64,000 nucleotides of DNA from the IMG/VR virus record IMGVR_UViG_3300046007_007030; one strand, given 5' to 3'. Positions within the stretch are counted from its first letter, which is position 1. Every line of letters begins with the position of its first letter. The notes beneath the pieces were generated by a model that did no database searches, had not been told where the DNA came from, and saw only the letters and a program-made list of their open reading frames with translations. Below are positions 1-64,000 of this stretch, one piece after another. Source of the DNA: a virus. Made by a program: the position numbers and the translations under genes.

Positions 1-17
1 TAGGAGCGGTCGCTGCA

Positions 18-1910
18 GTGGGTGCAGCCGGATCTTATCTCATGGGTTCTGGCTCTTCAGAAGAAGAACAGGCTCCGGATGCTAACCTATCTCCCTCGGC
101 TGCAGCTTCTGGATCGACTGGTGCCCCTACAGTAGCAAGTGACACGATGCAGATGGGTGACGTGGGGCTAGGCGCGGGAGCGACTGTAGGCGCTGCAGCT
201 ATCGTGGAGAGAACCACGAGAACTGCCAGACAGAAGGCCATATCAAAAGTCTTGCCTAAAGTTCCCTCCTACTTATCTAAATTCGGAGGCAAACTCGCTA
301 CTACGATAGGCCTAAAGAGTATTCCTATATTCGGAGCTCTCGTGGGTGGATACTTCTCGTTTAGTCGATTCATGTCTGGTGACACTTGGACGTCTATCGG
401 CGCGGAGTTCGTCTCTGGCGTTGCTCCTAACGTCGGTGGCTTAGGTGGTCCGGCTGGATACGTAGCGGGAGTCTCGTCTACTCTCGCCATTCAGGCGTAC
501 TTGATTACCAGAGACATCTACAATGAAGAGAATGCCATCGACATCAGAAACAACGTAGTACCGAACTTCGACGACCTCACGATGTCAGAGAAGACGCAGG
601 TAGTCAAAGACGTCGGCGCGTATGTCGAGTCGTATGTGAATAGTCTCTTGGGTAGAGCCAAGACCGGTGATGCAGCCGTCGCTAATGCGACAGCTTCTTC
701 TACGGCAGGAGCCGGGTCGGCACTTCCGCCGCCGTCTGCTGCACCTCCTGGCGCCGTTCCAGCGGCACCTCCGAGCTCTGCACCTCCTCCTCAAACATCT
801 GGTCCACCTGCTCCTGAGACTCAAGCTCCTCCAGGAGTCACGACTGATACTGCCGCACAAGCCGGAGCAGCATTGGCGGCTGCGGCCCCACCTAATCCGA
901 TACCTGATACTCCTGAAGCTAGACAGCAGATGAGCGACAGACTATACGGACCCACGAGCGCCGGAGTCAATGAGACAGTCGACGCTGAGATTGGCGGAGG
1001 AGTAAGTCCTTCAGACACAGCAGCCTCGTTCTCCACTCAGTCGAACCTAGGAGGTGACATCACTGCTCCTACACCAGGAGCGGCAGGTACCTACAGACCG
1101 ACGTATCCACTCACTGAAGCAGACTTGAGCCCAGACGTGATTAACGTCATCGCTGGTGAGGCGCGTATGAGTGATCCTACTAGCTACTATGCCGTCATCA
1201 ATAACATGATGAATAGAGTGGGCGGTCGAGGATACGGGCCTAGTGGTAACCTGAGACAAGTAGCTCGCGCTCCTGGCCAGTATGCCGGTTATAGAAAGGC
1301 GTCACCAGAAGAACAGCAGAAGATCATAGAGGCCATCAAGGCAGTCGCTGCTGGTAACGTACCAGATAACACTAATGGCTCGACTGAGTTTAGAGCTAGG
1401 TGGTACATGCTGGGCGAGGGCAGAGGGAAGACTGCATATAGGACTGCAGTAGAGCAGGGATTCAACGACCAGGGAGGAAACGTCTACTTCAGGAATCCTA
1501 AGGCACAGCTAGGTCCCTACGCTGCTTACTCAGCTGGCAACACTCCGCCAGAGCAGCAAACCTCGGAGTCATCAAAAGTGTCTAAGCCTATGGCAGAAGG
1601 CGCTACAGTCATACCTCTACCATCTGACAAACAGAAGTCCGGTGTCAGCGCAGACTTGAGACCTCCTGAGACTATGTCTGCAATAGATGATGAAAACACT
1701 GAAGACTTTAGTCAGATGCCTATCAACAATAGAAAACAGCAGCCCAACTTAGTGGGCAGTCCGTCAGAGAACATAAGGAATAGACTCATCACTTACAGAC
1801 CATTCATGGAACACATGTTCGGCACGCTGACTGATGAGCTCAGTGCTCACGTCAGTGGTGAAGTCACAGCAGATAAGGCGTTCAAAGACGCCATGAATCC
1901 GTTATCCTGA
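18..1910 (+). CDS. Virion tail/baseplate-associated protein with SleB-like (Hydrolase_2) cell-wall hydrolase domain; probably 5'-truncated by the window edge
   Basis: Gly/Ala-rich hydrophobic N-terminus, Pro-rich linker, then 'VIAGEARM...AVINNMMNRV...VARAPGQY', typical of SleB/CwlJ lytic transglycosylases. Confidence 0.65.
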   Translation: MGAAGSYLMGSGSSEEEQAPDANLSPSAAASGSTGAPTVASDTMQMGDVGLGAGATVGAAAIVERTTRTARQKAISKVLPKVPSYLSKFGGKLATTIGLKSIPIFGALVGGYFSFSRFMSGDTWTSIGAEFVSGVAPNVGGLGGPAGYVAGVSSTLAIQAYLITRDIYNEENAIDIRNNVVPNFDDLTMSEKTQVVKDVGAYVESYVNSLLGRAKTGDAAVANATASSTAGAGSALPPPSAAPPGAVPAAPPSSAPPPQTSGPPAPETQAPPGVTTDTAAQAGAALAAAAPPNPIPDTPEARQQMSDRLYGPTSAGVNETVDAEIGGGVSPSDTAASFSTQSNLGGDITAPTPGAAGTYRPTYPLTEADLSPDVINVIAGEARMSDPTSYYAVINNMMNRVGGRGYGPSGNLRQVARAPGQYAGYRKASPEEQQKIIEAIKAVAAGNVPDNTNGSTEFRARWYMLGEGRGKTAYRTAVEQGFNDQGGNVYFRNPKAQLGPYAAYSAGNTPPEQQTSESSKVSKPMAEGATVIPLPSDKQKSGVSADLRPPETMSAIDDENTEDFSQMPINNRKQQPNLVGSPSENIRNRLITYRPFMEHMFGTLTDELSAHVSGEVTADKAFKDAMNPLS

Positions 1911-3727
1911 TGATCAACGTAGAACTCCAGAGACTAAAGACTCGCGTTGGTAACTCGTTCTTGCGTGCGTTCTATCCTATCGACTATCGCAGTACTCAAA
2001 ACATTATCAGTAATCTCGATAAGCTACTGGAGCGCGAGACCAGAGAACTGCGCACGATGTCTTCTACTACTAGTCAGATAAGTCAGAAGATCGGTAGGAC
2101 TATAAACACTCTGGCAGAAGAAGTTGACAAGAGTCAGAGAGCGCTGGACGACTTACAAAATAAGCTAAGCGCCAGCGACGAGATTTTGCTCGAAAGAATG
2201 ACGCAGATGGAGCAGTCGTCATTAAACCTGAACGGTCTGCTAGGCGCGCTGGCCGGCGCTGGTCTCGGGTCTAGGAGAGGTGATGGGAAGGCGCCAAAAT
2301 CGAAGAGTCCACCGAAAGGAGCTCCTCCTGATAAGTCGCCGAAGACGAAGAGTAGATTCAAGCTGCCTGGAGGACTCGGTCTAGTTGGAACTGCTATAAC
2401 TCTCTGGTCGATGTGGGATGAGTTGAGCTCGCTCGACCCCAATGTGAAGAAAGAAGAGTACAAACAGAATGTAGCTCAGATCATCATAAGAACCGCTGCC
2501 TCAGTAGGACTGATGTACGTAGGCGCAGTAGTAGGAGGCATAGTCGCAGGAGCGATCGCTGGTCCTGGAGCAATAGTAGGATTCATAGGCGGCCTATTAG
2601 GCGGCGCTGCCCTAGACTTCTTTTACGGAGACAGCGTAGACGATATCGTAAATCAAGTCGTCGACTATCTCTATACTGGAGACGATGAAGAGACTCCACA
2701 GCCGACGGAAGAAGACGTCAAGGCCGTCGAAGACGCGACAGTCTCTATGAGAGAGACTACTGCGCCTCCTCTACAGCCTCCACAAAACGTAGCGCCAGAG
2801 ATGAGTGCAGCAGCTGCTGCAGCGGCTGCTACGGGTATAAGTTCAGAGACTAGAGCCCAGTTCGTCGGCCCTCCTATAGCAGGACCTACACCTCCGGTAC
2901 CTCCTGCCTTCCAAGTAGTCGACGGTCCTGTCATGGATCCTGCTCCAATAGAAGAGATAGACTTCGAGCCTCCAATAAATGAGACTTCTAGAGGTCTGGA
3001 TTCTCAAAAAGTAGTCGACGATGCTCTGCGCAGGGCTAAGACTATCGTAGATCAGAATGAAGAAGAAGCGGGAGGTATCACTGATCCTAACGACACTACT
3101 GCGACTATCGACACGAGCCAGAATTTAGCAGGTGGAACAGAAGAGCAAGCGATAAGACCCTCGCAGTCTGTGACTGGAGGGGCTGAGCTAGTTTTTCAGT
3201 TACAGGGGAAGAATAGGTCAGGCATGCCAAATGCCGACGTGTTGAATCTAGTGGCAGCAGCTGCGGCGTCTGTCGGCATGGAGAAGATAGCCGTAACTAG
3301 CGGCAAGGGCGATTACATCAGTCCTGCTGGAAGAGCCAAGGGGCAGAAGTCGACTTTCCACTCGACTGGTAAGGCCGTAGACGTGGCTGGATTTAGCAGC
3401 CAGCAACAGAAAATAGCATTCGCACAGGCAGCTATATCATTGGGAGCCGGTGGCATAGGAGCCTACAGAAATGGATCTCTTCACGTAGACACTGGACCTA
3501 GGAGGTCTTGGAATTGGGGTGATCCTAACTTCCCGAAGCTAGCCGAAGGCGCGAAGATCGAACCAACTAATGGAGGTACTCTGGCCCTCATTGGCGAGGC
3601 CGGAGAGCCAGAGTACGTCGTACCTCAGAGCAAAGCCATTAAGTTCGCTCATGAGATGATCTCGGCACAACCACGTTACAAAACTAAGAAGCATACTCAC
3701 TACGTGATCGTGCCGATTCTCTCTTAA
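1910..3727 (+). CDS. Tail/tape-measure-like protein with C-terminal peptidase M15 (Zn peptidoglycan peptidase) domain
   Basis: Coiled-coil N-terminus, hydrophobic segments, 'STFHSTGKAVDV...GIGAY..SLHVDTG' M15 motif, 'GEAGEPEYVVP' tape-measure-type motif. Confidence 0.65.
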   Translation: MINVELQRLKTRVGNSFLRAFYPIDYRSTQNIISNLDKLLERETRELRTMSSTTSQISQKIGRTINTLAEEVDKSQRALDDLQNKLSASDEILLERMTQMEQSSLNLNGLLGALAGAGLGSRRGDGKAPKSKSPPKGAPPDKSPKTKSRFKLPGGLGLVGTAITLWSMWDELSSLDPNVKKEEYKQNVAQIIIRTAASVGLMYVGAVVGGIVAGAIAGPGAIVGFIGGLLGGAALDFFYGDSVDDIVNQVVDYLYTGDDEETPQPTEEDVKAVEDATVSMRETTAPPLQPPQNVAPEMSAAAAAAAATGISSETRAQFVGPPIAGPTPPVPPAFQVVDGPVMDPAPIEEIDFEPPINETSRGLDSQKVVDDALRRAKTIVDQNEEEAGGITDPNDTTATIDTSQNLAGGTEEQAIRPSQSVTGGAELVFQLQGKNRSGMPNADVLNLVAAAAASVGMEKIAVTSGKGDYISPAGRAKGQKSTFHSTGKAVDVAGFSSQQQKIAFAQAAISLGAGGIGAYRNGSLHVDTGPRRSWNWGDPNFPKLAEGAKIEPTNGGTLALIGEAGEPEYVVPQSKAIKFAHEMISAQPRYKTKKHTHYVIVPILS

Positions 3728-4656
3728 GAGTCGCCAGCGAGAGTCTTGAAGAACTCGAGGCTCTCATCATCATCTTCGACCACTGCGCTCTTCTTCGACT
3801 CCTTCGGCGTAGACCAAGGGAGCTCATCGTCGTCGCTCTGCTTAGGAGCAGGAGCGGCCTTACGAGGAGCTGGAGTCTCGACCACGCTGTCAGTCAAGAC
3901 ATCATCGAGACCGAGCACCTTGTAGAGCTTGGCCTTCAGATCGTCGTACGACTTGAAGTTGGAAGGATCGAGGAAGGGCTTCAGCTTGTGCTGCCTCTTC
4001 CAGATCTTCTCGAGCTTGGCGTCGTCGTCGAGCAACGGACCAGACTCAGAGAACTGAGACTTGTCGTAGTTGCGATAGCCCTCGACGTTGCGGATCTTGA
4101 TCTGGAAGTTGGCGCCGTCCCAGAGATCGAACGGGTTCAGCGGCTCCTCGTCCGGGAACTGCGGATGCATGACTTCCTGGAGCTTGTCGAAGATCTTCTT
4201 GCCATACTTGAAGAGAAACACCTTGCCCTCGTTCTCAGGGTTGGCGGGATCCTTCAGCACGATGATGTTGGAGATGTAGGTGAGGCGACGCTTCTGCGCG
4301 CGAGCCTGACGACGCTGAGGAGAGTTGTCGTCCTCGGTAGCGTTCCAGAGCTTGGAGTTGTACTCGCCGACAGGATCCTTCTCGTTAGGACCGAGAGAGG
4401 TGCGGGAGTTCTCGATGTACCATCCGCCTGGTCCCTTGAATCCGTGGTCCCAGATGCGAATGAACGGTACGTCTTCACCCTCGGTTGGGGGGAGGAAGCG
4501 AATCACGGCGTAGCCGTTACCGGCCTTGTCCACGGCCGGATACCAGATACGGTCGTCTGCTGACTGCTGATTGGTCTTGGTGTTGAGCTTATTGAGTTCC
4601 GCGGTGAGTGTCTCGAGCTGAGACGTGCGGTTCTTCTTGAGGGAAGCGAAGTCCAT
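3724..4656 (-). CDS. 32: T4-like single-stranded DNA-binding protein gp32
   Basis: 'DKAGNGYAVIRFLP', 'HGFKGPGGWYIEN', 'FKYGKKIFDK', acidic tail. Confidence 0.97.
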   Translation of the reverse strand: MDFASLKKNRTSQLETLTAELNKLNTKTNQQSADDRIWYPAVDKAGNGYAVIRFLPPTEGEDVPFIRIWDHGFKGPGGWYIENSRTSLGPNEKDPVGEYNSKLWNATEDDNSPQRRQARAQKRRLTYISNIIVLKDPANPENEGKVFLFKYGKKIFDKLQEVMHPQFPDEEPLNPFDLWDGANFQIKIRNVEGYRNYDKSQFSESGPLLDDDAKLEKIWKRQHKLKPFLDPSNFKSYDDLKAKLYKVLGLDDVLTDSVVETPAPRKAAPAPKQSDDDELPWSTPKESKKSAVVEDDDESLEFFKTLAGDS

Positions 4657-4756
4657 AGTATTCTCCGTATTGCGTTGTATATTGCGTATGCTTAATATGC
4701 GGGCTTACGCCCATTCTATATATCATGCCAGGGCAAAAGATGGAACAGAAAAATTA

Positions 4757-5332
4757 TCAGTTCCTCACGTATTTCTTGAGAACGATCTCTCGAAACTTGT
4801 CCTTCTCGAACTTGAGAAACGGTCTGTACTTGACCAGCTTTCTCCTGATAGTAGGCCACATGACGGTGTCCTCTATCTTCTTATCCCAAGCCTCGATGAT
4901 GTTAGCCAAGGAGTCTATCACTAGGATAGTCTCGGCAGACACCTTCTTCTGCATGTACATCTTCAGTAGTTGAGGGTGTTGCCCGTCTTCTACCTTGACG
5001 GCCTGCTTCAAGTCCTCGATCTTCTCGAGCTCCTCGCTGAACCTGTAGGTCAGCGACTGCGTCCTCTTTACCCAATCACGATATACTCGCTCGGCGTCTT
5101 CTTGTGTGAGGTCGCGCGAGTAGCTCTTGTCGTTCTCGAGAAAGTTGGCGACTAGGAATTCCAATAGGTCTTCCTTGCGCGCCAGCTTCTCGAAGAAGTA
5201 CCTGTCCTTACGAGCGTAGAAGGACTCCAGCTTAGCCGGCACCTTACCGCGATACTTGAAGTAGTCGTATCCGTCACGCTCGAAGTGGTTTTTCACCGCC
5301 AGGTAGGTGGTGTATGCCTCGAATGGATTCAT
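4757..5332 (-). CDS. 59: Helicase loader gp59
   Basis: 'YLAVKNHF...YDYFKYRGK...KDRYFFEKL'; adjacent to gene 32. Confidence 0.92.
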   Translation of the reverse strand: MNPFEAYTTYLAVKNHFERDGYDYFKYRGKVPAKLESFYARKDRYFFEKLARKEDLLEFLVANFLENDKSYSRDLTQEDAERVYRDWVKRTQSLTYRFSEELEKIEDLKQAVKVEDGQHPQLLKMYMQKKVSAETILVIDSLANIIEAWDKKIEDTVMWPTIRRKLVKYRPFLKFEKDKFREIVLKKYVRN

Positions 5333-5470
5333 AATTTACTCTCTCATATCCAGCGAATGGTCCACCATGAATGCAGTCGATGTAGTCTTTATGACGCCAG
5401 CACTTATGACAACATGGACAATAGCATTGCACATATAGATGTGGATCATCTATATGATTAAGTCTTCGCT

Positions 5471-5710
5471 TCATATAGGAAGGTGTGCGGTCTTCGGAAT
5501 AAAGTTGAGAGCCTCGGCCTCCAATTGAATGTTGGCCTTAACGACAGTAGACATCTTGATGATGTTAGCCACCGTCTCGATCTCCATGTTGTTCTTCTCG
5601 GCATAGTGAATGGCGGCGTCTATATAAGGAATGTCTTTCTCCATAACGAGCTTCTCTATACCACGAAGGATCTCAGAAGACGACCTCATTGACTTGATAT
5701 TGACTTTCAT
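5471..5710 (-). CDS. 33: Late transcription coactivator gp33
   Basis: 'IEKLV..KDIPYIDAAIHYAEKNNMEIE...EAEALNF..K...LPI'; synteny with 59/32; start taken at ATG 5710. Confidence 0.85.
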   Translation of the reverse strand: MKVNIKSMRSSSEILRGIEKLVMEKDIPYIDAAIHYAEKNNMEIETVANIIKMSTVVKANIQLEAEALNFIPKTAHLPI

Positions 5711-5712
5711 TC

Positions 5713-5928
5713 TCAGGCGTCTTTCTTCGATACGAAGGCATTGAGAGTCTCGGCCGCCTTGATGACGTCCTCGACTGATACTACTGGAACTGTCGGGAAG
5801 GAAACCTTCATGTCGTCGCGGATCAAGTGCCAATCGTTTTCTAGGCGAATGCGCTCCGACATTACTCGCTCGTTCTCGATCTGTTGAGCGAGCTTGAGCA
5901 GCTCGAGTCGAATCTCAAAGGGGTTCAT
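5713..5928 (-). CDS. Conserved phage hypothetical protein
   Basis: AGGAG RBS; 'NPFEIRLELLKLA...EDVIKAAETLNAFVS'. Confidence 0.7.
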   Translation of the reverse strand: MNPFEIRLELLKLAQQIENERVMSERIRLENDWHLIRDDMKVSFPTVPVVSVEDVIKAAETLNAFVSKKDA

Positions 5929-5949
5929 GATATACTCCTGTGTTTATGT

Positions 5950-6279
5950 TGAGAGTGGTGGGTTTATTCTGTTTCCAAGTCAAACCCACCGAAAACTCAT
6001 GTCAGGCCGCTAGGGCGAGACGAGGTGCATAGTTGTCGTTTGCACTTAACGTTTTGCGCTTGACGTAGTCGCCTACGATTATCTCCAGTCGCCTATTACA
6101 CTCTTGTCGAATCCTAAGCTCGCCCCCATCAAGAACACACCGATTATCATATCTCATCGGCTAGCACGATATAAGACCACACGCTCTATTCGGTGGCTGG
6201 TGTGTTCGTGGTGGAGGCGCCGGGAGTTGCACCCGGGTCCAAGTAGTCTTTCAACTTCCTTCTACGATAATTCTGTCTT
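5950..6279 (-). ncRNA. ssrA: Two-piece (circularly permuted) tmRNA, alphaproteobacterial type
   Basis: Acceptor piece ends in T-arm CCGGG-TGCAACT-CCCGG-CGCCTCC-ACCA (6209). A paired intervening segment follows, then the coding piece starts GGGGGCG..GGATTCGAC at 6127 (G3:U70 Ala identity). Tag ORF 6043-6002 = ANDNYAPRLALAA*. Outer ends approximate. Confidence 0.92.
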
Positions 6280-6300
6280 GTCAATCCTAGTTCACTCCCA

Positions 6301-6432
6301 TCAAAGATGCATCTTTGGCCATTTTAGATGAGCCTCAGCATATTTCTTTCCCATCGTCTCAGAATCAACCAATATTGTTACTTTGACGTTGGTTTCAAGA
6401 ATAATAAATTCTTCGATCTTTTTAAGTTTCAT
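6301..6432 (-). CDS. 43-aa ORF inside the duplicated tmRNA locus (MKLKKIEEFIILETNVKVTILVDSETMGKKYAEAHLKWPKMHL)
   Basis: Translated by hand; bounded by the 13-bp direct repeat GATGCATCTTTGG (6306-6318, 6433-6445). Confidence 0.4.
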   Translation of the reverse strand: MKLKKIEEFIILETNVKVTILVDSETMGKKYAEAHLKWPKMHL

Positions 6433-6442
6433 GATGCATCTT

Positions 6443-6500
6443 TGGTGGAGGCGCCGGAGTTGCACCTGGGTTCAAGTACCTTCTACGATAATTCTATTCG
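6443..6500 (-). repeat. Second, slightly degenerate copy of the tmRNA acceptor piece
   Basis: GAATTATCGTAGAAGG...CCCAGGTGCAACTCCGGCGCCTCCACCA duplicates 6209-6275, with a 1-nt deletion in the T-stem. Confidence 0.85.
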
Positions 6501-6504
6501 CTAT

Positions 6505-6723
6505 TTATGTCTTGTCCATCAAATTCTTGGAGTCTACCTTGCCCTTAGCACCTCTGATGGACCCGTCTTTCAATATTGAGATGACCTTGTACTTCTCTAA
6601 GTAGGAGAACGCTCCTTCTATTCCTAGGAGGATGCCGTCTTGCCTGCCTCTCGAGTGACTAAGGTACGCGCAAGCCCCGAAGCAGCCGACGATAGCGGCG
6701 ATCATCCAGTATTCTAAGTACAT
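6505..6723 (-). CDS. Small membrane protein, hypothetical
   Basis: N-terminal hydrophobic helix; GAGG RBS. Confidence 0.65.
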   Translation of the reverse strand: MYLEYWMIAAIVGCFGACAYLSHSRGRQDGILLGIEGAFSYLEKYKVISILKDGSIRGAKGKVDSKNLMDKT

Positions 6724-7511
6724 GTCTCATTCCTCTCTATCAGGCCGCGGAAGTACTCTTGCGTGTGACCGTGCCTGGCGTGATAGCCCTTGAAGTAGTC
6801 CCTCGCTACTTCTATATAGTCTTGGGTGTCCTTGTGAAACACCTGCATACCCTCTGGGGAGGAGATCAGCACTGCGAACTTTTCAATCGGCCTACCGAAC
6901 CTCTCTCGTAGCATCAGAGCGTAGGCGGTCGCCTGAATAAAGTAGTTCTCGATCCACTCCTCTTTCTTCAACTTCGAGGATGACTTGAAGTCCACGACTG
7001 TGGGCTTCCCATCGAATACGCAGAAGCAGTCACACCTGCCGGCCACTCCTAAGTCGAGAGAGTACATCGGAAATTCTTGAGCATATACTACACTGATTCG
7101 CTCATCGAGTACAGGCTTCATTTTAGAGAAGAGCTCGAGCTCTCCAGGAAACGCCTTGCGATCGTAGTCAGGCACATTGTCTAGGTAGTTCTCGCACATC
7201 GTGTGTAGTCTAGTACCGAGAGAGGCGGCCTCACGACCTATCCTGTTAGCCTCTTCCTCGCCGACTCTACGGCGCCACTCCATCAGCGAGTCCTTCTTCA
7301 TATCCCCGAGAGCGGTAGTCACAGACGGAAAGAGGACCCCGTCAGCATTCTCGTACAGACGGAATCCTCCCTCGAGTGTGTGAGACTTTAGTTCTTCAAA
7401 TGATAGGCGCTGGTGTAAGAACTCCTTACGCGTATCCGAGATTTGTCTTAGCGATGATGTAGTCACGTACCAATCCTGATCTGACGATGTCGTCTTTACC
7501 GAATTCAACAT
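6714..7511 (-). CDS. PD-(D/E)xK (Cas4/RecB-like) exonuclease of T4-like phages; start uncertain
   Basis: 'PSVTT', 'WRRRVGEEEAN', 'GTRLH', 'AGRCDC', 'VDFKSS', 'YFIQATAYA'. Confidence 0.88.
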   Translation of the reverse strand: MLNSVKTTSSDQDWYVTTSSLRQISDTRKEFLHQRLSFEELKSHTLEGGFRLYENADGVLFPSVTTALGDMKKDSLMEWRRRVGEEEANRIGREAASLGTRLHTMCENYLDNVPDYDRKAFPGELELFSKMKPVLDERISVVYAQEFPMYSLDLGVAGRCDCFCVFDGKPTVVDFKSSSKLKKEEWIENYFIQATAYALMLRERFGRPIEKFAVLISSPEGMQVFHKDTQDYIEVARDYFKGYHARHGHTQEYFRGLIERNETCT

Positions 7512-8181
7512 AAGCGAAGTTGCGTAATTTGTCAACTATGTCCATGAACTTCAACAACCCATTACGATCCTCGCTCTTGACCAGATCCGACTGTCTGAAG
7601 TCACCGCAGAATATGATCCTGCAGTTCTTACCGACTCGAGTGATGACCGAGTCTATCTCATGGAAAGTCATGTTCTCGACTTCGTCTACTATGATGACGG
7701 AGTCGTTGATGGTGGTTCCTCTGATGAATGATGTAGTGATGAAGTTTATGATCTTCTTTTGCTTGAGTACGTCGTATGCGTCTCCGCGATTGAAGAGGTC
7801 CTTCGCGATCGGGAAGTACGGCATCTCATAGGCTCTAGACTTCTCGCCCTGGTTGCCAGGTAGAAAGCCCATGTCGCGAGTAGGAACGACAGAGCGAACG
7901 ATAGTAACATCATTGTAGGCCTCCTTGTTAATCACGTCTTCGAGTGCTAGGTACATCGAGATGAAGGTCTTGCCAGTTCCGGCCATGCCGTGAAGCATCA
8001 GGTTCTTGCCGACCTCGTAGGCCTCGAATGTCTTCTGCTGATTCTCAGTCAATGGCATGACTCGCTTCAGCATCATATTTCCTAGGCCGCGACGAGCCTG
8101 ATTGGGATCGTAGTGAAGTTTCTCCTTCTTTTTGAGCTGTCTTTTTTGTTTTCTTGTTAGCTCTTGGATCTCTTCGTACAT
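7426..8181 (-). CDS. phoH: PhoH-family ATPase
   Basis: 'GMAGTGKT', 'MGFLPG', 'FIRGTT', 'IIFCGDFRQSDL', 'DIVRSGLV'. Confidence 0.96.
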   Translation of the reverse strand: MYEEIQELTRKQKRQLKKKEKLHYDPNQARRGLGNMMLKRVMPLTENQQKTFEAYEVGKNLMLHGMAGTGKTFISMYLALEDVINKEAYNDVTIVRSVVPTRDMGFLPGNQGEKSRAYEMPYFPIAKDLFNRGDAYDVLKQKKIINFITTSFIRGTTINDSVIIVDEVENMTFHEIDSVITRVGKNCRIIFCGDFRQSDLVKSEDRNGLLKFMDIVDKLRNFAYVEFGKDDIVRSGLVRDYIIAKTNLGYA

Positions 8182-8188
8182 GGAACTC

Positions 8189-8443
8189 CTAGAACGTGTT
8201 AATCGTTGACTTACTCAACCCTCCCGAGTGTCGCTTCTTCATATCCTTGAGTAGATCTCTAAATCCCGAGTCGGGCTTGTTCTTCACCCCCTTGACCGAT
8301 AGACTGGTGGGGTCGAGGAGAGGCGTAGGATAAAGTACTTGTTGCACATCCGGATTACTACGTAAGTACTCGGCGTGCTCGCTCATGCTCATGAATTCTG
8401 ACCACTCTTTACCAGTGGAGTCAGTGAATGTGTAAGTCGGCAT
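8189..8443 (-). CDS. FmdB-like small protein of T4-like phages
   Basis: 'MPTYTF...YLRSNP...KPDSGFRDLL'. Confidence 0.6.
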   Translation of the reverse strand: MPTYTFTDSTGKEWSEFMSMSEHAEYLRSNPDVQQVLYPTPLLDPTSLSVKGVKNKPDSGFRDLLKDMKKRHSGGLSKSTINTF

Positions 8444-8594
8444 CAGGTGTCATAATCCTCGTCTTCGTCCTTGCGCTTCTTCTTGGCGAACTCCGCGATT
8501 CGCTTGGCGCGACGATTGTCCTTATTCTGGTGTGGCGCGAAGTAGTTACCATACTCGGCGTCGTTGTACTCAGACTCTTTATGAAAGATCTTGT

Positions 8595-9026
8595 TCATAT
8601 CAGTGCTGCCTCATTGATCAGACCAGGGAATGCCTCCTGTACTAACTTCTCAGAGATGCCTTTGAACGGGAGCTTCTTATCCTTGACAGAGGCCATGAGC
8701 TGAGCTTCTTTAGGAGACAGCGTCTCGAGTAGTTGAATGAACAGGAACTCGCGACGAATCTGCTTTAGATTAGGGTTGCCGCCTTCCACGAATAGGTAGA
8801 GTCGACGGGCCTCGTTGTAGAGGTTGCCCTCTTGATCGAGGTACTTGGTAGGATTGTACGGGACTTCTCCCTCCGGTAGGAGCCACTTGATTCTCTGATC
8901 ATAGGTCCACTGGAGGATCTTCAGCATCACCATGTTGCTCACGTTCTCGCGAAGCTTGGCGATCTTATCTTCTTTCTTTTTCAAAGCAGAGATCTCTTCT
9001 AGAATCTCCGCTACGCTCTTACGCAT
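8595..9026 (-). CDS. Conserved T4-like hypothetical protein
   Basis: 'WLLPEGEVPY...RREFLFIQLLETL...AFPGL'; usual neighbour of rnh. Confidence 0.75.
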   Translation of the reverse strand: MRKSVAEILEEISALKKKEDKIAKLRENVSNMVMLKILQWTYDQRIKWLLPEGEVPYNPTKYLDQEGNLYNEARRLYLFVEGGNPNLKQIRREFLFIQLLETLSPKEAQLMASVKDKKLPFKGISEKLVQEAFPGLINEAALI

Positions 9027-9036
9027 GATTATCTCC

Positions 9037-9894
9037 TTAGAAGTCGCCTATGACTTCCATCAAATTCTTTAGCTTGTTTTGGATGAAGTAGTTGAACAGT
9101 CTGTCGCGGGTCTTACCGGACTGAGCCTTGTACTCGTCGAGGATGCGAGTCTTGACATCTTCTGGAATAAACTCAAAGTCTACCAACTGCTGGTTTCGCT
9201 TGTAGTTACGAAGCATCATGTCGTCACAGAACTCGCTCGGATCCTTGCCTAACCAGGCGTCGATCTTCTTCTGCGTGAGGGGCTTCTGTCTCTTGTCCGA
9301 TACGAAGGTATCGTCGTCCGAGAGGAAGTTCGGGATGCCGTCTCCGGTGTCCCCCCTCATGATGTGCTCCTGTACGTATTTATACGGATCGTCAGTCTTG
9401 ATCCATTTTTTTCTCACCGGGTCGAACTGCTCAACATTGCCATACTTCTGGAGTTGGTTGAAGTCCTTGTCACCCGATAGGATGAGGATCCGCTCGCTGG
9501 ATACAGTGGCTCCCTTGAGAGAGCACAGTGTGGCGATCACGTCGTCGGCCTCCACCGAGTCCACTTGAATCGTGGGATACGGGAACACTTCTCTGAGCTC
9601 GGCCCTGATCTTATTCAAGGCTTCGAAGATCTTGGTCCAGTCCAGCTCCGACTTCTCTCGGGCCTTCTTACGATTGGCCTTGTAGTAGGGATAGACCTTC
9701 CGACGCCAGTAGTTCTTGTCGTCACACGCGATGACCAGCTCTCCGTACTCGCCGGAGAACTTCTGCTTGTACAGGCGAATGGAGTTGAGGATCATGTGAC
9801 GCAGCAGATCTTCTTCTACCTGATGGTTAGTGTGGTTGCCCAACTGAACCATCAGGTTAGAGATCATGACCTGATTGAGATCAAGGATTATCAT
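9037..9894 (-). CDS. rnh: T4 RNase H (5'-3' exonuclease)
   Basis: 'YWRRKVYPYYKANRK', 'EADDVI', 'SGDKDF.QL', 'GDTGDGIPN'. Confidence 0.96.
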   Translation of the reverse strand: MIILDLNQVMISNLMVQLGNHTNHQVEEDLLRHMILNSIRLYKQKFSGEYGELVIACDDKNYWRRKVYPYYKANRKKAREKSELDWTKIFEALNKIRAELREVFPYPTIQVDSVEADDVIATLCSLKGATVSSERILILSGDKDFNQLQKYGNVEQFDPVRKKWIKTDDPYKYVQEHIMRGDTGDGIPNFLSDDDTFVSDKRQKPLTQKKIDAWLGKDPSEFCDDMMLRNYKRNQQLVDFEFIPEDVKTRILDEYKAQSGKTRDRLFNYFIQNKLKNLMEVIGDF

Positions 9895-10855
9895 GAGGAG
9901 CGATTCGCTTCTTGATGAGGATTGACTTGAGTAGGGCTTCCCAGGCGAACTTCTTGATGTCGACGTTGTAGAACCTGTCGGCGAACATCTTCTGGCCTTG
10001 CAGAGTATTCTCGAGGACCTCGTTCATCTCTCGCACAGACTTGACTGCGCCGTCGAGCATCTGATAGAAGTTATTGAGGTGGTCCTGCTTGTTGTCCTGC
10101 CACTGATACATCCATGTGTACTGCGACGCGGTCTCGTAGAGGGCGCCGTAGTTGGGGTGCACGCAGAGACACTCGGCGCTCATGGCCTCCATCAGGGCCA
10201 TACAGGACGTCTCCATCCAGATGTTCGGATATGCGAAGATGTGAGCCTTAGACAGAGCCTCGCGGACTTCCTCGTTGGGGCGAGCCCCGTGGTAAGTCAT
10301 CTTCGGGTGCTGCTTGATCATGTCGAAGAGAGGCTCGTACGGCTTGTCTCGCTCTGACCACCCGTAGATGGAGAATGAGGAGTAGACGTCTAGATGAACG
10401 TCCTCGTGGTTCTTGGCCAGCTCGGTGAAGGCGGGAACGAGGAGCTCGAGGCCACGGTGCGGAGTCGTGTGGTAGATCACGTTGACCCGATCCTTCGGCT
10501 TCTTGTCGAGGGCGGAAGGCACCGACTCGATGGCGTTGGTCAGGACGCAGCACTTGTACCACGGGATGCCGTAGTAAGCGATGTAGTTCTGCATCTGCCA
10601 GTTGGAGACGAAGACGAGTCGCTCGAACTTGTTGTAGCCGCCATTCTTCAGATGATCGGAGGCGGGGTCGCCGGGCAAGTCCTGCAGCTGGAGCATCTGG
10701 ATCTTGCTCTCGTCGACCTCGCCTACGCGAGACACGTGGATCTGGAAGTGCTTGAGCATCTCGGGATCGATGCGCTTCTCTAGCCGCTCGGCCATGAGCT
10801 CGCTGCCGCCTCTCGACTTCTTGGTCATATCGATGTTGTTGTAGGCGAAACCCAT
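9881..10855 (-). CDS. GT4-like (GT-B) glycosyltransferase
   Basis: 'GGSE', 'TPHRGL', 'YPNIWMETSCMALMEAM...GALYET'. Confidence 0.85.
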   Translation of the reverse strand: MGFAYNNIDMTKKSRGGSELMAERLEKRIDPEMLKHFQIHVSRVGEVDESKIQMLQLQDLPGDPASDHLKNGGYNKFERLVFVSNWQMQNYIAYYGIPWYKCCVLTNAIESVPSALDKKPKDRVNVIYHTTPHRGLELLVPAFTELAKNHEDVHLDVYSSFSIYGWSERDKPYEPLFDMIKQHPKMTYHGARPNEEVREALSKAHIFAYPNIWMETSCMALMEAMSAECLCVHPNYGALYETASQYTWMYQWQDNKQDHLNNFYQMLDGAVKSVREMNEVLENTLQGQKMFADRFYNVDIKKFAWEALLKSILIKKRIAPHDNP

Positions 10856-11142
10856 TATACAGACTCCCTGATGGTGATGGACTCGATCGAGTCGATGCGG
10901 AAAGAGCGCCAGCCCTTGGCCTCGAGGTCGTAGACGGAGATCACCTCGAGGTTCTCCTTGCGCTCGGGCTTGGTGAGGTCGATGACAGGCTTCTCCGGAG
11001 GAGGGAGCTTATCACCGCGCAAGGTGCACTTCATCGTGCGACGAGAGCCGTCGCGCTTGGTGAAGTCTACTTCGAGGATCATGGAGTGCAGCTGCTCTAC
11101 GATGTAGTCGCGATCAGCCAGAGAGAACGTTCCTGAGGTCAT
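10855..11142 (-). CDS. WYL-like/SH3-fold phage protein
   Basis: 'VDFTKRDGSRRTMKCTL...VYDLEAKGWRSFR'. Confidence 0.75.
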   Translation of the reverse strand: MTSGTFSLADRDYIVEQLHSMILEVDFTKRDGSRRTMKCTLRGDKLPPPEKPVIDLTKPERKENLEVISVYDLEAKGWRSFRIDSIESITIRESV

Positions 11143-11362
11143 TGTGAGTCATCCATTCTGTAAGGTCTGTGTAGCCACCGACGTGATGGCCGTTGATTAT
11201 GATTTGAGGGACTGTCTTGCAGTTAGGAAACTTCTGTAAGAACTCTTCCCTCGATATGTCTGATCCTACCACGTGTTCATTAAATTGTACACTGTTTGCT
11301 CTAAATACAGCCTTCGCAGCGTCGCAGTAGGGGCAGTTCGGTTTACTGTAGATCTCTATCAT
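11114..11362 (-). CDS. Glutaredoxin
   Basis: CPYC, 'TVPQI', 'GGY' motifs. Confidence 0.93.
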   Translation of the reverse strand: MIEIYSKPNCPYCDAAKAVFRANSVQFNEHVVGSDISREEFLQKFPNCKTVPQIIINGHHVGGYTDLTEWMTHNDLRNVLSG

Positions 11363-11386
11363 CGTGCCTCGCTGTTTGTTCACAGT

Positions 11387-11617
11387 CTATATATCGTGCA
11401 CGACGATGTCCACGACTCTATCGATGTCCAGTAGGCGAACTGGATACGAGGAGCCTCCAGTCATTCTAAAAGTGCCGGCCGGATCTCGCTTACCAGACTC
11501 GCATAAGCGACCCGTGTACTCGTTGAACTCCGGTATGTGCACGTAGCTGGCGTAGACCTGCTTGTATGGCCACATCGGGTTCTTGACTGTGACCGTGATG
11601 GTATCACCTACCTGCAT
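11387..11617 (-). CDS. Hypothetical protein
   Basis: ORF packed in operon. Confidence 0.6.
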   Translation of the reverse strand: MQVGDTITVTVKNPMWPYKQVYASYVHIPEFNEYTGRLCESGKRDPAGTFRMTGGSSYPVRLLDIDRVVDIVVHDI

Positions 11618-12071
11618 CTAGTTTCTCCTCCAACATGTCTGCTATGAGTTCAGTCAGCTCTACCTCTCGACGAAATGCTTCTTTCTCCCAGGGTTGAGCG
11701 CTATACTTCTCGTAGTTCTTAGTCTCCATCACCACCGGCTTGTCTTCCCAGAGCATGGTCTTCGTAGTGATCTTCAGACGACCGTGCTTGAACTGCTCGG
11801 CGTGCACCAGCTCGTGCATTAGAGCTCGCATCACGGAAACCAGAGTACTACACTTACGCGTGTCGATGACTACCTTCAAGTTATTATGACTGTAGTAGGC
11901 ATTGGGCTTACGTGTTGGCTTGAGCTCGATGAGCAAGGAGCTCGGCAGGTCTAGCAGCGTCCTAGCCAGCGGCATGACTCTCTTGACTAGCATCGCCACT
12001 TTCTCGGAGTGATTTGTATACTTCTTGTCGTACCCGTACTTGAAAGACGAAGAGATCTTAACGAAATCCAT
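11604..12071 (-). CDS. Putative zinc metallopeptidase (HExxH)
   Basis: 'LMHELVHAEQ...PWEKEAF'. Confidence 0.7.
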   Translation of the reverse strand: MDFVKISSSFKYGYDKKYTNHSEKVAMLVKRVMPLARTLLDLPSSLLIELKPTRKPNAYYSHNNLKVVIDTRKCSTLVSVMRALMHELVHAEQFKHGRLKITTKTMLWEDKPVVMETKNYEKYSAQPWEKEAFRREVELTELIADMLEEKLDAGR

Positions 12072-12143
12072 AGTACATCCTATTGTTTGGCTTAACAGCA
12101 TTATACACTAATGCACAGACGTGTACAGGAGAATATTAGAGGC

Positions 12144-12407
12144 TCAGGTGTAGAGGTGCCTGGCGTGATCCTGCTGCCACCTAGAATTCGGAACAGCGAG
12201 ACCATCACCTGCCAGGATGACGTTCCACATGGTCAACATGAGCTTCTCCGAGGACGGCGATCGCTCGATGTCGAGCAACAGGTTGTTGTACCTGTAAATG
12301 CTGTTCTCCTTCTTGGGCTTTACCAACCAAGACTTGGATACTTCCTTGGCAACAGGGAGCGGCAGCTTATCGAGATTTCGCATTGCTTCGAGGTTCATGT
12401 TCTTCAT
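12144..12407 (-). CDS. Hypothetical early protein
   Basis: Start at MKNMNL; the upstream part of the track ORF overlaps other genes. Confidence 0.55.
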   Translation of the reverse strand: MKNMNLEAMRNLDKLPLPVAKEVSKSWLVKPKKENSIYRYNNLLLDIERSPSSEKLMLTMWNVILAGDGLAVPNSRWQQDHARHLYT

Positions 12408-12408
12408 C

Positions 12409-12621
12409 TCACTTCCCCATCGCGTAGGTGTGATGATCGGCCAGAGAGTTGAGATACATCTCGTCCATCTCGCGATCCAGTTGATTGACCTGCTTCTCGA
12501 GGTCGCGAGCCACGAAGCTGACTTCTTCGAGGATAGCAGAGCGAGAGTGGCCGAACGTGTCGGCGCGGCGGATGAGGCTACGCAACCGCATGGCGAGAGC
12601 TTCGATTTCATTGATGTGCAT
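12409..12621 (-). CDS. Hypothetical early protein
   Basis: GGAGG RBS. Confidence 0.65.
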   Translation of the reverse strand: MHINEIEALAMRLRSLIRRADTFGHSRSAILEEVSFVARDLEKQVNQLDREMDEMYLNSLADHHTYAMGK

Positions 12622-12745
12622 AGTAGACCTCCTTGAGGAAAGCGTGAACGGTGAAGAAAGTGATGAGGAAGACGAGAGCCAGGAGCCCCGGAGGGGTAGG
12701 CGCCGCCAAGAGAAGAGAGAGGAGCAGAGTTTTCATCATATGAGC

Positions 12746-12774
12746 ATCTTACCCTGAGTGCCAAAAAATGTCAA
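12746..12774 (-). promoter_or_regulatory. Early sigma70-like promoter
   Basis: TTGACA-17 nt-TAAGAT. Confidence 0.8.
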
Positions 12775-12777
12775 CCG

Positions 12778-13008
12778 CTATTCCCAGTAGAAGCCGGTGC
12801 CGTCTACCAGCTTGCGGTCGACCTCTGAGTTCCAGATCCGGACCGCGTCCTCGCGAGGGAGCTGCTCGGCAGCTTCCTTGATCTTCATGTAGGACGCGTG
12901 ACCGAGACGCCGAACACCGGCGTCGTCTGAGTAGTTGTAGGTGAGGTCGTGACGAGCGACCATGGTCTTGAATTCATCGAGAGTCATCTGTGTATCTCCG
13001 TTGTTCAT
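12778..13008 (-). CDS. Hypothetical early protein
   Basis: GGAG RBS, own upstream promoter. Confidence 0.65.
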   Translation of the reverse strand: MNNGDTQMTLDEFKTMVARHDLTYNYSDDAGVRRLGHASYMKIKEAAEQLPREDAVRIWNSEVDRKLVDGTGFYWE

Positions 13009-13145
13009 AGTTACTTATAGGCTATCTGGTGACCAGAGTCAACCGTTATTTGTATCTGGAAAGTGCTAGCCTATGTTCTTTCGAACCATAGCCATATTGT
13101 TTTGCGTAGAACCAGACGATGTGCCATCCAAACATCGGTTTCTCC

Positions 13146-13280
13146 TTAGAAAGGGCAGCTAGCAGATTGCATCAGAATACGCTTGACTTGATTGACGGTA
13201 ATGCCTGCCATCCGGGCAAGCTGAGCGACTGTCATGTTGGGGTTCATATCATACATCTCACGAATTTCAGAAGGGCACAT
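13146..13280 (-). CDS. Small HTH-like early protein
   Basis: 'TVAQLARMAGITVNQVKRIL'. Confidence 0.55.
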   Translation of the reverse strand: MCPSEIREMYDMNPNMTVAQLARMAGITVNQVKRILMQSASCPF

Positions 13281-13332
13281 CTGTCTATCTCCGTTGTTCA
13301 TAATTAGATAATAACCTATTTTGAAGCTTATG

Positions 13333-13530
13333 TCAACCAACCACGTTGAAGTGGAAGTGGATGCCTTCCTGTACCGCTTCCTGACCGACGAACACCGGGA
13401 AGAAGCGACCTTCATCGTTCTGCATGATGAAGTGGCGGAGGCGCTCGGCACCGATCTTGGCCACTGCCTTACGGGCATTTTCCCTGCTGGCGTAGGTCTT
13501 GGGAGCGGTGATGGTGAATTCCCGGTTCAT
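13333..13530 (-). CDS. Hypothetical early protein
   Basis: AGGA RBS downstream of the promoter at 13557-13585. Confidence 0.65.
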   Translation of the reverse strand: MNREFTITAPKTYASRENARKAVAKIGAERLRHFIMQNDEGRFFPVFVGQEAVQEGIHFHFNVVG

Positions 13531-13556
13531 GTTGTTCCTTTCCTTGATCATGATTC

Positions 13557-13836
13557 TTTATACCCAGGGTGCCCATAAATGTACATGCCCAGGGTGAAAA
13601 AAGTGCGCATGATACGAACTTTTTTTAGTCTAACAATATCAATGGCTTGCAGAGAACTCAAAACCGGCAGGCAAGCCGCTGAAAAGATTAGACTTTTTGA
13701 GCCCTTCCAGAGCTCTCCGGAGCGCACAGGAGCCCCGTGGCCGGCAGGCCATATTACCCTATCCCAGACTGGCCGGAGGGGCTCCAGGGCTTCTCTAAAT
13801 TTAACCGTGTACATTTTTCATACGACTAGATAAGAT
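13557..13836. promoter_or_regulatory. Divergent early promoter pair with an intervening IHF-like box
   Basis: Minus: TGTACA(13585-13580)-17-TATAAA. Plus: TGTACA(13808)-17-TAAGAT(13831). TATCAATGGCTTG at 13637-13649 matches WATCAANNNNTTR. Confidence 0.75.
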
Positions 13837-13863
13837 CTAGTCAAATCTTAAGGATTCCAAGTA

Positions 13864-15009
13864 ATGCCCAAGAAGTTAATCAGGAAAGCTCCTCCAAAGA
13901 AGATCAAGAAGACGAGATCTGAAGTCTACCTAGTAAATCAGAAGTATCTCGGAGATGAGCCCGTGTATAAGCCTGGGCAGATCTTGTCTGATGCTGAGAG
14001 GATCCGTGCCTACACGTGGTACGGGTCCATGGCCGAGCTATCGGAGGCACGAGAGTGGCTCACTGACTTCCTGAAAAAAGACGGCCGGTTGGAAGACGCC
14101 AAGAGGCTGAAGACCGTGCCTGACAACCTATTCCCCTTGACCTGTGCCTGGATCGCCCGCATGTCCTCGCGTGGTGTCCAGTTCACTTCTCACACATATG
14201 ACTTCCTCGATGACAAGCTTCGTGAAGCTTTCAGCAAGCGGTCTACTGACGAAGATAAGAAGGAAGAGAAGCCGGCCTCTGAGAAGCCTAACATTCAGGA
14301 GAGGATCCGTGATCGAGTGGCCGACCTGATAGGTGACCTCGAGGAAGTGATGGACAAGCACTATCTCGGAGAGATCACCGAGTTCGACGCCTACGAGTTC
14401 TGTCAGAAGGCAGAGATACCCGCTCAACACACCACTAAGATGGCAGCCTACTACGCGGGCATGTACGAGGAGCTGGAGCTCGCCGTCGAGGGATCTGATC
14501 CTCAGGTGAACGAGGCCTACTCACGTTTCTCTAAGAAGTGGCTCAGGTCTCGTATTGCCTTCCTCGAGAAGATGATGTCAGACCTGCTTCGCTACGGACA
14601 GAACGCCAAGAAGCTCCGCACTCCTCGTAAGAAGAAGCCGCAGAGCGTGGAGAAGAAACTGAAGAACTTCCGCTATAAGAAGGAAGACCAAGAGACCAAG
14701 CTCGCCTCGGTGTCGCCAGAGCAGATCGTCGGCGCGGCCGAGCTCTGGACATACAACGTCAAGTACAAGACGCTCACGGTGTTCCGAGCCATCGATCGCG
14801 GCGGCTTAGACATCAAGAGGTCTAGCATAGTCAACTTCGACGAGAAGACGACCATGACTCGTCGCACAGGCAGGCAAGGCGAAAAGATCGTCCAGTCCGT
14901 CTTGAGTGGTGGTAAGATCATCCTGCGCAAGGTCATGGACGACCTGAAGGAAGCGACTCTGCAGGATCGCATAAATGAGAACACAATACTATTGAGGGTA
15001 GTGAAGTGA
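13864..15009 (+). CDS. Conserved T4-like hypothetical protein (381 aa)
   Basis: Long Lys-rich ORF; C-terminal 'SVSPEQIVGAAELWTYNVKYK...RINENTILLRV'. Confidence 0.8.
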   Translation: MPKKLIRKAPPKKIKKTRSEVYLVNQKYLGDEPVYKPGQILSDAERIRAYTWYGSMAELSEAREWLTDFLKKDGRLEDAKRLKTVPDNLFPLTCAWIARMSSRGVQFTSHTYDFLDDKLREAFSKRSTDEDKKEEKPASEKPNIQERIRDRVADLIGDLEEVMDKHYLGEITEFDAYEFCQKAEIPAQHTTKMAAYYAGMYEELELAVEGSDPQVNEAYSRFSKKWLRSRIAFLEKMMSDLLRYGQNAKKLRTPRKKKPQSVEKKLKNFRYKKEDQETKLASVSPEQIVGAAELWTYNVKYKTLTVFRAIDRGGLDIKRSSIVNFDEKTTMTRRTGRQGEKIVQSVLSGGKIILRKVMDDLKEATLQDRINENTILLRVVK

Positions 15010-15248
15010 GAGTCTATAAGACTAGAAATACGATGTATCTCAGGCGTGATAAGTACAGCGCGCTTGCCGACTGGATAGCCCGTAATTATGGTTCAGAACC
15101 TGGTTATGATTGGGAGATGCCGACGATCGAGCTCTTCAAAGACACTAAGCCTAAAGATGGCACACTTCACACACTAGCTTATTACAATGAAGGCGGAAAC
15201 AATTGGCCAGACAGGTTGCTGTTATGCAGAGAGGTGATCAAGCAATGA
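15006..15248 (+). CDS. Hypothetical protein
   Basis: GTGA translational coupling. Confidence 0.55.
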   Translation: MRVYKTRNTMYLRRDKYSALADWIARNYGSEPGYDWEMPTIELFKDTKPKDGTLHTLAYYNEGGNNWPDRLLLCREVIKQ

Positions 15249-15390
15249 AAGAATACACAGTTCGTTACTCCATCGGTGCCTATATCTACGAGTCTGTAGT
15301 ACGCACGTCGAGTTCAGATGCGGCCCTACTCTGGGCAGAGGCCATGGGAGGCTATAGGGTGACAGTAGTGTCATGGAAAGAAGTTGAATA

Positions 15391-16056
15391 ATGAAGTTCG
15401 GTATCATCTCAGACCTACACATGGAGTTTCAGCCGTGGTATCCGCCAGAGCTAGATCCTGAAGTGTTCTACCTGAATGCTGGTGACACGCATCCAAATAA
15501 GCTAATGCGTGACTGGCTCGAGAAAGAGATGGGTGATAGGTACTTCGCAGTGCCAGGCAACCACGACTACTACGGGAAATCGTTCGCTAACGCCGACGTA
15601 GACTTTCCTGACACTATCGAGGTAGACGGCATCAAGATCGCGGGCGCCACTCTCTGGACCGAGATCTCGCCTACTCGCTGGTGGGACTTCAAGGAGTACA
15701 TGGTAGACTGTCGTCAGATCAGAGGCATGAACTATGACAAGTACGTGAAGACACACATAAATCATAAGGAGCATCTATTCAGATCCAATGCAGATGTGTG
15801 GGTAGTCCATCACCTGCCGTCATACCAGTCGGTTCATTCCAAGTACAGGGAGTCTGGTGGCAATGACTTCTTCGCGACCGAACTCTCCTATAAGATCTTG
15901 GATATGAAGAAGCCGCCGAAGCTGATCGTGCACGGGCACACTCACGAAGCCTGCGACTACATGATCGGCGATACTCGAGTGGTCTGTCATCCTCGCGGCT
16001 ATCCTAAAGAGACGCCTTACTACGACGACTACAAGCCACTAATCGTGGAAGTGTAA
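15391..16056 (+). CDS. Calcineurin-like metallophosphoesterase
   Basis: SDLH, AGD, GNHD, HH.P, HGHTH motifs. Confidence 0.92.
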   Translation: MKFGIISDLHMEFQPWYPPELDPEVFYLNAGDTHPNKLMRDWLEKEMGDRYFAVPGNHDYYGKSFANADVDFPDTIEVDGIKIAGATLWTEISPTRWWDFKEYMVDCRQIRGMNYDKYVKTHINHKEHLFRSNADVWVVHHLPSYQSVHSKYRESGGNDFFATELSYKILDMKKPPKLIVHGHTHEACDYMIGDTRVVCHPRGYPKETPYYDDYKPLIVEV

Positions 16057-16088
16057 ATACCATGGGATTATCACTTCTAGGAGTTACC

Positions 16089-16469
16089 ATGGACAACGTC
16101 ATCACCTTCCCAAAAGAGAATAAGCGACTAGACGTAAGTAATACGCCGACGTCTGTCGACGAGGTGGCTAAGGCTATCGAGGCGATGAAGTTGGACTTCT
16201 ATCACGACGTCGCAGACAACTTGATGGATCACATCATTCAGAGCATCGGTAGCCTGAATCTAGATGGTAACAGCGAAGAGGTGCACCTCAGAGAGGTAGA
16301 CATCATCCTCATTAGAGAAGTGCTGACTGCCTTCATGTGTAAATTAGGGGGCGTAGAACACCCCCTAAAGAACCTCGCTGATGCCGTAGTGCAGGACTTA
16401 AACGTCCACGACGGCGCTATAGACTATCGACTCAAGATCCCCGGCGAGCAACCCGAGAAGAAGACTTAA
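16089..16469 (+). CDS. Hypothetical protein
   Basis: AGGAG RBS; 'MDNVITFP'. Confidence 0.65.
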   Translation: MDNVITFPKENKRLDVSNTPTSVDEVAKAIEAMKLDFYHDVADNLMDHIIQSIGSLNLDGNSEEVHLREVDIILIREVLTAFMCKLGGVEHPLKNLADAVVQDLNVHDGAIDYRLKIPGEQPEKKT

Positions 16470-16878
16470 GGTGACTGCGGTGTACGCGGACCCAGATGTG
16501 TCCGTTGTAGTACTCGTCGCTCAATAGCACGCCTCTGGTGAACTGCTCGTAAGCCTCCCAGTAGTTGCACTCGCCCTTAGACGCACACAAGTGAAGGACC
16601 TCGCGCTTAAACGAGGTCCTTTCTTTTTTATCTACGTCAGCTATGAGCTCTAAGTTAGAACCGTAGTACGTCTTCCAGTTAGACTCGACTAGATATCGTT
16701 TCTTTTTCTTCTTGACTACCTTCGTCTTCTTACTCCAGAAGAGCTTCTTACCGACGTACTTCTTATCAGTCTCGGTATCGGTTATGAGGTAGATGAATCC
16801 GTAGTTGTCGCCTATGATTTCCGGAGTCAGCGGGACTCCCCAATATAGCCACGGATTCTCGTACTCAGAATTCTCCAC
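16432..16878 (-). CDS. GIY-YIG nuclease, T4 endonuclease II (DenA)-like
   Basis: 'GFIYLIT...KYVGKK...ESNWKTYYGS...REVLHLC...YYNG'. Confidence 0.8.
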   Translation of the reverse strand: MENSEYENPWLYWGVPLTPEIIGDNYGFIYLITDTETDKKYVGKKLFWSKKTKVVKKKKKRYLVESNWKTYYGSNLELIADVDKKERTSFKREVLHLCASKGECNYWEAYEQFTRGVLLSDEYYNGHIWVRVHRSHLKSSSRVARRGS

Positions 16879-17125
16879 CGGTCTGATCGTCCCATTCTTC
16901 TTGAGCTTCTTCTTCGACTAAGTCCTCTTCAGGATACTTCTCCAGATAGACCTCGTCGAATACCTCGTCGATCTCTAAACACTCATTTAGATTATCGCAG
17001 TCGTAGTTCTCGAAGATGTCGATGAGGGCGGAATAGACTTCCGCCCTGTACTGATCGTCCGACACGGTCTCCATTAGAGCCTCGATGATGTCGCCCATAA
17101 TCTTTGAGCCTGTTGACCAACCCAT
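16865..17125 (-). CDS. Acidic hypothetical protein
   Basis: AGGAGG RBS; 'MGWSTGS'. Confidence 0.7.
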   Translation of the reverse strand: MGWSTGSKIMGDIIEALMETVSDDQYRAEVYSALIDIFENYDCDNLNECLEIDEVFDEVYLEKYPEEDLVEEEAQEEWDDQTGGEF

Positions 17126-17136
17126 TCATTCCTCCT

Positions 17137-19350
17137 TTAGACTAAGCAACCATCAGCAGTACCGACGCACGCGGCGGCACCCATGGTGTCTACATCTATA
17201 TACTTCTTCTCCACGAGACTGCTCTCCCAGTCCACGTCTTGGACCAGGTTCTGCTGGATCTTCTCCCACTTGTGGAGGATGAACACGTCCTTGAGGCAGT
17301 ACTCGGCCTGCTTGGCGTCGCCCTTGAAGTAGTTCTCCGCGAACTTCTTGAAGCGGCGAATCCAGTCCTTCTTCAGCAACAGGCTGGAGTCATCGCTGCT
17401 TATGTCGATGCTCCTGTTCTGGGCAGTCATGCACGCCACCCAGAGGTTGTCGAACGCCTTGAGTCCGTCCACCACGAGGCCAGAGGCGAATACCGCACCG
17501 GTGCCATAGGTCTTCACGATCTCCTTGGCGTCGATCACCTTCGTGTTCGGGGCCTGAGCGTAGTCCTTGTCGCCAGTCATGGCGAGGAACGAGATGCCAG
17601 CGAAGTTGGCGCGATTCTCGTATACGTACTCGGCCACCTCGTCCCAGTCGTCCACGATGACTGTGTTAGACACGTTGTGACGGATGCCCTCGTCGGCGCA
17701 GAGCTTCTCGTCCGTGCCGGCGTTGACCCAGTGCTTCTGCGCCTTGGCGATTAGCCAGAGGTGCTTGATGCCGATGGTGTCGTCCTTGTACAGCGAGCCC
17801 TTCTTCGGTACGACCGGGAATGACACGACGTAGTCAGTCCTGCCGGCAGACCACACCGACTCCTCTACCATGTGCGGGTTCAACTTCTTGATGAGACGCG
17901 CGACCTCTGTGTCCTTGTTCAGCTGGATGTTGCGAATGTACATGGGCGAGTGATCCGCGTGGATACCCGACGCAGTCATAAGAAGCACAGAAGCGTTGCC
18001 ACTAGGTTTAACGCAAGTGGTCCTAGCAGCGGGATTAGTACCAATAAGAGCAGCCACAGTCCTATTTGTGGATCGTACTGTGGTGGCTCCGGCTTCGAGG
18101 ATCTTTTCATTGAACAGCGTCCTCGGGTTGTTCATCCAACCCGTAATGGAGACGCCAAGCAGCGCCTCCCTATCGAAGATCTGCTTGCTCGTCTCGTCCA
18201 AGAACTTGAAGTTGGTGTAGCCGGCCTGGAGAGTTCCCAGGATGGACGCTGCCTTGCAGGCCCTCTGGAAAGTCTCTTCGTCGGAACACATTCCTCCGTT
18301 GATCTCAGTCAGGTTGCATCCCTGCCACCCCGACTTGCCGTCGATCTGCGGGTACATCCCGATCTCGACGCATGGATTAGTCGTGTGCTCGGTGGACTCG
18401 ACGAATACGAAGCCGGGCTCACCGAACTGCTTGATGCTCTGCATCAATTGCATGAATTGCTCTTTGCTTGTGGTCTTTCGAACGATGACTGCGGAGTTGT
18501 TCGAGCGTCCACGCTGCGGATTATCGATGAACCAGTTGCCCGTCTTGGCCTTGGCCATCTCCTCGTCATCAGGGGAGAATAGGCAGATGGTCGCCGATCG
18601 ACGCACACCACCCGACAACACAGCGTCGGCTGCATGCATCACGATGTCGTACACGTGGACCGGCCTCATCTTCGCTTCCTTCTCAGACATGAGGACCATG
18701 CTGGTCAGGAGGTGCTCGATGCGGTCGAGTGCTCTGCGGAGAGGATCCGGTCCTGGTGCCATGAAGCCACCAGAGATCTTCGCGCCCTTCGGCCTGATCT
18801 GATTCAAGTCGAAGTACACCTTACGTCCTGCGTACTCTAAATATTTACCTCCGTCCTTGAAGAAGCTCGACATCAACACGTCAAGCGCCGTGGCCCATCC
18901 CTCGATGGAGTCCTCGACGACGTGAGTCTTCGGCTGCTTCGTCCTCGGAGCGATCACTGGGATCTTGTCGACGTGATGCCTCTGCACCGAGAAGCCGGCG
19001 CCTGCGCCGCACAACAGGATGTAGAAGATCTCGCCAAAGAAAGAAGCGCGATCGGCATAAGACGAAGTACAGTTGTACATCTTCATCTGGTGCTTGAGGA
19101 GCTGATCGCCGCCGAACTGCAAGGCGCGCTGAGCTCCGAGTACGAGCTTGTCTTTGTAGGCCGTCTCCGCGAACGCGATGTACTCGGCTAGCTTCGGGGT
19201 CATCTTGTCCTTGTAGAAGTCGCGATGCATATTCATCACGCGCTCTACGGCTTCATCCCAGGTCTCGTAGCGTCCCTTGTCTTCGTCGTATCTAGAATAG
19301 GACTCATAGAACTTAGCGTCGGACAATAGCTTACGTGTGTCAGTATACAT
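17137..19350 (-). CDS. nrdJ: Class II (adenosylcobalamin-dependent) ribonucleotide reductase
   Basis: 'YNC', 'GGVRRSA', 'TNPCVEI', 'CNLTEIN', 'TCVKPSG', C-terminal Cys pair; no beta subunit nearby. Confidence 0.92.
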   Translation of the reverse strand: MYTDTRKLLSDAKFYESYSRYDEDKGRYETWDEAVERVMNMHRDFYKDKMTPKLAEYIAFAETAYKDKLVLGAQRALQFGGDQLLKHQMKMYNCTSSYADRASFFGEIFYILLCGAGAGFSVQRHHVDKIPVIAPRTKQPKTHVVEDSIEGWATALDVLMSSFFKDGGKYLEYAGRKVYFDLNQIRPKGAKISGGFMAPGPDPLRRALDRIEHLLTSMVLMSEKEAKMRPVHVYDIVMHAADAVLSGGVRRSATICLFSPDDEEMAKAKTGNWFIDNPQRGRSNNSAVIVRKTTSKEQFMQLMQSIKQFGEPGFVFVESTEHTTNPCVEIGMYPQIDGKSGWQGCNLTEINGGMCSDEETFQRACKAASILGTLQAGYTNFKFLDETSKQIFDREALLGVSITGWMNNPRTLFNEKILEAGATTVRSTNRTVAALIGTNPAARTTCVKPSGNASVLLMTASGIHADHSPMYIRNIQLNKDTEVARLIKKLNPHMVEESVWSAGRTDYVVSFPVVPKKGSLYKDDTIGIKHLWLIAKAQKHWVNAGTDEKLCADEGIRHNVSNTVIVDDWDEVAEYVYENRANFAGISFLAMTGDKDYAQAPNTKVIDAKEIVKTYGTGAVFASGLVVDGLKAFDNLWVACMTAQNRSIDISSDDSSLLLKKDWIRRFKKFAENYFKGDAKQAEYCLKDVFILHKWEKIQQNLVQDVDWESSLVEKKYIDVDTMGAAACVGTADGCLV

Positions 19351-19363
19351 GAGTAGTACCTCT

Positions 19364-20404
19364 CTAAATCTTCTTCCAGCGTTGTAGGGCGAGCTTGGCC
19401 TGAAGGCCGCGATGTGTAGACCGGTGTATTAGATCCAAGACGTTCCGACGACTCATACCGGACATGATCATTTCATTTATATCCTTGTGGGGAACGTCTT
19501 CGAGGATGCAGACACGACGGTTGCTGTCTATGTATGCTTGCATCTGTTTGACGATGTCCTTGTTCCGAGGCTCATTGTCGAAAAAATAAATGGTATCATT
19601 ACTCAGCGGCAGAGCAGATAAGTCCGCGGAGCTACCCGCCAGAGCTATGCAGTTCGGCAGGAATAAGGAGTCGATCGGTCCCTCGACCACGATGACTTCT
19701 TTCTTGAAGTCCACTCTATCCAAGCCGAATACCTTAGGCGCTTCTTCCTTGAACTTGATGGTGACGTACCTCAGCTTGGCGTCTTTCTCCAGAGACCTGC
19801 CAGTGCAGCCGGTGACGTATCCATTCTGGTCCACGAACGGGAGCACGAGCCTGCCCTCGTCTTTCTCGAGAGTCTGCGCCGAGAACTTGTCGGGGATGTA
19901 GTGATTGACCCAGGTGTAGAACTTCGGACACCAGTACAGGAAGTAGTGAGTGTCGGTCGGTATCTTCCGAGACTCGACGTACTGTCTGCACTTGTGATCG
20001 AATGGGAGTTGGGATACTTTCTTGAGAGTCTTCAGTGGCTCGAACTTGTCAGTCCTGCGCTTGTCGAACTTCTCTATCTGGTGCTCGAACTTGGTGGCAG
20101 GCTTAGAAGAGAAGCCGTGCTCCTTGAGCCACTCCATGTTGTACTGCTCGAAGAGAGTCAGGTCGACCTCTCTCAAGAAGTTCTTGAACTTGGTCGACTT
20201 GCCGCAGTTGTGGCACTTGTACCAGAAAGTGCCCTTGTACTCAAAGACGTAGCCTCGAGCCTTCGACTTACTCTTCTTAGAGTCGCCGCATATCGGACAC
20301 CTGAAGTTGTATTGAGTCTTGCCGACCTTCTTGAATCGGTCTAGGCGAAAGGACAGGAGGTTGACGTACTTCTCGTCAAGCCATGTAGAATTGGTCGTTA
20401 ACAT
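19364..20404 (-). CDS. 61: DNA primase gp61
   Basis: Zn finger 'FRCPICGDS...KCHNC', TOPRIM 'VEGPIDS', 'DNEPRN', 'KDINEM'. Confidence 0.96.
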   Translation of the reverse strand: MLTTNSTWLDEKYVNLLSFRLDRFKKVGKTQYNFRCPICGDSKKSKSKARGYVFEYKGTFWYKCHNCGKSTKFKNFLREVDLTLFEQYNMEWLKEHGFSSKPATKFEHQIEKFDKRRTDKFEPLKTLKKVSQLPFDHKCRQYVESRKIPTDTHYFLYWCPKFYTWVNHYIPDKFSAQTLEKDEGRLVLPFVDQNGYVTGCTGRSLEKDAKLRYVTIKFKEEAPKVFGLDRVDFKKEVIVVEGPIDSLFLPNCIALAGSSADLSALPLSNDTIYFFDNEPRNKDIVKQMQAYIDSNRRVCILEDVPHKDINEMIMSGMSRRNVLDLIHRSTHRGLQAKLALQRWKKI

Positions 20405-20440
20405 AAGCTAGCCTCATTTGCGCTAGCACCATTATACACA

Positions 20441-20881
20441 CTATGGTATAAAAGTAAACAGTTTACTGAAGTCTACTTTAGAGGCGAGCAGCGAGGCCGC
20501 GATCGCTCCTCCCACGACAGTCCACTTCCACTTCTCGATGGCGTGCATTCTCGTAGACAGATCTTCGTAGTGCTCTTCTTCTTTAGCCGAGAGTTTATTC
20601 AGAGTCTCTACTATTTTTTTGATCTCGTCGTTCATCTTCTCAACGATCTCTTCTGTTTTCTTTTCCTGATAAGTCAGCCTCTGTTCATGTACTACCGCCA
20701 ACTTCTCGAGAGAAGCAGAAACATCTGAGAGTTTGTCAATCGTCAAGTCAAACTTAGCGATCAAACCGTTGTACTGGCTGACCTCTCTCTCCAAGAGAGC
20801 GACCTTCGTTGATAGCTCAGGGTCTAAGTGATTTATTTCTTTTTCTAAGAGAGCTATCTTCGTCTGCAAGTCTTCAGTCAT
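20441..20881 (-). CDS. Coiled-coil protein with C-terminal TM helix (possible holin-like)
   Basis: Heptad repeats then 'IEKWKWTVVGGAIA'. Confidence 0.65.
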   Translation of the reverse strand: MTEDLQTKIALLEKEINHLDPELSTKVALLEREVSQYNGLIAKFDLTIDKLSDVSASLEKLAVVHEQRLTYQEKKTEEIVEKMNDEIKKIVETLNKLSAKEEEHYEDLSTRMHAIEKWKWTVVGGAIAASLLASKVDFSKLFTFIP

Positions 20882-21104
20882 TGGTGCTCTCCTCGATCCA
20901 CTCCCTGAATCCCATGAGAGACTTCAGTGCACTCCTCTTGAGAGGAGCTTCCGGGTCGGTGATGATGACGCGCTTCTTTCTCTTAGGAGGTACGCCAGGC
21001 TCGGCGAACTTCTTAGACTCCGGCGTAGTAGGATCCGCTCCGGTCGGTGCCGCGCCCATGCCGGCGGCTGCTCCCACTCCTACCATCTCTCTTAATCTAG
21101 TCAT
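20874..21104 (-). CDS. Hypothetical (possible head protein)
   Basis: ORF in late cluster. Confidence 0.6.
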   Translation of the reverse strand: MTRLREMVGVGAAAGMGAAPTGADPTTPESKKFAEPGVPPKRKKRVIITDPEAPLKRSALKSLMGFREWIEESTND

Positions 21105-21487
21105 AGATCTCTGAGCCTCTTCTCTATCTCAGGATCCATCGGAATCCCGGCCGTGTAGTGATTAGTACCGTCGATGTTCTCTACTATGTCTGGCAATATG
21201 CTCAAGAATACTAAGAAGGGCTTCACATAAGACTCCATGCCCTCCAGTTTCAAGAATATCATCCTCACAGTAGCCATCGGGCCAAACACGTTATTCAGCG
21301 CTATGACATGATTCAAGATCAATCGTTCTTTGAGGTCGCCTCGTTTGACGTACCTGTTGAGTAGTCTCTTTATGTACTTGAATCGCTTCAAGTCCTCGTA
21401 GAACTCGGCCGTGTCGTAGCACTGTGGATTATCGTAGTACTTCGCGGCGTATAATAAGAAGTTGGACTCGTCTAAGCGATCAGTCAT
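21101..21487 (-). CDS. Conserved T4-like hypothetical protein
   Basis: 'YDNPQC...FYEDLKRFKYIKRLL...ERLILNH...NVFG'. Confidence 0.8.
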   Translation of the reverse strand: MTDRLDESNFLLYAAKYYDNPQCYDTAEFYEDLKRFKYIKRLLNRYVKRGDLKERLILNHVIALNNVFGPMATVRMIFLKLEGMESYVKPFLVFLSILPDIVENIDGTNHYTAGIPMDPEIEKRLRDL

Positions 21488-21496
21488 AAAAATAAA

Positions 21497-21772
21497 TTAC
21501 CACGACGTCGTGATCGAAGTCCTTACCCAAGTATTTGCCGCAGTACATATGTAGAGATAAGTGCTATTGGCTATAATCTGCCCGCGAGTACCGACAGCGG
21601 TATTAGAAGCGGGGGCCGCACCGACGGTCACGATACCCTTGAAGAGGTTCGTGACCGTGATCTTATTAGAGGTGGGAACACCTGACGGGTCTTTGACGAC
21701 GTAAAGCAAGTCGGTATTAGCCGCCGACGTGGTCGCATCGAGCTCAGTGATCTTCTTAGTTGTAGTAGCCAT
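21497..21772 (-). CDS. Small virion structural protein (fibre/decoration-like)
   Basis: 'KKITEL', 'GQI....YLYICTAANTWVR' fibre-tip-like motif. Confidence 0.6.
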   Translation of the reverse strand: MATTTKKITELDATTSAANTDLLYVVKDPSGVPTSNKITVTNLFKGIVTVGAAPASNTAVGTRGQIIANSTYLYICTAANTWVRTSITTSW

Positions 21773-21793
21773 GTGTTCCCACTCTCAGTTTGT

Positions 21794-22438
21794 TTACGAG
21801 GTGATCGTAAGGACGGCGTTGCCAGAGTTGACGTTCGCCGCGCCTGTAGCGCCGACCTGTACGCGATAGATCTTGCCGTTGAGAGACGGCGAGGTGTTCG
21901 CGAGGATCGACAGGGTAGCAGTCGTGGAGTTGCTGTAAGAACCACCACTGACGTTGGCGAACGACGAACCGCCCCAGAGCTGCCACTGATAGGTGATGGT
22001 AGCGCCCGACGGCACCGAGGCAGCGACGACGCTGATGTTGGTGATGTCGTTGTTGGTCGAGTTACCAGAAGCGTTAGCCGGCTGCGTGGTGATGTTGAGC
22101 ATGTAGTCCGGAATGACAGTGTCGTCAGAGCCGTCTTGTGCGATAGTCTTCATCGCAACGAGAGTCTCGTTCTGTACGCGACCTGCACGATTGCCAGAGC
22201 CGACGGTGCGAAGCACCCATCCGGCGTGAGTGACCTTGGTGTTGGCACCGCCGCGGAGAGCCTGAGCTTCCTGACCACTGACGCCGAACTGACCGACTGT
22301 GATGCCAGTGATGAAAGCGTCTGCGGTGGTGTTCGTGTATAGGTTTGCCTGATTAACAGTATTCGGAGTCAACTTGACTTGAGTAGTTGCCCAGAGTACT
22401 GAATTTGCAGCATCATCGGTATTACCCCAATTAGCCAT
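21794..22438 (-). CDS. Virion structural protein with Ig-like C-terminal domain
   Basis: 'HAGWVLRT..RAGRVQNETLVAM'; 'ITTQP...TYQWQ...YRVQV'. Confidence 0.7.
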   Translation of the reverse strand: MANWGNTDDAANSVLWATTQVKLTPNTVNQANLYTNTTADAFITGITVGQFGVSGQEAQALRGGANTKVTHAGWVLRTVGSGNRAGRVQNETLVAMKTIAQDGSDDTVIPDYMLNITTQPANASGNSTNNDITNISVVAASVPSGATITYQWQLWGGSSFANVSGGSYSNSTTATLSILANTSPSLNGKIYRVQVGATGAANVNSGNAVLTITS

Positions 22439-23053
22439 TAGTAGTTACTCCTGTTGGTTGTTATTCTCATTCTTTCATATCACGATGAAACTTTGAATTG
22501 CTCTGTAGAATGAAGCTGTTTCTGGTCGACACCAGCTTTGGTTCGTTGAAGATCTCTACTTGATCTTGAGGCGGCTTCTTCGGCTCTGCCTTGACGACTT
22601 CGACCGCTGGCGTGAACTTCTTGCCGCCGATGATTATCGTATTAGCCTTTATTGTCATGCGCAAACTCGACCAGTTTCCTAGCTAACTGTCTCATAGGAG
22701 AGACAGACTCGTCCACGTCTATGCGACGCGGCTTGATCTTATTGACTCGAGCCCTGCGCTCGATCGTCTCTTTGTCGCCGGGCTTGAGCTTCATCTTCTC
22801 GTAGGGAGTGCCCTTGACGTTGTCTCTTACCGGAAAGTCGGTCACTTCAACTTTTCCTGAGCTACCTTCGCGGCTTCCCTAGCGAAGCTAGGTCCCTTCA
22901 CGCGATTAGCGTAGTCTGCAACTTGCTGAGGGGTGTTCTTACCCCCAGCGATGGCCTCGTCCACGAAGCCGTTGACTTTCTTCTCATGAGACTGCTTCAT
23001 CACGCTCGTGATGTCGTTGAGTACGGACTTTGGTCCGTCGAATAGACTCGGCA

Positions 23054-23407
23054 TTACTTCACCCTTCCCTTGTTCTCGTCGTGCATCATGACGTCGTGTA
23101 CTGTACTGATGTAGTCGCTGGCCAGAGAGATCTTCGTCTGGATCCAGGCCTCGAGTTGCTCCTCTTCACCGAGGGAGTCTGCCATCTGCTTGGCCTTCTC
23201 AGCCATCGCGAGGAGCTGAGTCTTGGCCATGCCACCCTCGTAGTCTCTCTCTTCCTTGACGGGCTTCTCTTCCTTCGGGGGCTCCTGAAGCTTGTCGACT
23301 GCCTTGTTGACTCGCTTCTGCCAGTCGTCGAGCATCTTCTTACCCGCCGACTTGCGACCTTCCACGAGAGAAGTCTTGATCTGTGACTCCAGTGACTTGT
23401 ACGTCAT
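23054..23407 (-). CDS. Hypothetical head-associated protein
   Basis: 'DYEGGMAKTQL...LEAWIQTKISLA.DYI'. Confidence 0.65.
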   Translation of the reverse strand: MTYKSLESQIKTSLVEGRKSAGKKMLDDWQKRVNKAVDKLQEPPKEEKPVKEERDYEGGMAKTQLLAMAEKAKQMADSLGEEEQLEAWIQTKISLASDYISTVHDVMMHDENKGRVK

Positions 23408-23408
23408 C

Positions 23409-23846
23409 TTACACCTTTAGTGTTGACTTGAGCATCCAACCGTGCTTGGCGTGGATGTCGATCCTGTCTTGCAGGAAGTTAGCGAGGCCGTAGACCTTCT
23501 GCTTCTCGGCCTCGAGGAATGCGGCCTTCAGCGTCTCCATGACCTTGTCGTTGTCGTCCTTTAGCTTAGACACCATCGCCACAGCGGCAGGAATGGAGGT
23601 CTCGTCATCAACGGTGGCCAGCTGACCGAATCGAGTGAACGAGCCTGGCGCGTATGCGTCGAGCGTACGGATCTGCTCGGCGATGGCGTCGGTGGCCAGC
23701 CACAGCTCATTGTAGATGCCTCCAAAGAAGGCGTGCATCTCGTTGAAGTTTGGACCGATCACATTCCAATGAAACATGTGAGCCTTCAGGTACATGGCGA
23801 AGGTGTCAGCGAGGACTACCTTCATCTTTTCGACTAGCTCTTCCAT
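23409..23846 (-). CDS. dps: Dps ferritin-like DNA-protection protein
   Basis: 'KAHMFHWNVIGPNF..H', 'DAIAEQIR', 'H.KHGWML'. Confidence 0.93.
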   Translation of the reverse strand: MEELVEKMKVVLADTFAMYLKAHMFHWNVIGPNFNEMHAFFGGIYNELWLATDAIAEQIRTLDAYAPGSFTRFGQLATVDDETSIPAAVAMVSKLKDDNDKVMETLKAAFLEAEKQKVYGLANFLQDRIDIHAKHGWMLKSTLKV

Positions 23847-23865
23847 TCTATTCCTCTCTCAATAT

Positions 23866-25041
23866 TTACCAAGCTCTGCAAGACCAGTACTTGGCCTTCC
23901 ACTTCGGACCGGGGTTGACGTCGCAGCCGTGACGGGCGCGGAATGACTTACGGGCAGCGGGATTGCTCTTACGAATCCTCATGTTCGGATCGCCGAAGCG
24001 AACCTTGACTACGTTGCCCTTCGAGTTCTTCACATAGACGGCACGCTTCTTGTTCTCACCTGGAGTAAGGAACGGCTTGTTGAGCGACACCTTGCGGCCT
24101 CCACTTTCTGCTTCTTCCTTGACGCAGTTCGGTACAGGATTACCGTTTCTGCCCTTCTTCATGCCCTCCATCCTATATCCGGTCCAGCACGGACCCTTCT
24201 TCTCGTGAATGACGGCGTATACCTCGACTTCCTCGGACTCTTCACCCCAGTCCTCGTACTCTACGTCTTCTTCTAGGTTGAAGAACTCCTCGGCGTAGCC
24301 GAGCTCCAGCTCCTCCACGAACTCCGAGAATGACTTTATGGAGTCTTCCTCGCGCAGGTCCTTGTCGGCGCCGTGATATGTACCCTTGCCCTTGGTGATG
24401 TACGAGTTGACTCTGGCCATGCCCCACTGCTGAGGAGTGGTTCCCGGCCTGTGACCGGTCCTCCAAGCGGCGACGCCCCTCTTATACACGGTCCTCAGGG
24501 TACCTAGGGAGACGCCAGACGACTTGGCCTTCTTAGCAAGAGCGCTGCCGGCCTCCTCGTCGATCATCTCTTCCTCGAGCTCGACTTCCTCACCGAACTT
24601 GGCGCGATACGCCTTCGTGTGCTTAGACTCCTTCGTCTTAGCATTGGCGTCGCCCGGCGCAGGCTCGTAGGCAGCCGGATCTTTCGTATCCATCTTGGAC
24701 GTCTTGGCCCAATGCGCCTTGCGTGCAGCTACGGTAGACTTTGATAGACCCTTGTAGTAGGCCTTGTTCTCGGAGATATAGTCGCCAAAGAATTGATCGA
24801 AGTGTGACACGATTCCACCTTTTCCACCTGGTCTGTAGGCGGCAGCTCCTGGATCGCTGGCTACTGACAGGTAGTTGATGTTTGGAGGGTTGATGACTAT
24901 CTCTACGCGGTTCTTGCCCTTGCCGACGGTAACAGTACCCTGAGGTATGTTCACCTTCTGCTGGTTGGCCGGCTTCTGTGAGTCGTCACCCTTATTCGGG
25001 ATCTTCTCTGAGGCGCCCTGGTCTTGCTTTGCGTCTGCCAT
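23866..25041 (-). CDS. Multi-domain probable internal head protein
   Basis: Basic domains separated by Glu-rich linkers; late promoter CATAAATA near 25070. Confidence 0.75.
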   Translation of the reverse strand: MADAKQDQGASEKIPNKGDDSQKPANQQKVNIPQGTVTVGKGKNRVEIVINPPNINYLSVASDPGAAAYRPGGKGGIVSHFDQFFGDYISENKAYYKGLSKSTVAARKAHWAKTSKMDTKDPAAYEPAPGDANAKTKESKHTKAYRAKFGEEVELEEEMIDEEAGSALAKKAKSSGVSLGTLRTVYKRGVAAWRTGHRPGTTPQQWGMARVNSYITKGKGTYHGADKDLREEDSIKSFSEFVEELELGYAEEFFNLEEDVEYEDWGEESEEVEVYAVIHEKKGPCWTGYRMEGMKKGRNGNPVPNCVKEEAESGGRKVSLNKPFLTPGENKKRAVYVKNSKGNVVKVRFGDPNMRIRKSNPAARKSFRARHGCDVNPGPKWKAKYWSCRAW

Positions 25042-25091
25042 CTCTAAACCTTTGATTCTACTAGTACTGTATTTATGCTATAAGAATGTCT

Positions 25092-26576
25092 TCATCTCTT
25101 GACTTTTAACTTACCGGACTCTATGGCCTTCTTAATCCTATCAGCGTGACGAGCAGCTTCTTGCCTACTAAACATTGGACCGAGATGACGGTGTACTTCT
25201 TCTACGTCTCCCTTAGAAGACGCAGTCCTCAGGTTAGTGCCCGACATACCATGAGAGCGATCACTGTCTTCCGGATGATGTATTTGGATCTCATCAAACT
25301 TTTTCTCTCCCATCTCCTTGATCTTACCAGCCTCGAGGGACTTCTTTAGACCATGCGCCCAATCGGCGCGATCGTGACCAACTAAGAGATGGAGTACCTT
25401 GCGACCACCCTCTGGCAACGAGTCGTGTGCTGCTCTGATAGTCTCACCGGCAGACCCGACTACGTGAGTAGCTACTTTCTTCTTTCCACCCCACTGTCTG
25501 GCGAGTATGTCGGCCCTCTCTTTAGGAGAGTAGACGTCTGACTTAGCAGAGATGCCGACGTGTTTAGTGCCCGGTAGCTTCGCCATCGCTCCACCGAGGT
25601 CCTTAGCGTGACCCATGTGAGAGATAGGCGAGAATCCAGTCAGCGGCACTACTGAGGTGTGATGTGTCTCTTCAGCTTCTTCATTGATCGGATTCTGAAT
25701 ACCAAGAGTCTTACCGATGTGAGCGATGGCCTTGCTATGATCAGCTCCTTTCATCTTAGACACCGAGTCGGCGAACTTCTGATAGATGGCTGCGTGATGG
25801 TCAGGATGGACGTGATCTCTGATGAGTTCGGACAGTCCCTGGAATGAGTGAACCTTAGAAGCGTCTGCTTTTGGACCGAACAGAGCGCCAGTCACTTCGC
25901 TCGGATCAGATATGCCAGGATCGTCTTTAGCCGAGTCGCGCGAGCGCAAACCGTGAGTGATGGAGAACTTCTGATTGTTGGCCGAGGCGATGGCATTGAG
26001 GAGTACTTTATGATGAAGTCCCTTGATACCACGCTGACGATCTGAGAAGTTGGCGCTGTGCAAGAACTGCTCGCCAGGTGTAGGCTCGCCGGTCTTAGGA
26101 TCTGTGTGAACACCCTCGAAGTCGAACTGGTGATGCTCGCCGTTCTCGTGCTTCATTACTGCCGAGACTTCATTACCGTGCTTCTTGGTGCCGACGACCA
26201 TGTACTTACCGATGAGACGACCTGGGAACAGGAACTTCGCCATCTGATTCTTGTGATCGTGATGCATCTGGGCATCGACGTCGCCAGTAGTCGGCATCGC
26301 ATCAGCGACTGCCTTGTGCGGCAAGTTTTCGTCCATGAGCGAGCGCGTAGATCCGGCGTATGTAGAACCACTGCTCAGACCGGACTTTTTCTTGCCGAAT
26401 AGGTGCTCGCCCGTCTCTTTATGGAACTGGTCGTGTAGGTCAGAAAGAGCGCCGTGGATGTCGGCTTGACGCTGAGACCTGTTTCGAGCCGTCACAACGA
26501 ATGGAGCAGCAGATCCACCCTCGACAGATATATTGCCACCCTCGGCTAAGAGGAACTGTCCGAACGTCTTAATCAT
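25092..26576 (-). CDS. Probable internal head protein: N-terminal nucleotidyltransferase-like domain (GS...GDVD) plus C-terminal cytidylyltransferase-like domain (HxGH)
   Basis: 'MIKTFGQFLLAE' leader; 'GFSPISHMGH', 'LVGHDR', 'GMSGTNLR'. Confidence 0.7.
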   Translation of the reverse strand: MIKTFGQFLLAEGGNISVEGGSAAPFVVTARNRSQRQADIHGALSDLHDQFHKETGEHLFGKKKSGLSSGSTYAGSTRSLMDENLPHKAVADAMPTTGDVDAQMHHDHKNQMAKFLFPGRLIGKYMVVGTKKHGNEVSAVMKHENGEHHQFDFEGVHTDPKTGEPTPGEQFLHSANFSDRQRGIKGLHHKVLLNAIASANNQKFSITHGLRSRDSAKDDPGISDPSEVTGALFGPKADASKVHSFQGLSELIRDHVHPDHHAAIYQKFADSVSKMKGADHSKAIAHIGKTLGIQNPINEEAEETHHTSVVPLTGFSPISHMGHAKDLGGAMAKLPGTKHVGISAKSDVYSPKERADILARQWGGKKKVATHVVGSAGETIRAAHDSLPEGGRKVLHLLVGHDRADWAHGLKKSLEAGKIKEMGEKKFDEIQIHHPEDSDRSHGMSGTNLRTASSKGDVEEVHRHLGPMFSRQEAARHADRIKKAIESGKLKVKR

Positions 26577-27543
26577 TATTCGCATTCCTCTTCTTGAAAG
26601 TCGGGTTCTCTTTCTCCGCCGCCTTGTACTTTCTGAAGCCCTCTGACGTGACTTTGAAGCGAGGAGCATTTGAACCTTCGGGTGGATGGATGACCACTCC
26701 CTCAGACCCGCTACCCCACTTAGGAGTGATGTTGAGAGTCCTGACGTGAGCGTCTACTTTGTCTGACACTCTCTTCCTGATCTCGTCGAGCTTAGCCGTC
26801 TCGGCGGCCTTAGCTTCCTTGTTCTTCGGAATAGTGCGAGTGTTGAGAAGGTCGCGATTTATTCCCTTCATCATCTCTCGCTCGTCAGACACATCGACCG
26901 CGGTCGGCGGGGTATCGATCTTGTCGTCATCGAAGTTGATGTCATTGTTGCCAGCATTCTTGATGGCCTCGAGGTTGTGAAACTTGTTCTCTGGAAGTTG
27001 CGAATGGACGACGATCTTACCAACCCGTCCTATATGAGACGGGTCGTAAGAAGTACCAACGAATTTGACTTCGCCTTTCTTATCTTCCGAGGGGCGACCA
27101 AACGGAGTATAGAATAACTCGCCGCGGATCTTAGACTCGCCGCCTTCTTTAGCGGCCTGACTCTTTAGATAGGCCATGAGCTTCTTGTTCTTCATCAGCG
27201 TGTCATGCGCGTGATCGAACATGTTAGATCCAGTGAGATCGAGAGGCTTACCCGTCTCTTGAGACCTGCGAGTAGCGCGAGCAGCGTAGTCACCTGGCAT
27301 CCTCATCTTCTCATTGCCTGAGCCAGAAGACTGAGTGTAGAAGCCGTCTTTGTCCCAGCCCATCATGTGAGTAGAGCCGTCGGTCTTCTCAGTCTTATTA
27401 GACATGTTTATCCTGCCTGAATTTAGCAGATTATGCAGGTCGTCGTGATGCATCGTGAGGATGTGCGGGAGACCCTGACGGATACCCTCAGTCAGGTAAG
27501 TGGACTCTATTAAAAACTCAGTGAATGATAGCATATTACTCAT
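26569..27543 (-). CDS. Probable internal head protein with ATP-dependent ligase-like motifs
   Basis: 'MLSFTEFLIE' leader; 'TEKTDGS' (KxDG), 'RGELFY', 'SEGVVI', 'RFKV'. Confidence 0.65.
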   Translation of the reverse strand: MSNMLSFTEFLIESTYLTEGIRQGLPHILTMHHDDLHNLLNSGRINMSNKTEKTDGSTHMMGWDKDGFYTQSSGSGNEKMRMPGDYAARATRRSQETGKPLDLTGSNMFDHAHDTLMKNKKLMAYLKSQAAKEGGESKIRGELFYTPFGRPSEDKKGEVKFVGTSYDPSHIGRVGKIVVHSQLPENKFHNLEAIKNAGNNDINFDDDKIDTPPTAVDVSDEREMMKGINRDLLNTRTIPKNKEAKAAETAKLDEIRKRVSDKVDAHVRTLNITPKWGSGSEGVVIHPPEGSNAPRFKVTSEGFRKYKAAEKENPTFKKRNANND

Positions 27544-28522
27544 GTCCTAATACTTTTTTCATCTTCTCAATGTCCTCGTCTTTGCCGAGGTGTGTATCAG
27601 ATTTATTAAGCTTTTTGATAGAGAATTGAACTGTCCTTGCATTGGCGTTGTCAGTCTTCTGTCTGACTCTAAATCTGCCGGAGCCCTGCATGGGAGAGAG
27701 ATTGAGCCCATGCCTATCTTTCTTCTCGCTGGCACCAGCTCGAAACGTACCGTGACTATCGACATGAAGAACGTCGACGTGGTGATCTCTTAAATATGCA
27801 TGTGCGGGTGAAAGGTCGGTATCATCAGAGTGAAAACCAGACTTGTTGGTAGTTCCGACACTGCCCTCGGTGTGATTGAGATGGTCTATGAGCGACCTCT
27901 TCTTGCCATCGGCGCCGGTGACTGTGGCTCTCTCGACGTGAGAGGCATACTCGGGTCTCCTCGCGCGGGCTTCGTCACTAATGTGCCATTTACCAGTTTT
28001 AGGGTGTCTGGTGAGAGTCAACTGACCGAAAGCAGTAGTCTTGATGTCAGACTTATGCTCACCAGCGACTTGTTGAGGATGACCTTCAGTTCCTCGAATT
28101 TTTTTAGCTTCTTTTTTTCTTTTATCAATTAGATGGAAGTCGTTTCCACCCGTAAATCCTGCGCCGCCGCCAGTCATAAGACCACTCTTAGAAAGCTTTG
28201 AGGCTAAAGCTCCCTCTTGTTCAAATCCTCTATTCGCGCGAGTGGTTGGTTTATTAAGCTTATTAGTTGGGACTTTAATTTTTTTACCATCGCTGCCGGA
28301 TACCGTCGCATGATGTACTCCGTCTTCTATACTATGACCGTGTATAGTGACTTTATCTCCAGCTTTTAAGTGACCTACATTAGATACTAGTTCGTGTGAT
28401 CCCTTAGCGTGTTTAGGACCCTTTGGAAGATATGGAGTAATATACTGCGCGGTATGCCTCTCGGCCGATTGACCGGAAGCTTTTATAGCGACTTCGGTGA
28501 TATATTGTATGAAAGAAAGCAT
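27536..28522 (-). CDS. Probable internal head protein, His/Lys-rich
   Basis: 'MLSFIQYITE' leader; late promoter GATAAATA near 28552; AT-richer DNA. Confidence 0.7.
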   Translation of the reverse strand: MLSFIQYITEVAIKASGQSAERHTAQYITPYLPKGPKHAKGSHELVSNVGHLKAGDKVTIHGHSIEDGVHHATVSGSDGKKIKVPTNKLNKPTTRANRGFEQEGALASKLSKSGLMTGGGAGFTGGNDFHLIDKRKKEAKKIRGTEGHPQQVAGEHKSDIKTTAFGQLTLTRHPKTGKWHISDEARARRPEYASHVERATVTGADGKKRSLIDHLNHTEGSVGTTNKSGFHSDDTDLSPAHAYLRDHHVDVLHVDSHGTFRAGASEKKDRHGLNLSPMQGSGRFRVRQKTDNANARTVQFSIKKLNKSDTHLGKDEDIEKMKKVLGHE

Positions 28523-28578
28523 AGCATGGCCCCGATTTGATTATCTTCTTCTATTTATCAAATCTGGCGGAGCTGCTA

Positions 28579-28860
28579 TCAGTTATCGACCGCCTTGTAG
28601 TGCAGCTTGCGGTCATAAGAACCGACCATGACATGTCTCTCATGCTGGTCAGCGGCGTACAGCAGGACTGTACGCATGCGGGGATGTTCGTTCAGGAGCC
28701 GAACTGCCAGTTCCTTGGCGGCTGCGAGGCTCGGTACATCGGCGGTCCTGTTCCATCCACCCCTCGGCGTGAAGCCAGAGACGGTGTAGGAAACTGCTTG
28801 CGCCAGAATCTCTTGGTTGTGGCGATCGACTGCTCGTTCTATCTTCATGTCATTCTCCAA
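28579..28860 (-). CDS. Hypothetical protein
   Basis: ORF with GGAG RBS. Confidence 0.6.
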   Translation of the reverse strand: MENDMKIERAVDRHNQEILAQAVSYTVSGFTPRGGWNRTADVPSLAAAKELAVRLLNEHPRMRTVLLYAADQHERHVMVGSYDRKLHYKAVDN

Positions 28861-28899
28861 ATGAAGATAGGGAGGATCGCTCCTCCCTATTTATGTTTC

Positions 28900-29118
28900 T
28901 TAGAGACCTATCGCTTTCTGAGTATACTTCAGGGTGCCTCCCTTGAAGTCGTCTCGGAGCCAGTCCTCGAGGATCTCGAACCTGATGGCCGCGTCTTGAT
29001 CTCCTGCGTCTAGGAGGTCTTCCTTGGCCGCTCGCACGAACTTGATGAGGCTGCCGAGGCTGACGTTCTCAGAGTCGTAGGCACCGGCCGCGTGAGTCTT
29101 GCCTGCTCGCTGGTTCAT
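28900..29118 (-). CDS. Hypothetical protein
   Basis: TAATG coupling. Confidence 0.6.
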   Translation of the reverse strand: MNQRAGKTHAAGAYDSENVSLGSLIKFVRAAKEDLLDAGDQDAAIRFEILEDWLRDDFKGGTLKYTQKAIGL

Positions 29119-29561
29119 TAGAGGTCCTCTTCAGGGGTGTAGTCGTCGTCATCGTAGGGTGGATCGGTGTCGACGCAGACGTCACCGAAGTAGATGAGAC
29201 CATCTTTGGAATAGGTCTCGAAGGGCTCTTTGAACTCGATCACCTGACCACCGCGAGTGAAATTGCCGTCAGCCTCGAGGTCCAGGTCTTCGATACGGGC
29301 GCAACCGATCAAGCCGGCGTCCACCGAGTACTCACGACCGTGATTGTCGAAATAGGTACCGTCACCCCACTTGGTGCCGTAGCAGGCGAACTGAGTCCCG
29401 TCCTTGAACTCCATCTCTCCCGAGAGCACGTGGGTGCCCGAGATCGTGACGTCGCAGAACTCGTCCCAACGCTCGTGCATCACGTAGCAGAGGTCACCGA
29501 CGTAGTAGGTACCAGCTGGCATAGTCATATCAGAAGTCCTCCGCATAAGAGCAGGTTTCAA
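29118..29561 (-). CDS. Conserved phage hypothetical protein
   Basis: 'YYVGDLCYVM...TKWGDG.Y...VDAGLIG'. Confidence 0.7.
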   Translation of the reverse strand: MKPALMRRTSDMTMPAGTYYVGDLCYVMHERWDEFCDVTISGTHVLSGEMEFKDGTQFACYGTKWGDGTYFDNHGREYSVDAGLIGCARIEDLDLEADGNFTRGGQVIEFKEPFETYSKDGLIYFGDVCVDTDPPYDDDDYTPEEDL

Positions 29562-29760
29562 ATCGATCCGAGTCGTCTAAGTCTTCCTCTACTTCTTCTT
29601 CGTCTGTCCAGCCCAAGGTCTCTGCCATCTGGCGGACTTCGCTCTCGGACATCCAGTTGAGGATCTCGAGGATGAGCTGATCCTTGTCGAAGCGTCCTTC
29701 CTTGACCATCTCGAGGATCGTGTTGGTGTATTCGCGTGCCATGATATTGTTCTCCAATTA

Positions 29761-30186
29761 TTAGAGCCAGCCGTCTTGATAGTGGCAGGCCAAGTAGTCG
29801 ATCGGCTCGGGCTGCTCTGCCAGCCAAGCTGCACGCACAGCCTCCTGCTCGATGCGATACGCTTCTTCCTCGGCTTCCCACCGAGCATCAGCCTCGATCT
29901 GGGCTTCGATCTGTCTACCACAGTAGTTCACCAGATCCTGGAGCTCCTCGAGGCTCATGGACTTGAGATTGAGGTGCCTCGGGCGGATGCCAGTCGCATC
30001 CTTATACATGTCCCAGACGAGGGTTTCGAGCTCGTAACGCTTGTACTGGGCAACAGTAGTGATGCCCATCTCAGCCCAGTGAGTCAGATCCTCGGTGAGG
30101 AGACCAGCCCAGCGGTTGGCCGGATCTTCGGCGATCCAGGCAAGAGTCTTGGCATTCAGAGCGGCGAGGTGTTCAGCGAGAGTCAT
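29761..30186 (-). CDS. Conserved early hypothetical protein
   Basis: AAGGAG RBS; 'DMYKDATGIRPR'. Confidence 0.7.
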   Translation of the reverse strand: MTLAEHLAALNAKTLAWIAEDPANRWAGLLTEDLTHWAEMGITTVAQYKRYELETLVWDMYKDATGIRPRHLNLKSMSLEELQDLVNYCGRQIEAQIEADARWEAEEEAYRIEQEAVRAAWLAEQPEPIDYLACHYQDGWL

Positions 30187-30210
30187 GTAGTTCTCCTTGA
30201 TCATGTGTAG

Positions 30211-30239
30211 ATCTTACTGCACTTCTGATAAAATGTCAA
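30211..30239 (-). promoter_or_regulatory. Early promoter
   Basis: TTGACA-17-TAAGAT. Confidence 0.8.
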
Positions 30240-30415
30240 CCCATCATCAGGCTGATTTCGTACATGCACTCTTCTTTGAGTTCGTGGAAGTAGGAGTAGT
30301 CGTCGCCGTGAAGCTGCTTGATCTGAGCGTCGGTCAGGTCGAAAGCGACCTCGGGGAAGTTCTTGATGCGGCCGTTGGAGTAGCGAGCCAGTGCCTTGAA
30401 TTCCGAGTTGGTCAT
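30236..30415 (-). CDS. 59-aa early protein (MTNSEFKALARYSNGRIK...) missed by the ORF track
   Basis: Hand-translated; lies between two early promoters. Confidence 0.55.
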   Translation of the reverse strand: MTNSEFKALARYSNGRIKNFPEVAFDLTDAQIKQLHGDDYSYFHELKEECMYEISLMMG

Positions 30416-30447
30416 GCCGGTGTTTCCCCTGTGTTTCCATTATTAGT

Positions 30448-30539
30448 ATCTTACCTGACCTCGCATTAAATGTACATGCCTAAAACGCACCCAGGGAGAA
30501 AAAAGCGCATAAAAAAAGCCTAACCAAATCAAAGACTTA
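30448..30539 (-). promoter_or_regulatory. Early promoter with upstream IHF-like box
   Basis: TGTACA-17-TAAGAT; AATCAAAGACTTA at 30527-30539. Confidence 0.75.
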
Positions 30540-30622
30540 GGATGTACCTGCAAGTCCATGAAAAGATTAGGCTTTTTAATGGCCCTGGGAGCCCTTCCGG
30601 AGCTCCCAGGCCGGCTAGGGGC

Positions 30623-30829
30623 TTACCCCATGCGGTAATACAGGACCTGCCGGCCGTTGACCATGCGGCGGTTGGAGTAGATCTGGAAGCCCTCGGCGCG
30701 AAGATCCGAGATGCGCTTCATCACGGTGCCACGAGGTACCTTGGTATCCGAGGCGATCCGCGAGGCGGTCACGCCGGGGGACTCCGGACGACGGGCGAGG
30801 TAGTTAGCGACTCGATCGATATAGGCCAT
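30623..30829 (-). CDS. Small winged-HTH protein
   Basis: 'TASRIASDTKVPRGTVMKRISDLRAEGFQI'. Confidence 0.7.
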   Translation of the reverse strand: MAYIDRVANYLARRPESPGVTASRIASDTKVPRGTVMKRISDLRAEGFQIYSNRRMVNGRQVLYYRMG

Positions 30830-30915
30830 TCATAGTTCTCCATAAAAAAGAGAGTGAACCATTCACTCTTTCTCAGTATACTCCCTGTGCGCATTCATGT
30901 ACACAGGGAAATTAG

Positions 30916-30991
30916 TGGCGACCCCTGGAGGACTCGAACCTCCGACCCACAGCTTAGAAGGCTGTTGCTCTATCCGCTGAGCTAAGGGGCC
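30916..30991 (-). tRNA. tRNA-Arg(TCT)
   Basis: Cloverleaf, loop CT-TCT-AA, encoded CCA. Confidence 0.93.
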
Positions 30992-32283
30992 TTGTGATAC
31001 GCGCGCTGCCATCCGTCATGAATTCTCTTCATGTATTTAGGATAGCTACGATCCAAGAAGTCGATTGCCTTCATCACCGGCTGGTTGCCAAAGATCGGGT
31101 CTGTCCACTTGTAGTCGTCGAATATGATGACGCCGCCTGGCTTCAAGAGATGCAGCGAGTAGATGCCGTCATTGACCACATCCAGAGTGGCGTGCGAGCC
31201 GTCTACGTAGATGATATCGAAAGCTCGATTGTCCTTGCACAAAGCAGGAAGTACGAACCTCGAGTCTCCCTTCAGCAGGCGAACTTTCTCAGGCCAGCGG
31301 GAGACTCCCATGTTGAACTGGAACTTCTGCTCCATCTTGTTGACTTGGCTAGGATCGTGCTCGTGACTTCCCTTGAAGGTGTCGATGCAGTAAATTACGC
31401 TCTTCTCATGATCCATCATGTTATCGAGCAGCCAGGCAGTCGCGCGACCCTCGAAGCAGCCGATCTCGAGGATCTTCAATGGATCGCCGTTCTTCTTATT
31501 AGTCTCGGTGAAGATGCTCTTCCAGTTCTCGATGTTACCGCTGAACCAGTCCTCGCCGAACTTGTAGTCCATCATGCGATAGTTATTCAGTGCATCCGGT
31601 CGTGTGAGACCGGCGACGAAGCCGGGATTGTGTCTAAAGTTCTGTTTGTCGGTCACCGCTTCGTGGTGTGTGAAGGACTCGCGATCGCCGATGGCGCAGA
31701 CTACGTACGGCGGATCGATCTCCAAGAACTCCAGATCGTACCTGTTACGTACGCTGATCAAGGCCTCGGTCGGCAGCAGCCTCTTCTCTTCCTCGATCTT
31801 GTCTAACAAGAAGCGGGCTGTATTAGGAGTCAGCGTGTAAGCGTGTGCACCCTCATGGCGACGAGCCTCTAGGTACTCGTCTGGTAGGTCCGGAAACTCG
31901 TAGTCGCCGGCATAGTCGAGGCGCGGGCCGAGGTGCAGGATCTGATCGTCGCGGACCTCGAGGTGAGTGTAGTCTTCCTTGACGATCGCGTCGTGTTCTA
32001 AGACGATGCCGGCCTCTGTTCCAGAGGCGATCTTACGCCAGATCTCGATGTGACCGAGGGCAGCGTTGTACTCCTTTACGTACTGACGATCGTTCTCTTC
32101 GATGCCCTCGCGGCCGATCTTCCATCCGGTCTTCTCGGCAAGGTCTTCGATGGTGAGACCCATGAAGCCCTCGAACATCTCGTGCTCCACACCGTACTTC
32201 ACACACGAGGCCTCGCACTCCTTCGCGTACTCTCTCGACTTCTCAGTGTCGATGTATAGGATGTATGCCTTGCCTAACTTCAT
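30982..32283 (-). CDS. GT25-like glycosyltransferase fused to a class I SAM methyltransferase (Methyltransf_24-like)
   Basis: N-terminus 'H..IW...IVLEHDA...GAHAY'; C-terminus 'LEIGCFEGR...IDTF...YVDGSH...LKPGGVIIFDDY'. Confidence 0.8.
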   Translation of the reverse strand: MKLGKAYILYIDTEKSREYAKECEASCVKYGVEHEMFEGFMGLTIEDLAEKTGWKIGREGIEENDRQYVKEYNAALGHIEIWRKIASGTEAGIVLEHDAIVKEDYTHLEVRDDQILHLGPRLDYAGDYEFPDLPDEYLEARRHEGAHAYTLTPNTARFLLDKIEEEKRLLPTEALISVRNRYDLEFLEIDPPYVVCAIGDRESFTHHEAVTDKQNFRHNPGFVAGLTRPDALNNYRMMDYKFGEDWFSGNIENWKSIFTETNKKNGDPLKILEIGCFEGRATAWLLDNMMDHEKSVIYCIDTFKGSHEHDPSQVNKMEQKFQFNMGVSRWPEKVRLLKGDSRFVLPALCKDNRAFDIIYVDGSHATLDVVNDGIYSLHLLKPGGVIIFDDYKWTDPIFGNQPVMKAIDFLDRSYPKYMKRIHDGWQRAYHKAP

Positions 32284-32479
32284 ATCTTCTTGATCCCCAT
32301 TACGTAGTTCTCTGCGGCGTCTTCATGGTACTGCTCGCTGTGTCCTTCGTAGGACTCAGTCGCTATGACCAAGTCGTTCTTTATATAGTCGACCTCGATG
32401 TGCTTCGCCTCTCTATTGTAGTAGACGATAGCCTTGAGGTTCATGTCGTCGGAGTAGAATGTCGAGAGCTCTACCTTAT

Positions 32480-32710
32480 TCACTTCATAATCCTCTTCAT
32501 AGTAATCTTGGCGCCGAATGCGATGGCGATGAGAATGACAACCCAAGCGAATAGTACGAAAGCCAGTGGAATCCAGATGGGAGCGAGTACCCACCACCAA
32601 GACCAGTCGATGTAGTTAGTCAACTTGAGAGTGATGAAGATGAGACAGAGGATACCAAGAAATCCAGGATTGATGTTGACGTCTACTGACGGTTTCATAT
32701 CGAACTCCAT
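32480..32710 (-). CDS. Small membrane protein
   Basis: 'FITLKLTNYIDWSWWWVLAPIW'. Confidence 0.7.
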   Translation of the reverse strand: MEFDMKPSVDVNINPGFLGILCLIFITLKLTNYIDWSWWWVLAPIWIPLAFVLFAWVVILIAIAFGAKITMKRIMK

Positions 32711-32717
32711 ATTGAAT

Positions 32718-32792
32718 TGGTGCGCCCGGTAGGACTCGAACCTACACTCAGACAGTTATGAGCTGTCAGCTTCACCTTTAAGCTACAGGCGC
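32718..32792 (-). tRNA. tRNA with CAT anticodon (Met or Ile2)
   Basis: Cloverleaf, CT-CAT-AA, CCA. Confidence 0.88.
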
Positions 32793-32795
32793 TAT

Positions 32796-32871
32796 TGGTA
32801 CCCCCTGTCAGATTCGAACTGACCCTGAAGCGATTTTAAGTCGCTCGCCTCTGCCGCTGGGCTAAGGGGGC
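32796..32871 (-). tRNA. tRNA-Leu(TAA), short variable loop
   Basis: Cloverleaf, CT-TAA-AA, CCA. Confidence 0.88.
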
Positions 32872-32876
32872 TTTGT

Positions 32877-32968
32877 TGGTAGGCGTGTAGGGATTCGAAC
32901 CCTAGCGAGAACACCAATCTAGTGCTAAAGGGTTTATAAGTCCCTCCGGGCCACCTGGCCACACGCCC
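32877..32968 (-). tRNA. Atypical tRNA, TAT anticodon (nominally Ile), long variable arm
   Basis: 7-bp acceptor, TAGGG-TTCGAAT-CCCTA T-arm, CT-TAT-AA, 7-bp V-stem, 4-nt D-loop, CCA. Confidence 0.75.
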
Positions 32969-33255
32969 GTGTGCTATTTAAGATAGAGCTCTATCCGCTC
33001 TTCCATATATTTTTTGACTGTCAAGAGCTTGTCCAACTCTCTATGGGTGAAGTTCTCCGCCGCGTCGTCTTGCGCTCTGCTTATGGCAGGATCCAAGAAG
33101 TTTCGGATCTCATAGTTTAGCATTGTAACCAGAAGTTGCTTGTGAGAGTCAGAGATATACATTACGCCCTCCATGATAGTCAACATACCCTATCTATTCA
33201 AACTGGTACATACTAGAATCGTAGGAGACAGATTCCCTCGGTCCTATAAATACTG

Positions 33256-33789
33256 ATGCCTGCCAACCCAAGGAAGGAAGTCATGCTCATAAAAGTGTAC
33301 GGTTCGAGCACTAAGCGCATGAAGGCGCTCGTTCGTGATGCCGTAAAGCATGTTGCCGCGAATTTCTTTGACAAGAGGATCCTCGAGAATCTCGAGATCT
33401 CCGTCAAGTTCGACTCCAAATTGATGGACGAGACGGGAGACGTGGCCCAGATGGAGTGGATGGACAATCATCTCCGCGGGCGCGTATTCACTATCTTTGT
33501 AGACAAGAATATCAATCCATTCCTGACAATCCTGTGTGTCATGCACGAGATGGTTCACGTGAAGCAGTACGCCAAGGGAGAACTCTTCCAGTCACTAAAG
33601 GAGTGCAACCTCCACAAGTGGAATCGGAAAGAGTGGGTCAATGACGAGAAGGTACCCTACTGGGACCTGCCGTGGGAGATAGAAGCCCACGGCAGAGAGA
33701 AGGGACTCATGCTCGATTGGATGAGCGTGACAGACTTGCTATCCGAAGACGAGAAGCAAGACTGGCGTGCCAAGTTCATGTTCTCTTAG
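33256..33789 (+). CDS. Putative zinc metallopeptidase (HExxH)
   Basis: 'HEMVHVKQY...PWEIEAH'; TATAAATA late promoter at 33245-33252. Confidence 0.75.
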   Translation: MPANPRKEVMLIKVYGSSTKRMKALVRDAVKHVAANFFDKRILENLEISVKFDSKLMDETGDVAQMEWMDNHLRGRVFTIFVDKNINPFLTILCVMHEMVHVKQYAKGELFQSLKECNLHKWNRKEWVNDEKVPYWDLPWEIEAHGREKGLMLDWMSVTDLLSEDEKQDWRAKFMFS

Positions 33790-35162
33790 ACCAACATCTT
33801 TAACTTATCTTTGAGGGACTGATTAGTCTCTCTACCCATGTCAGTACGATCGAACACGGGGCCCTCGAGCAAGTTCTCTTGGGCTCCCTGCTCCACGTCG
33901 TAGAACTTCATCTTAGCCCTGTCCACTCCGATCACGAATCGCTTGAACTTGTTAGGATCGCCGTATCGATTCTTCAACTGCTTCACCATGATCTGTCCCA
34001 TGTCGGCCAACTCCTCGGTAGAGATGAGAGCGATCATGAAGTCGGCCGTGGCAGGCAGACCGAAAGACTCAGAGGTGTCGGTCAGCTCTACGTCCGACGA
34101 CGAGTAACCAGTACGTGTCGTCTGCGTGGCAGACACGATAGGCAGCTTGAACTCTACTGCGAGGCCGCGCAACTCCTCGGCGATGCTCTTGATGTAGGTG
34201 TAAGAGTTGACGTTAGCGCCAGGCTTTATGCGAGAGCTCGCGCAGATGTTTAGGTAGTCGATGTAGATGATGTCGGGCACGAAGTTCTTCTTCAGCGCCA
34301 GCTCGTTGAGTAGTGCCCTGAAGTGGTGAGAAGAGGCCGAGGCAGTAGGATACTCCTTGATGAGCAGCTTACCGACGGTCTTCTCTCGTACCTTCTTCAC
34401 CTTAGTGCGATAAGTCTCACGAGGCAACACGAGCAGCTCGTCCAGCGGGACGTTCATGAGATTGGCGTCGATGCGCTTAGCGATCTCTTCCTCGGCCATC
34501 TCCATCGTTATGTACAACACGTTCCTGCCCAGAGTCAGGTTACCCGCTGCGCAGTGACACATGAACATCGTCTTACCTACGCCGGTGCCTGCCAGGATGA
34601 TGTTGAGTGTCTTGGTCGGTATGCCGCCGTTAGTGATCTCGTTCATGTAGTTGAGATCGAACGGCAGCCTCGCCTCCTTGCGATGATAGAAGTCGTAGCG
34701 CTGATCGAAGTCCTCGAGGTAGTCATGGCCGACCGAGTTGTCGAAAGTGACTGCTAAGGCGTCTTGCAGCACTTTCGGGATCATGCCCTTCTCGAAGCTC
34801 TTGTCAGTGCCGTCCATGATCTGAATGGACTTAGACACGGCGTTGTAGAGAGCCTTGTCCTGACAGAACTTCTCGGTCGTGTCGATCAGCCAGTCCATTC
34901 CAGTCTCGTCTCGAGTCAGACTCTCGACGACTTCCTTAGCCGCCTTGAAGCCTGTCTCATTGAGACCCGAAGCGTTGCCTAGTTCAATGAGGATAGCCTC
35001 CTTAGAAGGGAGACCATTGTACTTATTGATGTAGGAGTCGACTAACTTGAACGTGATCTTATGAGACGGATCTACGAAGTACTCTTCTTTCAGGAACGGT
35101 AAGACTTTTCTAGAGTACTCTTCGTTGTACGCGAGGTGCGAGAGAATCGTCTGCTCGATCAT
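33786..35162 (-). CDS. 41: Replicative helicase gp41
   Basis: 'AGTGVGKT', 'YITMEMAEE', 'IDYLNI', 'SATQT', 'SESFGLPATAD', 'KNRY'. Confidence 0.97.
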   Translation of the reverse strand: MIEQTILSHLAYNEEYSRKVLPFLKEEYFVDPSHKITFKLVDSYINKYNGLPSKEAILIELGNASGLNETGFKAAKEVVESLTRDETGMDWLIDTTEKFCQDKALYNAVSKSIQIMDGTDKSFEKGMIPKVLQDALAVTFDNSVGHDYLEDFDQRYDFYHRKEARLPFDLNYMNEITNGGIPTKTLNIILAGTGVGKTMFMCHCAAGNLTLGRNVLYITMEMAEEEIAKRIDANLMNVPLDELLVLPRETYRTKVKKVREKTVGKLLIKEYPTASASSHHFRALLNELALKKNFVPDIIYIDYLNICASSRIKPGANVNSYTYIKSIAEELRGLAVEFKLPIVSATQTTRTGYSSSDVELTDTSESFGLPATADFMIALISTEELADMGQIMVKQLKNRYGDPNKFKRFVIGVDRAKMKFYDVEQGAQENLLEGPVFDRTDMGRETNQSLKDKLKMLV

Positions 35163-35227
35163 ACAGATCTCCAATCAAAATGCGGCTATAGATTTTTGAT
35201 TGGAGATTGTTGATTGGTAGTAAGAGA

Positions 35228-36274
35228 TTATTCGACGGAGGAGTCTTCCATGATAGGCGAGTCACTGGTCAGCGTGTACTTATTCTTGATGAACTCGGTC
35301 AGCTTGCCTTGCTTGAGGAGCATCATCCACATCTCCTTGTTATCCTCGACTTCAGCGAGACGCATGTTGTTACCAATGAGCTCACCGGTGTCAGGATCCA
35401 CGAGCTGATACCAGCCGTTCTTAGGCTTAGCGATGACCTTCGCCTCGAGGGCGAGATCGAGCAGGCCGCTCCACTTCTTGATGCCACCGTTGAAAGATAC
35501 CGTGATCGGGATCTTGCTCTTCTCACGAACGAAGCGAGACTTCTCTATGTTGATCACGAAGTTGTAGCCCGTGATGCCATCACTGTCCTTCTCTTGTTGA
35601 CGACCGAGGATCCAGATGGTGTTGGCGGAGTAGTAGATGCCTGTGCCACCGGAGACGATGTCACGAGGATAGAGCGCCATCTCCTTGTACGTATGATTGA
35701 CCACGATCATGGGCAGGTCCTTCAGCGTCAGGTGTGGAGTGACCATGCGGAAGAGAGACTTGAGAGCCTTGGCGCGAGACATGTCGGCTACGCTCTTACC
35801 CTCGAGGGCGTCATCGACTTCCTTCTTCGAGGCTAGGTTACCGACGGAGTCGATGATGATGCATACCTTGTCTTCTCGTCCGAGAGAGTTGAGCTGCTTC
35901 ATCACGTCGTGCTTGAGTTGCTCTACGTCAGTGATCGGAGTATGAACCACGCGCTCGATGGGAATGCCGAACGTATCGAAGTAGCCTTGAGGAGTACCGA
36001 ACTCCGAGTCGTAGAAGAGGATGACACCCTCGGGATACTTCTTGAGGAAGGCAGACGCCATCAATAGAGAGAAGCCTGACTTGAAGTGCTTGGACGGACC
36101 GGCCAGGATAGTCAAGCCTGGTGTGAGACCGCCGTCGATGGAACCGGAGAGAGCCACGTTGATCATAGGCACAGGAGTCGTGATCATATCCGACTTGCCG
36201 TATACCTTGCTGTCTTCTAGAGTGGAAGTCTCTTCGATCGTGGAGTTCTTAATCAATCTGTCAATCAATGACAT
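35228..36274 (-). CDS. uvsX: RecA-like recombinase UvsX
   Basis: 'AGPSKHFKS', 'YDSEFG', 'ADMSRAK', 'VSGGTG'. Confidence 0.97.
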   Translation of the reverse strand: MSLIDRLIKNSTIEETSTLEDSKVYGKSDMITTPVPMINVALSGSIDGGLTPGLTILAGPSKHFKSGFSLLMASAFLKKYPEGVILFYDSEFGTPQGYFDTFGIPIERVVHTPITDVEQLKHDVMKQLNSLGREDKVCIIIDSVGNLASKKEVDDALEGKSVADMSRAKALKSLFRMVTPHLTLKDLPMIVVNHTYKEMALYPRDIVSGGTGIYYSANTIWILGRQQEKDSDGITGYNFVINIEKSRFVREKSKIPITVSFNGGIKKWSGLLDLALEAKVIAKPKNGWYQLVDPDTGELIGNNMRLAEVEDNKEMWMMLLKQGKLTEFIKNKYTLTSDSPIMEDSSVE

Positions 36275-36390
36275 TCGTGTACCTCATGTCTTGGAAAGGT
36301 TTGTATCTACGTATAGTATTCTGTTTATTCTTTGATGTATACTTCTTTTTTAGAAGCTGCGAATATGTGCAGCAACTTTTAAGAAGTTCA

Positions 36391-36795
36391 TCAGGTGTCT
36401 ATGAGGTCCTTTAGCTTCTTCTTGAATTGAGCCAGCTTCTTCTGTCGATCTGGCCAATAGATGTAGCCCTTATCAGGATCCTTAGCGAGATTGTCGAGGA
36501 GAGGTACGATCATGTTGTACATCTTCTTGAGCTTCTCGTTGACCGCGACTCCTAACTGCTCGTTAGCCGCGGCCTGCTGAGCCAGCGATTGAGCCTTCGC
36601 TTCGAGCTCCTTCATGGCGCCGAGCTCGTTCTCATTGACCGCGGAGAATCCGAAGTCGAAACTATCATCGATGTGAGTGTTAGGCTTATTACTCATTTTA
36701 TGTGTTTCCTTTTTAGGAATGTAATTCCGACATCCTGGAGGACACTCATAGTACAATCCACAAGGGCATCCGCCACCATAATCATACGCCGCCAA
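36391..36795 (-). CDS. Conserved T4-like hypothetical protein (start may be near 36696)
   Basis: 'FDFGFS...PLL.NL.K.P.K.YIYWPDR'. Confidence 0.7.
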   Translation of the reverse strand: MAAYDYGGGCPCGLYYECPPGCRNYIPKKETHKMSNKPNTHIDDSFDFGFSAVNENELGAMKELEAKAQSLAQQAAANEQLGVAVNEKLKKMYNMIVPLLDNLAKDPDKGYIYWPDRQKKLAQFKKKLKDLIDT

Positions 36796-39319
36796 AGAAG
36801 TCCTCCAAAGTAGCTGAGTTGGTTAAGTCCCATCGCAAGACGTCCGTGATGGACTTGATTGGATCGAGGAAGGCCTTCTCGAACTGAGTGTCGTAGTCTA
36901 TGTATCTCTCCAGGCCGAACTCCTTGGGCAGCTCGGAAGGACAGGATATGACGTTCTCATGGATCGGGTTGGGCTTCTTCAAGTAGCAGAACTTGATCTT
37001 GTCTCCATCGCCGAGCATCTGATACTTGTTCTCGAGGCTCTTCATCTTGACGTGATGATTGTAGAGCAGAGCACCTCGAACCTGTATCGGCGTGCCCTTC
37101 TTGTAGATGGCGGCCGAGTTGTCTCTGTAGTCTCCAAGTCCCTTCAGACCACGAGGGAAGGCGACTTCCTCGAAGGACATCTGACGGAACTTCTTCTCGA
37201 ACTCGTCGATGAATGCTATCAAGGAGTCTCTGCCCTCGGTCATCAAGATCTGAATGGCCTTCTTAATGCTCTCGCGGCACACCTTGGGAGTCGAGGACCT
37301 GACTGCCTCGATGCCCACCATCTTCATCTTAGGAGTGGAGTATGACACGCCCTCCTCGTTGTAGACGTGCATGACGTAGTGCTTCTTACCAGTCCATACG
37401 CCCTTGTCGGCGATGGCCTCTCGCTTCATGTGCATCTTTTGCTGATACGCATTAGTAATTCCAGCGAGATCGTCGTAGCACGAAGCAATATACGGTTCAA
37501 TTCTAGTAGTACAGGCAGTGTCCAGGAACTCGACGACTCTATTCGCCTTTGAAGGTTCAGGTTTGCCTCCAAAAGAGTGACGGACCAGCTTATCAAAGTT
37601 AACATACATCGAGTCAGTATCGCACGCGATGACATAGTCGTCTCCCTCGGTCTTGAGCAACCTATTTAGGAAGTCATTCATCTTGTTCTCCACCCACCGA
37701 ATGGAGAGGCGACCAGACGTCGTGATAGCCTCGGCATTATCGGCCGAGAACCAGCGGAAGTAGATGTTACCCAAGGCGCCGTAAGCCGAGTTGAGTTGGA
37801 TCTTCTTGGCCAGCTGGAGGTTGTGATAGGCTGAGATCTTCTTACCCCACTCAGGATCCTTCGTCTCCTCGAACTTCTTCTTGGCATCGAGCATGAGCTT
37901 CTTGTACCTGGCTCGATCGTCAAACATCTTCTCCATGAGAGCAGGCAAGAACCCCTGCTTCTCACGAGAGTAGATGCACCCGTTCGGCGTGATAGTGACG
38001 TTATTAGTCTTCATGTAGTCGGCGTACTTCTCATAGAGGTAGCCAGTAGGAGCTCGATCGTCTTCATAAGGATCCGGCACCTTGCCGTGATACGTCTCTG
38101 GCGAGATGTTGTACTGCATGATGAGGTGAGGATACAGAGACGTGAGGTCGAAGGATACTACCCAGTCGTACATGCCTGGCTTAGGCTCCTTGACGTACCC
38201 GCCGATGATGTCGAAGTAGGTCTTGGAAGTCTCGAAGTGTGGCACCACGATCTTCTGCTCTAGCAGGTAGTTGTGGATGATAGTGTCCCACATCTTCACC
38301 GTGGTGAAGCAGTCCTCGAAGTTTACCTTCGCGTCGTAGGCGATGGCCATGACCTGCTCGATGAAGCGATGCTTGTCCTCGAGCCTGGCGACGAGGTTCA
38401 CGTCGTGGATGTTGTACTCCATGAATTTCTGGAAGTTCTTCTTGTAGAGCTCGTCGAGGCTGCCGTACTCGGAGTAGTCGAGCTTCTTCTCGCCTAGGTC
38501 CTTCTCAGCGATGTAGTTGAGTGCGTAGGACTCCTGATTGCTGAAGCTGAACTTCTTGTAGAGTCGCATGTAGTCGAGCACGGCGATGCCTGCCGGTATG
38601 AACACCTGCTGCTCTCTGCCCTTGACCTCGATGTTCCTGGTGTCCAGCAACTTCCACGGAGAGAGGCGCTTGGCCTGGTCCTCGCTGAACAGGCGAGTGA
38701 TCCTGTTGACGAGGTAAGGCAGGTCGAAGAACTCGATGTTCCAACCGGTCAGGATGTCGGGAGAGAAGTACCGAGAGTCCCACAGCTCGAGGAACTTCTC
38801 GAGTAGCGCGTGCTCGTTCTCGCACTTGTAGTACTCCACGTTCTCGAGGTGTGGCCTGTAATCCTTCATGCCGATAGACGCGATCCTGTTGCCACGCTTG
38901 AGAGTGATGGCGGTGACGGCCTTGTCGGCGGTCTGGATGTTAGGGAAGCCTGAGGACGAGTCGGTCTCGATATCGAGAGTGACCACGGCAAGCAGCGTGG
39001 GGTCGTACTCGATCTGACCGGCGTAGAGCTCGTTGATACAGGCGTACTCGTAGTTAGTGGACCCGTGCACGGAGATGCCTTCGACTCCTGAGTACTTCTC
39101 GAGGAACTGCTTGCCTTCCCACATATTGTCGAGCTTGTACTCTGCGACCGGTGTTCCATCCAGAGTTCGATAGCCACTATCTTTCTTGACTCCAGAAGTC
39201 GTGGAGACGTAGAGAGTCGGCTCGTAGTGAATCTTCTTCTGAACTCGATTGCCGAACTCGTAGCCACGTAGGAGCACGTAGCCCTTGTGTCTCTTAAAGG
39301 ACGTGTAGAACTTCATCAC
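36782..39319 (-). CDS. 43: Family B DNA polymerase gp43
   Basis: Exonuclease 'DIET', 'GWNIEFFD'; polymerase 'SFDLTSLYP', 'KIQLNSAYG', 'DTDS'. Confidence 0.98.
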   Translation of the reverse strand: MMKFYTSFKRHKGYVLLRGYEFGNRVQKKIHYEPTLYVSTTSGVKKDSGYRTLDGTPVAEYKLDNMWEGKQFLEKYSGVEGISVHGSTNYEYACINELYAGQIEYDPTLLAVVTLDIETDSSSGFPNIQTADKAVTAITLKRGNRIASIGMKDYRPHLENVEYYKCENEHALLEKFLELWDSRYFSPDILTGWNIEFFDLPYLVNRITRLFSEDQAKRLSPWKLLDTRNIEVKGREQQVFIPAGIAVLDYMRLYKKFSFSNQESYALNYIAEKDLGEKKLDYSEYGSLDELYKKNFQKFMEYNIHDVNLVARLEDKHRFIEQVMAIAYDAKVNFEDCFTTVKMWDTIIHNYLLEQKIVVPHFETSKTYFDIIGGYVKEPKPGMYDWVVSFDLTSLYPHLIMQYNISPETYHGKVPDPYEDDRAPTGYLYEKYADYMKTNNVTITPNGCIYSREKQGFLPALMEKMFDDRARYKKLMLDAKKKFEETKDPEWGKKISAYHNLQLAKKIQLNSAYGALGNIYFRWFSADNAEAITTSGRLSIRWVENKMNDFLNRLLKTEGDDYVIACDTDSMYVNFDKLVRHSFGGKPEPSKANRVVEFLDTACTTRIEPYIASCYDDLAGITNAYQQKMHMKREAIADKGVWTGKKHYVMHVYNEEGVSYSTPKMKMVGIEAVRSSTPKVCRESIKKAIQILMTEGRDSLIAFIDEFEKKFRQMSFEEVAFPRGLKGLGDYRDNSAAIYKKGTPIQVRGALLYNHHVKMKSLENKYQMLGDGDKIKFCYLKKPNPIHENVISCPSELPKEFGLERYIDYDTQFEKAFLDPIKSITDVLRWDLTNSATLEDFFGGV

Positions 39320-39452
39320 TTCTCCTAATTATTGATGGTGCGAAGACAGTAGAACCAAGAGTTGTCAGCGAGACACTCTCTCCATGTCATGACCTCTAGA
39401 TATACTATACCAGACATCAATATAATGAAACAGAATAATAGCAAGTAGTACT

Positions 39453-39875
39453 TCATAGCCCTGCTTCCTCCTTCAACAACCCGTAGATCTCGACTGCTCT
39501 CTTGGGATTCATAGCCCCGCCAGAACAGAATATACATCGGTCGACGAACTCTCGCTCTGTCATGTCGTAGACGTTCTTCTCGTATCGAAGAATATAACCG
39601 ACGGTATAATACTCACTATAGAGCGGGCGATAGGTATTCGGAGTCGACTTAGCCTCCGGCTTCTTGTAGGGCTCGGTGTTGTACTTGAGCCAGACGCTCC
39701 TCTCGACTACTCGAACAGTTCCCTTAGTCGGAAGGCCGTACCAGTCCTCTTCTCGCTGTATCCACATCTCTCTGTCCCACGTGGACTTAGGAGGATCGTC
39801 GAGCTTGTTGTCAGTGTAGGTGACAACGGGTATGTCTATCGTCTTTCCGAACATAGTGTAGGGTAGCTTCATCAC
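39453..39875 (-). CDS. Hypothetical protein
   Basis: Packed ORF. Confidence 0.6.
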   Translation of the reverse strand: MMKLPYTMFGKTIDIPVVTYTDNKLDDPPKSTWDREMWIQREEDWYGLPTKGTVRVVERSVWLKYNTEPYKKPEAKSTPNTYRPLYSEYYTVGYILRYEKNVYDMTEREFVDRCIFCSGGAMNPKRAVEIYGLLKEEAGL

Positions 39876-40198
39876 TTGACTCCGAAATCGAATTGAGACC
39901 AGTCACAGTCCTCGAGGAGCTCGACTTGATCAGGAAATCTATCTTTCATGGTCGACCAGATGTCGATCGTGGGGCGCCTCATGCCGTAGGAGTCTGGAGA
40001 GCACACGTAGACAGATCCGGAGAAACCGTGGAAATGATACTGACCATCTAATAATTCCACTCTCTCGATACCACTGTTCATGCGCCAGCTGTCACCGTTT
40101 ACATAACCGCCATACCAGCCACCCAGGATCTTGTAAAAAGTCTCGCCTTCGTTAGTTATCTTGAATACCGACCAAGTGTCTGGCACATACTCATTCAT
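39872..40198 (-). CDS. Conserved phage hypothetical protein
   Basis: 'PD.W...GW.GGY..GDSWRMNSGI...SGSVY.C'. Confidence 0.75.
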   Translation of the reverse strand: MNEYVPDTWSVFKITNEGETFYKILGGWYGGYVNGDSWRMNSGIERVELLDGQYHFHGFSGSVYVCSPDSYGMRRPTIDIWSTMKDRFPDQVELLEDCDWSQFDFGVK

Positions 40199-40255
40199 AG
40201 CATAATCCTTTCATCGATTAGCTGCATTATACACGCGTATAGCAAAAGAGTAAAC

Positions 40256-40286
40256 AAAAAAGAGGGGGCGCTAACCCCCTCTTTTC
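40256..40286. terminator. Intrinsic terminator after pstS
   Basis: AAAAGAGGGGG-cgctaa-CCCCCTCTTTT hairpin with T/A tracts. Confidence 0.8.
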
Positions 40287-40302
40287 ATAGAAATCGCTAG
40301 AG

Positions 40303-41301
40303 TCAGAGGTTCTTGGCTGCCTCGATGGCCTTCTTTAACTCGTCTTCATGGAGAGGGATGAGTCCGCGCTCAGTGAGATAGCCTTCTTGACCGAGAGCAC
40401 CCTCGGAGATGAACTCCTCGACGAAAGCCTTCAAATCAGGAAAAGTCGCGATGTGCTCCTTCTTCACGTAGAAGTAGAGACCACGGCTGATCGGGTAGTC
40501 GCCAGCGGCGATCGAGTCGAAGTCGGGGTTGACGCCATTGATGACTGCGCCTACTACATCGCGGGAGTTCTCTTCTAAGAATGAGAAGCCGAAGATGCCG
40601 ACGGCATTAGGATTGCCTAGGAGTTTCTGAACGATGAGATTGTCGTTCTCACCAGCCTCGATGAAAGCACCATCTTCTCTCATGTTCTTACACAACGATT
40701 TCTGCTCATCTTCAGAGATCTTCAAGTCGTACTCCTTGATGAGGGCCTTACACTCCTTCTCGAGGACGAGTTCTACGAAGCTGTCTCTCGTACCTGAAGT
40801 AGGAGGCGGACCAAGGACCTCGATCTTAAATGTCGGTAGAGCTACGTCGATGTCCGACCACTTGACGTAGGGATTAGGGACTACCTCGCCGTCGATGATC
40901 ACGCTCTTAGCGAGAGCCAGGTAGATCTGCCTCGTGCTGATATTGAGATCGTATCCCTTGATGTGCGCCAAGACGATGGCGTCGTAGCCGAACATGAACT
41001 CGGCAGGCGCCGAGACTCCATTGGCAGCGCACGATTCTACTTCTGTATCCTTGATGACACGAGAGGCGTTGACGATGCTCGGCGTGTCTGGCGCAGTGCC
41101 TGCGCAGAAGATCTTGATGCCGCCGCCAGTGCCAGTCGACTCTATGATGGGTGTCTGATGGCCATCCTTGCCGAACTTCTCGGCCACGATGGTAGCGAAG
41201 GGGTAGACGGTAGAGCTGCCTACTGCATTGATCTGATTATCGCTCGCGAGAGCAGCGGTAGTAGAGATGACGAGTGCCACCATAGCACTTAAGAACTTCA
41301 T
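40303..41301 (-). CDS. pstS: Periplasmic phosphate-binding protein PstS
   Basis: Signal peptide; 'VGSSTVYPF', 'ESTGTGGG', 'NASR', 'GPPPTSGTRD', 'YPISR.L.FY'. Confidence 0.93.
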   Translation of the reverse strand: MKFLSAMVALVISTTAALASDNQINAVGSSTVYPFATIVAEKFGKDGHQTPIIESTGTGGGIKIFCAGTAPDTPSIVNASRVIKDTEVESCAANGVSAPAEFMFGYDAIVLAHIKGYDLNISTRQIYLALAKSVIIDGEVVPNPYVKWSDIDVALPTFKIEVLGPPPTSGTRDSFVELVLEKECKALIKEYDLKISEDEQKSLCKNMREDGAFIEAGENDNLIVQKLLGNPNAVGIFGFSFLEENSRDVVGAVINGVNPDFDSIAAGDYPISRGLYFYVKKEHIATFPDLKAFVEEFISEGALGQEGYLTERGLIPLHEDELKKAIEAAKNL

Positions 41302-41325
41302 ATACTGTCTCCATTGTTGTTGCAT

Positions 41326-41357
41326 TAAAAAGAGCCGTGAGATTACTCCCACGGCTC
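41326..41357 (-). terminator. Intrinsic terminator of the hsp20 operon
   Basis: GAGCCGTGGGA-gtaa-TCTCACGGCTC followed by TTTTT. Confidence 0.75.
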
Positions 41358-41412
41358 GTACGTACGCTACTTACTCAGCCAGTCTGACTCTTCGTTCGTA
41401 TACGTCGGCATG

Positions 41413-41571
41413 TCACCTCCGCATCCATGATGTATTGTCATTCCTGGCATCCCACATCTTCATCATATATTCAAGTTGTGCGACGTCTTGCGCCGTACTC
41501 AAATAGTCCACCATGAGTTCATAATCGCTCTTCGGTCGAAGGCGATTGACGAAGTCTCTGAAGAACTTCAT
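41413..41571 (-). CDS. 52-aa protein resembling DUF3563 family
   Basis: Hand translation: MKFFRDFVNRLRPKSDYELMVDYLSTAQDVAQLEYMMKMWD... Confidence 0.5.
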   Translation of the reverse strand: MKFFRDFVNRLRPKSDYELMVDYLSTAQDVAQLEYMMKMWDARNDNTSWMRR

Positions 41572-41572
41572 C

Positions 41573-42121
41573 TTACTTCTCGTACTCGGATAGGAACTGC
41601 TTGGTAGATTCGGCGCTGACGCCCTTCGAAGTCACTGAGTCGGTTATCTGGTCATTGACTGCAGATGCCTTGTCAGTGATGTCGATCTTCTTTGGCTTCT
41701 TGTGCTCTGGGATGATGTTCTCGAGCCAGACCTTCAGCATGCCATTGATGAGCTCGGCGTTCTTGATCTCGACGGTGTCGGCGAGAGTGAACTGTCGAGT
41801 GAAGGCGCGGTCAGCGATTCCCTTGTACAGGTATGTCGCATCGAGGCCGTCCTTCGTGATGGTGTCGAGAGTGGTGTGTCCCTTGATTGAGAGCACGCCG
41901 TCCTTGAGCTCCATCTCTAGGTCCTGCTTACCGAAGCCGGCTACCGCCAGCTCGATGACATACTTGTTGTCAGAGACCTTCTTGATGTTGTAGGGAGGAT
42001 AAGACGGAATCGACTTCTGGATCGTGCGAGTCACGTTCTCGAGGTTACGGAAAGCCTCGTCGAATCCGACAGTCGTGGGGAGGAGAGATTTGGCGAAAGA
42101 GAATGGGTCATTGAGAGTCAT
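41573..42121 (-). CDS. Small heat-shock protein (Hsp20/IbpA-like)
   Basis: 'YPPYNI', 'IELAVAGF', 'YLYKGIA.RAF.RQF.LA', 'A.L.NGML'. Confidence 0.95.
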   Translation of the reverse strand: MTLNDPFSFAKSLLPTTVGFDEAFRNLENVTRTIQKSIPSYPPYNIKKVSDNKYVIELAVAGFGKQDLEMELKDGVLSIKGHTTLDTITKDGLDATYLYKGIADRAFTRQFTLADTVEIKNAELINGMLKVWLENIIPEHKKPKKIDITDKASAVNDQITDSVTSKGVSAESTKQFLSEYEK

Positions 42122-42237
42122 GTGTTACTCCTTGTTAAGCGAGTTGGATATTGCACCCCATTAGGCGGTGCATCGACCGGGTACGCAGTACACCATCCCG
42201 GCCAACCTTATATAGGCGCTCTGGCGCCAGAATTAAA

Positions 42238-42948
42238 CTACTTCAGCGAAAGTTTTTTGTCCTGCCTCGTCTTGGCGTATACGCTGAGCTTGTCGAGGTA
42301 ACCCTGGTTCCTGAGTTCCTTGTAGACGAGGTTCTCGAAAGAGAACTCACCGCCCTTAGAGATAGCGGCGTTCCTCATGGTCCACAGCTTCGTCTTTATA
42401 GCGTCCACGGCCGACATTCCCATCTTGTGCTTGATGATGTCGTCGATCAGATCCATGTAGTGCTGGACTTTCTGCTTCAGCCTAGGGTCGTTCTTGAAGT
42501 TCATGCCAGTCTGGAAAACCGGCTCCTGTATCCAGGCGTCCTTCTTGAGGGAGTAGACGCCCTGTCCCTTAGGGAACGGGGCCTTGTTGTCCTGAGCGTA
42601 CGGCTCGAGAGGGTAGCCGAGGACGGTGACGTTGTGAGTGAGGGTCCAGAGTTGCTTCTTCGCCATCAGCTGGTCGTCTAGCTTAGAGCCGAACATGGTC
42701 AGCTTGCTCTTGTCTACTAAGAGGTGAACGTCCAGGTCTGAGTAGGGTGTGTAGTTGTAATTGGCGTTGCCGCCAGTCAAGATGACGTCAGTCACGGCTG
42801 AGTTGGGGATACCGGCGAACACCTGCCAGGTCTTACCGAACTGCAGGAGCTTCTGCCTCAGCTCAGGACGGATCTTGTTGTTGAGCTGCCAGATCTTCTG
42901 GTTGAGGCTGCTGTGGTACTGCAGCTTGATGTTGACGTCTTCTTGCAT
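42238..42948 (-). CDS. Pol-beta-like nucleotidyltransferase-domain protein
   Basis: 'LTGGNANYNY...SDLDVH', 'GEFSFENLVYK'; late promoter CATAAATA near 42972. Confidence 0.75.
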   Translation of the reverse strand: MQEDVNIKLQYHSSLNQKIWQLNNKIRPELRQKLLQFGKTWQVFAGIPNSAVTDVILTGGNANYNYTPYSDLDVHLLVDKSKLTMFGSKLDDQLMAKKQLWTLTHNVTVLGYPLEPYAQDNKAPFPKGQGVYSLKKDAWIQEPVFQTGMNFKNDPRLKQKVQHYMDLIDDIIKHKMGMSAVDAIKTKLWTMRNAAISKGGEFSFENLVYKELRNQGYLDKLSVYAKTRQDKKLSLK

Positions 42949-42973
42949 GGCGTGTCCCTTTCATTAGGACTAT

Positions 42974-43642
42974 TTATGCTGGTATCGTTCCAAATCGAGT
43001 CGTCTTCAAGAACGGGAACTCTTGGACCAGTATCTTCTTGCACTCCTCTGCGATCTCTCGATGCTCCTTCTGAGTGCCGTTGCCGCAACGCAGCTCGACG
43101 TAGTGCATCCACGAACGGAGTGTGCCGTTCATGTACATGCGTGACATAGTGAGACCTTCGGGAAGAACAGAACGAGCAACTTCTTTTGCGATGCCATTTT
43201 CTATTGCCCAGTTGTATGCAGATAGTGACATACTCTTTAAAGCTATCTGATAATCACGCCAATCTTCTACCAAATCTGTATTATCTGTTTCAATGCTGTT
43301 TTGACGGTTCTTGGTATCCTGCAAACGTGCTTCACGTGGTTCACTCATTTCCTGAACCTCGGCATAACGCTGGCTAAACTCTTGAAACGAGAACGAGCGA
43401 TGACGCAGGATCTGACGGGCGATGTCTCGAGTCGTCTCGATCTCCATGACCACGTTCACCATCTCGAACGGCGACCAGTGCTGGTTCCGGATCATGTAGG
43501 AGAGCAGCTTGTCGGTCTCTGAGTTCTCTTGATTGGCAGGATTAGAGACGCGCGCGCAGTACGCTATAAGACCTTGAGCGTCGTTCATTGAGGAGTTTAC
43601 CATTACGGGTTGCGTAACGCCGATCAACTTTACGCTGCTCAT
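42974..43642 (-). CDS. thyX: FAD-dependent thymidylate synthase ThyX
   Basis: 'HWSPFE', 'RHRSFSFQEFSQRY', 'KEVARSVLP', 'TQKEHR'. Confidence 0.96.
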   Translation of the reverse strand: MSSVKLIGVTQPVMVNSSMNDAQGLIAYCARVSNPANQENSETDKLLSYMIRNQHWSPFEMVNVVMEIETTRDIARQILRHRSFSFQEFSQRYAEVQEMSEPREARLQDTKNRQNSIETDNTDLVEDWRDYQIALKSMSLSAYNWAIENGIAKEVARSVLPEGLTMSRMYMNGTLRSWMHYVELRCGNGTQKEHREIAEECKKILVQEFPFLKTTRFGTIPA

Positions 43643-43986
43643 CACTGCACCCAACATACTGTGTGGGGAATATTCTCCCACGTCTGATAGATCTCATTCC
43701 AACGACGCTCCCACTGAGTACCACAGTACTGCTGAGGCGTGACACGAGCTGCGTATGGATCCGCATAGACGCCTGGTCCGGGGTTATTGAGAGCCTGACC
43801 TATCAGCAGGCCACCGAGCAGACCGCCGACGGCGTACCATCCCTCGTTGTTGTTTCCGTAGTCGTACTTATATTTGTACGTGTAGTTGTAGTTGTAGGTC
43901 TTCTCTTTGTCGTTGTTCTTGTTGCCTGCCTCGGCGGCACCGACCATGAGAACGCTCGCTAGCAGCATCATGATAGTCTTCTTCAT
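43642..43986 (-). CDS. Secreted/membrane hypothetical protein
   Basis: Signal peptide, Gly-zipper-like segment. Confidence 0.65.
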   Translation of the reverse strand: MKKTIMMLLASVLMVGAAEAGNKNNDKEKTYNYNYTYKYKYDYGNNNEGWYAVGGLLGGLLIGQALNNPGPGVYADPYAARVTPQQYCGTQWERRWNEIYQTWENIPHTVCWVQ

Positions 43987-44291
43987 CTTAGATCTCCCTC
44001 AGGTCAGCGTCGATGTACATGTCTACGTACTTCCGCCAAGTCTTGCGGAACTGCTGGTGCTCAGCATACAACATATAGTTGCCCATGACGTAGTCCATGG
44101 ACTTCATCAAGAGGAGATTGTGCTTCAGATCCTGCAGCTCGTACTCCTGAGCCTCGGCTCGATAGGCCTTCTCTGATAAGACGGAGACATCCTTGGCCAA
44201 AGATGCGTAGTCTTCTTGGAGAGCTTTTACGATGACGTCACCGAGCTGATCGGCGTCGAGCTCTAAATTTATAGTTCCCTTGATGATCATG

Positions 44292-44660
44292 TCAGACCTT
44301 CTTTCCAATGTAGCGTGGATCAGTGCCGGCAGTCACGTACTGGACGGCACCCTTGTTGTAGGCAGGAGCGAGGCACGTCTTCTTCCGCTCGATCTCCTTG
44401 ATCGTGGCAGCAGACTCCTCTTGGTCCTTCTTCCATTTATAATCCTCCACGGACTTCTTATAGCCACCACCTCCGGGGATGCGATCGGAGGTCACGCGCC
44501 GGTACTCGTACTTCGGCAACTCGGCGGTCTTCTCGATGCGCATCCCCGGTGTGTATCCGAGGGACTTGAGATATGCTAGGTGCTCTTCCTTAGAGCGCAG
44601 CTGCTTGATGCCGGGCTTGCGCTTAGGAGAGCGGGTGCTGGTGTAGAAGATGGCCATCAA
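44292..44660 (-). CDS. Conserved T4-like hypothetical protein
   Basis: 'APAYNKGAVQY'. Confidence 0.7.
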   Translation of the reverse strand: MMAIFYTSTRSPKRKPGIKQLRSKEEHLAYLKSLGYTPGMRIEKTAELPKYEYRRVTSDRIPGGGGYKKSVEDYKWKKDQEESAATIKEIERKKTCLAPAYNKGAVQYVTAGTDPRYIGKKV

Positions 44661-44850
44661 TTCACCTTGGCTTCAAGACACATGATCTGTCGTTTAGAGA
44701 CTCTTTCGAAGTAGTCGCCACTATAAACTTCGAGGATGGCGGCTCTCGCAGCTTCACACTCTTTGAGTGTGGCGTAGTGATCGGTAGCAACAGCGTCGGA
44801 CCTGCCACCCTCAATTAAGATCCACAATACGTAGAAGACGCTACCAGTCA

Positions 44851-45201
44851 TCAGTTGGCATCCACGTAGTGGCGGCGCTCGGCGACGTAGATGTCTACGC
44901 GCTCGGAGTGTTCTACGCGGATCTCTTGAGAAGAGTAGCGATGGAGAGGACCACCCTGGCGATAGAGACCGGCATGCGGGCTATCCTTGCCGAGACGGCC
45001 ACGGACGCGGATGTAGGCGCGACGACGAACTTCCTGCTTACCGGACCAGGAGAATTCGACGAACTCCGGAGACTCGATCTCGTGAGCCCGACGACGCGCG
45101 TTGTATGCCTTGATGGTGCGACGGATGTTGGCCACGATGCCGGCCAAGCTGGGATCGTCTGCCTTGATGGTCATGACGTAGTCAGAAGAATTGCGAGACA
45201 T
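44851..45201 (-). CDS. Hypothetical early protein
   Basis: GGAG RBS, promoter at 45226-45254. Confidence 0.65.
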   Translation of the reverse strand: MSRNSSDYVMTIKADDPSLAGIVANIRRTIKAYNARRRAHEIESPEFVEFSWSGKQEVRRRAYIRVRGRLGKDSPHAGLYRQGGPLHRYSSQEIRVEHSERVDIYVAERRHYVDAN

Positions 45202-45225
45202 GTGTGTGTTCTCCATTATTCCTAG

Positions 45226-45254
45226 ATCTTACCAAGAGACGAGAAAAATGTCAA
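45226..45254 (-). promoter_or_regulatory. Early promoter
   Basis: TTGACA-17-TAAGAT. Confidence 0.8.
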
Positions 45255-45508
45255 TCGTTTATGACGATTTCGTCGATAAATTGTTGAAGAACTTTTTCGT
45301 TATGGCAGGTAGGGCGAATGTAGGCGATGAGATCGTTATAGGAAGAGAAAGTGAAGTCGGCGGTATAGACGCCGGAAGGGTCGTCGAGGACGTTAGTGAT
45401 GGTGCAGTTGACGTATTTAGGGATATCGTAGATGTCAGAGATTTGAGGAACGACGCAGGGAAGGTTGATGGTATAAGAAGTCATGTGTGTCTCCGTTGCT
45501 ACTTCCCC

Positions 45509-45610
45509 TTTATACCCAGGGTGCTAATAAATGTACATAGCCTTATCTGAAGAAATAGCTAATCAAATCAATGACTTAAAAAAAGATTGTTCTGGAATAT
45601 CAATGGCTTA
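45509..45610 (-). promoter_or_regulatory. Early promoter with two IHF-like boxes
   Basis: TGTACA-17-TATAAA; AATCAATGACTTA at 45566, TATCAATGGCTTA at 45598. Confidence 0.75.
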
Positions 45611-46141
45611 GGAGAAAGGTAGGCCAGAGACTGTTCCCATGATGGCTCTCTTGATGCCGGCAGTAGGCTGCTCCTGCTTGGATGCCAAGAAGCTGGGGAA
45701 GATGGTGGTCATCCCTATAGCCCGAGGCACCACGGTGTCCCTAGGAGTCCTGATGATGAAGTCGCCACCCACATAGTCGTCGTTCAAGAACGTGTGAACG
45801 CTGAGCTTGCTGGTCTCTCGATCCCAGTGATTCAGGTCGATGGACCAGTCCATCCACTGTGATCGATCGAACTCGACGTAGTAGAGGGCCGAGATGTTCT
45901 GGATCTTAAACCCGTAGTTATTGATGTTCGAGTCCAGTACTGCTCCAGTGATGTTCTCATAGATGTTCGGCCAGATGTCTGGTTCTATCAGGCGATACGA
46001 GTAGAAGAACGAGTTAGTGGAGTACGACCTCATGTCGGCAGACTTGAAGGCGTCCGCTATCTTCTTACACTCTTCTTCTTCAAAAGTTCTGGCATGACTC
46101 AGCGGTCGGATACGCTTATCGGGTAATAGCTTCCAGGTCAC
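45608..46141 (-). CDS. 2OG-Fe(II) oxygenase-like protein with degenerate metal ligands
   Basis: 'DWSID...KLS...LNDDYVGGDF...FPSFLAS...G.KR'; GTG start overlaps the speD stop. Confidence 0.7.
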   Translation of the reverse strand: MTWKLLPDKRIRPLSHARTFEEEECKKIADAFKSADMRSYSTNSFFYSYRLIEPDIWPNIYENITGAVLDSNINNYGFKIQNISALYYVEFDRSQWMDWSIDLNHWDRETSKLSVHTFLNDDYVGGDFIIRTPRDTVVPRAIGMTTIFPSFLASKQEQPTAGIKRAIMGTVSGLPFS

Positions 46142-46545
46142 TTGTGATACTCCGCGGCGTAGTCGGCCATGCCGTCTCTGATGTGATTGAGTCCGTGCTC
46201 GCGGTCCAGGTACTTCCACTCGATCTTGATGGGATTGAACTCGGACAAGGACTCGAACACTTTCTTCGTATCTAGCGGTCCACAGGTGTAGACGTCGAAC
46301 TGCATCAGGCTGGGAGTCTTCTCGTCCCAGACGTGCATGGCCACGTGACTGGTCTCGATGATGCAGACGCCAGTCATGCCACGATTGCCCTCTACGTCGA
46401 GGTAAGAGACGTAGGGGCCGGAGAGGATCTTCATCCCGATGTCGGTGATTAGCTTGCGGAACCAGTCGTGCATGTAGCCGACGTGGGAAGATGACGGCGG
46501 GTTGAGGACCTCGGCCCTCACTATAAGGTGCTTATGCTCCAACAT
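46138..46545 (-). CDS. speD: Pyruvoyl-dependent S-adenosylmethionine decarboxylase family
   Basis: 'HLI', 'G.TG..IIETSH.AMHVW.E', 'DVYTCG'. Confidence 0.85.
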   Translation of the reverse strand: MLEHKHLIVRAEVLNPPSSSHVGYMHDWFRKLITDIGMKILSGPYVSYLDVEGNRGMTGVCIIETSHVAMHVWDEKTPSLMQFDVYTCGPLDTKKVFESLSEFNPIKIEWKYLDREHGLNHIRDGMADYAAEYHK

Positions 46546-47097
46546 CTCAAGATGACCTCCCTATGAGAACTTGTTGTCTAGCTTCTCTTCATTAGTGACG
46601 ATGACCATCAGGTTCTCTTCGTCAAGAAAAAAGACCGGCGTCAGGCCGGCCTGTCTGTATTGTCTCGCGATGTCTAGCGCTGTGTAGAAGGAGTTGTCAG
46701 GTCCGCTCAGGACCGCTGCCTTCCTTATCAGGTCCTCGTTCACCCGTTCCATATTCTCGTACGCATTCTTCATAGAATCCCTCCATGAATTGCTTGTAGA
46801 GTTCTGGTGACTTAAAGAGGATGTGAGCGTAGAACTTGCCCATGTCCTTAGCGTGGTCGAAGAAGAACCGCCTGGCGGTGTCCTCCGTATATTTATAGCT
46901 GAACATCATCTTCCTCGATCTTCTGGAGAGCTTTCTTCTCCTGCATGGTGAGCTTATCTTTACCGACGTGCCGAGGGTTACCGCACATGTGACAGGAACA
47001 CGGCTTACGATTCTCAGCCATCTTCTTGATGTGCTTCTGTCTCTGCTCCTCAGAACCGTGATAGTGCTTCGGCTTGAGCCAAAAGAATTCTTTGACC

Positions 47098-47358
47098 CTA
47101 TCGAGCATTCTCTTGTGGTGGTGGCGTCTCTCCGCGCGTGTCTTCAATGTAGGGTACTTCCTCTATCGTGGTGATAATCTTCACGCGACCAGTGCCATTG
47201 CATCTGTAGCAAGGACGATTATCGTAGTGGTATTTACCTCGATGATAGTCAGAGAGGACCTCCTCGAGTGTACTTCCTTTGCCTCCACACTTCTTACATA
47301 AGGCGATCTCATGATTCTTGATAATCGACTGCTTAAACTTCATCATGTTCAATCCCAC
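47098..47358 (-). CDS. DnaJ-type zinc-finger small protein
   Basis: CxxCxGxG twice. Confidence 0.6.
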   Translation of the reverse strand: MGLNMMKFKQSIIKNHEIALCKKCGGKGSTLEEVLSDYHRGKYHYDNRPCYRCNGTGRVKIITTIEEVPYIEDTRGETPPPQENAR

Positions 47359-48056
47359 AGCGACTGATAGTACTTGCCGAAGAAGCGCAGACCGCGGCTG
47401 ACTCGATCCTGGTGCTCCTTGTGAAGGTCGCTGTCGTAGCGACCCATCTTACGCTGTTCTTCCTCGGACAAGAAGTAGTGCTTCTCTCCGGTATCAGAGT
47501 TGACCCACGACAGTCTGTTGACTTCTTCGCCTTCCTTGTACGGGATGTAGTACTTCTCGCGGCCCTCATCGGGATCTACGATCTGTTCGAAAGCCCAGAT
47601 CATCTCTTCCATGACCCAGTCCCACTTGATGACTACGTCGGCGTACTGATCTTCTTCCTCGTCAAGCTCGCTCTTCTTCTTGGTCTTCTTCTTTTTCTTG
47701 ACCAGGTGAGGGACGTCCTCGTCGTCTACCCAAGGAGAGCCGTGCTTCGTAGCCTTGAGCTGCTTGAGCATCGGCAGGATGATGAGAGCGAGAGTCGTGT
47801 CCATGCCCCAGGTGTCATGCGAATCGATGCGTATGCTGATCTTACGCTTACTATGGCGTACGATCTTATTGACTGTGAGGTTGAGCACGCCCTGCCAGAA
47901 TGTGCTGAACTTCATGATGGCGCGATCTATCCGACCATAGTTCTCTTCGTCGACTTCATAGCCGTACTCCTTGCCATGACGACGTCCCACGATGTCCTCG
48001 AAGAAGTCATGACACGACCAGTAGTTGTTTGGATACTTCCCGATGTAGACCTTCAT
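47349..48056 (-). CDS. Conserved T4-like hypothetical protein
   Basis: 'MKVYIGKY', 'DTWGMD.TLA.II.PML', 'FGKYY..LWD'. Confidence 0.75.
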   Translation of the reverse strand: MKVYIGKYPNNYWSCHDFFEDIVGRRHGKEYGYEVDEENYGRIDRAIMKFSTFWQGVLNLTVNKIVRHSKRKISIRIDSHDTWGMDTTLALIILPMLKQLKATKHGSPWVDDEDVPHLVKKKKKTKKKSELDEEEDQYADVVIKWDWVMEEMIWAFEQIVDPDEGREKYYIPYKEGEEVNRLSWVNSDTGEKHYFLSEEEQRKMGRYDSDLHKEHQDRVSRGLRFFGKYYQSLWD

Positions 48057-48451
48057 TTCTTCTTTTCCTTCTTAGCCATGTGCACTTCGTAAGCCGCGAT
48101 GATGCGCTTATGCCCGTCGCTATTCGTGTTGTAGCGGTATTCCTTAGACTTAGTCAGGATGACGCCCTTGTCATTGTGCTGCTCCAAGACTCCGACCACC
48201 GTGACGTTATTTCCGTCGGTGTGATCGCGTTCGATAGACCAGACATTCACCTTGTCGAAGTCGATCATGATCGGCTCATTACGAGCGGCTAACTCCAGTT
48301 CATGAATGAAATTCTTATTGCGTTCTGTCTTGTCTTTGTCGGAGCAGATCCTCCGCCACGTCTCGACGGACTCTTCAAGAGTCTTGATCTTATTCTCGAG
48401 ATACTTGATCTCATTCCTCAGGATAGCCTTTGACTTGCCAAACATTCTCAT
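48053..48451 (-). CDS. Hypothetical protein
   Basis: Packed ORF. Confidence 0.6.
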   Translation of the reverse strand: MRMFGKSKAILRNEIKYLENKIKTLEESVETWRRICSDKDKTERNKNFIHELELAARNEPIMIDFDKVNVWSIERDHTDGNNVTVVGVLEQHNDKGVILTKSKEYRYNTNSDGHKRIIAAYEVHMAKKEKKK

Positions 48452-48663
48452 TCTCCGCGTGTCATCTGTAGGGGTTGTCTGCGTCTTGTTCTTCTTCGTC
48501 TAAGAGCTCGTCGACCGACTCCCTGAAGCCTCTCTCGTAGTCTACGCCTGCTCTGTCGAACTCGTCTATGAGCTCCTGAGAGAGGTAGACCTTCATGCCG
48601 CGATGCTCTATTAGTCGCGGCCCGGTCTCTTTCTTCTTTTTCTTGAAGAGACTGAGCAGGCGA

Positions 48664-49164
48664 TCAAACATCGCCGTGCTCGTCAATGACTTTTTTGGCC
48701 GCGTCCACGAGCGCTTGATAGATGCCCTTCTTGGCGAAGAGCTTCATGGTCTCGTAGTCCATGTCGAGCTCCATCCTCAACTCGCCATCCACGGTGTCTT
48801 CCATCGACACGATCTCGACGTTCGGCGGCGGCTTTACAGTGTGAGCCGACGGGATAGGGAACCCAGCGTCGTACTCGAAATCCTGCTCCACGATGTCATA
48901 CGTCTTCTTGAAGATCTCCCACTTGATGGCGTAGAGCTCTCCGTCCACTCCCTTCACGAGGACGTCGCCTTCATTGGCGGTCATCATGCCCTCGAGCGTG
49001 CGGATCCTCAGGACCATCTTCTGTCCGTCGCTGACTACCGCGAGGCGGCCGTTGTTGGACTGATACTCGTTGTGTACCCAGTCCAATACGTTTCCGTGAT
49101 ACTGGAGCTCCGCGGTATCGATGACCCAGGCGTCTACTTCGATGGGCTTCTTTTTAATCTTCAT
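48664..49164 (-). CDS. Conserved phage protein
   Basis: 'KKPIEV.A...I.TLEG.M.A..GD..VKGV.GE.Y..K..IF.KTY'. Confidence 0.75.
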   Translation of the reverse strand: MKIKKKPIEVDAWVIDTAELQYHGNVLDWVHNEYQSNNGRLAVVSDGQKMVLRIRTLEGMMTANEGDVLVKGVDGELYAIKWEIFKKTYDIVEQDFEYDAGFPIPSAHTVKPPPNVEIVSMEDTVDGELRMELDMDYETMKLFAKKGIYQALVDAAKKVIDEHGDV

Positions 49165-49636
49165 GATACGATCCTCTTGACAGTGCCTGACTTCTCAACG
49201 TCTCTGTGTTCAGACCACCACTTGCCTTCAGCTTCCCAGACGGCGTCTGTCTCTTTCTTCGCCCAGACTTCGTAGGTCTTGGAGTGTTCTTTCAACTCAG
49301 TCTTGATGTAGGGAGTGATGTTGATCTTGAAGAGCTTCTGTCCCTTCGTCTTGGTGCAGTGATTCTTTAGAAAATTGATCGGCCCCGACCGCCAGGCCTC
49401 TTCCATCTGTTCCTTAGTCAACATATCCAATCTCCCGCAATATGGTGTCGAGCTCGTCGCGGATCTTCACCAGCCTCTTGAGGTAGTGATCGCGATAGGC
49501 CTGAGTGAGACTGGGATCTGCAGCCATGGCCTGATACTCGTAAATACGGGCCATGATGGTGTGGTCTATTGGCTCGATGAGAGCCGCTTCATCTTGTATC
49601 ACTGGATCATCCTGTATGTTGGAGCGGATTAGAAGA

Positions 49637-49711
49637 TGGAGCGGACGGAGGGAATCGAACCCTCGACCAACAGTTTGGAAGACTGTGACTCTACCACTGA
49701 GTTACGCCCGC
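49637..49711 (-). tRNA. tRNA-Gly(TCC)
   Basis: Cloverleaf, CT-TCC-AA, CCA. Confidence 0.93.
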
Positions 49712-50154
49712 GAATTAAAACCAGGATTAGCTTGATGCTTTTTCTTCATGATCTCGCTCATCTTGGCTCTGTACTCTTCAGAGGCCACAAAGCTTCTTAC
49801 ACCCTTGCGCTTCTCTGAAATAATCTTCTTAGTCTCTTCACTATGTTTCTTGCCTTTGAACTTGGTTATGTCTGAGCCATTGATATAGCCAAAGCCACCA
49901 TTTCCTCCGGGACATAAGTTATATGTCTCTTCAGCAAGAACCACTAGTTCATATTCTTTAGAGTTCATTTCGTCTTCGTTATCAAAGACGAACAGGATCT
50001 CTTTCTCAAAGTTTTCTATTCCATACTTCTCTATGGCTAGTCTTAGAAGCTTACCGGAACCCATATAGCCATCTTCTAGGTTCTTTGTCTTATGTTTGCC
50101 GATATAGTATCTGCCATTAAGCTTATTCGTGGTCTTGTAGACTGTATAGAACAT
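49702..50154 (-). mobile_element. Free-standing GIY-YIG homing endonuclease (Seg-like, NUMOD3 tail)
   Basis: 'YTVYKTTN..NGRYYIGKH...YMGSG', 'FKGKKHSEETK'; AT-rich; TATAAATA upstream. Confidence 0.88.
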
Positions 50155-50430
50155 GTAGGATCCTCCTACATTTATTTATACAACCATGAAGGCTGAGGCA
50201 CAACCCATACCGCGTATTACTATATATGAGTCTTCGCTGAGAAGACGTCCTCTACCAATCCTTTTGCGACCTCATCTCCGAGAGAATTGCGAAGGATGCC
50301 TACAGACGTAGTCATCATGATAGAGGCCAGCATCATGATGTCCTCTATGTTGTCGCACATCATGATGCGCTCGTCGATCGGCTTCATCAGCTCCTTCATG
50401 CGAGCATGTACTTCTTCATTCGTCTTCATG

Positions 50431-50769
50431 TCAATCCCTTTTTCTATTCTTGAAGTAGTTATCGTAGATGACTTCTAGCCTGTCGAGGCCGGGGTGCTTA
50501 TGTATCCACATGCCGGTCGAAGAGTCGAAGTGCTTCTCAAAGAACTGATCCAGCTCGTCGTCTCCGGTCTTCACCTTGGAGTCTACCTTCAGAGACAAGG
50601 AGTCGAACTCCGCGTCTGAGATGATGGAGTCGTCGTAGAACTCGTAGGCGTAGGCGGCCAGAGCCAGCCTGATGCGCACTCTCCTCTGCTCAGTGGGGGC
50701 AGGCTCGTAGTGGCCTGCCTCCCTCTTCTTTTCTACGTGTTCGATGGCATTGAAGAATGCGTCTAGCAT
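50431..50769 (-). CDS. Stand-alone NAD+-ligase domain Ia-like protein
   Basis: 'AYAYEFYDDSIISDAEFD.L'. Confidence 0.6.
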   Translation of the reverse strand: MLDAFFNAIEHVEKKREAGHYEPAPTEQRRVRIRLALAAYAYEFYDDSIISDAEFDSLSLKVDSKVKTGDDELDQFFEKHFDSSTGMWIHKHPGLDRLEVIYDNYFKNRKRD

Positions 50770-51147
50770 TACTATAGATCTTCATACTTAAGATACGTCT
50801 TGCGAATATAATCACGGTCTTGCATCAACATATTGAGCAGAGCACCCATAGAGTCATACTCTTCTTTGTATTGCTTCTGCTGTCTCAGACGATAGAATCC
50901 ACGATATAGTTCACCGACTGCATTGTCTATGATTTGATTAGTATCATCAGTCATTGCTTCTTTCCCAAGAATTTGTCAATACAGTTCTGTTGCGGTGCAC
51001 CAAGTTCAATGCACTGACGGTATTCGCCACGCATATCAACTTTACCAAGAGAAACCCCAAGCGCAAAAGTTACGACAAAAGCACAAATAGCACCAAGGAT
51101 TGTAAGAGTAATCGCTGCAGCAGTAGGTCCGTCAACAGGTCTGTTCA

Positions 51148-51531
51148 TTACCTCACCTCGACGTCGGGGATGATGACGGACGGCTTGAACACCACGCGGT
51201 AGTGATAGACGCTGGCCTGAGCCGGCTCGATCTGCTCGGCGAAGAACGTCACGTTATCAGAGAGACCGAGGAAGTGCTTCTTATAGTCATTAGCTCCAGT
51301 CTTACAGGTGACAGAAAGAGTTCCTTCCTTATCGTAGTTACCGAGGGAGCAGAGCCCCTCGACTGACAGGATGTACTCTCCAGTGATGCCGTTGTAGAAC
51401 ACGACGCGACGCTGGATCTCGAACATGTCGGCAGCCTTCGACAGATTCTGGGATGCGACGTCTGCTTCATTACAACCAGCGAGGCCGGCGACTACGCCGG
51501 ATAGCAAGAGGACTGTGAGGATCTTCTTCAT
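51148..51531 (-). CDS. Conserved phage lipoprotein
   Basis: Lipobox LAGC; 'FEIQRRVVFYNGIT...CKTG...YKKH.LGLSDNV'. Confidence 0.75.
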   Translation of the reverse strand: MKKILTVLLLSGVVAGLAGCNEADVASQNLSKAADMFEIQRRVVFYNGITGEYILSVEGLCSLGNYDKEGTLSVTCKTGANDYKKHFLGLSDNVTFFAEQIEPAQASVYHYRVVFKPSVIIPDVEVR

Positions 51532-52240
51532 ATTGGAACCTTTCATTGTGATTAACCGCGATAGTCGACTACGCAACCGGACTTGATGTCCGTGGCTCGA
51601 CAGCGGACCTTGTACATCCGATGAGCCTCGTCTAGGCGCATCTTGATGCCGACCGAGTCTGAGGTGTTCATGGTCATCAGAGTCTGCCAGAGACCGCCGT
51701 TGACCTGAGCTTCGATACGTACCTGAGACACGCTGCCATTCCTTATGTGATAGTCAGATTATACTGGAAGAGGAGAAGAGAGTACATGCTTAAATTCACA
51801 GAATCAGTCGTCCCAGGGCATGGTCACTCGAAATACCCAGTGACCGGTCTTCTCTTCGAGAGAAGGCTCGGTGTCGTTGAGAGTGGCACCCACCTTGTCC
51901 CTGTAAGCCTTCATGAGGGTGACGGCGCCTGCCTTGGTCATGGCGCCTATGACGACTGGAGTCCTCTTAGCCTTCTTAGCCATTAGATCTCACCATTCTT
52001 CTGCGTAAACATGATGTAGCTATGTTCGTGCTTGACGTCCGTGGCAAAGCCGCAGGTCGCAAAGTCTTTGGACTGATAAATCGCCTCGAGGATCCCGTCA
52101 GCGTACTTCCGACGAGAGTTCTTAGGATCTCCTCCCACCATATTGAGGACGTCTCGGATGAAGACCATCTCGTCTTCGCTGAGGTTCAGGGTGTAGCCGT
52201 ACTTCATGTCTGCCATGTGTATCTCCATGAGAGGGAAGAG

Positions 52241-52258
52241 GAGGGGCCGGAGCCCCTC
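52241..52258 (-). terminator. Hairpin terminator after the DUF932 gene
   Basis: GAGGGGC-tccg-GCCCCTC followed by a pyrimidine run. Confidence 0.6.
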
Positions 52259-52265
52259 CGATTTC

Positions 52266-53213
52266 TTATGCCGCGTCGGCGTACTCTACTGCCTTCTCGA
52301 GGGCCTTGACCTTGCGGGAGCGGTTGAAGCCGAACCAGGCAGAGTTGAGGCGAGAGTCCTGAGAGCGACCGAGCTCGTGGTCTACCACGTAGGTGACCGC
52401 GTTGAAGGCCTGCCACCAGGAGCCGCGAGCGAACTCGGCGCCGGGCTGAGTCTCGAGGACGCCGAGAGCCTGAGTAGCCGGACGAGAGATCTTCTCCATC
52501 CGCTTCTGGTCGTCGACGTTGCCGGTCAGCGGGAACACGTCCTTGAAGTACTGGATGATGTTCTCCGGCGTGGCACGCTTGGTGCCGAGGTACTCAGCGA
52601 GGTCCTTATAGGCACCGAGCTTCACCTTGGAGATGCCGACCATAGTCTTCACCTCGTCGATGTTGATCTTGTTGCGGTGAGAGAGGCGAACCGCTGCCTG
52701 CGACTCGTCCTTGAGAGCCACGGTCAGGGTGTTGTTGCAGACCACGCGAATCTTGGTGGAGCGAGCCTCGAAGGACTGGCCATACTTGTGAGGAGACGAG
52801 AGGAGGAAGTAGTCCTCGATCAGGTCGCCACCGAAGACCTCGAACTTCTCCTTGGTCTTGGCCAGAGCCCAGATGCGCTTGCCGTCCTCGAGCGAGCCGG
52901 CGGTGTGCATCTCCATGTCACCGGCGTCCACCCACTCCTTGAAGAAGGAGAAGGCCTCGTCGTTCTGGACTTCGTTCCAGTCGTTAGGGACGACGCCTAG
53001 CATCTTCTCGTCAGTGCTGCGGACCAGAGCCGACCAGCCGACGTTGACCTGCTTGCCGGCGATCTTGGCGAAGGCCGGTACCTTGTTGACCTTCCAGTCG
53101 AGGCCGGCTGCCTTCATCATCTCCGCGGGGGAAAGGTCGCCGTCGACCTTGGTGCCAAGGCCGTGCCAGGGAGTCTCGCCGGCGTAGGCCATCGTCTCAA
53201 TCATGTGTGCCAT
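52266..53213 (-). CDS. DUF932 (TIGR03299-like) phage/plasmid protein
   Basis: 'PWHGLG', 'AGLDW.V', 'TAGSL..G', 'RVVCNNTL', 'W.AFNAVT'. Confidence 0.85.
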   Translation of the reverse strand: MAHMIETMAYAGETPWHGLGTKVDGDLSPAEMMKAAGLDWKVNKVPAFAKIAGKQVNVGWSALVRSTDEKMLGVVPNDWNEVQNDEAFSFFKEWVDAGDMEMHTAGSLEDGKRIWALAKTKEKFEVFGGDLIEDYFLLSSPHKYGQSFEARSTKIRVVCNNTLTVALKDESQAAVRLSHRNKINIDEVKTMVGISKVKLGAYKDLAEYLGTKRATPENIIQYFKDVFPLTGNVDDQKRMEKISRPATQALGVLETQPGAEFARGSWWQAFNAVTYVVDHELGRSQDSRLNSAWFGFNRSRKVKALEKAVEYADAA

Positions 53214-53248
53214 AGTGTAGGTTCCTTGTTTCCGTTGATTATGATCAG

Positions 53249-53277
53249 ATCTTACTTCGTATCGAGAAAAATGTCAA
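53249..53277 (-). promoter_or_regulatory. Early promoter
   Basis: TTGACA-17-TAAGAT. Confidence 0.8.
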
Positions 53278-53281
53278 CTGC

Positions 53282-54166
53282 TTATTTGCAGCAGGTGACA
53301 CGGGCGACCTTCTGCCAAGTCTCGCCGATCTTGCGGATGGCGCCGATCTTCAGGGCCATGCGAAGGGAGAGTTCGCGGAGACGGTCGGTGTTGGCTTCGA
53401 TGAACTCCACCACATCGCGCTCCTGAGACTCGGTCAGGCCGGACTTCTTGAGAAGGCCCTTCTCGAGGACCTGCTTGATCCGGACCACGTAGTCCCGACG
53501 GGTCTTCATGGCGAGGTCGATGTAGTGAGCTCGAGACATCAGCGCCTGAAGATGAGGAGCCAGCTTGTGGCCCTTATCGATCATGGCATCGAAGTCGAGG
53601 TTGGTGATGAAGACGATGGTGCCGTTGAACTCGAAGCCGCGAGGAACTCGCTCACCGGACTCCTCGTCTACCATGACGCCCTCGGTCAACCAAGAGACGC
53701 GACGCTTCTCGTTGGTATCGCAGACCGCCTTGAGGAGGTTGAGGGCGACGTCGTCGTAGAACACCGAGTCGGCGTCGTCGAAGACGATGACCTGGCCGGC
53801 CTCGCGATAGTTGTAGAGCGTCTTGTAGAGGCCGGTGGCCCGTACGAAGCCCTTGATGATGGTGTGGTTGTTCTCGTTCGGATCCCACTCCGCGAGCTCC
53901 TGCTCGACGGTGAAGGACTTGCCGAGGCCGGCAGGACCGGAGACGATGAGGGCGCGAGCGTCACCGTTGACGGCGGCCTTGGTCATCATCTCGAGGATGG
54001 AGAAGCGATCGTTGAGCTTCTCGGCGATCTCAGCGTCAGTCTCCTGCACGGCCGGGGTAGCTTCCACGAGGATGTGGCGAGCGATAGCAGCACGGTTCTT
54101 GGAGGCTTCGGCGAGGCGGCGCTTGCGCGTCATGCGCACACCGTTCTTAGGGACTCCGCGAGGCAT
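53282..54166 (-). CDS. AAA+ ATPase, conserved early protein
   Basis: Walker A 'GPAGLGKS', Walker B 'IVFDDAD', 'FITN', 'ALMSR'. Confidence 0.85.
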   Translation of the reverse strand: MPRGVPKNGVRMTRKRRLAEASKNRAAIARHILVEATPAVQETDAEIAEKLNDRFSILEMMTKAAVNGDARALIVSGPAGLGKSFTVEQELAEWDPNENNHTIIKGFVRATGLYKTLYNYREAGQVIVFDDADSVFYDDVALNLLKAVCDTNEKRRVSWLTEGVMVDEESGERVPRGFEFNGTIVFITNLDFDAMIDKGHKLAPHLQALMSRAHYIDLAMKTRRDYVVRIKQVLEKGLLKKSGLTESQERDVVEFIEANTDRLRELSLRMALKIGAIRKIGETWQKVARVTCCK

Positions 54167-54195
54167 TCAGTAGCTCCTTTGCTTGATCATGATTT

Positions 54196-54290
54196 CTTAT
54201 ACCTGGCCTCCCATTAAATGTACATGCCCTGGGCAAAAAAAGTGAGTTCCGGCTCACTTTTTTTAGTCTAACAATATCAATGGCTTGCAG
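54196..54290 (-). promoter_or_regulatory. Early promoter with stem-loop and IHF-like box
   Basis: TGTACA-17-TATAAG; AAAAAAAGTGAG..CTCACTTTTTTT hairpin; about 33 bp identical to 13618-13652. Confidence 0.78.
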
Positions 54291-54440
54291 GCATAAAAAA
54301 AGCCTAAGCTTTTCAGTGGCTTAGGCTTATGAGCTTTGGACTGGTCTGGACGGGTATACCCTAGGCCGGCGGAGCTCCCTGCACGGAGGAGCGCATTAGG
54401 CTGATTTTGCTTAAAAAGCTGTCAAAAAAAGCTAACAATT

Positions 54441-55418
54441 TCAAGGACTTGTAGATGGCTCCAGGAACTCACTGGAGAGCTTCTGGGATGGATTGATGGT
54501 CAGAGTCAGTACCTGGCCAGCCCTGTCCACTGTCAACTCCAAGGGTTCGTCTGGATCATGGGATGCCACGGCTACCGGCAGACTCTTGAACCTGGCATCG
54601 TACAGCCCGTCGCTGGTCTTGAAGGATATGATCCTATCCCCTACTAAGACTCCGTCCCTCTCTGCAGCCTCTCCGGCTACCAACTCTTTCACGGAGCCGT
54701 CATCTCCGATCAGGATACCGAGAACTGCCCAGTGAACTTGTCCATGCTTCTTGAAGTCCTTCAAGACCTTCTCTATCATGATGACGGGAAGAGCGAAGCC
54801 GTAACTACCTCCCTCATTAGCGTACATGAGAGAGTTGACTCCTAGGACCTGTCCTGACTCATTGAGAAGAGGACCACCCGAGTTGCCGTTGTATACCTTG
54901 GCATCGGTCTGAATCAAGACCTTCGGCTCCTTGCCTGGCTTCCTATCGACCGCAGAGATGACACCCCTGCTGATGGACCAGACCATTCCCCAGGGATGGC
55001 CGATCGAGTAGACGGTCTGCGTCTGAGTCACGTCGTGTTTGTCAGCGAACTCGAGGATCTTATAGCGATTGCTCGCCTTGAACTTATCCCAGTCCTTGAT
55101 TCGAACTACCGCGAGGTCCGAGACAGGATCGCTGTTGACTACCTCGACTTCGAAGAACTCTGCGCTGCTCTCGAGCGCTATCTTTATGTTCGTGGCGTCG
55201 GCGACTACGTGATTGTTAGTGAGGATGACATTCTCTCCAATGAAGAAGCCGGTTCCTACACCGCCGCCGTCTTGGCCGAGAGGCCCTTTCTTGTCAGTGG
55301 AGATGAAGACGATCGCTTCCTTCGCGTCGAGTACCGAGCGATTAACTCCGTCTCCGCTGCACGCGACGAGGACGAATGATAAGAATATTACAGCCAGTGC
55401 TGTCTTGATGACATTCAT
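54441..55418 (-). CDS. HtrA/DegP-like serine protease with PDZ domain, lipoprotein
   Basis: Lipobox LVAC; 'TNNHVV', 'DLAV', 'GNSGG'. Confidence 0.9.
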   Translation of the reverse strand: MNVIKTALAVIFLSFVLVACSGDGVNRSVLDAKEAIVFISTDKKGPLGQDGGGVGTGFFIGENVILTNNHVVADATNIKIALESSAEFFEVEVVNSDPVSDLAVVRIKDWDKFKASNRYKILEFADKHDVTQTQTVYSIGHPWGMVWSISRGVISAVDRKPGKEPKVLIQTDAKVYNGNSGGPLLNESGQVLGVNSLMYANEGGSYGFALPVIMIEKVLKDFKKHGQVHWAVLGILIGDDGSVKELVAGEAAERDGVLVGDRIISFKTSDGLYDARFKSLPVAVASHDPDEPLELTVDRAGQVLTLTINPSQKLSSEFLEPSTSP

Positions 55419-55422
55419 TTGA

Positions 55423-55995
55423 TCAACCTTTCTTTAGACGATCAATCGGAGACTCTATCTCCAAGTGTGGTACGTCGTATTCTACTCCATCGCTATTGCC
55501 GCCCTTCTCAACGGGCTCACCCTTCTTTTTCTCTTCGCCGGCTTCTTCGCCACTGCCGGCTTCTCCACTCGCACCCATGTTCTCTATGTTGACTACCATT
55601 CCCTCCTCGAGGGCATCTCTAGCCTCCGCGAATCTCTCGGCGACTTTCTTATTATACGGGAGGTAGTAGGCGCGAGGAGGTTCATTCAAGTCCGAGGTGT
55701 ACGTGTAGATCTTCTCCCACCAAGTAGGATCTGCCTGTCCGAACACCCAGAAGTAGATGGCTCCCGGATCCGTTGGAGAAGGTTCGATGATCTGTATCGC
55801 CACTACCTGTCCCTCGGTAGCCTTCGCTCGAGTCGGCCATCCCTTATAGGTCTCTAGAGAGAAATACACGAGGCTCGCTAGGAGGAACGTGTAGGTGGTC
55901 ATAGCGAGCTTGAGACCGGAGCTCTTGTAGTACAGAGTCGCCGCAGAGAGTAGAGCGTATACTATCAGCGCGACTACTAGATAGAAGCCTGTCAT
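55423..55995 (-). CDS. Two-TM membrane protein
   Basis: Two hydrophobic helices, 'GWPT', 'PRAYYLPY'. Confidence 0.7.
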   Translation of the reverse strand: MTGFYLVVALIVYALLSAATLYYKSSGLKLAMTTYTFLLASLVYFSLETYKGWPTRAKATEGQVVAIQIIEPSPTDPGAIYFWVFGQADPTWWEKIYTYTSDLNEPPRAYYLPYNKKVAERFAEARDALEEGMVVNIENMGASGEAGSGEEAGEEKKKGEPVEKGGNSDGVEYDVPHLEIESPIDRLKKG

Positions 55996-56642
55996 CTCTC
56001 TTGAACCCTCACTAGTCTGTGTTGCGTCTTATCTACCGACAAGACGTCTCCTTCGGCCGACAAGGTAAAGTTGAACGGAGTGATCTCGTCCCATATCTTA
56101 CGAAGCACGACTTTCTCTGTGACTATGACGTCGTAGTACGGGTTGAGTCTAATGAGCTCGACATTTACTGGCAAGTCCATCCGCGTCTTAAGAGCCATGG
56201 CTAGTGCTGCCAGAGGATTGGCACCGGGATAACGACAGGAGTACAGGTGCACCGAGACGTAGTACTCGCCAGGGATCACTCCTCGAAGGACCCACGTCTC
56301 CTTGTTGTCCTTGGTGGTGCCGGTGATCCTGCCATTACCATCCTTGATGAAGTCATTTTTATGACCCATGTCGTCGCGCTCGATGTGCATGATGTCGTAG
56401 TCGCGTCTGTTGAAGAACACCGACTGACCGTTAGGATCTTGCACCCAGATGTCCACGTCGCAGTCGACGTTAGGATCCCACACGACATTGATGATGTACT
56501 GTGCGTCTCTCTTGACACCTTCATTCTGCTTCTTGGTCTGAATCATCATCGTGGTGATGATGAACAGGAATATGATTCCCGTCAGTACATTCAAGAGCAA
56601 GTCGATGTAGGCGGTGCGGAAGTCGAATAGCTTATGTCTCAT
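55992..56642 (-). CDS. Single-pass membrane protein, ExbD/TolR/MotB-like anchor plus periplasmic domain
   Basis: 'AYIDLLLNVL' TM with Asp; 'DVDIWVQDP...PGEYYV.VH.Y'. Confidence 0.7.
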   Translation of the reverse strand: MRHKLFDFRTAYIDLLLNVLTGIIFLFIITTMMIQTKKQNEGVKRDAQYIINVVWDPNVDCDVDIWVQDPNGQSVFFNRRDYDIMHIERDDMGHKNDFIKDGNGRITGTTKDNKETWVLRGVIPGEYYVSVHLYSCRYPGANPLAALAMALKTRMDLPVNVELIRLNPYYDVIVTEKVVLRKIWDEITPFNFTLSAEGDVLSVDKTQHRLVRVQER

Positions 56643-57123
56643 CTACGCCGTATCCCACCAGGTAGACCTGCACCTTCAGCACGATACTGCAGACGAGGCC
56701 CACGGCGTTCGTGTAGAGGGCTAGACCCATGTGAGTCCACATGTCACCGAGCGCTGACTGCATGGAGCCCTGACTCATGCCGCCCACTGAGTTAGAGGTC
56801 AACATGAGGACCAGACCAATGACCGTACCTAACATGCCCAGAGCCATGATCTGTTCGGAGGCGAACCAGACCGTCTGTAGGCGACTCTTGATCTTTTCTT
56901 GCAACACAGATCTAGAAACGACAAAGGGGCGGTCGACCTGACGGGCGACTACCCCTAAGATTATGTTACATGCCACGAACACGATTACGATGATGCTAGT
57001 GATCATCGTCTCGTCTACTTCCCAGATCTTCTGAACCATACCGAAGTAAGCGGCCCAGAAAACGCCAGTGACCGTCAAAAGAACGGATACCCACCACGCG
57101 GCAAACTTAGTATGACTCTTCAT
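56632..57123 (-). CDS. MotA/TolQ/ExbB proton-channel family protein
   Basis: 'LGMLGTVIGL...MGLALYTNAVGL'. Confidence 0.8.
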   Translation of the reverse strand: MKSHTKFAAWWVSVLLTVTGVFWAAYFGMVQKIWEVDETMITSIIVIVFVACNIILGVVARQVDRPFVVSRSVLQEKIKSRLQTVWFASEQIMALGMLGTVIGLVLMLTSNSVGGMSQGSMQSALGDMWTHMGLALYTNAVGLVCSIVLKVQVYLVGYGVDET

Positions 57124-57172
57124 ATCATCCTCTCCATTATTCCAAATGGTATTTACCATTCTCTAGAGAGGA

Positions 57173-57264
57173 TGGCGGAACGTACTGGATTCGAACCAGT
57201 GGAACCCCTTACGGAGTTCAACGGTTTAGCAAACCGTCGCTTTCAGCCTCTCAGCCAACGTTCC
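57173..57264 (-). tRNA. tRNA-Ser(GCT)
   Basis: Long V-arm, TT-GCT-AA, GCCA end. Confidence 0.93.
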
Positions 57265-57770
57265 TAAGCTACGCGATCCTTCTTCTCGTTGATGTGCTGG
57301 ATGGCATCCTTGTACCTGTCTGCACAGTAGGAAGCTGCCCAGGCATTTGGCTTGACCATCGGTATCACGTTGCACATGCCACGAATGTAGCCGACCGCCT
57401 CGTTGATGACGCATGAGGAGCCGTGCATCTCGTTCGGATTGATGTCCAAGTGGATCTCGATCTCTCGATCCTCGAGGACCTCGTGCAAGTCCATGTAGAG
57501 CTGCGCCGTCTTCATGACCTCATTCATGAGGCGCATGCGAGGCTTATCCTTCTGCTGGTCGTAGTCGCGCTCTCGCACGATGCCACCGAATACCCTGCAG
57601 CCGTTCTTGCCGTTCTTGTGGACTACCACGACGTTGATGTAGTCCGCGTACCAGACGCCCTCGATCTGAAAGCGCTCGGAGTCTCCACCGAGGTATACCT
57701 TGGTCTCTGGTGTCTGTGCTCGGATGAACTCCTTTACAGCCTCGACGTCTAGCGCTTTCCTGATCATCAC
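57264..57770 (-). CDS. RNase H-like YkuK family protein
   Basis: 'VYLGGDS', 'RLMNEV', 'EIHLDIN', 'KP.AWAAS..AD'. Confidence 0.82.
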   Translation of the reverse strand: MMIRKALDVEAVKEFIRAQTPETKVYLGGDSERFQIEGVWYADYINVVVVHKNGKNGCRVFGGIVRERDYDQQKDKPRMRLMNEVMKTAQLYMDLHEVLEDREIEIHLDINPNEMHGSSCVINEAVGYIRGMCNVIPMVKPNAWAASYCADRYKDAIQHINEKKDRVA

Positions 57771-57972
57771 TTCTCTCCTATTACTTCTATCACGACGAAA
57801 CCGTCGTCCTTGTATTTGAGCGTGGACTTCTTGAGAGAGTAGTCAGAGGAGTAGATGGTCTGAATGAAGTCGGTGTACATCTCCTCGACTGTGGGCTCGT
57901 ATGGAAACTCTTTTTCTCTCTCCCGAGGTCCGCTGTAGTATAATGAGTACGTCCTCATCGCGATACTCCTAT

Positions 57973-58047
57973 TGGTGCCCCCTGAGAGAATCGAACTCCC
58001 GCACCCTGCTTACAAGACAGGACCTCTACCACTGAGGATAAGAGGGC
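57973..58047 (-). tRNA. tRNA-Thr(TGT)
   Basis: Cloverleaf, CT-TGT-AA. Confidence 0.9.
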
Positions 58048-58052
58048 GTTAT

Positions 58053-58126
58053 TGGTGCCGCCTGGTAGAATCAAACTACCGTTCTCGCGTTACGAGGGCG
58101 ATGTTCTGTCACTGAACTAAGGCGGC
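58053..58126 (-). tRNA. tRNA-Thr(CGT), slightly atypical
   Basis: CT-CGT-AA; T-loop TTTGATT. Confidence 0.8.
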
Positions 58127-58127
58127 C

Positions 58128-58202
58128 TGGTGCTGCCAGAGAGGATCGAACTCTCGACCTCACCCTTACCAAGGGTGTGCTCTACCACTGAGCTACGGCA
58201 GC
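58128..58202 (-). tRNA. tRNA-Thr(GGT)
   Basis: Cloverleaf, GGT anticodon. Confidence 0.93.
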
Positions 58203-58215
58203 GTTATCCTATGTA

Positions 58216-58292
58216 TGGTGCGGTGGGTGGGAATCGAACCCACAACAAAGAGTTTTTGAGACTCCCGCGTCTACCGATTGCGCCACCACCGC
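58216..58292 (-). tRNA. tRNA-Leu(CAA), short variable loop
   Basis: CT-CAA-AA. Confidence 0.88.
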
Positions 58293-58676
58293 ACGATCTC
58301 TATGGCAGAACCGATCAAGAGGAGAGTAATGACTCCGGCCCACATGCTAGGAAATTCGAGGTATCCTAGCTTTAGAGTAAAGGCATCTATGACCTGGTTC
58401 AAGGTCGTCCATATACCGAGCATGATTCCGAATTCAAGCCAGCTATTGTTCTTCATGTGTCACCAGTTGTCGTAGTCAGTTAAGTCGATCCAGATTCCTT
58501 CACACTCTTTGGTCGTGACTTTAGCTTCTAGGGTGGCACCGATTCCCGTCTGTATCGACTCCAATCGAACTTCAGAAGTGTCCCTGACGCCGTTGTCGTA
58601 GTTATCACTCAACCACTTCATCAGTGCCTTCACATCTCTCACTTGCATCTTAAACGTCATCAAACACTCCATATAT

Positions 58677-58753
58677 TGGTGCCCCTGGAGAGACTCGAAC
58701 TCCCAACCTTCAGAACCTAAATCTGCTGCCTCTACCAATTGGGCTACAGGGGC
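58677..58753 (-). tRNA. tRNA-Leu(TAG), short variable loop
   Basis: TT-TAG-GT. Confidence 0.88.
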
Positions 58754-58757
58754 GTAT

Positions 58758-58832
58758 TGGTCGTCGCTAGTAGATTCGAACTACTGACCTACACGATGTC
58801 AACGTGGTGCTCTACCACTGAGCTAAGCGACG
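58758..58832 (-). tRNA. tRNA-Val(GAC)
   Basis: TT-GAC-AT. Confidence 0.9.
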
Positions 58833-58909
58833 TGGCGATCTCGGCATGACTCGAACATGCGACTTCCAGTTTAGGAAACTGGCACTCTATCCTGCTGAGT
58901 TACGAGACC
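58833..58909 (-). tRNA. tRNA-Arg(CCT)
   Basis: TT-CCT-AA. Confidence 0.9.
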
Positions 58910-59131
58910 TTATCGAAGAATTCCATTGCTTCCTCTAAAGAGGTCGCTGTCTGATCAAGATATACACCGGTGTTAGAAAAGAGTACATAGACATTTTGAC
59001 TATCTTCGTGGATCCTGTTATGATCGCACGTCCACATCCTACGAGGTGGAGCGTTGTCGTTGGCGTACTGGTAGAGGTACTCTTTCCAGGTGTGCTTATT
59101 GGCAGTCAGCGACATAGTACCTCCTAAAAAA

Positions 59132-59207
59132 TGGTAGCCGGTGAGGGATTCGAACCCCCGACATCTTGCGTGTAAAGCAAGCGCAACTACCGCTGTGCTA
59201 ACCGGCT
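59132..59207 (-). tRNA. tRNA-Val(TAC)
   Basis: TT-TAC-AC. Confidence 0.9.
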
Positions 59208-59208
59208 A

Positions 59209-59234
59209 TAAAAAAGGGCGGCCGAAGCCGCCCC
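59209..59234 (-). terminator. Intrinsic terminator after the DUF2828 gene
   Basis: GGGCGGC-ttcg-GCCGCCC-TTTTTT. Confidence 0.85.
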
Positions 59235-59247
59235 TCGGTATTGCTAT

Positions 59248-60678
59248 TTACAGGTCGTACTTATGATCCATGATCGTCTTGAGCATGATCGTCTCAGGAG
59301 AGAACTCCTCGAGGTCGGCCGAGAGGACCGACTTCACGATAGCCGGAGAGAAACCAGAGACCAGAGCCGTGCCGGACTTGTCGAACTTGACTGGGACGTT
59401 GTCCGCAGCGTTCAGGTTCCAGAACACGATCCTTGGCATGGTGTATCCGGCCTCGGCGTACTTACGACCGATCATCTCGATCGCGGAGTCGTCGTGATGA
59501 GCACAGTAGTCGAACTGCATGTCCGAGAGGATCAGCAGCATCTTCGGCATCTCCTCGGCCGGAACCGAGTGAGCCACCGCGACCTCTAGGATCTTGGCGA
59601 CAGCCTTGTTGAGATCCGTGTTCATCTGCCACTGCGAGCGAACCATCTGCTCGACCTTCTGCAAGACGTCGCCCTTCAAGTTGAAGAGCTGAGGTGAAGA
59701 AGAGAAGGTCAAGAACGTGTCCTTGAACTTACCCTTGTTCTTATCCGCCAAGTAGAGACCGAGAGACACGGCCACGTCCAAGCAGGACAACTTCGACTTG
59801 CTGTTGTGGCCACCGGCCGGGCACGTCATCGAGCCAGACACGTCGACCAGAGGCAGGATCGACGCGTCACCGACGTAGTTAGGCAGAGCCTCCCACTGAG
59901 CGACGATGTGGTTCTTATTGGCTAAGCTGTAGGCGATAGCCTGCACACCCTTCAGTACGTCGTACGGGTAGACTGCGCCGGCATTGACCTTGACTTCCTT
60001 GCGGACCTCAGGGTCGGTGGATACCAGCTTCGCGGCCCACTCCTTGTACTTCTCAGTATGACGAGCGAAGGCCTTCTTGTACCTGGCAGAAGCCAGAGAA
60101 GGAACGTGGTTGAAGTTGATCTCGTCCCACTGCTTCGCACACATCTGAGTCTCGACGACCTTGGTCAACTCGACCAGACGCTTGCGATAGAACTTCGGAG
60201 TCCAACCGAGCTTGGCACGAAGCTTCGCTGCTAATGCACCCTTGCGAGGCATCCACTTAGCGCAGAGACCGTCACCCTTGGAGAGAGCCTCTCGGATCAT
60301 CTCCACTGCGAAGTCACCTACTTCACCCTCGACACCCACGGCCACGAGGACGTCGTCCCAGCGACCGAGCACCGGAGCCTTGCGGAGCAAGGAGACCGCC
60401 GCGTCAGTGTCATTCGAGATCAAGTGGTTCACGATGTCGTGGAAGAGCTTACGCTCACCCGACCCGCCGCGAACGTCGCGAGCCCACTGCGCGATACGCA
60501 AGGCGTAGTCGCGGTTCTCGACGTAGGCCGCCGTGAAGCCAGGAACGATGTCCTTGCCACGAGAGGCGCCGATCTTGAAGAACAGGTCCACGCACGAAGA
60601 CGTAGTGGACTTGAGGGCCTTCATACCGTTATCGGTACGAGCCGACTGGTTGCGAACTGCATTTGCGAATGTAGACAT
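59248..60678 (-). CDS. DUF2828-family (TROVE/Ro60-like helical domain plus vWA) protein
   Basis: 'T.NG...S..DLFF', 'RDVRGGSGER', 'GRWDD', 'AKWMPR', 'VPSLA..Y.KAF.RH', MIDAS 'DVSGSM', 'SDMQFD', 'IVFWNL', 'VSGFSP'. Confidence 0.88.
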   Translation of the reverse strand: MSTFANAVRNQSARTDNGMKALKSTTSSCVDLFFKIGASRGKDIVPGFTAAYVENRDYALRIAQWARDVRGGSGERKLFHDIVNHLISNDTDAAVSLLRKAPVLGRWDDVLVAVGVEGEVGDFAVEMIREALSKGDGLCAKWMPRKGALAAKLRAKLGWTPKFYRKRLVELTKVVETQMCAKQWDEINFNHVPSLASARYKKAFARHTEKYKEWAAKLVSTDPEVRKEVKVNAGAVYPYDVLKGVQAIAYSLANKNHIVAQWEALPNYVGDASILPLVDVSGSMTCPAGGHNSKSKLSCLDVAVSLGLYLADKNKGKFKDTFLTFSSSPQLFNLKGDVLQKVEQMVRSQWQMNTDLNKAVAKILEVAVAHSVPAEEMPKMLLILSDMQFDYCAHHDDSAIEMIGRKYAEAGYTMPRIVFWNLNAADNVPVKFDKSGTALVSGFSPAIVKSVLSADLEEFSPETIMLKTIMDHKYDL

Positions 60679-60700
60679 TTCACTTCTCCTATGATTTCAA

Positions 60701-60760
60701 CAGGTTCAACTTTTGGCAAAGTTACAAAGTTTGCTTTTCGATGGTTGCTGAACTGAACCT
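60701..60760 (-). ncRNA. Y-like small RNA A
   Basis: AGGTTCA-GTTCAGCA...TGAACCT-G; shares architecture with B, C and D. Confidence 0.6.
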
Positions 60761-60769
60761 ATAACTCGA

Positions 60770-60886
60770 CGGGATCACATTGCTTTAGAGTGCTACCGTT
60801 ACACCACACCGACTTGCGTCGGTGCCGGGATTCGAACCCGGTCTTCTCCTTTACAGAGGAATGCAATTGTGTGCTGTAGTGATCCC
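60770..60886 (-). ncRNA. Y-like RNA B containing a permuted tRNA mimic (YrlA-like)
   Basis: GGGATCA-CTACAGCA ... T-arm CCGGG-TTCGAAT-CCCGG, closed acceptor CACCGAC-GCAA-GTCGGTG, D-arm TGGTGTAACGGTAGCAC ... TGATCCC-G. Confidence 0.8.
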
Positions 60887-60893
60887 AAAACTC

Positions 60894-61349
60894 TTAGTCT
60901 AGATTAGACCATTCTAGTATCTTAGCCTTGAGGGGTTCGTACTCCTCAGGCTTGTAAGAAGTCCTGCCATCCTTACCGTAGTACTTGTAGATGCGGTGCT
61001 CCTTGGGCCCGTACTTAGCCACCATCTCGATGATCCTCGGCAGGATGGTGTGTTGGTAGAGCTCTTCGTCGTGCCTCTTTGCTTCGACCTGCTTATAGTC
61101 TAGGCCTGCTAGGAAGGCGCGGGCGAGATGAGTAGATCTGGCTTCGTTGCGCACCACCGTCTTGCGATGATGATGAAGATCGTACCACTTCGAATGGATC
61201 TTGTACGATTCTTTGTGCTCAAAGATGTCGGTGACTTGATACGTCTTCTTGTACCAAGAGAGCTGCTTCTTGAGTTTTTTCTCTTCCCGCCGAATGATCG
61301 CCGGTTCGAGGGCCAGATGCTTTGATTTGATCTTGAGTTCGATAGACAT
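60894..61349 (-). CDS. Basic hypothetical protein within the RNA array
   Basis: 'LKIKSK.LA.E..IIR.EE...L..HR...VR.EAR...LARAFL.G..Y..VE'. Confidence 0.75.
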   Translation of the reverse strand: MSIELKIKSKHLALEPAIIRREEKKLKKQLSWYKKTYQVTDIFEHKESYKIHSKWYDLHHHRKTVVRNEARSTHLARAFLAGLDYKQVEAKRHDEELYQHTILPRIIEMVAKYGPKEHRIYKYYGKDGRTSYKPEEYEPLKAKILEWSNLD

Positions 61350-61636
61350 AAAATTCTCTCCTATTACTGATCTTACTTTGTGTAGACGAATGAGTACAGG
61401 AAAGAATTTAGGGAGGCTTGAAGACTTTCTAACGGAAGATCTGGATAGCGCGTCGAGCTACAGCTCGCCAACACTCTTGACGATCTTCGCCCAGCTCCTC
61501 CCAAGTCGGGAGAGGCTTTCCATCGAATGTCTTACCACCAGCTTTGTAGAAATAAGATTTCCAGAGCTCCGTGGAGAGCCTGTCGACACCAGTCGTGTCG
61601 TACTCGTCGAACATATTATTCTCCATTTGATGGTAG

Positions 61637-61710
61637 TGGTGCCCGGTGTGGGGTTCGAACCCACGTCCAGAGTTTTAGAGACTCTCGCTCAGCCACTGAG
61701 CTAACCAGGC
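61637..61710 (-). tRNA. Amber suppressor tRNA (CTA anticodon)
   Basis: AGAGT-CTCTAAA-ACTCT anticodon arm, canonical T-arm, ACCA. Confidence 0.88.
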
Positions 61711-61718
61711 AATTTCAA

Positions 61719-61768
61719 CGGGTTCTGCTTTGTGCTATATGCAAGCTGTTGTATGCGGTAAAGAACCC
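61719..61768 (-). ncRNA. Y-like small RNA C
   Basis: GGGTTCT-TTACCGCA...AGAACCC-G. Confidence 0.6.
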
Positions 61769-61777
61769 TAAAGTCGT

Positions 61778-61973
61778 CGGGATGCTTTGAGTCGGTCATT
61801 TAATTTTCTCTCGCGATTCCACTCCACCGCAGTATCTGAGAATCTTGTCTCAGCACGATCTTCAATTCGGTGAAGCTCCTAGTCCACGCAGCACGCCTAA
61901 GCGTCGGAAGAAGACGGTGATGTAACCCTAAGAGAGTTACTACCTTTCTGAAAGGTTATGCTGTAGTCATCCC
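61778..61973 (-). ncRNA. Y-like RNA D (196 nt, multi-hairpin)
   Basis: GGGATG-ACTACAGCA...CATCCC-G; 5' end sits at the predicted start site of the promoter at 61980-62008. Confidence 0.65.
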
Positions 61974-61979
61974 ATATTC

Positions 61980-62008
61980 TATATACCTCAGCCGTGCGAA
62001 TATGTACA
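61980..62008 (-). promoter_or_regulatory. Early promoter driving the RNA array/DUF2828 operon
   Basis: TGTACA-17-TATATA. Confidence 0.7.
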
Positions 62009-62028
62009 CGACAAAATTAAGAGATAGT

Positions 62029-62102
62029 TGGAGCGGATAGCGAGAATCGAACTCGCGCATTCTCGTTGGCAACGAGATAGGCTACCATTACATCATACCC
62101 GC
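62029..62102 (-). tRNA. tRNA-Gly(GCC)
   Basis: TT-GCC-AA, TCCA end. Confidence 0.9.
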
Positions 62103-62358
62103 AATTCATAATTCAGTCGGCTTCTTACCAGAGAGAGGAGGGTTGTCGGTGTACTTCAGAGACCGAAACTCACCGGCCTCGTTCTGGTAGTCGAGGTACA
62201 TGATGCCGGGCTGAGTATCATCCCAGACGAAAGCCAAGAACTTGTATCCCTCGCCGAGCTTGATCTGACCGATCTTGTCCAGGTTCTGCACCTGAGTCTC
62301 GGAGCAGTCCTCGCGAATTTGGATTCCTTGAGTCCATGACATAGTGTACCTCGTTTAT

Positions 62359-62434
62359 TGGTGCGTCTGCCGAGTTTCGAACTTGGTTGTCCGGCTTATG
62401 AGACCAGTGAGATTGCCAACACCTCCCCAGACGC
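62359..62434 (-). tRNA. tRNA-Met(CAT)
   Basis: CT-CAT-AA. Confidence 0.82.
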
Positions 62435-62494
62435 AAATGGTGAATTGGCTACATATCGCAACGCTCTACGGTCTCAAGGACGCCAGTTCATAAA

Positions 62495-62570
62495 TGGTGC
62501 AACCTCTCTGGATCGAACAGAGTTCTTCCGCTCTTCAGGCGGACGTGAGCACCAGCTTCACCAAGGTTGC
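62495..62570 (-). tRNA. tRNA-Phe(GAA)
   Basis: CT-GAA-GA. Confidence 0.87.
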
Positions 62571-62778
62571 TTTTGTTCTTTAGTCTTCCAGTACTCAGAT
62601 TCGTTATACTCTTTCCATCTATCACAGAATACTTTATACAGATCTAGATCATGTAACACTAGCATATCTGCAAATTCGTTGGGACCGTCGATTCCAACGA
62701 GACCGTGTAGGTCGTAGATGAAGTCCAGAGTGATGTCTTCTTCTTTGAAGCCTTCTTCTGGCCAGGTGAAAGCGCTCG

Positions 62779-63195
62779 TCATGGCACGATCCGTACGACC
62801 GTGCTCTCCATCCCGTAGTACTCGACGACCTCATAGAGCACCTCAGCAGCATCGGGATGCAGTCTCACACACCCGTGAGAGGCAGGTCGGCCGAGTCGCT
62901 TCAGATCGAAGGTGCCGTGTATCGCGTATCCACCCTCGAAGAATATAGAGAATGGCATAGGCGCGTCGTTGTATTTTTTAGAGTAGTGCATCTCCGCGAG
63001 GCGATAAGGCTGGAAAGTACCGGCCGGAGTCCTGTAGCCCTCGCGACCAGTAGACACTGGCCACATCACGCTACCTATCGGAGTCTGCACGTACATCTCT
63101 TGCTCGGAGAGATCGATCGTGATGTCGACTTCATGAGCGATTGCCGTCGTGCTCAACGCGAGCATAGAGGCGAGGATCATAACGAACTTCTTCAA
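62779..63195 (-). CDS. L,D-transpeptidase (YkuD family), secreted
   Basis: Signal peptide; 'WPVSTG', 'TP.G', 'AIHGT', 'LGRPASHGCVRL'. Confidence 0.93.
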   Translation of the reverse strand: MKKFVMILASMLALSTTAIAHEVDITIDLSEQEMYVQTPIGSVMWPVSTGREGYRTPAGTFQPYRLAEMHYSKKYNDAPMPFSIFFEGGYAIHGTFDLKRLGRPASHGCVRLHPDAAEVLYEVVEYYGMESTVVRIVP

Positions 63196-63202
63196 GTTAC
63201 AC

Positions 63203-63343
63203 CTACTCGTTCAAGAGTTGCTTGTTCTCATTCAGCTTCTGTTCTTTCAACTTCGCTTGATACTGCTCGTTGGTCATCAGGTGATAACCCTCGCACAGAC
63301 CGTTCGGCGACCGGCCGCAGCCGCACTTCTTAGCTTCAGTCAT
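63203..63343 (-). CDS. 46-aa CDGSH-like [2Fe-2S] protein (not in ORF track)
   Basis: MTEAKKCGCGRSPNGLCEGYHL...; AGGAG RBS. Confidence 0.65.
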   Translation of the reverse strand: MTEAKKCGCGRSPNGLCEGYHLMTNEQYQAKLKEQKLNENKQLLNE

Positions 63344-63465
63344 GTACAACTCCTGTTAAAAGAAAGACTTAGACGACGAGTTTTCACTCGGGGGTGGTAA
63401 TCCCTCTACCTCCCGACTTCGGAGGCCCACTGCCTGGATCGATAGCGCTGAGTCGTCTAAGTTAT

Positions 63466-63555
63466 TGGCGGAGTGGTGGCGGTATCGATCCCCTGACCCG
63501 TAGGTTCCAACAGTTTTCAAGACTGTGTCAGCATCCCCGGCTGAATACGCACTCC
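63466..63555 (-). tRNA. tRNA-Ser(TGA), atypical T-arm
   Basis: CT-TGA-AA, long V-arm, GCCA; T-loop ATCGATA. Confidence 0.78.
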
Positions 63556-63849
63556 AGATTTCTTCTTCAGTATGTTCTTAGACTTATAAGTGTCTAACTG
63601 TGTATCACAATTGCTACACACGAACCGAAGATTCTTTAATCTGTTATCGTTGTTGACTCCGTTAACATGGTCCAGAATAAGAGGCATTGGCTTGCCCATC
63701 CATTCAGGACCTATGCCACAGACCGCGCATTCATGAGGGATCATGTTTTCCCTCAGAATGCGCTTCTTTAGGTTATGACGGGCATAGGTACTATTCTCTA
63801 CAAATACCTCGTCATTGGTCTTCTCTGGGCCGTATCTGTTTACATGCAT
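63517..63849 (-). mobile_element. Free-standing HNH endonuclease
   Basis: 'CAVCG...LDHVNG..NDNR..NLR.VCSNC'; late promoter CATAAATA upstream. Confidence 0.85.
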
Positions 63850-63940
63850 AAGAAACTCCTTTCAGAGTTATTTATGCAAAGCTAGTTTTTCATACTAGCA
63901 AGACCAGGCTAGCATCCCCGGCTAGATACGCACTCCATAT

Positions 63941-64000
63941 TGGCTGCTCGAGTAGGGATCGAACCTACGACATCCTGATTAACAGTCAGGCGCAACTACC
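63941..64000 (-). tRNA. tRNA-Asn(GTT), truncated by the window end
   Basis: CT-GTT-AA, T-arm, GCCA. Confidence 0.85.

What the first reader, a model, noticed from the sequence alone, without database searches (positions are those of the whole stretch)
60770..60886. Circularly permuted tRNA mimic (T-arm, GNRA-sealed acceptor stem, D-arm) inside RNA B
Seen: a perfect T-arm (CCGGG TTCGAAT CCCGG) precedes an acceptor-like 7-bp stem closed by a GCAA tetraloop, followed by a canonical D-arm. There is no CCA end, so it cannot be aminoacylated. An extra hairpin has an anticodon-like CTGTAA loop. Known: this T-AS-D order is the architecture of bacterial YrlA Y RNAs found beside rsr. Inference: an elbow-mimicking tRNA decoy tethered to DUF2828, possibly titrating host anti-phage tRNases or tRNA-binding enzymes. 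It is the strongest independent support that the array RNAs are Y-RNA analogues.
Basis: partly seen in the sequence, partly recalled or inferred. Interest (0 to 1): 0.82.

Follow-up and report, generated by a model that had tools for sequence, protein, structure and literature searches.

The report
Phage tRNA-mimic Y-like RNA
A T4-like phage encodes, just upstream of a gene for a Ro60-shaped ring protein, a 118-base RNA that combines a conserved "handle" with a rearranged, closed-ended copy of a tRNA; it resembles bacterial YrlA Y RNAs but belongs to a widespread phage branch that I could not find described in print.

Summary
The RNA has an 8-bp terminal stem, a CUACAGCA internal-loop motif and a variable-arm hairpin. 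These are followed by a perfect T-arm, a 7-bp acceptor-like stem capped by GCAA, a UG dinucleotide and a canonical D-arm.

A covariance model built without this sequence finds it as the top hit in the window (69.6 bits, E 1e-11). Thirty-five relatives beside the same gene in other phages show compensatory changes in all four helices: 94% of cells pair, against 36-46% in slid controls. These phages include Felix O1-type phages and a mycobacteriophage.

The neighbouring DUF2828/DUF7788 protein is predicted to fold like Ro60; the 13 best PDB matches are all Ro60.

The layout is that of YrlA. However, the RNA fails Rfam's YrlA threshold (22.6 against 69 bits) and lacks YrlA's GNCGAA motif. I therefore class it as a new variant of the Ro60/Y-RNA kind, not as a YrlA member.

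The "anticodon-like" hairpin sits where a tRNA's variable arm would be. The decoy function is untested.

This scan has already reported the same protein and handle-RNA system on many other genomes. I found no paper or Rfam family describing it.

The parts
60770..60887 (-). RNA B, the whole unit: handle plus circularly permuted tRNA-like domain
   Evidence: Fold. Model R1 gives 80 bits. Leave-one-out model R2 gives 69.6 bits, E 1.1e-11.
60879..60887 (-). 5' strand of the terminal stem (UGGGAUCAC)
   Evidence: Pairs with 60770-60778. In relatives, 7 of the helix's 8 pairs change on both sides.
60770..60778 (-). 3' strand of the terminal stem (GUGAUCCCG)
60872..60879 (-). Handle motif CUACAGCA (family consensus N-U-W-C-M-G-C-A-A), next to the 5' strand of the stem; presumed protein-binding site
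   Evidence: U, C and GCA are near-invariant in 78 distinct aligned units. The same motif occurs in RNAs A and C of this window.
60863..60867 (-). AUUGC, proposed 3' half of the anticodon-stem equivalent; pairs with GCAAU at 60779-60783
   Evidence: Read from the sequence. By eye, relatives have a covarying ~5-bp stem at this position, e.g. CCGGC/GCCGG in L079 and ACCGA/UUGGU in L063 (rows). This stem is not in the model, so the assignment is an inference.
60845..60860 (-). Variable-arm hairpin UCCUCU-GUAA-AGGAGA
   Evidence: A hairpin at the same place occurs in the Felix O1-type relatives L082 and L087.
60825..60841 (-). T-arm CCGGG-UUCGAAU-CCCGG
   Evidence: G53, U54, U55, C56, A58 and C61 are invariant in the family. 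Three of the five stem pairs covary.
60807..60824 (-). Acceptor-stem equivalent, 7 bp, closed by a GCAA tetraloop
   Evidence: All 7 pairs change on both sides among relatives and 96.6% of cells pair.
60805..60806 (-). UG linker, equivalent to tRNA positions 8 and 9
   Evidence: U is near-invariant in the family. Position 9 is A in 43 units and G in 8.
60790..60804 (-). D-arm GUGU-AACGGUA-GCAC
   Evidence: G10, A14, G18, G19 and A21 are invariant or nearly so. Three of the four stem pairs covary.
59248..60678 (-). Gene for the 476-aa DUF2828/DUF7788 protein, predicted Ro60 fold (helical-repeat ring plus vWA domain with a DxSxS motif); presumed partner
   Evidence: Pfam. PHROG 850 'RNA-binding protein'. 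AlphaFold2 model with mean pLDDT 85. The top 13 Foldseek PDB hits are all Ro60. D279, S281 and S283 are invariant.
60701..60761 (-). RNA A (context): handle-only unit, ending 22 nt before the DUF2828 start codon
   Evidence: Pattern scan. R2 gives 28.7 bits, E 0.002.
61719..61769 (-). RNA C (context): handle-only unit
   Evidence: Pattern scan. R2 gives 23.2 bits, E 0.028.
61778..61974 (-). RNA D (context): ~197-nt unit with the same stem plus CUACAGCA start
   Evidence: Read from the sequence. No model hit.

Best explanation
RNA B is a two-module small RNA of the Ro60/Y-RNA type.

Module 1 is a "handle": a 7-8-bp terminal stem, the single-stranded motif UACAGCA(A) on its 5' side, and an A-rich 3' side. 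It shares this handle with the other small RNAs in the operon. The handle is the presumed docking site for the Ro60-fold ring protein encoded 92 nt downstream.

Module 2 is a circularly permuted tRNA body. The anticodon-stem equivalent joins onto the handle. It is followed by a variable arm, a T-arm, a 7-bp acceptor stem closed by a tetraloop, U8-G9, and a D-arm. All the nucleotides that build the tRNA elbow are kept, so it should fold into the L-shape seen in the crystal structure of YrlA. It has no anticodon loop and no free CCA end.

The most likely function is that of an adaptor. The handle holds the ring protein, and the tRNA-like elbow recruits, or competes for, a host or phage factor that recognises tRNA shape. 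Candidates include PNPase (as in Ro60-Y RNA-PNPase complexes), RNase P, tRNA-modifying enzymes and repair enzymes. This would direct the ring's RNA-handling activity during infection.

Shown here: the fold, by comparative analysis; the genomic linkage; and the predicted Ro60 fold of the protein. Inferred: binding, processing into a discrete RNA, and the identity of the recruited factor.
For: Structure:
- The minimum-energy fold contains every helix, z = -3.5.
- Leave-one-out model R2 gives 69.6 bits, E 1.1e-11, the best hit in 64 kb.
- In 35 relatives, 93.9% of cells pair against 36-46% when partners are slid. Twenty of 24 pairs change on both sides, including all 7 acceptor-stem pairs. The 78-sequence set gives the same picture.
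- U8, G10, A14, G18, G19, A21, G53, U54, U55, C56, A58 and C61 are invariant or nearly so.
- The Levitt pair covaries in the family: A15:U48 in 21 units and G15:C48 in 10, against 19 other combinations.

Linkage:
- All 90 R1 hits in 85 sources lie on the DUF2828 gene's strand.
- Thirty-three loci plus the window have hits of at least 43 bits.
- In whole-genome searches of four phages, the best hit is within about 1.1 kb of the gene on the same strand: Bas63, Si3, Rose5 and Ci1.

Protein:
- The AlphaFold2 model has mean pLDDT 85 and pTM 0.85.
- The 13 best PDB matches are all Ro60, from Thermus phage phiLo, Xenopus, Deinococcus and human. TM-scores are mostly 0.5-0.62 (0.37-0.38 for two entries) over about 500 or more aligned columns.

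Likeness to YrlA:
- Published architecture.
- The Rfam YrlA model aligns T, AS and D of RNA B at 22.6 bits and scores 36-40 bits on relatives.

Function of the protein family:
- Bas63 gp130 is a 39%-identical homologue of the protein here. It is reported as Ro60-like and as a counter to the Ppl defence system (PMC11482910).
- An unannotated RNA of this family lies in the tRNA stretch downstream of gene 130, about 1 kb away, at 77 bits.
Against: - There is no expression, processing or binding data for this RNA or for any member of the family.
- RNA B itself has A15 and A48, which is not a canonical Levitt pair. Five unpaired bases lie between the D-stem and the proposed anticodon-stem equivalent.
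- It does not reach Rfam's YrlA threshold and lacks the GNCGAA motif that YrlA uses.
- In the PhageMaP preprint, gp130 alone, expressed from a plasmid or from T7 without the phage RNAs, was enough to counter Ppl. So at least that activity may not need these RNAs.
- Listeria phage P200 has the gene but gave no hit to the model.
Confidence: 0.7

Rival explanations
1. Decoy or sponge. The tRNA-like domain is mainly bait that soaks up a host tRNA-targeting defence nuclease or another tRNA-binding factor, rather than an adaptor that recruits a factor to the ring.
For: The phage invests heavily in tRNAs: 19 tRNA/tmRNA genes in the window. A homologous protein counters a defence system. The intact elbow would be recognised by elbow-binding proteins.
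Against: There is no anticodon loop, so anticodon nucleases have nothing to cut. The closed acceptor end removes the other common target. The reported counter-defence needed only the protein. A decoy would not need a conserved protein-docking handle.
Confidence: 0.15
2. Cis-acting leader. RNA B and RNA A are structured parts of the 5' untranslated region of the DUF2828 mRNA. The protein binds its own leader to control its synthesis, and no separate small RNA exists.
For: RNA B and RNA A lie 92 and 22 nt upstream of the start codon on the same strand. The pattern scan found no terminator-like site between them and the gene.
Against: In Felix O1-type phages, mycobacteriophage Rose5 and Citrobacter phage Ci1, the homologous RNAs lie downstream of the gene, among tRNA genes. 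A full tRNA-like domain with conserved tertiary-contact nucleotides is more than a binding site would need.
Confidence: 0.08
3. Precursor of a two-piece tRNA-like molecule. The capped acceptor stem is opened by RNase P and 3' trimming, giving a split RNA with a free 3' end that could receive CCA. This happens with Mycobacterium smegmatis YrlA.
For: The acceptor stem is 7 bp, as in tRNA and M. smegmatis YrlA. In about 10 homologues whose acceptor stem pairs (6-7 of 7 bp), the loop begins with ACCA or GCCA directly after the acceptor 3' strand. The phage also carries a two-piece tmRNA.
Against: RNA B's loop is only four bases (GCAA), a stable tetraloop with no leader for RNase P and no CCA.
Confidence: 0.04
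4. Decayed remnant of two adjacent tRNA genes: the T-arm of one and the D-arm of the next, with no function.
For: The model also picks up true tRNA dimers weakly, e.g. 58178-58243 at 30-31 bits. YrlA is thought to have arisen from dimeric tRNAs.
Against: In true dimers the acceptor strands mostly do not pair with each other (3-5 of 7). Here all 7 pair and covary across phages. The flanking handle is conserved, and no remains of the missing tRNA halves exist.
Confidence: 0.02

Closest known systems
YrlA Y RNAs of bacteria and of phages with TROVE-type Ro60 (Rfam RF02553; Chen et al. 2014, PMC4201824; structure in bioRxiv 10.1101/312249, PDB 6cu1)
   Same: The module order is the same: protein-binding stem, anticodon-stem equivalent, variable arm or loop, T-arm, closed acceptor stem, dinucleotide, D-arm. 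The tRNA elbow nucleotides are conserved. There is no free CCA and no anticodon loop. The RNA is encoded next to, and on the same strand as, a Ro60-fold protein. It is the best Rfam match.
   Different: The score is 22.6 bits against a threshold of 69. The GNCGAAN0-1G motif is absent and replaced by a UACAGCA(A) handle. The partner protein matches Pfam DUF2828/DUF7788, not TROVE, and has no sequence match in the PDB. The RNA sits in an array of several RNAs that share the handle.
Thermus phage phiLo Ro60 with Yrl1 and Yrl2 (PMC12135203; PDB 9KOP, 9L5Y)
   Same: A phage-encoded Ro60-fold ring with small RNAs encoded just upstream of its gene. It is the top structural match to the protein here. 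In vitro it assembles with host PNPase.
   Different: Yrl1 and Yrl2 are stem-bulge-stem RNAs with a CGAA motif; the paper does not use the term 'tRNA-like' for them. The proteins are only 16-18% identical over the structural alignment.
Bas63 (Felix O1-type) gp130, reported as Ro60-like and as a counter to the Ppl defence system (PMC11482910)
   Same: gp130 is a 39%-identical homologue of the protein here. An RNA of the same family, with the same type of D-arm and variable hairpin as RNA B, lies about 1 kb downstream (77 bits).
   Different: The preprint only guessed that some annotated tRNAs might be Y RNAs. The RNA found here is unannotated and overlaps a small reverse-strand ORF call. The protein alone sufficed against Ppl.
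Class I RNAs of dictyostelid amoebae (PMC7919456)
   Same: The published description matches the handle's layout: a ~6-bp stem joining the 5' and 3' ends, a conserved 11-nt single-stranded motif next to the 5' strand, a variable remainder, and ends AAG...CUGU. The phage units begin (A/U)AG and end CUG(U).
   Different: The motif sequence is not printed in the text I could read, so identity of the motif is untested here. Class I RNAs are 42-65 nt and are not described as carrying a tRNA-like domain. This lead came from earlier notes of this scan.
Two-piece (permuted) tmRNA and permuted tRNA genes
   Same: The 3' part of the tRNA body is encoded before the 5' part. The same phage carries a permuted tmRNA.
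   Different: Those molecules are cut to give a free CCA end and are aminoacylated. RNA B is closed by a tetraloop and matches the permuted-tmRNA model only through its T-arm (15.9 bits).

Membership tests
YrlA (Rfam RF02553; Chen et al. 2014) | T stem-loop, then a closed acceptor-like stem-loop, then a D stem-loop, with tRNA-invariant nucleotides | tested here: met
   Sequence and fold. Invariant U8, G10, A14, G18, G19, A21, G53, U54, U55, C56, A58 and C61. The YrlA model aligns T, AS and D correctly.
YrlA (Rfam RF02553; Chen et al. 2014) | Tertiary contacts of tRNA, including a covarying Levitt pair (G15:C48 or A15:U48) | tested here: inconclusive
   The family covaries: A:U 21, G:C 10, other 19. 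RNA B itself has A15 and A48. Its other contacts (U8-A14, G18-U55, G19-C56, U54-A58) are possible.
YrlA (Rfam RF02553; Chen et al. 2014) | GNCGAAN0-1G motif near the 5' end, the proposed Ro60 contact | tested here: not met
   The only CGAA in RNA B is in the T-loop. The 5' region carries CUACAGCA instead.
YrlA (Rfam RF02553; Chen et al. 2014) | Score at or above the curated gathering threshold (69 bits) | tested here: not met
   No hit in the 64-kb or 5-kb scans. 22.6 bits in a 211-nt scan. Relatives score 36-40 bits.
YrlA (Rfam RF02553; Chen et al. 2014) | Encoded within about 4 kb of a Ro60 orthologue, on the same strand | tested here: met
   92 nt upstream on the same strand. The protein has a predicted Ro60 fold. 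Caveat: it matches Pfam DUF2828/DUF7788, not TROVE.
YrlA (Rfam RF02553; Chen et al. 2014) | Bound by Ro60 in vivo; modified by TruB and DusA | not testable with these tools
   Needs immunoprecipitation and modification mapping.
   Leave-one-out model gives 69.6 bits. Column statistics. RNA B deviates at one position: C instead of A after GCA.
tRNA (Rfam RF00005) | Cloverleaf with open acceptor ends and an anticodon arm | tested here: not met
   ARAGORN does not call it. The tRNA model gives only a partial 16-bit match.
Dictyostelid Class I RNAs | Short terminal stem, conserved 11-nt motif beside its 5' strand, ends AAG...CUGU | tested here: inconclusive
   The layout matches the published description. 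The motif sequence is not in the text held. No amoeba sequence was compared.

The most novel reading that the evidence does not exclude
The handle is a universal plug for a Ro60-like ring, and the array RNAs are interchangeable cargo. Each would display a different piece or permutation of tRNA (T-AS-D as here, D-anticodon arm-T in some relatives, simple hairpins in others). The phage would thereby carry a panel of tRNA look-alikes, each aimed at a different host tRNA-recognising enzyme or tRNA-targeting defence. Relatives whose acceptor loop begins with ACCA would be cut into two-piece, CCA-ended and perhaps chargeable tRNA mimics.
Probability: 0.12. Interest if true: 0.85.

Novelty: new variant of a known kind. 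Interest (0 to 1): 0.6.

Why it matters
Ro60 and its Y RNAs are studied mainly in animals and a few bacteria, and what the tRNA-like domain of YrlA binds is still unknown.

Here the same design recurs with a different handle and a very divergent ring protein. tblastn finds that protein in 710 phage records, including well-studied groups such as Felix O1-type phages, and the Listeria, Staphylococcus, Campylobacter and Vibrio phages.

One family member, Bas63 gp130, already has a reported counter-defence phenotype. That makes the function of tRNA-mimic Y RNAs directly testable in easy phage-host systems. It also explains unannotated gaps, and doubtful small ORFs, in phage tRNA clusters.

Tried and rejected
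Searches that gave nothing:
- Megablast of 59000-62000 against GenBank phages: no match.
- Distant blastn of the RNA region: one short T-arm-type match only.
- Sequence search of the protein against the PDB: nothing at E up to 10. The fold search was needed.
- Rfam at gathering thresholds: nothing here except tRNAs and tmRNA.
- The window's own assembly is not held. The nearest record shares only 22% of sampled words and has no YrlA match.
- Pfam and PHROGs on the 151-aa ORF, and Pfam on the 65-aa ORF, between RNA C and RNA B: no family. These ORFs are not conserved in related loci apart from one or two close relatives, so I do not count them as parts.

Literature limits:
- "DUF2828" occurs in five papers, none relevant.
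- The supplementary tables of Chen et al. 2014, which list the phages, are not held.
- The 2020 Annual Review on bacterial Ro60 is not held.

Alignment and scans:
- The MAFFT alignment of 21 units (A2) misaligned the acceptor and D stems because loop lengths differ. I replaced it with a 10-sequence seed and model-based realignment.
The transcription unit therefore remains an inference.

Readings rejected:
- Anticodon-like loop: it is a variable arm.
- Genuine tRNA or tmRNA.
- Dimeric-tRNA remnant.

Full report
**Where and what.** The feature lies on the minus strand between a 151-aa ORF (60894-61349) and a 476-aa gene (59248-60678). All tRNA genes of this tRNA-rich, T4-like phage window are on the same strand. 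Read 5'->3', the RNA runs from 60887 to 60770 in this order:
- an 8-9-bp terminal stem;
- the single-stranded motif CUACAGCA;
- a short AUUGC segment that can pair with GCAAU near the 3' end;
- a hairpin UCCUCU-GUAA-AGGAGA;
- a perfect T-arm;
- a 7-bp stem capped by GCAA;
- UG;
- a D-arm GUGU-AACGGUA-GCAC.

The minimum-energy fold contains all of these helices (-45.5 kcal/mol, z = -3.5). ARAGORN does not call it a tRNA.

**Is it more than chance?** Upstream or downstream of homologous genes in 80 viral contigs I saw the same kind of unit repeatedly. A simple pattern for stem, motif and stem found 136 units on the gene's strand and 20 on the other. A covariance model from 10 units (R1) found 90 matches in 85 sources, all on the gene's strand. 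Thirty-three loci and the window had hits of 43 bits or more. Because the window was in that seed, I rebuilt the model from 35 strong matches, excluding the window and its 99% twin. This model finds 60887-60770 as the best hit in the whole window (69.6 bits, E 1.1e-11). More weakly, through the handle alone, it also finds RNA A (60761-60701) and RNA C (61769-61719).

**Comparative support for the fold.** On the 35 relatives, 93.9% of cells form standard pairs, against 36-46% when the 3' partners are slid by 1-3 columns. Twenty of 24 pairs change on both sides. These include 7 of 8 pairs in the terminal stem, 3 of 5 in the T-stem (the other two never vary), all 7 in the acceptor-like stem and 3 of 4 in the D-stem. 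The 78-sequence set agrees. These alignments are fitted to the model, which favours pairing, but the gap to the slid controls is large, and my first pattern search did not require the acceptor stem to pair.

The nucleotides that build a tRNA's core and elbow are invariant or nearly so: U8, G10, A14, G18, G19, A21, G53, U54, U55, C56, A58 and C61. The Levitt pair covaries across the family (A:U 21, G:C 10, other 19). RNA B itself has A15 and A48.

**The extra hairpin.** It sits between the anticodon-stem equivalent and the T-arm, where class II tRNAs and many YrlA RNAs have a variable arm. Its loop differs by an inserted base in the 99% relative. Felix O1-type relatives have a hairpin of different sequence at the same place. 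It is not an anticodon arm, and the molecule has no anticodon loop.

**The neighbour.**
- The 476-aa protein matches Pfam DUF7788 and DUF2828 and PHROG 850, "RNA-binding protein".
- It has no sequence match in the PDB.
- An AlphaFold2 model from a 37-sequence alignment is confident (pLDDT 85, pTM 0.85).
- Its 13 best PDB matches are all Ro60 proteins, aligned over about 500 or more columns with TM-scores mostly 0.5-0.62 (0.37-0.38 for two entries). Isolated vWA domains follow at much weaker E-values.
- The DxSxS metal-site motif of the vWA domain is invariant.
- tblastn finds homologues in 710 phage records from many host groups. Some are annotated "Ro-like RNA binding protein".

**Linkage in complete genomes.** Searching four whole phage genomes with R1, the best hit was always close to the gene and on its strand: Bas63, Si3, mycobacteriophage Rose5 (109 nt downstream) and Citrobacter phage Ci1. 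Listeria phage P200 gave none. In Bas63 the RNA (record 82780-82907) is unannotated and overlaps a small reverse-strand ORF call.

**Comparison with what is known.** Chen et al. 2014 described YrlA: a Ro60-binding stem with a GNCGAAN0-1G motif joined to a tRNA-like domain in the order V, T, closed acceptor stem, D. It is encoded beside Ro60 in 254 bacteria and 22 phages chosen by TROVE annotation. The crystal structure shows a true L-shape with the tRNA tertiary contacts. RNA B has that design.

Rfam's YrlA model is its best Rfam match and aligns T, AS and D correctly. But the score is 22.6 bits against a threshold of 69 (no hit in larger scans). Relatives score 36-40 bits. The GNCGAA motif is absent, and the handle here is different and shared with non-tRNA-like units. 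The partner is a different, very divergent branch of Ro60-fold proteins. I therefore file it as working like YrlA but not as a YrlA member.

Other relevant literature:
- Thermus phage phiLo Ro60 binds two upstream Y-like RNAs and host PNPase in vitro.
- A preprint reports that Bas63 gp130 is Ro60-like, counters the Ppl defence even when expressed alone, and might use "some tRNA genes" as Y RNAs. I confirmed that gp130 is a homologue of the protein here.
- I found no paper that names DUF2828 in this context and none describing these RNAs.

**Earlier notes of this scan.** The same system has been reported many times on other genomes, and the array in this window has its own note. Those notes gave me the lead to dictyostelid Class I RNAs. 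The published description matches the handle's layout: a 6-bp end-joining stem, an 11-nt motif beside its 5' strand, and ends AAG...CUGU. I could not check the motif sequence.

**How it probably works.** The handle docks on the Ro60-like ring, and the tRNA-shaped domain is displayed as the effector module. By analogy with Ro60-Y RNA-PNPase complexes, and with YrlA's recognition by TruB, DusA and, in mycobacteria, RNase P, it would recruit or compete for a factor that recognises tRNA shape. The fold, the linkage and the protein's predicted fold are shown here. Binding, processing and the partner are inferred.

A pure decoy role is possible but less likely for anticodon nucleases, since there is no anticodon loop. 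A cis-regulatory leader role is weakened by relatives where the RNA lies downstream of the gene. A two-piece, CCA-ended product is unlikely for RNA B because of its GCAA tetraloop. It is plausible, though, for about 10 relatives whose acceptor loop starts with ACCA or GCCA. That pattern also fits the published idea that YrlA arose from dimeric tRNA transcripts.

**Verdict.** The RNA is a new variant of the Ro60/Y-RNA kind.

Noticed in passing
window 5957-6332 (-): A permuted (two-piece) tmRNA gene in a phage: Rfam tmRNA_permuted 96.4 bits and alpha_tmRNA 69 bits. ARAGORN gives the tag peptide ANDNYAPRLALAA.
   Followed up: no
window 61637-61710 (-): A tRNA with a CUA (amber) anticodon, 64.7 bits on the tRNA model, lies inside the same operon between RNA C and two small ORFs.
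   Followed up: no
L058:1527-1654, L058:2120-2252, L069:2467-2604, L080:2401-2532, L019:692-824, L019:2553-2723, L026:4746-4879: In these relatives the loop of the acceptor-like stem begins with ACCA or GCCA directly after the acceptor 3' strand. It looks as if a discriminator base and CCA end were encoded, which suggests cleavage into two-piece, CCA-ended tRNA mimics, or descent from tRNA dimers.
   Followed up: partly
L029:4463-4558 and L078:2804-2945: Units with the same handle carry tRNA parts in the normal order (D-arm, anticodon-type arm, T-arm) without an acceptor stem. This is the layout described for Deinococcus Yrn1 rather than YrlA.
   Followed up: no
L087:2981-3108 (Bas63, MZ501086 82780-82907): A 77-bit member of this RNA family is unannotated in the Bas63 record and overlaps the reverse-strand hypothetical ORF bas63_0137, which is probably a false gene call.
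   Followed up: partly
L084 (Listeria phage P200, MT178767): An RtcB-type RNA ligase gene lies about 1.3 kb downstream of the DUF2828 homologue, as in bacterial rsr-yrlA-rtcBA operons. The T-AS-D model finds no RNA in this genome.
   Followed up: partly
L081:4512-4625 (Ci1) and L082:2713-2879 (Si3): GenBank annotates 'tRNA-OTHER' pseudo-tRNAs close to the DUF2828 homologue. In Ci1 the pseudo-tRNA overlaps a model hit at 4441-4554, so such calls may be misread Y-like RNAs.
   Followed up: partly
window 61778-61974 (-): RNA D is a ~197-nt unit that starts with the same stem plus CUACAGCA and closes with CAUCCCG. Its large insert has no match to the model. Similar long units occur in relatives, e.g. 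L054:1758-1971.
   Followed up: no
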